Shown piece after piece: positions 1 through 11,233 of a stretch of DNA of 11,233 nt. The stretch covers positions 1 to 11,233 of the forward strand of contig JACQJF010000045.1 in the NCBI GenBank assembly GCA_016198165.1, in the 5' to 3' direction. The translations under genes and the position numbers were made by a program. The stretch is from Candidatus Iainarchaeum sp. (lineage in GTDB: Archaea; Iainarchaeota; Iainarchaeia; Iainarchaeales; GW2011-AR10). Every line of letters starts with the position of its first letter. The stretch's first letter is position 1. The notes beneath the pieces were generated by a model. It saw only the letters and a list, made by a program, of their open reading frames with translations, was not told the origin of the DNA and made no database searches.

Positions 1-1128
1 TTCAAAAAAAGTTTTTAAAAATTTGTAAGTTTTTAACCATCCAACTTGGTCTTCCAAAAAATATTTTTGGTTTGATTCTTCCATAAGGCATTCCTTGTAG
101 TTAAATAGGCAGCCATTAGCGGTTATTCCTATACATTCCTTTCCTATTCTTTTGGTTTCAAAAATGTCTGTCTCGTTTGCACCTATCAAAACAATGTCGG
201 CTGAGTATCCTGCAAACCGCTCAAAATATAGGTTTTCTTGTAAAAAATCAAATCCCGGGACACCTAAGTTTATTATTTCTGAAGTTTTTCCAATGTGGTT
301 TAATTTTTGTTCAAGAATGAATGGAATAGAGCTAGAGTTCAATACTCCATACCCAAAAACATAACTGTCTCCCATAAAGAGAACTCGCACTTTTTTTGGG
401 TCTTTTGCTTTAGTTATTTCTCTTGATTCCCGTATCCCAATGGAATTAGTTTTAACGGGGTATAATTTTTCTGAAAGTAAATGTGGTTTAAATAGATTGA
501 CATCCATAGAGAAATTTGTGTGTGGGTCATATTTGTACACGCATATAGGGAATAATGATAAATTCGGTTTTATTAGTGCGGCTGTATTGAAGTTTTCTGC
601 GATGACTCTTAATCCTTCTTGTGTTTTTTCGACATTGTTTGTTATAGTATTAACGTCCTGAACTTCAATTACCTTAAGGGCTCCTTTCATGTTATACGCT
701 TTATAATCCTTCTGGCAAAGTTCAAGCGCGAATTCAGTGTCAAGTAGGGCTTTGTTGTACTCTCCTATTATGTAATAGATTTTTGCTCTTTCGTCGTATA
801 CTTCTGCAACATTCGGGTTTTTGTTTATTGACTCAGTATATTTTACTGCAGCCAATTCAATGTTTGCTTCAGCGAAAGCTTTTTTTCCTTCTTCAAATAG
901 TTGTCTTGCTTTGTCCTGGGCTTGGTTGGAATTTATTTCTGATGGATTCCCAAAACTGCAACTAGAATTTGAGTATAAATATTGGTCTGCTGGGTGTATT
1001 TGTGGTTGGCTAGTGGTTTGTGTAATTGTAAAAAAAATTTCAACCAGAACGACTAGAATAATTAGTGTGCCAAGGAAAATAGTTGCATTCTGTGCTATAT
1101 CTTTTGCAGAATTTGTGCTGCTTTGCAT
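1..1128 (-). CDS. Partial CDS (N-terminal 376 codons; 3' end beyond left window edge). Membrane-anchored TPR-repeat protein with SGNH/GDSL-family hydrolase domain.
   Basis: Manual reverse-complement translation from ATG (revcomp of 1126-1128) gives an uninterrupted frame to position 1 with no stop: MQSSTNSAKDIAQNATIFLGTLIILVVLVEIFFTITQTTSQ... This includes a hydrophobic helix (IFLGTLIILVVLVEIFFTI), a TPR-like stretch (AEVYDERAKIYYIIGEYNKALLDTEFALELCQKDYKAYNMKGALK) and the SGNH block I motif RVLFMGDSYVFGYG (GDS encoded at 372-364). A conserved Gly block (INLGVPGFD) and a block-III-like LIGANETD follow. The ORF track omits it only because it lacks a stop inside the window. It overrides the short plus-strand ORFs 152-364, 440-661, 783-965 and 821-1147. 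Confidence 0.6.
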   Translation of the reverse strand, partial: MQSSTNSAKDIAQNATIFLGTLIILVVLVEIFFTITQTTSQPQIHPADQYLYSNSSCSFGNPSEINSNQAQDKARQLFEEGKKAFAEANIELAAVKYTESINKNPNVAEVYDERAKIYYIIGEYNKALLDTEFALELCQKDYKAYNMKGALKVIEVQDVNTITNNVEKTQEGLRVIAENFNTAALIKPNLSLFPICVYKYDPHTNFSMDVNLFKPHLLSEKLYPVKTNSIGIRESREITKAKDPKKVRVLFMGDSYVFGYGVLNSSSIPFILEQKLNHIGKTSEIINLGVPGFDFLQENLYFERFAGYSADIVLIGANETDIFETKRIGKECIGITANGCLFNYKECLMEESNQKYFLEDQVGWLKTYKFLKTFFE

Positions 1129-1134
1129 ATTTTT

Positions 1135-2385
1135 TCAGCTTAAATAAATTTTTCCTTCGCGCAGGTAGAACTTCGGAATCGCGACGTTGATGGTTTCTTT
1201 TGTCTTTATGTTTTTGTAGGTGATTGTCCTGGTCTGTTTTTCGACGTCCTCTACCTTGCCTATCCAGCGGCCCTGCTTGTCGTAGACGGGCAGGCCGACG
1301 AGGAGGCGCGTGACTTTTTTGCGCACGTCAAGGACTGACGAGGCCTTGTATGCGATGAATGCGACTGCAAAGCTTATCAGGACGTTTATGACAAAGTAGT
1401 CAATGCCTGCGTATGATTCACCTATGAGCACACGCCTTCCGCTGTCCAGAATGAACCATGCCAAAAAAATCGTGACAATCGAGAGGGAGTACCTGCGCAG
1501 GTAGAACGCTTTTTTCAATTGTATCGCGTCGATTGAGCGCCCGAGGAGGAATGCCGCGCCTGCGACTGCCACAAAGTTGGTTAATTGTTCTGCTGCTGCG
1601 GAAAACTGGAGCACGACGTTCTGCTGGCCTGGCTGCGTGAAGGCATTCATGCTGGCATAGATGCCGATGAAGAAAAACAGGATTGAAGTGATGTAGAATG
1701 GAAAACTGATTTTTTGGAGTGAAACTGATTTTGTGACGGATGAAACCGTGGACGCGATTTTTTCTTCAAGGCCGGTTCCCTTGAGGATGAGATATGCCCC
1801 GATGAGTATTGACATTGACTGTACGAATAGCCTTTCAAAGCCGAGGAAAAAAAGCGAGCCCCAAAGGAGGATTACGAGTCCCGGCACCAAAAAAACGATT
1901 CTTGCGATTCCGGGGTCCCGCAGGGCCTCCATTATCGAGTAATAAGTGCTTTCGACTTCTTTTGCCTGCTTGATTATCACGACTTCAACCGAGATGATTG
2001 GCACACGGCCCTGTATCATTGGAATGACCTGTTCGTCTTCCGAGCCATCGCTTACAAAGACCACTCCGTCTGCGGGAAATGCTTCAAGCACGCTTTCAAT
2101 CTGTTCCATGATTTTTTTGTCCGACTCAAAGCCCGTTTTTCCCACGCCTGTGAGGGTGCAGACTTCAACGTTTTTCATCCCTTCAATTGCCGAAAGTTCG
2201 TCAAATTTTTTAATGGCTGCAAACATGCTGTTTGCGTCCGCCTCTTCAGGGTCTGCCAGGGCAAGTTTTGCGGCTGCGTTAAGGTTGGCTTTCCTGCCCA
2301 CTACGGGGCCTTTTATGCCTGTTTTTCGCCCCAGGTCATTATCGCGGTCAACGCAGATAACCAGGATGTTTTCGTATTTGGCCAT
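1135..2385 (-). CDS. DUF373-family archaeal integral membrane protein (function unknown)
   Basis: 416-aa ORF whose N-terminus (MAKYENILVICVDRDNDLGRKTGIKGPVVGRKANLNAAAKLALADPEEADANSMFAAIKKFDEL) matches the conserved archaeal DUF373 signature (LVLCVDRDDDLGRKTGI...). A soluble N-domain is followed by several TM helices. It is in the same frame as, and 6 nt upstream of, the start of the downstream TPR-SGNH gene. Confidence 0.75.
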   Translation of the reverse strand: MAKYENILVICVDRDNDLGRKTGIKGPVVGRKANLNAAAKLALADPEEADANSMFAAIKKFDELSAIEGMKNVEVCTLTGVGKTGFESDKKIMEQIESVLEAFPADGVVFVSDGSEDEQVIPMIQGRVPIISVEVVIIKQAKEVESTYYSIMEALRDPGIARIVFLVPGLVILLWGSLFFLGFERLFVQSMSILIGAYLILKGTGLEEKIASTVSSVTKSVSLQKISFPFYITSILFFFIGIYASMNAFTQPGQQNVVLQFSAAAEQLTNFVAVAGAAFLLGRSIDAIQLKKAFYLRRYSLSIVTIFLAWFILDSGRRVLIGESYAGIDYFVINVLISFAVAFIAYKASSVLDVRKKVTRLLVGLPVYDKQGRWIGKVEDVEKQTRTITYKNIKTKETINVAIPKFYLREGKIYLS

Positions 2386-2469
2386 GCAAAACGCTTTCCA
2401 TTTAATAATTTCTCTTTATATATAATGATTATGCCTTAGGGGCATTAAATTTCTTTCGGTGATTGGTTT
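2386..2469. promoter_or_regulatory. Divergent promoter region between the DUF373 gene (-) and the SPFH gene (+)
   Basis: AT-rich 84-nt spacer with a palindromic TATA-like 'tttatatataat' (2415-2426) about 30 nt upstream of the minus-strand ATG at 2385, and 'attaaatt' (~2444-2451) about 22-26 nt upstream of the plus-strand ATG at 2470. There is no obvious SD, consistent with leaderless archaeal transcripts. Confidence 0.4.
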
Positions 2470-3477
2470 TTGGCGCATGAACAGGAGCATAGTAACGGTG
2501 GCCATGAAACGGGCGGGGGGCACGAGGCAGAGCCAATAAATCCTGCCCAGGTTGAAGAGAAGAGGATAAGGGACAGTGTTTTTCTTGCAGTGCTCCTTGG
2601 CCTGGCGGTTCTGGCCGGGGTTTTTTTTGTCGGCGCGGGATTCATTTTTGACAACCTGATGCTGATTGTCGCAGTGCTGTTGTTTGCATACCTTGGCTTC
2701 AAGTATGACTATCTTATAAAGCTCAAAGAGTACGAGCGTGCGGTTATCTTCACTTTCGGGAGGACCAGCGGTGTTTCGGGCCCCGGGTGGGTGTTTGTTT
2801 TCCCGCCTTTCCAGTCTTTTGAAAAAGTTGACCTCCGCCAGAAAGTCCTTGACGTGCCGCCGCAGACAGTTGTCCCAAAGGACAGCGTGTCCCTACAGGT
2901 TGACGCATTGATTTACCTTAACATCAAGCGCGACAAAGAGTCCATTTTGAAGTCTGTTCTGGACGTGCAGGATGTCGAGGATGCGGCAAAAAAGTATGTC
3001 GTGGCAAGCCTGAGGGATGTTGTCGGGAATATTTCCCTTACCGACCTCATTTCAAACATCGAGGACATGAACCGGCTTTTGAAGACACAGCTTGAAAAAA
3101 TAGCCACTGCCTGGGGGGTGAATGTCGAGGCGGTGAAGCTGCAGAGCGTGGACATTCCGAAAGTAGTGCTTGACGCGATGCTGGAGGAAAAGCCTGCGAC
3201 GCAGAAAAAACTCGCCAGGTTCGAGGAAGCCGAGGCGCATCAGCGCGAAATCGAGGCGGTGCGCAACGCCGCGGAAAACCTCAGCGACAAGGCACTGACG
3301 TATTATTACATCAGGGCGCTTGAAAAAATCGGCCAGAGCAGTTCAACGAAATTCGTTTTCCCCATGGAACTGACCAGGCTTGCCGAGTCGATTACAAATA
3401 AAAAAATGTCGGGGGCTGAAATTGAAAGCCTGTTCAAAAGGTTCGCCCCAAAAATAAGGGCTTTGGCGAAAAAATGA
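2470..3477 (+). CDS. SPFH/band-7 (stomatin/prohibitin-like) membrane protein with His/Gly-rich N-terminal tail
   Basis: 335 aa. One TM segment (VFLAVLLGLAVLAGVFFVGAGFIF...) is followed by the SPFH core (EYERAVIFTFGRTSGVSGPGWVFVFPPFQSFEKVDLRQKVLDVPPQTVVPKDSVSLQVDALIYLNIKRD) and a coiled-coil-like Ala/Glu-rich C-terminal region (ARFEEAEAHQREIEAVRNAAENL). The N-terminal MAHEQEHSNGGHETGGGHEAEP is His/Gly-rich. Confidence 0.85.
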   Translation: MAHEQEHSNGGHETGGGHEAEPINPAQVEEKRIRDSVFLAVLLGLAVLAGVFFVGAGFIFDNLMLIVAVLLFAYLGFKYDYLIKLKEYERAVIFTFGRTSGVSGPGWVFVFPPFQSFEKVDLRQKVLDVPPQTVVPKDSVSLQVDALIYLNIKRDKESILKSVLDVQDVEDAAKKYVVASLRDVVGNISLTDLISNIEDMNRLLKTQLEKIATAWGVNVEAVKLQSVDIPKVVLDAMLEEKPATQKKLARFEEAEAHQREIEAVRNAAENLSDKALTYYYIRALEKIGQSSSTKFVFPMELTRLAESITNKKMSGAEIESLFKRFAPKIRALAKK

Positions 3478-3550
3478 TTGAAACTATGGCAAACCCAGAA
3501 AAATAACTCCGTCAATTGTCCAGGGTTCATTGCACTCTTGTGCGGTGCCC

Positions 3551-3624
3551 CGCAAAGCTTCGCTTTGCGAGGTGCTAATCTGTCAAACCACGCCAAAATG
3601 CCGGAAAACTTTCATGGTTTGACA
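3551..3624. terminator. Convergent-gene spacer with two inverted repeats (possible bidirectional terminator or protein-binding site)
   Basis: Perfect 8-bp stem, 3-nt loop hairpin cgcaaagc-ttc-gctttgcg (3551-3569). A 10-bp perfect inverted repeat tgtcaaacca (3581-3590) / tggtttgaca (3615-3624) is separated by 24 nt. It lies between the stop of the SPFH gene (3477) and the stop of the minus-strand exonuclease gene (3639). Confidence 0.3.
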
Positions 3625-3638
3625 TAACCTCGAAATAA

Positions 3639-4214
3639 TCAAAGTTTTATTATTTTTCTATTTTTTAATTCAAAAAAACATTTTGCACAGGCAGAAACAT
3701 CACTTAAAGCATCGTGGGCATCATCAAAAGAAGTATTGAATAATTTGTGGTGCAGCTCCATAAGTGTTGGCCATTTATATCCATAAGGCCCAAGAATCTT
3801 GCAAAAATCCGTTGTTGAATGCATCGTGCATATTTTTGTTATTGAAAAAAGATTATTGTTAATTTTTGTTCTAATCAATTCAGAACCTACGACTTTTTCA
3901 TCAAAGTTCATATTATGTGCAACTAATAACTTTGAATTGCCGAGAATGGCAGAAAACTCACTTAGCGCTCTTTTTAGAGGAATGCCGAATTTATTTGCTT
4001 TTTCATTGGATATCCCATGAACTTTAACAGTATCTGGGGGAATTTTGAAATTCTCTGGTTTAATGATATAGCTTTGCTTTGACATCTCTTTACCGGAATT
4101 ATCACACTGCAACCACGCAATTTGAACTAATCGTGGCCAATTACTTAAATCTGAAACTGGCGCGCTCCAACTTTTTGGGAGTCCTGTGGTTTCTGTGTCA
4201 AAAAACAAATACAT
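3639..4214 (-). CDS. DEDDh-family 3'-5' exonuclease (DnaQ / DNA Pol III epsilon-like)
   Basis: 191 aa with Exo I MYLFFDTETTGLP, Exo II LLVAHNMNFDEKVV and Exo III FDDAHDALSDVSACAKCF (H-x4-D, hence DEDDh). It is visibly more AT-rich than the flanking genes. An SD-like ggtga sits in the 16-nt spacer to the upstream gene (revcomp of 4215-4230). Confidence 0.8.
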   Translation of the reverse strand: MYLFFDTETTGLPKSWSAPVSDLSNWPRLVQIAWLQCDNSGKEMSKQSYIIKPENFKIPPDTVKVHGISNEKANKFGIPLKRALSEFSAILGNSKLLVAHNMNFDEKVVGSELIRTKINNNLFSITKICTMHSTTDFCKILGPYGYKWPTLMELHHKLFNTSFDDAHDALSDVSACAKCFFELKNRKIIKL

Positions 4215-4230
4215 TTATTTCACCATATTT

Positions 4231-5229
4231 TTATTTTGCTGTAAATTCCTGCGGATTCCCTGCTTTTTTTTTCGCAAGAAGCATGACTGCAACTGCGACC
4301 ATGATGAGTATTTCAACGGCTATTATCTGTGATGCGAGGGCAGGCTCGATGATTGCTGCGGCTTCGATAATCGCGCCTATCACGAGGAAAACGTATGCAA
4401 TGGCAAGCAGGCTTGCCGCGTCCTTGATGATTATCTCAAGGGCATGGCGTTTTTTGCGAGCAAGCACAATGCCTGCGGATAGTATCCCGCCTGCAATAGC
4501 GCCGAAGAAATAACCCAGCACTTCAAAGCTCCCGTGCGGGAAGTACCCGATGAATCTTTCAAATCCAGCTTGGGGGCTTTTTTCGAGTATTTCTGTCCCG
4601 ACGAATGTTCCAATCACGCTTGCGTTCCAGCTGACGATAAAGACTGCCCCGGCACCGTAAAGGAACGAAAGAATTATTGACAGGTTTAGGACCCAGAAGT
4701 TGTTGAAGAAAATCAGTTCAAAGCACGCCGGGATTGAGCGCGTGGCGACGTTTTTGCACTCGTTAAACCCGATTGCAGCCCCCGTGATGCTTCTGCCGGT
4801 TATTGCCGTGAATACCTGTGCCTGTTCTTCAAAGACTTTTTCGCGCGTGGGAAAAAAGCACTTGCCGTCGGAATCTAAAAAATCGCATGCCGCTTCGTTT
4901 GCCGGGAGCACCGAGAACCAGAGCGCATAGCTTGCAACAATGCCGAGGAAGAGGAATATGTAAAACAGCATGAGTGGGTAATGGCGCGTTATAAAGCTTG
5001 GGGCAAAGCCAGGGGCATTGATTTCACCCAGGGCCTCGGTTATGAAGAGCCAGTGCAGTAGAGGGGCAAAGGCTATTGTGATAAAAGCCAGGGGCAGAAT
5101 GCTTAAAGCGGAGGGAAAAACATGGTAAACAAGCCAGATGCTGATGCTTGAAATCGGGAACAAGAGAAAAATGATTATCAATGGCCCGCGCTGTGCCTTT
5201 TTCTTGGTTAACAGTTCTTCCAGGACCAT
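4231..5229 (-). CDS. Polytopic membrane protein with C-terminal SpoIIM/DUF95-like domain and a 4-Cys extracytoplasmic loop (alternative longer start at 5337)
   Basis: The track ORF 4231-5337 is 368 aa; its first 36 codons would overlap the csl4 start head-to-head. The internal ATG at 5229 (MVLEELLTKKKAQRGPLIIIFLLF...) sits about 27 nt downstream of a TATA-like box, so the shorter start is preferred. There are multiple TM helices. The C-terminal half (IFFNNFWVLNLSIILSFLYGAGAVFIVSWNASVIGTFVG ... FIGYFPHGSFEVLGYFFGAIAGGIL) fits the SpoIIM/DUF95 pattern (F-NN...G...G...NG...G ... PHG-FE). The Cys-rich loop is NEAACDFLDSDGKCFF...ECKN...IPAC. Confidence 0.55.
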   Translation of the reverse strand: MVLEELLTKKKAQRGPLIIIFLLFPISSISIWLVYHVFPSALSILPLAFITIAFAPLLHWLFITEALGEINAPGFAPSFITRHYPLMLFYIFLFLGIVASYALWFSVLPANEAACDFLDSDGKCFFPTREKVFEEQAQVFTAITGRSITGAAIGFNECKNVATRSIPACFELIFFNNFWVLNLSIILSFLYGAGAVFIVSWNASVIGTFVGTEILEKSPQAGFERFIGYFPHGSFEVLGYFFGAIAGGILSAGIVLARKKRHALEIIIKDAASLLAIAYVFLVIGAIIEAAAIIEPALASQIIAVEILIMVAVAVMLLAKKKAGNPQEFTAK

Positions 5230-5308
5230 CACATGAATTGGAACGCGCGAATTTAAATAAATTTCCACGGCCACTTTTATAGTAACAAAAAGGGGCAGTG
5301 GTGGGTTA
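5230..5308. promoter_or_regulatory. Divergent promoter region (membrane-protein gene on -, csl4 on +)
   Basis: Palindromic 'aatttaaataaattt' (5250-5264) and 'cttttatag' (5274-5282). The latter ends 28 nt before the csl4 ATG (5309); the former is centred about 27 nt from the minus-strand ATG at 5229. No SD on either side, suggesting leaderless transcripts. Confidence 0.4.
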
Positions 5309-5869
5309 GTGGTTTTTCCAGGAAGCTTTTTAGGCACAGAAGAGGAGTTTTTGCCGGGAGAGAACTGTTTTGAACAGTCAAGTTCGGTTTACTCGGACTC
5401 GATAGGCAAGGAGCACTTTGATTTTGACGAAAAAGTGGTCAGCGTGAAAAAGCTGTCACCTGATGTTTCCATGCTTTCAATTGGAAACGTTGTCCATGCG
5501 GTTGTAGTGCTTGTAAAGGACCAGGCCTGCGTCCTTGAGATACTTGAAATGGAGGATCCGCAGAGGCCTGGCAAAAAAGTTGTCTCTGGTTCAAAAAGCT
5601 CGGTTTTGCCAGTTTTTTCCGTCATGAACAGCTACGTTAAATTCATGTCGGATTACTTCAAAATCGGGGACATTGTCCGGGCGCGGGTTGAAAAAATCTC
5701 GCCAACAGGCATAGAGCTTGAAACCAAATCCGGTCCCGGCCTTGGAGTGGTAATGGCTTACTGTGTTTCCTGCAGGCATGCCCTAAAGCTTGTTGAAATG
5801 GAACTCAAGTGCAGTCACTGCGGAAGCAATGAAAGGAGAAAAATTTCAGCTGACTATTCACTCAAATGA
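5309..5869 (+). CDS. csl4: Exosome complex RNA-binding subunit Csl4
   Basis: 186 aa. The N-terminal domain (FPGSFLGTEEEFLPGEN) is followed by an S1-like domain (KIGDIVRARVEKISPTGIELE) and a C-terminal C4 zinc ribbon (CVSCRHALKLVEMELKCSHCG). It lies immediately upstream of rpoL; csl4-rpoL linkage is an established conserved archaeal pair. Confidence 0.85.
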   Translation: MVFPGSFLGTEEEFLPGENCFEQSSSVYSDSIGKEHFDFDEKVVSVKKLSPDVSMLSIGNVVHAVVVLVKDQACVLEILEMEDPQRPGKKVVSGSKSSVLPVFSVMNSYVKFMSDYFKIGDIVRARVEKISPTGIELETKSGPGLGVVMAYCVSCRHALKLVEMELKCSHCGSNERRKISADYSLK

Positions 5870-5897
5870 TTTTTTTTTGCTTGGAGGTTTTTTTTAA

Positions 5898-6176
5898 ATG
5901 GAGCTTGAAGTAACCAAAAATGACGGGAACGCCCTTGAGTTTGTGCTTAAGGGGGAGAGGCACACTTTTGCAAACCTGCTTAAAAGCAAGCTTTTGGAGG
6001 ACAAAAACGTTTCGTTTGTTTCATACGTGCTTGACCACCCGCTTGGGAACAACGCGGTTTTTTCACTTGCGACAAATGGCTCGAAAAAACCGAGGAAAGC
6101 GCTTGAAGACGCGCTCAAGGAAATCGAATCCGAGCTTGACGAGTTCTCAAAAGGCGTGAAGAAAGCCCTCAAATGA
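5898..6176 (+). CDS. rpoL: DNA-directed RNA polymerase subunit L (Rpo11)
   Basis: 92 aa, MELEVTKNDGNALEFVLKGERHTFANLLKSKLLEDKNVSFVSYVLDHPLGNNAVFSLATNGSKKPRKALEDALKEI. It matches the archaeal RpoL/Rpo11 pattern (E-HT-NLLR..L......V-F--Y---HPL ... T-G--P--AL--A). SD ggaggt at 5883-5888, 9 nt upstream of the ATG. Confidence 0.9.
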   Translation: MELEVTKNDGNALEFVLKGERHTFANLLKSKLLEDKNVSFVSYVLDHPLGNNAVFSLATNGSKKPRKALEDALKEIESELDEFSKGVKKALK

Positions 6177-6195
6177 ATCCCCTGCCGTGTAACTT

Positions 6196-6963
6196 ATGGT
6201 GCTCAAAGGACTCCGGGAAAAGCTGAAATGGCTTGACCCATTCACCTATGTCGACCGCTACGTCGCACCTGTAGTGAATCCCGGCAGGTCGGAAACAATC
6301 GGTTTTTTTCTCGACATTTTTTTTGCCGCTCTTTTCGCATTCATTCTCTACAATTTTTTGGGTTTTGTACTTTCCACTTCCGCGCCAATCGTGATAGTGG
6401 TGAGCGGGAGCATGGAGCCCGTGCTTTACCGCGGCGACATAGTGGTGCTTCAGGGCGTGAAAGCCGAGAGTGTTTCAGCGCCCCTTGTAGTGCTTGAAGA
6501 GCCGTTCCTGGATTCGCGCCCGTTTTCGGATTACGCTTCTGCCACCTGCGTGGACAAAAAAACGGGTGAACAAAAGGACTGCCAGCTTTTTGGCGGGAAG
6601 AACCCGCGCAGCTTTGACACCGTGTCGATAGGGTTCGTGAACGGAAAATCCGTGCAAATCCAGGAAACCGGTGACATAATCGTCTACAATTCCACTTCCT
6701 CTGGCGAGCCCGTGATTCACCGTGCCGTGGCAAAACTGCAGGGTATTGACAAGACGGTCATACTGACAAAAGGGGACAGCGAGCTAAACCCCCTCGTTGA
6801 CCAGCAGGCAGGAATAACCCGTGGGGCAGTGGCGGGTTCACAGATACAGGGCAAGGCGCTCTTCAAAATCCCGCTCCTTGGCTACCTGAAGTTGCTGGTT
6901 TTTGACGATTTGCCTGTCCTGGTTTTCGGGTGCAAAAACCCGCGCGGCTGCCAGATTCCTTGA
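6196..6963 (+). CDS. Archaeal-type signal peptidase I (S26B, Sec11-like)
   Basis: 255 aa. An N-terminal TM is followed by the Ser box VVSGSMEPVLYRGDIVVL (Ser72), the His box GEPVIHRAVAK (His175), a TKGDSELNPLVD (KGDNN-like Asp box) and a C-terminal hydrophobic segment. The Ser-to-His spacing (~103 aa) is longer than typical and includes two Cys. Confidence 0.8.
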   Translation: MVLKGLREKLKWLDPFTYVDRYVAPVVNPGRSETIGFFLDIFFAALFAFILYNFLGFVLSTSAPIVIVVSGSMEPVLYRGDIVVLQGVKAESVSAPLVVLEEPFLDSRPFSDYASATCVDKKTGEQKDCQLFGGKNPRSFDTVSIGFVNGKSVQIQETGDIIVYNSTSSGEPVIHRAVAKLQGIDKTVILTKGDSELNPLVDQQAGITRGAVAGSQIQGKALFKIPLLGYLKLLVFDDLPVLVFGCKNPRGCQIP

Positions 6964-7123
6964 GCCCATGCAGGGCTCGCGACGCGGGCGTTTCGCTTCG
7001 CTCAACAGCCCGTGCAGGGCTTCGTACCCCTGCTTGGGCACAAGTACCCTTGCGGGCACAAGCGACGCGTATGTGTCCCGTCTGTGACGGGACAGTAGGA
7101 TGGTATTCCTATTTATTTTTATT
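6963..7123. other. GC-rich repeat/hairpin block plus T-rich tract between the signal peptidase gene and pcna (candidate small structured RNA and/or terminator-promoter)
   Basis: Direct repeats agcccatgcagggct (6963-6978) / agcccgtgcagggct (7007-7022), each itself a gccc-NTGCA-gggc mini-hairpin. gggcacaag occurs twice (7036-7044, 7054-7062). Perfect 8-bp hairpin gtcccgtc-tgt-gacgggac (7075-7093) is followed by the T-rich tattcctatttatttttatt (7104-7123). It is much more GC-rich than its surroundings. Confidence 0.35.
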
Positions 7124-7162
7124 GCAGTCAAAAGGTCATATTGTCCGTGAAACATAAATCGG

Positions 7163-7930
7163 ATGGGGTTTTTCTCGTTGCTTAAGCTTGTTCTAACTGA
7201 CGCTGTTTTGTTCAAGAAAAGCGTGGATGCCGTGGCGGTCCTGATTGACGAGGCCGAGTTTGTCGTCAAGGACGAAGGGGTTTTCCTCAAGGCAACCGAC
7301 CCAAGCCAGATTTCAATGGTTGACTTTTCCCTTCCCAAAAGCGCGTTTGCGGAATTCGAGGCGGGGCCCGAGCACAGGCTTGGCGTGGACCTGGATTACC
7401 TTAGCCAGGTTTTGTCGCGCGCAAAAGCGGGCGATTCGCTTGAGCTTGAGGTTGACGACTCGAATTCAAAGCTGTTCGTGTTTTTTTCCGGAAAAGCCAA
7501 GAGAAAATTCGAGGTCCCATTGATTGACGTGAATTCGCGCGACCTCCCGAACCCGAAAATAAGCTTTGACGCGGAGCTGCGCGTGAAAAGCGAGGCACTG
7601 CATGACGCCCTGAAGGACGCGTCCCTAATCAGCACGCACATAATCCTCGGTGTTGACGGGGAAGGCTTTTTCCTCGAGGCACGGTCAAGCAAGGGCTCGA
7701 TGAAAAACGAGATTCATTCAAGCCAAAAAGAATTCCTGCTGGAGTTCAAGGCGCGCGAGAACGTGCGCTCAATGTTCCCGCTTGATTACCTGTCTGACAT
7801 CGTGAAATCCGCGCCAAGCGACAGCGAGATTTCCCTGCGCTTAAAGTCAAACGCCCCTGCAGAAATAGCGTACACTGTGGGTGGTGCAAGCTTGCGGTAT
7901 TTCCTTGCGCCAAGAATAGAGTCAGAGTAA
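7163..7930 (+). CDS. pcn: DNA polymerase sliding clamp PCNA
   Basis: 255 aa with typical archaeal PCNA features: LIDEAEFVVKDEGVFLKATDPSQISMVDFSLPKSAF, KRKFEVPLIDV, C-terminal RYFLAPRIESE (compare archaeal ...IFLLAPRVEE). The start could alternatively be the in-frame TTG at 7178, 10 nt after SD-like ggatgggg. Confidence 0.9.
   Translation: MGFFSLLKLVLTDAVLFKKSVDAVAVLIDEAEFVVKDEGVFLKATDPSQISMVDFSLPKSAFAEFEAGPEHRLGVDLDYLSQVLSRAKAGDSLELEVDDSNSKLFVFFSGKAKRKFEVPLIDVNSRDLPNPKISFDAELRVKSEALHDALKDASLISTHIILGVDGEGFFLEARSSKGSMKNEIHSSQKEFLLEFKARENVRSMFPLDYLSDIVKSAPSDSEISLRLKSNAPAEIAYTVGGASLRYFLAPRIESE
7898..7926 (+). repeat. Left copy of the 29-bp perfect direct repeat tatttccttgcgccaagaatagagtcaga (candidate attL); it is the native 3' end of pcna
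   Basis: Identical to 10233-10261. It encodes the ...YFLAPRIES-E codons of PCNA and is followed by gtaa (stop at 7928-7930). Confidence 0.85.
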
Positions 7931-7946
7931 AATGGAGATTTAAAAA

Positions 7947-8579
7947 ATGAAGCTTCCAAAAGTCGCCTTTCTTATCCCTGCGTATGGTTCTGTGAAAATC
8001 CCTGCTTACGACTCAATGATTAATTTTGTTGCAAATACAGAGAGATTTTGCCAAGCTGCTTTCATTGTAAAATCCTCTTGTTATGTTCATGAAAACCGCA
8101 ACCGCCTTGTCAAAGCCTTTTTGGAGGCTGACGAAAAACTTGATTTTGACTATGCTTTCTGGATTGACTCTGACATGGTTTTTACTTGGCAACATGTAAA
8201 ACAATTGTTGAAATTCATGGAGGAGAAAAATGTTGATATTGCAACGGGTGTTTACTACTCTTTTGTCCAAGGCGGAAAACCCGGACCGGTAATTGTAAGA
8301 AAGAAAGAAGATGATTCCTGGGAAACCATGCCTGCTTCTGAACTAAAAGAGCCAATGATAGTTGATGGTGCAGGGTTTGGTTTTGTAGTGATGAAAACAA
8401 AAATCTTGAAAGAAATGGCTCAAAAAAAAGGAGAACACGTATTCGGGTTCAGGTTTTCAAAAAAAGGCAAAATGATTGGAGAAGACAACTTATTTTTTGA
8501 GGAAGCAAAACAACTTGGCTATGGTCTTTGGGTGGTCCCACAAGTCCGTGTCGGGCACGCAAAGACCGTAGTAGTATAA
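7947..8579 (+). CDS. GT-A-fold glycosyltransferase-like protein (GT2-like, DxD motif)
   Basis: 210 aa. N-terminal VAFLIPAYGS (GT-A beta1 / IP-Y motif), DxD-like FWIDSDMVF, later GEDNLFFEEAKQLG ... VGHA (GT2-like ED...H arrangement). SD ggagat 9-14 nt upstream of the ATG. It starts 16 nt after the pcna stop. AT-rich. Confidence 0.45.
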   Translation: MKLPKVAFLIPAYGSVKIPAYDSMINFVANTERFCQAAFIVKSSCYVHENRNRLVKAFLEADEKLDFDYAFWIDSDMVFTWQHVKQLLKFMEEKNVDIATGVYYSFVQGGKPGPVIVRKKEDDSWETMPASELKEPMIVDGAGFGFVVMKTKILKEMAQKKGEHVFGFRFSKKGKMIGEDNLFFEEAKQLGYGLWVVPQVRVGHAKTVVV

Positions 8580-8654
8580 CTCCTTTTTTTGTCAGGTTTT
8601 TAAATTCTTCCACAATACCATTACTAACTTTCCTAAATTTTTGGGGGTGTAATA

Positions 8655-10163
8655 ATGGAAAGAAAAAAATCTATAGCAATAGCCTGGTTATTTGCAGTTC
8701 TAATTCTGGCTTTTTCGATTTTTGTGACTGCAACAAACAATACGACAAACATAGTTGAAATGATTTTTGACTCAATAGAATTGCAAGAAAATTCTTCAGT
8801 TGTAAATAACTCTCATACAAAACTAGTAGCTGACTTGTTTACGGATTCTGATGGATATGCAGGTACAATAAACACTGGTAGTACAACTAGCTATTTTAGA
8901 ACTGCAAGTGAGCAATATGAATCAAAACCAAGTCAAACGAACACTATAAGTGCTGTTAGTGAACCAGGATTTGAAACAGTAACTGGTTGGACTGCCACCA
9001 CTTCCGGAACTGCAAACCCGCAGTCTAATCAAAGTTCGACACAAGCCCACTCTGGAACTTATAGCTGGAGGCTTTATCAAAATGGAACTGCAAGTGGAAT
9101 ATCAATTGCAAATGTTCTTAGAAGTGTTGACTTTACGAATGTTAATTACGTTCGATTCTGGTACAAAGTTACAACTTCTATAACTGGAAATGCAAATGTA
9201 AAAGCTTATGCTGGAAGTACTCTACTTTTCACATTCCCAACTTCAACTGGTGACTGGGCACAAACGGATTTTCTTGATGTGAGAGCCATTACCGGATCAC
9301 AAGACCTTAAATTTGAATTTTGGAGTGATTCAGGTCCAAGTGTCACAGGTGAAGTCTACATAGATGACATAACAGCTTACAGCTGGGAAGACGGCGACAT
9401 TATAACTAATTCTTTGTCTTCTGGAGAAACCAAAAAAATTAACCAAGCACAAGTTTATTTGCCAGATAAAACAATTCCAAGCGACTCGACATTAACAGTT
9501 GACGTGTCAAGTGATGGCGGAAGTACATACACGAATAATATCAGTCTTAATCAGATAGTGAATTTGACCTCTACTTTGGGCTCTGATTTGAGGTTAAGGT
9601 TCAATCTAAATCCAAATACGAGTAAAGACCAAACTCCGACACTGAAAAATTATTCAATAAAATACTTGACCACAGACCAGCTCGAAGGATTGTTATATGC
9701 AAATACCAGTGATTCGTCAGCCATTGCAAACACTACTACGGAAACAAATTTTGACACAAGTTACACCTTGCCTGCAGATGCTTTGACAACTGGCAAAGTC
9801 CTGAAAATAAAAGCGCAGGGAAAATACTCTTCAACTGCCACTCCGAACCTAAACCTTAGAATAAAATACGGTTCAACAACCCTGGTCCAGTCAGGAAGCG
9901 TCAATGTAGTTAATACCGCTTCAAACCAAGGGTGGTTAGTAGAAGGTACAATCATTGCCAGGACAACCGGAAGCACCGGAACCGCGATGGCAACGGGCTA
10001 TTTCCACAATGGAAGGAACAATAACATGCCATTGACAAATGCTGGGGCAACCACAATTGACACTACAACTGCAAATACACTGCAGGTTTCGGCTCAATGG
10101 AATACCGCAAGCCCAAGCAACACCATTACCTTGGAAAACATAACCATAGAAGCATTAAATTAA
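8655..10163 (+). CDS. Secreted Thr/Ser/Asn-rich surface protein with CBM4_9-like (galactose-binding-like jelly-roll) domain and many N-glycosylation sequons
   Basis: 502 aa. Signal peptide MERKKSIAIAWLFAVLILAFSIFVTA. CBM4_9-like pattern EPGFETVTGWTA...QAHSGTYSWRLYQNG...ANVLRSVDFTNVNYVRFWYKV (GFE..GW....AHSG.YS..L......Q.V......Y..W.K). About 13 N-x-S/T sequons (NNTT, NSS, NQS, NGT, NIS, NLT, NTS, NYS, NTT, NIT ...). No C-terminal TM. SD ggggtg at about -11 to -6. TATA-like 'tttttaaa' about 50 nt upstream. Confidence 0.6.
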   Translation: MERKKSIAIAWLFAVLILAFSIFVTATNNTTNIVEMIFDSIELQENSSVVNNSHTKLVADLFTDSDGYAGTINTGSTTSYFRTASEQYESKPSQTNTISAVSEPGFETVTGWTATTSGTANPQSNQSSTQAHSGTYSWRLYQNGTASGISIANVLRSVDFTNVNYVRFWYKVTTSITGNANVKAYAGSTLLFTFPTSTGDWAQTDFLDVRAITGSQDLKFEFWSDSGPSVTGEVYIDDITAYSWEDGDIITNSLSSGETKKINQAQVYLPDKTIPSDSTLTVDVSSDGGSTYTNNISLNQIVNLTSTLGSDLRLRFNLNPNTSKDQTPTLKNYSIKYLTTDQLEGLLYANTSDSSAIANTTTETNFDTSYTLPADALTTGKVLKIKAQGKYSSTATPNLNLRIKYGSTTLVQSGSVNVVNTASNQGWLVEGTIIARTTGSTGTAMATGYFHNGRNNNMPLTNAGATTIDTTTANTLQVSAQWNTASPSNTITLENITIEALN

Positions 10164-10173
10164 TCTCGAAGAA

Positions 10174-10222
10174 GTGGCTTTGGTTCAATAAGAGCTAAAG
10201 CCGCTTTACTTTTTTCTTTTTT
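10174..10222 (+). terminator. Hairpin + oligo-T terminator after the surface-protein gene
   Basis: gtggctttgg (10174-10183) pairs with ctaaagccgc (10195-10204) as a 10-bp stem including two G-U wobbles (valid only in the plus-strand transcript), with an 11-nt loop. It is followed by tttacttttttcttttttc (10205-10222). Confidence 0.45.
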
Positions 10223-10232
10223 CAATTAAAGT

Positions 10233-10261
10233 TATTTCCTTGCGCCAAGAATAGAGTCAGA
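10233..10261 (+). repeat. Right copy of the 29-bp perfect direct repeat (candidate attR); an orphan pcna 3'-end fragment
   Basis: tatttccttgcgccaagaatagagtcaga followed by ataa. In the pcna frame it reads Y-F-L-A-P-R-I-E-S-E-stop (gaa instead of gag for the last Glu), but there is an in-frame stop only 2 codons upstream, so it is not part of any ORF. Confidence 0.85.
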
Positions 10262-10351
10262 ATAAGGGCCTGTTGAAACCAAAAGTGCGGGGTATTGCAA
10301 GTTTTTTCCAATGCATATCTTTAAGTATACAAACACCAATATTGTTTACAG

Positions 10352-10672
10352 GTGGTCTCTTTGGTTGAAGTGTTGTCCATCCGGCCTTCAGAGGATCTTG
10401 AAAAAAAACTTAAGCTTCTGTCAAAAATGGAGGATTTAAGCAGGCCTTCCCTTGCAAGAAAGCTTTTGGCTGTAGGGGCAAAAGAAGAGTTGAAAAATAA
10501 GGCACTGGAATTGTACAAAGCAAAAAAAGTCTCTTTGGGCAAGGCCGCAGAAATCGCGGGCATCCCTGTTTTTGAAATGCACAATATTTTGAACACGAAT
10601 GAAATCCCTCTTAACATAAGCAAAAAGTCGGTTTTGTCGGATTTCAAGAGGGCTTTGGAGCTGAAAATGTGA
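10352..10672 (+). CDS. UPF0175-family antitoxin-like protein (partner of DUF3368 PIN toxin)
   Basis: 106 aa (GTG start; a TTG at 10361 is an alternative). The N-terminus is RHH-like (LSIRPSEDLEKKLKLLSKMEDLSRPSLARKLL). The C-terminus matches the UPF0175 consensus (ALELYKAKKVSLGKAAEIAGIPVFEMHNILNTNEIPL). SD-like aggtgg just upstream. Its stop overlaps the start of the next gene (GTGA). Confidence 0.65.
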   Translation: MVSLVEVLSIRPSEDLEKKLKLLSKMEDLSRPSLARKLLAVGAKEELKNKALELYKAKKVSLGKAAEIAGIPVFEMHNILNTNEIPLNISKKSVLSDFKRALELKM

Positions 10673-11166
10673 AAATTGTTCTTGATTCAACTCCACTTAT
10701 CTATTTGAACAGGGCCGGGCTTTCATGGGTTTTTGGCGAGTTTGAAACCTTTATCCCCCGGAGTGTTTTTGAAGAAGTTGTACTTAGGGGCAAAGAGTTT
10801 TACAAAAAAGATGCTTTGGTTGCCGAAAAGCTTGTAAATGACGGCAAAATTGTTGTGGAGTTTCCATCGGTTACTGTTGAGGCAAGGCGCATTTTGGCGG
10901 AATTGGGGGAAGGCGAACTCCAGGCAATAGCACTCGCAAAACAAAAGAATGCGGTTGCGATAATTGACGATGATGTTGCAAAAGGTTTTGGCGAAATTTT
11001 CGGGGTGGACGTTCACGGGACTTTTTTTTTGATTTCTTTGCTTGTCCACAACAAAAAACTGAGCAAGGCACAGGCAGTAAAAAAAATCCAGGAAATGATT
11101 AAACTTGGCTGGAGGGTAAGCGTTGATAAATATTTGGAATTTGTTGAGCTCATAACTAAGTTGTAA
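10669..11166 (+). CDS. DUF3368-family PIN-like nuclease (toxin-like)
   Basis: 165 aa with a GTG start overlapping the upstream stop by 4 nt (gtga), suggesting translational coupling. KIVLDSTPLIYLNRAGL (PIN N-terminal Asp) and GEGELQAIALAKQKNAVAIIDDDVAKGFGEIFGVDVHGTFFLISLLVHNKKL match the DUF3368 pattern (GEaeaIaLAke..a.liiDDk.Ar..A..lgl.v.GTlgiL). T-rich tail 11167-11200. Confidence 0.65.
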   Translation: MKIVLDSTPLIYLNRAGLSWVFGEFETFIPRSVFEEVVLRGKEFYKKDALVAEKLVNDGKIVVEFPSVTVEARRILAELGEGELQAIALAKQKNAVAIIDDDVAKGFGEIFGVDVHGTFFLISLLVHNKKLSKAQAVKKIQEMIKLGWRVSVDKYLEFVELITKL

Positions 11167-11233
11167 ATTTTTTTTTAATTTTCCATTTTTTCTATTTTTT
11201 CCACCCTCCGCCGGTGCCTTTCTTCTCCTGAAA

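What the first reader, a model, noticed from the sequence alone, without database searches (positions are those of the whole stretch)
7898..10261. 29-bp perfect direct repeat duplicating the pcna 3' end brackets a 2.3-kb foreign-looking insert: site-specific integration into PCNA's last nine codons
tatttccttgcgccaagaatagagtcaga occurs at 7898-7926 (the real C-terminus of pcna) and again at 10233-10261, where it encodes FLAPRIESE plus stop with a single synonymous gag-to-gaa change but has no upstream ORF. The 2306 bp between the copies is markedly AT-rich relative to pcna and carries cargo-type genes, a glycosyltransferase-like gene and a secreted sequon-rich CBM protein. A mobile element that integrates into the 3' end of a gene and carries a replacement gene end produces exactly this pattern. 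That the target is the replication clamp gene rather than a tRNA is unusual. No integrase lies between the repeats, so either this is a decayed remnant or the recombinase lies downstream beyond the window (tandem or composite island). Which copy is host- and which element-derived cannot be decided from the sequence.
Basis: partly seen in the sequence, partly recalled or inferred. Interest (0 to 1): 0.85.

Follow-up and report, generated by a model that had tools for sequence, protein, structure and literature searches.

The report
Foreign gene cassette docked in pcna's tail
A 2.3-kb piece of virus-related DNA has been recombined into the last ten codons of the sliding-clamp gene (pcna) of a tiny groundwater archaeon, bringing a spare copy of the gene's end so the clamp stays intact; this is a known style of integration, but at a new target and with no recombinase on board.

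Summary
A 29-nt exact direct repeat lies at 7898-7926 and 10233-10261. It extends to 33 nt with one mismatch and includes both stop codons. Together the copies bracket a low-GC insert of about 2.3 kb directly behind pcna in a Diapherotrites/Iainarchaeota MAG contig.

Independent k=31 assemblies from two sequencing runs contain both junctions. Relatives with 92%, 88% and 75% identical PCNA lack the insert and the duplicate. The toxin-antitoxin pair to the right of the orphan tail is syntenic and vertically inherited, so the right flank is host DNA.

Both cargo genes have viral affinities. One is a glycosyltransferase of a phage family, phrog_1574. The other is a secreted protein whose C-terminal domain resembles phage tail-fibre tips; it is not a demonstrable CBM.

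No recombinase lies in the insert. A crude motif scan of about 160 related pcna loci also found none.

I found the same signature elsewhere in the phylum: duplicated tails of pcna1, pcna2, a Band_7 gene and an Endo_dU gene. They flank toxin-antitoxin cassettes, or spacers of only 28-66 nt.

The closest known analogue is the integrase-less CIME/microCIME remnants at gene 3' ends in streptococci.

Integration at the pcna tail is well supported. Whether a site-specific recombinase or short-homology recombination did it remains open. This is a new member of a known kind, of moderate interest.

The parts
7163..7930 (+). pcna (PCNA1), the target gene. It is intact at 255 aa and ends ...YFLAPRIESE-stop.
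   Evidence: Pfam PCNA_N and PCNA_C. 489 homologues at E<=1e-20, the best 92%, 88% and 75% identical and all of full length. The tail YFLAPRI is invariant in 23 sequences.
7898..7930 (+). Left repeat copy (attL-like): the functional last 10 codons plus stop (GAG TAA) of pcna.
7931..10232 (+). Insert of 2302 bp with GC 0.388. It is absent from all other pcna loci examined.
   Evidence: Composition. tblastn found no GT or 502-aa homologue at E<=1e-4 in any of the roughly 160 other Iainarchaeota pcna loci. At E<=1e-5 in a single-locus search, one weak 40-residue GT-like hit (37%) lies on the opposite strand just after pcna in L003. Relatives L003, L004 and L005 have different genes behind pcna.
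7947..8579 (+). Cargo gene 1: a 210-aa GT2-like glycosyltransferase of a virus-associated family. It starts 16 nt after the pcna stop, behind a GGAG motif, which leaves no room for its own promoter.
   Evidence: Pfam Glycos_transf_2 1.6e-06. phrog_1574 1.7e-25 and phrog_34859 (glycosyltransferase, moron) 5.9e-14. 303 IMG/VR stretches encode relatives. A 47% homologue lies beside terminase genes in L093.
8655..10163 (+). Cargo gene 2: a 502-aa protein with an N-terminal hydrophobic helix, many NxS/T sequons and a conserved C-terminal beta-sandwich (residues 346-502) like phage receptor-binding tips.
   Evidence: No Pfam, PHROG or PDB sequence hit. Only the C-terminal third is conserved in 5 homologues, one of them fused to a pectate-lyase domain. 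AlphaFold pLDDT is about 80 for residues 346-502 only. BFVD gave 85 hits at E<=1e-3, mostly Caudovirales proteins including tail spike and depolymerase. PDB hits are TNF-like or jelly-roll lectins.
10164..10232 (+). Right inner end of the insert: the 3' untranslated stretch of cargo gene 2, with T-runs (cttttttctttttt) typical of archaeal terminators.
   Evidence: Read from the sequence. The terminator function is inferred.
10233..10265 (+). Right repeat copy (attR-like): an orphan pcna tail (GAA TAA) preceded in frame by a stop codon. It is identical to the pcna end of the 88% relative L003.
10352..11166 (+). Resident right flank: a UPF0175 antitoxin-like gene (10352/10361-10672) and a DUF3368/PIN-like gene (10669-11166). 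They are syntenic in the 75% relative. They are not part of the recent insert and may be an older acquisition.
   Evidence: Pfam. L004 and L094 carry the same pair behind pcna, at 74% and 63% identity, within the core-gene range of 55-76%.

Best explanation
A circular or circularisable piece of foreign, virus-related DNA recombined with the chromosome inside the last 29-33 bp of pcna. It carried a glycosyltransferase gene, a secreted gene for a receptor-binding-like protein, and a copy of the last ten codons of pcna.

A single crossover within the shared tail placed the incoming tail (GAG TAA) on the end of the host gene, so the clamp is unchanged. The original tail (GAA TAA) was pushed 2.3 kb downstream as an orphan in front of the old downstream neighbours, a UPF0175/DUF3368 toxin-antitoxin pair.

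The insert has no recombinase. It is therefore either the stripped-down remnant of a larger integrative element or provirus, or a cargo-only element moved by an integrase encoded elsewhere. That is the archaeal counterpart of a bacterial CIME.

Shown:
- the repeat and its significance
- an intact pcna
- foreign composition
- absence of the insert from relatives
- a resident right flank
- viral affinity of both cargo genes
- both junctions in independent assemblies
- recurrence of the same architecture at pcna1 and pcna2 tails in other genomes

Inferred:
- the circular intermediate
- which copy is host-derived
- that the enzyme is a site-specific (tyrosine-type) recombinase acting in trans or since lost
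For: - Repeat: exact 29-mer, 33 nt with 1 mismatch, 0 of 200 shuffles.
- Edges: the right edge of the repeat is exactly the stop codon in both copies, and the flanks diverge immediately.
- Composition: GC3 0.65 for pcna against 0.32-0.37 for the cargo.
- Relatives at 92%, 88% and 75% PCNA identity have no duplicate and carry different genes behind pcna. L003's pcna ends with the exact sequence of the orphan copy.
- The toxin-antitoxin flank is syntenic in L004 at core-like identity.
- The pcna1-pcna2 spacer is a phylum-wide variable slot.
- Cargo: phrog_1574 1.7e-25, 303 viral relatives, a homologue beside TerL; a tail-fibre-like C-terminal domain.
- Independent duplicated pcna1 or pcna2 tails: L042 (27 nt exact, 28 counting the first base of the stop codon; PIN+AbrB-like TA cassette of about 720 bp), L125 (18 nt exact by the scan, 19 on inspection; 28-nt spacer), L035 (46 nt, 41-nt spacer), L136 (40 nt, 66-nt spacer).
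- These events are enriched at pcna genes over neighbouring genes: 5 of 211 against 2 of 1338, Fisher p=7e-4, or 4e-3 without the window.
- Literature: 14 of 68 thaumarchaeal integrated elements sit in the 3'-distal part of protein genes and supply a new stop codon (PMC6563490). Integrase-less CIMEs (1.2-13 kb) and gene-less microCIMEs (130-220 bp) flanked by att sites occur at gene 3' ends in Streptococcus salivarius (PMC7563491). This matches the cargo-bearing and 'micro' forms seen here.
- Toxin-antitoxin pairs as sole surviving cargo fit decay of addictive modules last (inference).
Against: - No integrase lies in the insert. A crude tyrosine-recombinase motif search of 2 Mb of pcna loci found none. 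No full-length element with an integrase was seen at any of about 160 pcna tails.
- No orphan pcna tail (attP) turned up in IMG/VR, either with the exact 29-mer or with a degenerate YFLAPRIE pattern.
- No empty-site allele of this strain was found.
- Repeat lengths and left edges differ between events (-33, -28, -19 nt from the end of the stop codon).
- Band_7 and Endo_dU gene tails show the same signature with other cassettes. One dedicated pcna-specific recombinase therefore cannot explain everything.
- The 502-aa protein has a signal-like N-terminus, unlike a virion tail fibre.
Confidence: 0.5

Rival explanations
1. Homology-anchored capture without a dedicated recombinase. DNA from a related strain, or from a pcna-encoding virus or plasmid, already had this cassette directly behind its own pcna. 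It entered by a single crossover of a circularised fragment in the conserved tail. Alternatively, homologous pairing in pcna was combined with an illegitimate join 33 nt before the host stop codon. The two tails would then be orthologous ends from donor and recipient.
For: - Duplicated lengths vary from 18 to 59 nt, and up to about 110 nt counting a diverged arm.
- The same architecture occurs at unrelated genes with unrelated cassettes: Band_7 with HicAB in L137 and Endo_dU with two small genes in L083.
- In L137 the orphan tail continues leftwards as a diverged but in-frame orthologous C-terminus: SFSSKEMSNEEIEALMKKY... against SFSGKDMSQDELKALMKKY....
- In 6 of 7 events similarity stops exactly at the stop codon, and the stop codon itself often differs. 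That is expected for two alleles of a coding end.
- No integrase was found anywhere nearby.
- IMG/VR viruses encode full PCNAs ending in YFLAPRIE.
- Slot genes across the phylum are mostly ordinary metabolic or transport genes.
Against: - 29-33 bp is very short for RecA/RadA-type recombination.
- In the window, L042 and L083, identity starts abruptly with no further pcna-like sequence to the left of the orphan copy.
- Both cargo genes are virus-like, not strain-variable housekeeping genes.
- No donor arrangement (pcna followed by GT) without a duplicate was found among about 160 loci.
- Enrichment at pcna tails needs an extra assumption, such as exceptional conservation of the tail.
Confidence: 0.3
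2. Target-site duplication by a transposase-, casposase- or Cas1-like integrase. Staggered cuts about 30 nt apart at the end of pcna, followed by gap repair, would duplicate host sequence around the insert.
For: The duplications are long (18-46 nt), and some have short spacers of 28-66 nt (L125, L035, L136). This is reminiscent of repeat duplication during spacer or casposon integration. Casposons are known to target the 3' end of ef-2 (PMC6563490).
Against: - The insert has no terminal inverted repeats and no casposase, Cas1 or transposase gene.
- Copies differ at the stop codon, and in L137 they differ by many conservative codon changes. A fresh duplication should be identical.
- The right edge falls exactly on the stop codon in 6 of 7 cases, which random staggered cuts would not produce.
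- Lengths are too variable for one enzyme.
Confidence: 0.05
3. Assembly artefact: a free circular element or a second strain was threaded into the chromosome path through a shared k-mer.
For: This is a metagenome-assembled contig. The contig of the 88% relative breaks 212 nt after pcna, so the region is hard to assemble.
Against: The NCBI contig and three Logan contigs from two runs agree on both junctions. At k=31 (Logan's k, from my own knowledge) the two copies share no k-mer, because exact identity is only 29 nt. The hybrid 31-mers must therefore exist in reads. Independent genomes show the same architecture.
Confidence: 0.03

Closest known systems
CIMEs and microCIMEs (cis-mobilizable elements) of streptococci, at the 3' ends of fda, rpsI, rpmG and rplL (PMC7563491)
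   Same: Both are flanked by direct repeats that duplicate the 3' end of a conserved protein-coding gene. Both carry no integrase and no transfer genes. Cargo-bearing forms are a few kb and include glycosyltransferases, and gene-less 'micro' forms exist. Here the cargo-bearing forms are the window (2.3 kb) and L042 (0.72 kb), and the micro forms are L125, L035 and L136 (28-66-nt spacers).
   Different: Those are bacterial and derive from conjugative ICEs and IMEs whose tyrosine integrases are known. They are usually found in tandem with a functional element. Here the host is a DPANN archaeon, no cognate integrase or full-length element has been seen, and the micro spacers are shorter (28-66 nt against 130-220 bp).
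[quoted passage not shown]
   Same: Integration is into the end of a protein gene, the element supplies a replacement end and stop codon, and the att repeats are short. Cryptic elements there can be as small as 2.6 kb.
   Different: Those elements by definition encode an integrase (or a casposase). Their listed targets (ef-2, a Zn-finger protein, AsnC, dihydroxy-acid dehydratase and others) do not include pcna. No DPANN examples are listed.
Prophage-end moron modules: serotype-converting glycosyltransferase and tail-spike genes next to attP in temperate phages.
   Same: A glycosyltransferase and a receptor-binding-type gene lie directly next to the attachment site. Cryptic remnants of such prophages keep these genes between att sites. 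A homologue of the 502-aa protein lies next to a YfdI-type gene.
   Different: No head, tail, integrase or excisionase genes remain here. The 502-aa protein has a signal-like N-terminus. The host is archaeal.

Membership tests
Site-specific integrative element (tyrosine- or serine-recombinase type) | Direct repeats (attL and attR) that share an identical core and bound the element | tested here: met
   29 nt exact, 33 nt with 1 mismatch, 0 of 200 shuffles.
Site-specific integrative element (tyrosine- or serine-recombinase type) | Encodes its own integrase | tested here: not met
   The insert holds only two ORFs, GT2-like and a 502-aa secreted protein. Neither has a recombinase domain.
Site-specific integrative element (tyrosine- or serine-recombinase type) | An empty attB site exists in related genomes, with the flanks directly joined | tested here: inconclusive
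   Relatives lack the insert and the duplicate, and L003's pcna end equals the orphan copy. However, each relative carries different DNA behind pcna, and L004 has a 207-aa gene before the shared toxin-antitoxin pair. No empty allele of the same strain was found.
Site-specific integrative element (tyrosine- or serine-recombinase type) | A free or circular form with attP, or excision junctions | tested here: not met
   IMG/VR holds neither the 29-mer nor an orphan YFLAPRIE tail. Read data could not be examined.
CIME-like non-autonomous remnant | att-type repeats are retained while all recombination and transfer genes are lost | tested here: met
CIME-like non-autonomous remnant | Derived from, or mobilised by, a cognate integrase-bearing element that uses the same site | tested here: not met
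   No integrase-bearing element was seen at any of about 160 pcna tails. The motif search was crude, and flanks were limited to 10 kb.
Casposon or transposon with target-site duplication | Terminal inverted repeats and a transposase or casposase | tested here: not met
   The insert ends carry no inverted repeats, and no such gene is present.
SSV-type element (integrase gene split on integration) | int(N) and int(C) fragments read through the two att copies | tested here: not met
   The only ORF that reads through the left copy on the minus strand would be about 21 codons long in a circularised form (read).
Provirus (Caudoviricetes-like) remnant | Virus hallmark genes (capsid, terminase, portal) in the insert | tested here: not met
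   None are present. Only family-level viral affinity of the GT and of the C-terminal domain of the 502-aa protein was found.

The most novel reading that the evidence does not exclude
Iainarchaeota (DPANN) may run a cassette-docking system. Small integrase-less modules would be inserted into, and lost from, the invariant 3' ends of conserved genes, above all the two adjacent sliding-clamp genes. The modules are toxin-antitoxin pairs and surface-glycosylation or adhesin genes of viral origin. The recombinase would be encoded elsewhere, on the chromosome or on a virus. Each event would leave a spare gene tail. This would be an archaeal analogue of accretion-mobilisation or of an integron, with the replication clamp gene as the platform.
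Probability: 0.15. Interest if true: 0.7.

Novelty: new member of a known kind. Interest (0 to 1): 0.42.

Why it matters
DPANN archaea have tiny genomes. How they gain and lose genes for the cell surface and for defence or addiction modules is poorly known.

This locus gives a sequence-level footprint of gene acquisition in one of them. An essential, invariant gene end (the PIP-box-free C-terminus of PCNA) serves as the docking point, and the gene is repaired by a carried spare tail. Integration at protein-gene ends is known, so the principle is not new.

Three things are new. The replication clamp gene is the target. Both pcna paralogues are hit recurrently. And small toxin-antitoxin cassettes are bracketed by spare tails in several genomes.

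If a trans-acting recombinase is found, the 33-bp site would be a natural landing pad for genetic tools in an uncultivated phylum. The viral affinity of the cargo also suggests that virus-derived receptor-binding and glycosylation genes are recruited to the surface of an episymbiont.

Tried and rejected
1. More flank: the window is the complete NCBI contig. Logan contigs are shorter.
2. Further copies or an attP:
   - The exact 29-mer is not in IMG/VR.
   - A degenerate YFLAPRIE pattern in IMG/VR found only full viral PCNA genes or chance hits.
   - 80 GT-bearing viral contigs hold no pcna tail and no 502-aa homologue.
3. Empty-site allele: exact-protein look-ups of PCNA, UPF0175 and DUF3368 returned only occupied contigs or nothing.
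4. Integrase near pcna in relatives:
   - Eye inspection of 20 candidate ORFs found none.
   - Two regex motif scans over 2 Mb found none.
   - A Pfam scan of 63 slot-gene representatives returned ordinary metabolic and transport families. Only the top 25 of 83 families were shown, so a single integrase could have been missed.
5. Split SSV-type integrase across the att copies: rejected from the sequence.
6. tRNA or ncRNA target: no tRNA and no Rfam hit at E<=1.
7. Terminal inverted repeats or a target-site-duplication model: rejected (stop-codon-edge argument).
8. 'CBM' annotation: no sequence support, and the N-terminal model is unreliable.
9. L059's 14-15-nt repeat and L137's 14-mer pcna match: treated as possibly chance, since about 0.5 such hits are expected over all loci.
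10. Spacers of the micro-duplications were compared by eye for shared element ends. Only a 7-mer is shared between L035 and L136, which is not convincing.
A 29-mer search of those two collections was therefore not done.

Full report
**1. The observation**

The 29-mer TATTTCCTTGCGCCAAGAATAGAGTCAGA occurs at 7898-7926 and 10233-10261 and nowhere else in the window, even with three mismatches allowed. None of 200 dinucleotide-preserving shuffles produced a match.

The pair extends to 33 nt with one mismatch, 7898-7930 against 10233-10265. Both copies therefore end on TAA, and the only difference is GAG/GAA in the last sense codon.

The left copy closes a 255-aa ORF with PCNA_N and PCNA_C domains. 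The right copy is preceded in frame by a stop codon (F-F-N-stop-S-YFLAPRIESE-stop).

The sequences on either side of the two copies are unrelated. On the left they read ...gcttgcgg|repeat and ...caattaaagt|repeat. On the right they read repeat|aatggagatt and repeat|gggcctgttg.

**2. Is it an artefact?**

The window is a complete 11,233-bp NCBI contig of a 'Candidatus Diapherotrites' MAG.

Three contigs assembled independently by Logan from two runs reproduce the structure: both junctions (L001, SRR12113384), the left junction (L002, SRR12113383) and the right junction (L190, SRR12113383).

Logan assembles at k=31 (my own knowledge), and exact identity is only 29 nt. The two copies therefore share no k-mer, and the hybrid junction k-mers must be present in reads. 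I regard an artefact as unlikely.

**3. Composition**

| Region | GC | GC3 |
|---|---|---|
| Host genes | 0.46-0.53 | 0.50-0.65 |
| pcna | not given separately | 0.648 |
| Insert 7931-10232 | 0.388 | GT 0.365; 502-aa gene 0.316 |

Low GC continues to the end of the contig (0.406). That stretch encodes a UPF0175/DUF3368 (PIN-like) pair.

Two further low-GC patches lie outside the finding:
- 3478-4230, an RNase_T/DnaQ-like exonuclease absent from relatives.
- 1-1134, a TPR plus GDSL-hydrolase-like ORF that runs off the contig.

**4. Relatives**

PCNA homologues place the host in Iainarchaeota/Diapherotrites.

| Relative | PCNA identity | What follows pcna |
|---|---|---|
| L005 | 92% | A pilin-like Cys-rich secreted gene |
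| L003 | 88% | A distant GT-like gene on the opposite strand, then the contig end. Its pcna ends with exactly the orphan copy's sequence, ...GTCAGAATAA |
| L004 = L094 (519-kb and 743-kb contigs) | 75% | A 207-aa membrane protein, then the same UPF0175/DUF3368 pair, rpiB, a second pcna, priL and so on |

The toxin-antitoxin proteins are 74% and 63% identical between the window and L004. This is within the 55-76% range of the core genes. The right flank is therefore vertically inherited host DNA, and the insert is bounded on both sides by host sequence.

Neither cargo gene has a homologue at E<=1e-4 in any of the roughly 160 other pcna loci retrieved. None of the three relatives has a second pcna tail.

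No clean empty site was found, meaning a pcna stop followed at once by gggcctg....

**5. The slot**

Across 112 loci with enough flank, the conserved order is pcna1 - [0 to about 8 variable genes] - pcna2 - priL - priS - GINS - eIF2alpha. The variable genes are mostly ordinary metabolic or transport genes, plus toxin-antitoxin pairs and unique ORFs. The pcna1-pcna2 spacer is a phylum-wide site of gene turnover.

**6. Cargo**

The 210-aa protein is only weakly GT2 by Pfam (1.6e-06). It matches the viral family phrog_1574 over its full length (1.7e-25) and a phage 'moron' glycosyltransferase family. 303 IMG/VR stretches encode relatives. A 47% homologue lies in a contig with small and large terminase genes (L093). 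A 74% homologue lies among secreted-protein and PIN toxin-antitoxin genes (L088).

The 502-aa protein has an N-terminal hydrophobic helix and many sequons, and no Pfam, PHROG or PDB sequence match. Only its last 160 or so residues are conserved. They are shared with proteins in a tail-fibre-like gene string (L187) and with a pectate-lyase-domain protein next to a YfdI-type gene (L188).

AlphaFold models only residues 346-502 with confidence. That beta-sandwich matches the C-termini of many Caudovirales proteins, including tail spike and depolymerase entries, and TNF-like or jelly-roll lectins in the PDB. The 'CBM' label is unverified. Both cargo genes have viral affinities.

The GT starts 16 nt after the pcna stop behind a GGAG motif, so it is probably co-transcribed with pcna (inference).

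**7. The same signature elsewhere**

I searched 2.05 Mb of loci for direct repeats whose first copy lies on the stop codon of a long ORF. This gave the following events.

| Locus | Gene tail | Repeat | Between the copies |
|---|---|---|---|
| window | pcna1 | 33 nt, 1 mismatch | about 2.3 kb: GT and 502-aa gene |
| L042 | pcna1 | 27 nt exact (28 counting the first stop-codon base) | about 720 bp: PIN_3 toxin (1.5e-20) and a small AbrB-like partner |
| L125 | pcna1 | 18 nt exact by the scan, 19 on inspection | 28-nt spacer |
| L035 | pcna2 | 46 nt, 2 mismatches | 41-nt spacer |
| L136 | pcna2 | 40 nt, 5 mismatches | 66-nt spacer with two hairpins |
| L137 | Band_7 | 59 nt, 1 mismatch | HicB + HicA |
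| L083 | Endo_dU | 26 nt | two small minus-strand genes |

- In six of the seven events similarity ends exactly at the stop codon, and the stop codon often differs between copies.
- In L137 the orphan tail continues leftwards as a diverged, in-frame orthologous C-terminus.
- The pcna genes carry 5 of these events among about 211 genes, against 2 among about 1338 neighbouring genes. Fisher p is 7e-4, or 4e-3 with the window left out. pcna always sits at the centre of a locus, which gives some positional bias.

**8. Mechanism**

Three facts are best explained by incoming DNA that carried its own copy of the gene end and recombined within it. The spare tail ends on the stop codon. The copies differ at synonymous or stop positions. 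The flanks are unrelated. A target-site duplication made by staggered cuts explains these poorly.

It matches known archaeal elements that integrate into 3'-distal parts of protein genes and bring a new stop codon (PMC6563490).

The lack of any recombinase, together with cargo-bearing and gene-less 'micro' forms, closely parallels CIMEs and microCIMEs at gene 3' ends in Streptococcus salivarius (PMC7563491).

Toxin-antitoxin pairs as the sole cargo of three remnants would be expected if addictive modules are the last genes lost (inference).

**9. What remains open**

I found no integrase:
- none in the insert;
- none by eye in 20 candidate ORFs;
- none by a crude HxLRH...GH...Y motif scan of all loci.

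I found no free element with an orphan tail in IMG/VR.

Repeat length varies and several different target genes are involved. This fits at least as well with recombinase-independent capture, which could work in two ways. One is a single crossover of a circularised fragment through 20-110 bp of shared tail. The other is homology-facilitated illegitimate recombination.

The donor could be a related strain or a pcna-encoding virus. IMG/VR viruses do encode PCNAs that end in YFLAPRIE.

I put about 0.5 on a site-specific recombinase (in trans or lost), about 0.3 on homology-anchored capture, and small weights on a target-site-duplication mechanism and on artefact.

Which copy is host-derived cannot be proven. 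L003's identity with the orphan copy (GAA TAA) mildly favours the right copy as the original. L005 and L004 both end in GAG TGA, so their last sense codon matches the left copy (GAG).

**10. Verdict**

Integration at the pcna tail with a replacement end is well supported. Site-specificity, and a recombinase downstream, are not shown.

It is a new member of a known kind. pcna is a previously unlisted target and DPANN is a new host group. There is a modest chance that it reflects a broader cassette-docking habit at conserved gene tails in this phylum.

Noticed in passing
L042 10715-11499 (JAFCCW010000009.1, Ca. Iainarchaeum Meg19_1012_Bin_161): This is an independent duplicated pcna1 tail: 27 nt exact (28 counting the first stop-codon base), with stop TAG in the gene and TAA in the orphan copy. 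It brackets about 720 bp that hold only a PIN_3 toxin (10749-11183, minus strand) and a 90-aa partner (11158-11430, minus strand).
   Followed up: yes
L137 4580-5315: The tail of a Band_7/stomatin gene is duplicated (59 nt, 1 mismatch) around a HicB+HicA cassette. The orphan tail extends about 50 nt further left as a diverged, in-frame orthologous C-terminus.
   Followed up: partly
L083 1464-2270: The tail of an Endo_dU (PF01949) gene is duplicated (26 nt) around two small minus-strand genes of 125 aa and 91 aa. Their arrangement is toxin-antitoxin-like, and they have no Pfam hit.
   Followed up: partly
L125 10739-10803; L035 11494-11627; L136 2285-2433: These are 'micro' duplications of the pcna1 tail (L125) or the pcna2 tail (L035, L136). 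The copies are separated by only 28, 41 and 66 nt with no gene between them, and the L136 spacer has two hairpins. They may be scars of decayed insertions.
   Followed up: partly
window 3478-4230 (ORF 3639-4214, minus strand): A low-GC (0.34; GC3 0.28) RNase_T/DnaQ-like exonuclease gene matches phrog_192 (DNA polymerase exonuclease subunit, 6e-32). It sits between the convergent Band_7 and SpoIIM genes and is absent there in L003 and L004. No flanking repeat was seen. A GC-rich stretch that looks structured lies at 3500-3600.
   Followed up: partly
window 1-1134 (minus strand): An ORF of at least 378 aa runs off the contig start. It has TPR-like repeats and a GDSL/SGNH-hydrolase motif (FMGDSYVFGYG), and its GC is 0.34. 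L003 has the Lon protease gene at this position, so this is another foreign-looking patch.
   Followed up: no
window 7890-7911 vs 10091-10112: A 22-nt inverted match (86%, with 12 nt exact: GCTTGCGGTATT) links the left edge of the pcna tail repeat to a site inside the 502-aa gene. That site encodes the conserved QWNTAS motif, so the match is probably coincidental.
   Followed up: partly
L006/L096 12080-12285 (Ca. Iainarchaeum andersonii AR10, CP010424.1): A 67-nt exact direct repeat with a spacing of 139 nt and rich in hairpins starts at the stop codon of pcna2. Its nature is unknown; it could be a MITE-like element or an RNA.
   Followed up: no
L003 10756-10965: In the relative with 88% PCNA identity, a distant GT2-like gene lies on the opposite strand directly after pcna, and the contig ends there. 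The same slot therefore holds glycosylation genes in a sister lineage.
   Followed up: partly
L004 10001-19600 and about 90 other loci: Iainarchaeota keep a replisome gene cluster in the order pcna1 - (variable slot) - pcna2 - priL - priS - GINS. The two pcna paralogues are only about 34% identical.
   Followed up: partly
L174-L186 (IMG/VR): Several viral contigs, including giant-virus MAGs, encode full-length PCNAs that end in the same YFLAPRIE motif as the host gene. This is a possible source of homology for recombination with host pcna.
   Followed up: partly
L125 1932-2876: An rve/DDE-type transposase-like ORF (…GKPYHPRGRGKIEKYH…) lies upstream of pcna1. Downstream of pcna2 there is a run of about ten small unique plus-strand ORFs where priL would normally follow, which may be an inserted element.
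   Followed up: no

Follow-up and report, generated by a model that had tools for sequence, protein, structure and literature searches.

The DNA analyzed here carries a foreign, virus-like insert of 2,335 bp directly 3' of the essential gene pcna in a tiny groundwater archaeon (Diapherotrites/Iainarchaeota), and this low-GC segment holds two genes, one coding for a glycosyltransferase (GT) of 210 aa and the other for a protein of 502 aa composed of two modules that are both common to phage tail proteins. The reading that we prefer, with about as much confidence as doubt, is that of a virus-derived two-gene cassette at the 3' end of pcna, likely acquired as a cell-surface binding module. An acquired surface-binding cassette is not unprecedented. 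For DPANN archaea, contact with other cells is a necessity, but to our knowledge the ways in which they gain and vary their surface proteins are poorly understood; the locus is a tangible example for which boundaries, an empty site, and an alternative cargo can be specified.

The window, that is, the whole stretch analyzed, is a short contig of 11,233 nt from a metagenome-assembled genome (MAG), and the cassette was seen in only this one genome. On the coding strand of the insert, the two cargo genes, both confirmed as open reading frames (ORFs), are the only ORFs of at least 60 aa (Table 1). Their GC content at third codon positions, 0.37 for the GT and 0.32 for the 502-aa gene, is set apart from the 0.50-0.65 of the backbone genes, and the GC shift at the insert is abrupt. 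A direct repeat of 33 nt, with 32 of 33 positions identical, bounds the insert and is a duplicate of the 3' end of pcna, which is left intact. The pcna product scores 120.6 bits against NCBIfam TIGR00590 (cut-off 99.1), and the gene shares 73% nucleotide identity with its syntenic counterpart in a related locus, L105.

Table 1. Features of the insert and its flanks, in window coordinates
Feature	Position	Strand	Basis and remarks
pcna (DNA sliding clamp)	7163-7930	+	Pfam PCNA_N, PCNA_C; insertion target, 3' end duplicated
Direct repeat, copy 1 (attL-like)	7898-7930	+	Final 10 pcna codons and stop; repeat family D1
GGAG, Shine-Dalgarno-like motif	7934-7937	+	Read from sequence; 9 nt before GT start codon
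Minimal GT-A glycosyltransferase, 210 aa, A197/phrog_1574 family	7947-8579	+	Pfam, PHROGs, phmmer, AlphaFold2/Foldseek
T7 run, candidate archaeal oligo-T terminator	8584-8590	+	T-run scan; 5 nt past GT stop; putative function
TATA-like TTTTTAAATT box	8597-8606	+	Pattern scan; about 50 nt upstream of 502-aa start; putative function
GGGGGTG, Shine-Dalgarno-like motif	8643-8649	+	Read from sequence; 5 nt before ATG 8655
502-aa gene	8655-10163	+	Confirmed ORF
Signal/anchor-like N-terminus, residues 1-26	8655-8732	+	Hydrophobicity, model helix; RKK, 17-residue hydrophobic core, VTA
N-module, residues about 47-340	8793-9674	+	Homologous to stand-alone 310-333-aa proteins of phage tail gene clusters
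Jelly roll 1, residues 110-243	8982-9383	+	Within N-module; pLDDT 73-90
C-domain beta-sandwich, residues 345-502	9687-10160	+	Very large unannotated family; pLDDT 72-90
16-pair hairpin (10171-10207), then two T6 runs	10171-10222	+	Candidate terminator of 502-aa gene
Direct repeat, copy 2 (attR-like)	10233-10265	+	One synonymous change from copy 1, GAG to GAA
TTTTTTCCA, remnant of duplicated rpiB 3' end	10302-10310	+	Left repeat of toxin-antitoxin cassette, intact in L105; alignment
UPF0175 antitoxin-like and PIN-like (DUF3368) genes	10352-11166	+	Pfam; older adjoining cassette, common to L105
Convergent rpiB-like gene, 3' end (contig end)	11175-11233	-	Other flank of ancestral pcna/rpiB junction

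A comparison with relatives shows the site both empty and differently occupied. The locus L106 corresponds to the empty state, with pcna directly convergent with rpiB and the pcna stop within about 20 nt of the rpiB 3' end. L105, with synteny on either flank, lacks the GT and 502-aa genes and has at the same spot a different cargo, the gene of a 207-aa membrane protein, which fits a variable surface locus; backbone synteny with L105 picks up immediately past the insert. Also, the neighboring toxin-antitoxin pair forms another cassette between repeats, here with the rpiB 3' end as the duplicated sequence. Its counterpart in L105, where the repeat of this 3' end flanks it (repeat family D2), has 72% nucleotide identity over L105 7475-8320. 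The reverse-strand translation at the contig end (SGEERHRRRVEKIEKMEN, followed by the stop) matches the rpiB C-termini in both L105 and L106. A tandem integration, with the toxin-antitoxin pair in a second element whose integrase lies off the contig, was considered and rejected, because in L105 the pair is syntenic with an identity at the level of the backbone and because the window ends in rpiB. A search of the same samples for empty-site variants returned only contigs with this PCNA that carry the GT, and a look-up there with the PIN-like protein found nothing. In this lineage, insertions recur at the convergent pcna/rpiB junction, and the status of the GT and 502-aa genes as a laterally acquired insert directly behind pcna is supported.

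The 2.3-kb low-GC cassette, virus-derived in our preferred reading, would have entered the archaeal chromosome by Campbell-type (site-specific) recombination at the final 33 nt of pcna, an event that would regenerate the 3' end of the gene and leave the second copy downstream, with a recombinase acting in trans or lost since. We infer this mechanism from the repeat only, because neither the window nor the viral collection yielded an integrase, a transposase, or an attP-bearing element. Profile searches with either insert ORF gave no recombinase match, exact 26-mers of the repeat had no match in IMG/VR, and among all fetched loci repeat-like sequences with up to six mismatches occur solely in Logan copies of this locus. 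Scans of the window for tRNA genes and Rfam families found nothing. Of the marks of a tyrosine-recombinase-type element, att-like direct repeats and an empty site in relatives were found here, and an integrase of its own was not. Integrase-less, att-flanked islets have been described in streptococci as cis-mobilizable elements (CIMEs), and some integrative elements target the 3' ends of genes. Like these, the present cassette has direct repeats that duplicate the target 3' end, an intact target gene, and no recombinase inside, and a second such cassette adjoins it. In contrast, the target is not a tRNA gene but pcna (and rpiB), the cassette, at 2.3 kb, is very small, and the host is archaeal. 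We know of no cognate integrase or parental element for it. Two adjoining integrase-less cassettes, each duplicating a gene 3' end, hint that small archaeal genomes capture genes by a route not yet characterized. An inverted repeat (7890-7911 and 10091-10112) is probably coincidental, its right arm encoding the conserved SAQW..AS motif of the C-domain. Elsewhere in the window, a second insertion, an exonuclease, was noted at 3480-4230, with no direct repeat found around it.

For the first cargo gene, profile and model evidence supports the identity of the product as a GT-A glycosyltransferase, since its match to Pfam PF00535 (Glycos_transf_2; residues 43-114 only) exceeds the gathering cut-off (28.6 against 23.3 bits), A197 of the Sulfolobus turreted icosahedral virus (STIV) comes first whether sequence or fold is compared, and both the catalytic Asp and the DXD motif are conserved. 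A197 (2c0n_A) is the sole PDB sequence match by phmmer (E 0.0024, residues 6-194) and the top Foldseek match (2c0n, E 4.8e-10) of an AlphaFold2 model (pLDDT 80.9, pTM 0.81) with a single Rossmann-like alpha/beta/alpha GT-A fold. This model has 472 PDB matches at E<=1e-3, and the best 50 of these 472 are almost all GT-A enzymes, the exception being a GT-fold viral envelope protein. The GT-A features already pointed out in the initial annotation (IPAY, DSD, GED...H) are indeed present and invariant in five homologs, as IPAYG 10-14, D74-S-D76, G178-E-D180, and H204. Moreover, D180 aligns with D151 of A197, an essential protein in which the D151E mutant is impaired (PMC10551542). Both proteins have about 200 aa and one GT-A domain without extra domains, align nearly end to end, and share a beta-strand motif (IPAYGSV here, IPSMGSV in A197), the DxD, and IGED..FF. 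However, their identity is only 23%, A197 is virus-encoded whereas the present gene belongs to the chromosome of a DPANN archaeon, and the closer relatives of the latter belong to the cyanophage/IMG-VR family phrog_1574 (E 1.7e-25) and not to A197. The family is predominantly viral, with relatives in 101 phage genomes and 303 IMG/VR stretches. The GT would be a cytoplasmic, minimal, metal-dependent enzyme with D74-x-D76 binding the NDP-sugar and metal, and it gives a second archaeal context to the A197-type enzymes, themselves poorly understood.

Judged by its sequence, the 502-aa protein is a fusion of two modules (residues 47-340 and 340-502). The N-module matches stand-alone proteins of about 330 aa in phage tail gene clusters, whose genes, like those of the distal tail proteins of tailed phages, follow the genes of the tail tube and the large tail proteins. 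For example, the homologs P0160 and P0161 are tandem paralogs downstream of capsid, tail-tube, and large tail genes (loci L017-L019); further homologs occur at L016 and L100. The C-domain is more widespread, with 4222 cluster representatives at E<=1e-3 and 133 relatives in IMG/VR, being C-terminal in 77 of 84 ORFs. Its homologs lie in tail-fiber gene clusters (L011 and L014) and on a pectate-lyase tailspike-like protein. As in the fibers of tailed phages, it matches the C-terminal domain of fiber-like proteins with collagen, tail-fiber, or pectate-lyase N-terminal parts. In BFVD, the best matches are to Caudovirales, tip-attachment and minor-tail proteins among them, with an identity of 25-28% in the C-domain. 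The family of this domain, very large with its more than 4000 clusters, deserves notice for its lack of annotation.

There are also differences from the tail proteins. The C-domain is found on exported bacterial proteins too (P0012, at the chromosomal locus L101, is one), the 502-aa gene is chromosomal and the insert has no further virion genes, and a signal/anchor takes the place of the phage N-terminal attachment segment (MAFT.F.AGN...). Among the 163 proteins retrieved, the 502-aa protein is the only one to combine both modules. The initial interpretation is borne out in part. The role that it offered only second, that of a viral receptor-binding protein or adhesin, has the better support, because phage tail proteins share both modules and most of the GT family is viral. 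In the preferred reading, viral tail-fiber modules would have been fused, given an export signal, and put in the chromosome beside a viral-type glycosyltransferase, giving a candidate adhesin.

The N-terminus of the 502-aa protein (MERKKSIAIAWLFAVLILAFSIFVTA) is strongly hydrophobic, with a Kyte-Doolittle 12-residue mean of 3.0, and AlphaFold2 models a helix over residues 2-29. Residues 1-26 are a candidate Sec signal peptide or signal anchor. The Sec signal peptide of the initial annotation stands as a signal/anchor-like segment, with cleavage predicted by the -3/-1 rule, and its hydrophobicity suggests that the protein would be exported by the Sec pathway. The model contains two confident beta jelly-roll domains, low confidence being found at residues 30-109 and 244-341; the latter stretch (pLDDT <50) includes an Asp-box-like beta domain of the N-module (residues 250-340). 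The jelly-roll motifs (EPGFETVTGW, AHSGTYSWRL, VDFTN, and YIDDI) are present and are kept in homologs.

The proposed CBM4_9-like domain holds as a fold and not as a family. Foldseek matches in the PDB include CBM22, CBM27, CBM16, CBM4-2, and MAM, and the likeness to CBM4/9/16/22/27 and MAM extends over about 150 columns (rmsd 4.4-5.7 Å, TM about 0.5, E 1e-4 to 3e-4). The CBM4-2 match (2y6j, E 2.7e-4, TM 0.51) falls on one or the other of the two jelly rolls, and a tandem CBM22 pair aligns across both domains. In contrast, Pfam CBM_4_9 (PF02018) has no match at E<=1 in the 502-aa protein or in four N-module homologs, and family membership was rejected; sequence and profile searches of the PDB with the N-module and the C-domain gave nothing significant, and the Pfam MAM match over residues 110-240 is weak. 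As far as the model indicates, the likeness to CBM4/16/22/27 and MAM is at the fold level only. The "heavy" decoration with N-x-S/T sequons fared similarly. The count of 13 is correct, but the composition predicts 11.8 ± 2.8 and 797 of 2000 shuffles reach 13, so that enrichment was discarded; the number follows from the richness in Thr, Ser, and Asn and is not a separate signal.

Regarding expression, the GT start does lie 16 nt past the pcna stop (7928-7930, with the ATG at 7947), with a Shine-Dalgarno-like motif in the gap, as originally described. Since the GT has this motif but no promoter of its own, its transcription would most likely occur by read-through from pcna, a plausible arrangement, and end at the T7 run past its stop codon, although termination there is uncertain because equally long T-runs occur within pcna. 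For the 502-aa gene, a promoter of its own seems to be present, and expression would rely on its TATA-like box, Shine-Dalgarno motif, and terminator hairpin. The earlier view of both cargo genes as one unit under pcna is not sustained by these signals. Given the T7 run after the GT stop and the separate TATA-like box and Shine-Dalgarno motif of the 502-aa gene, they probably do not form one operon.

The viral character of both gene families, mainly so in one and partly in the other, together with the foreign composition and the att-like 33-nt repeats without a recombinase, would also be expected from a decayed provirus or a remnant of an integrative element. In this case, the GT would be a virion-glycosylating enzyme like A197, the presumed cytoplasmic glycosylation enzyme of the STIV capsid protein (PMC10551542), and the 502-aa protein a membrane-anchored spike or fiber with no host function. 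Both att sites would have been kept while the integrase and all other genes were deleted, and the genes would persist only because the decay is recent. We regard this as unlikely. Both reading frames are undisrupted, with Shine-Dalgarno motifs as well as plausible signals for promoters and terminators, and the loss of all other genes with exact retention of the att sites would need several precise deletions. Moreover, the fibers of tailed phages are without signal peptides, and the replacement of the phage N-terminus by a signal/anchor suggests adaptation to export. The adjoining toxin-antitoxin cassette, likewise integrase-less and repeat-bounded, points to a recurring process of small cassettes and not to a one-off decay.

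Under the preferred reading of an acquired surface-binding module, the exported protein would display two lectin-like jelly rolls taken from phage tail-fiber or baseplate proteins, being probably a glycan-binding adhesin or receptor-binding protein at the cell surface, and the GT would modify this Thr/Ser/Asn-rich protein or a lipid-linked glycan destined for surface proteins. A conserved pairing of GT and fiber genes was looked for and rejected, the partner gene being present at 0 of 80 viral GT loci and 0 of 80 loci with the viral C-domain. Any functional link of the pair is conjectural, because their adjacency is not conserved at viral loci and the locus of the closest GT (L001, 74% identity) has only this ORF in common.

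In an extension of the main reading of the initial annotation, the same pair of genes could instead act in surface variation or virus defense, with the GT altering surface glycans and the fiber-like exported protein masking the receptor or serving as its decoy. The effect would be a change in virus susceptibility, as in lysogenic conversion or superinfection exclusion, and not adhesion. This possibility, which we hold to be improbable, draws on the different envelope-protein cargo of the pcna/rpiB spacer in two related genomes, on the placement of the GT family among moron/auxiliary functions in PHROGs (phrog_34859), and on the match of the UPF0175/PIN pair to the candidate defense system PDC-S70 of PADLOC. 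Nonetheless, neither cargo protein matches PADLOC, the sequons are at chance level, the alternative cargo is known from two related genomes and not as alleles within one species, and a receptor-binding fold favors adhesion as much as masking. Known comparators are the serotype-conversion glycosyltransferases of prophages and the archaeal "metagenomic islands" of surface glycoproteins, which likewise place a foreign GT and an envelope protein in a strain-variable locus. They differ in that here there are two genes only, the GT is soluble and without a membrane flippase or GtrA/C partners, and the variation is known between related genomes, not within species.

A broader and quite doubtful proposal is that the pcna/rpiB junction is a cassette-capture platform, at which a trans-acting recombinase would insert small integrase-less cassettes at the terminal 33-45 nt of converging housekeeping genes. 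The GT and adhesin genes, the UPF0175/PIN pair, and the 207-aa membrane protein of L105 would be such cassettes, all co-oriented with pcna. If true, promoter-less cargo would ride on the transcription of an essential gene, and the platform would be a functional analog of the integron in DPANN archaea with a different recombination chemistry. Integron gene cassettes are reported in archaeal MAGs, and they too are small promoter-less cargo directly 3' of an expressed gene or promoter, with several cassettes at one spot. In contrast, no IntI, attI, or attC-type imperfect inverted repeat was seen in the window; the sole hairpin precedes T-runs and is terminator-like, and the boundaries of the insert are direct repeats of host coding sequence.

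Finally, a chimera of an archaeal contig and a viral low-GC fragment, produced during assembly or binning, would explain the abrupt GC shift in a short MAG contig, but it is extremely improbable given the 33-nt repeat exactly at both boundaries, the L105 synteny that resumes right after the insert, a separately assembled Logan contig (L006, SRR12113384) that equals window 7007-10470 and spans both junctions, and contigs from SRR12113383 that cover each of them. The sequence of the second repeat copy is identical in L006 and L008.

The insert behind pcna, which carries a glycosyltransferase gene (GT) and the gene of a 502-aa protein, is best supported as a virus-derived surface cassette. Such a cassette would have entered through Campbell-type recombination at the 3' end of pcna, a recurrent insertion spot, and would encode a minimal cytoplasmic GT-A enzyme together with an exported protein whose two lectin-like jelly rolls derive from tail proteins of phages. 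The latter would most likely be a putative adhesin or receptor-binding protein, and the enzyme may act on this Thr/Ser/Asn-rich neighbor or on a lipid-linked glycan. The functional coupling of the two genes is the weakest step, because they are linked in no other locus examined.

The window is the entire 11,233-bp contig of a MAG labelled 'Candidatus Diapherotrites archaeon'. By Pfam and NCBIfam, its backbone genes are those of an archaeon, among them Csl4, RpoL, an archaeal-type signal peptidase, and PCNA. Both ORFs of the initial annotation are present exactly as described, as is the GT start 16 nt past the pcna stop with GGAG ahead of it. The insert is bounded by a 33-nt direct repeat (32/33 identical) whose sole mismatch is synonymous. 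Between the copies, GC drops from about 0.52 to 0.39 and GC3 from 0.50-0.65 to 0.32-0.37, and no recombinase is encoded inside the insert. In this respect, it resembles integrase-less att-flanked islets, which are CIME-like, with pcna, in an archaeon, as its own target; it does not qualify as an integron cassette. A 22-nt inverted repeat (86% complementary) is probably coincidental because its right arm falls on the codons of the conserved SAQW..AS motif, a recombinase-binding role being also possible.

Coordinates of the features discussed, in the window and in related contigs
Feature	Contig	Position	Strand	Remark
Low-GC start	window	1-1134		GC 0.34; short ORFs only; no counterpart in L105
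Short repeats	window	269-289 / 3646-3666; 1-16 / 3669-3684		
Second foreign insertion	window	3480-4230		
Exonuclease ORF	window	3639-4214	-	191 aa; GC3 0.28
pcna	window	7163-7930	+	
Inverted repeat	window	7890-7911 / 10091-10112		left edge of pcna repeat / 3' part of 502-aa ORF
Direct repeat, copy 1	window	7898-7930		last pcna codons and stop
Direct repeat, copy 2	window	10233-10265		
TATA-like sites	window	7939; 8599		
GT ORF	window	7947-8579	+	210 aa
502-aa ORF	window	8655-10163	+	
C-domain	window	9687-10160	+	residues 345-502
rpiB repeat remnant	window	10302-10310		TTTTTTCCA
UPF0175 / PIN-like (DUF3368) pair	window	10352-11166		matches PADLOC candidate defence system PDC-S70
207-aa membrane protein gene	L105	6783-7406		30 nt past pcna stop
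rpiB direct repeat	L105	7431-7473; 8403-8447		
pcna / rpiB-like junction	L106	905-1048		
Adjacent N-module paralogues	L017 (phage)	8989-10990		333 + 329 aa; distal end of tail gene cluster
Adjacent N-module paralogues	L016 (phage)	1-1927		309 + 328 aa; distal end of tail gene cluster
Closest GT homologue, contig	L001	1-2959		37% GC

The GT-A identity proposed for the upstream gene holds. Pfam Glycos_transf_2 scores 28.6 bits against a gathering score of 23.3, over residues 43-114 only, and IPAYG, D74-S-D76, G178-E-D180, and H204 are invariant among the five closest homologues. A197 of Sulfolobus turreted icosahedral virus (PDB code: 2c0n) is the sole solved structure matching GT by sequence (E 0.0024, residues 6-194), has the DxD and IGED..FF motifs in common with it, and is also the best PDB match (E 4.8e-10) of its AlphaFold2 model (pLDDT 80.9, pTM 0.81), followed by protein-directed GT-A enzymes and Mnn9. 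Moreover, phrog_1574 matches over the full length (E 1.7e-25) and a second PHROG, annotated as glycosyltransferase, at E 6e-14. GT is a new member of this A197/phrog_1574 GT-A family. Its D180 is aligned with D151 of A197, an essential protein that possibly glycosylates the capsid protein and whose D151E substitution is reported to delay virus replication (review PMC10551542).

Judged by its sequence relatives, the family is mostly viral, with members in 101 phage genomes, of which almost all belong to T4-like cyanophages (~30% identity), and 303 on IMG/VR contigs, and only four cellular-looking homologues in a word-indexed search. The closest of these (74% identity) is on a 3-kb low-GC contig that has nothing but the GT ORF in common with the window. 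There, GT is flanked by a disrupted subtilisin-like/PKD-like gene region and an antitoxin and PIN pair, being again beside a toxin-antitoxin module.

Sequence searches of Pfam, NCBIfam, PHROGs, and the PDB give nothing significant for the 502-aa protein; in Pfam, MAM comes closest (E 0.025). When 1.84 billion cluster representatives were searched exhaustively with HMMER, the protein split into two modules. The N-module (residues about 47-340) aligns end to end with stand-alone proteins of 310-333 aa, with invariant motifs EP.FET...W, VDFTN, D.I, and DGGST; on phage contigs, its homologues are tandem paralogues 3' of capsid, tail-tube, and large tail genes. The C-domain (residues about 340-502) belongs to a family of 4222 representatives at E<=1e-3 (50% clustering), covered by neither Pfam nor PHROGs and without PDB sequence match. 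It is nearly always C-terminal, in proteins of 160-1700 aa, with members in tail-fibre gene clusters, members joined to a collagen-like fibre shaft or a pectate-lyase domain, and relatives on 133 IMG/VR stretches. Roughly a sixth of the members retrieved start with a signal-peptide-like segment, and the best-matching homologue (56% identity) is encoded in an ordinary stretch of bacterial chromosome. The retrieved carriers (P0012-P0159) include phage fibre-like proteins and exported bacterial proteins, some with two copies, as in P0015, where they are fused to a head-decoration-like domain. Among retrieved proteins, both modules are combined only in the 502-aa protein, which is a new architecture of known, largely unannotated phage-fibre modules. 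It does not qualify as a working phage fibre. The insert is unlikely to be what is left of a decaying provirus that serves no host function.

The AlphaFold2 model of this protein is confident at residues 110-243 and 345-502, both all-beta, has a helix at residues 2-29, and is unreliable elsewhere. Foldseek matches in the PDB are CBM22 (tandem pair), CBM27, CBM16, CBM4-2, MAM, Vip3, and a phage tailspike (E 1e-7 to 3e-4), and those in BFVD are uncultured Caudovirales proteins (25-28% identity), along with proteins annotated as minor tail or tip-attachment proteins. Thus, the CBM4_9-like domain of the initial annotation is valid as a fold statement, a CBM-like jelly roll, but not as CBM_4_9 membership, for which Pfam gives no match. 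Likewise, the count of 13 sequons is right, but composition alone predicts 11.8 +/- 2.8 and heavy decoration is not borne out. The N-terminus (RKK, a 17-residue hydrophobic core, and VTA), where phage homologues have MAFT.F.AGN..., is read as a predicted export signal or membrane anchor.

Regarding expression, a scan with TTTA[AT]A over 6900-10450, which is crude and misses a TATA-like stretch upstream of pcna, gives two TATA-like sites only. The sole one between pcna and GT, TTTAAAAA, lies immediately before the ATG, too near to act as a promoter of GT. A T7 run lies 5 nt past the GT stop. The 502-aa gene is preceded by TTTTTAAATT, at a distance of about 50 nt, and by GGGGGTG, 5 nt from the ATG, and a 16-pair hairpin followed by two T6 runs lies 3' of it. 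GT would likely ride on pcna transcripts and the 502-aa gene be transcribed separately; we keep this pattern as a hypothesis because T-runs occur inside pcna too.

The locus was also compared with related genomes. L105, a 742-kb metagenome contig (PCNA 75% identical), has the same gene order as the window on either side of the insert, in the blocks up to pcna and in the UPF0175/PIN pair (72% nucleotide identity), with 730 bp from pcna to this pair versus 2390 bp in the window. In the position of the two cargo genes, it has a gene for an unrelated multi-pass membrane protein with a signal-like N-terminus, and here the pcna 3' end is not duplicated as a direct repeat. This different cargo partially supports a surface-variation or superinfection-exclusion island, an extension of the main idea of the initial annotation, but the adhesin or receptor-binding reading is better supported, and we regard such an island as improbable. 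In L106, a Hainich groundwater contig (PCNA 71% identical), pcna and an rpiB-like gene are convergent with about 20 nt between stops; here the insertion hot spot is empty, presumably its ancestral arrangement. The window ends in the rpiB-like 3' end, 8 nt past the PIN stop. The toxin-antitoxin pair of L105 lies between two copies of a direct repeat of 35-45 nt that duplicates the 3' end of the convergent rpiB; of the left copy, the window has only a 9-nt remnant. The comparison of these three contigs indicates that DNA has entered one convergent gene junction on at least two, and probably three, separate occasions, two of which left the same footprint, a duplicated gene 3' end without recombinase. 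That convergent housekeeping genes offer a platform for cassette capture at their 3' ends is quite doubtful. An assembly artefact is very unlikely; a separately assembled Logan contig spans both insert junctions. In the more distant L015 (PCNA 49% identical), the upstream gene order is conserved and neither cargo is present.

Finally, a second foreign insertion carries a DEDDh/DnaQ-like exonuclease gene, located between two convergent backbone genes and absent from the syntenic L105. Its product matches the PADLOC model 'DEDDh, CAS-associated' (E 8e-28), and no flanking direct repeat was found around this insertion. Short repeats tie it to the low-GC start of the window.
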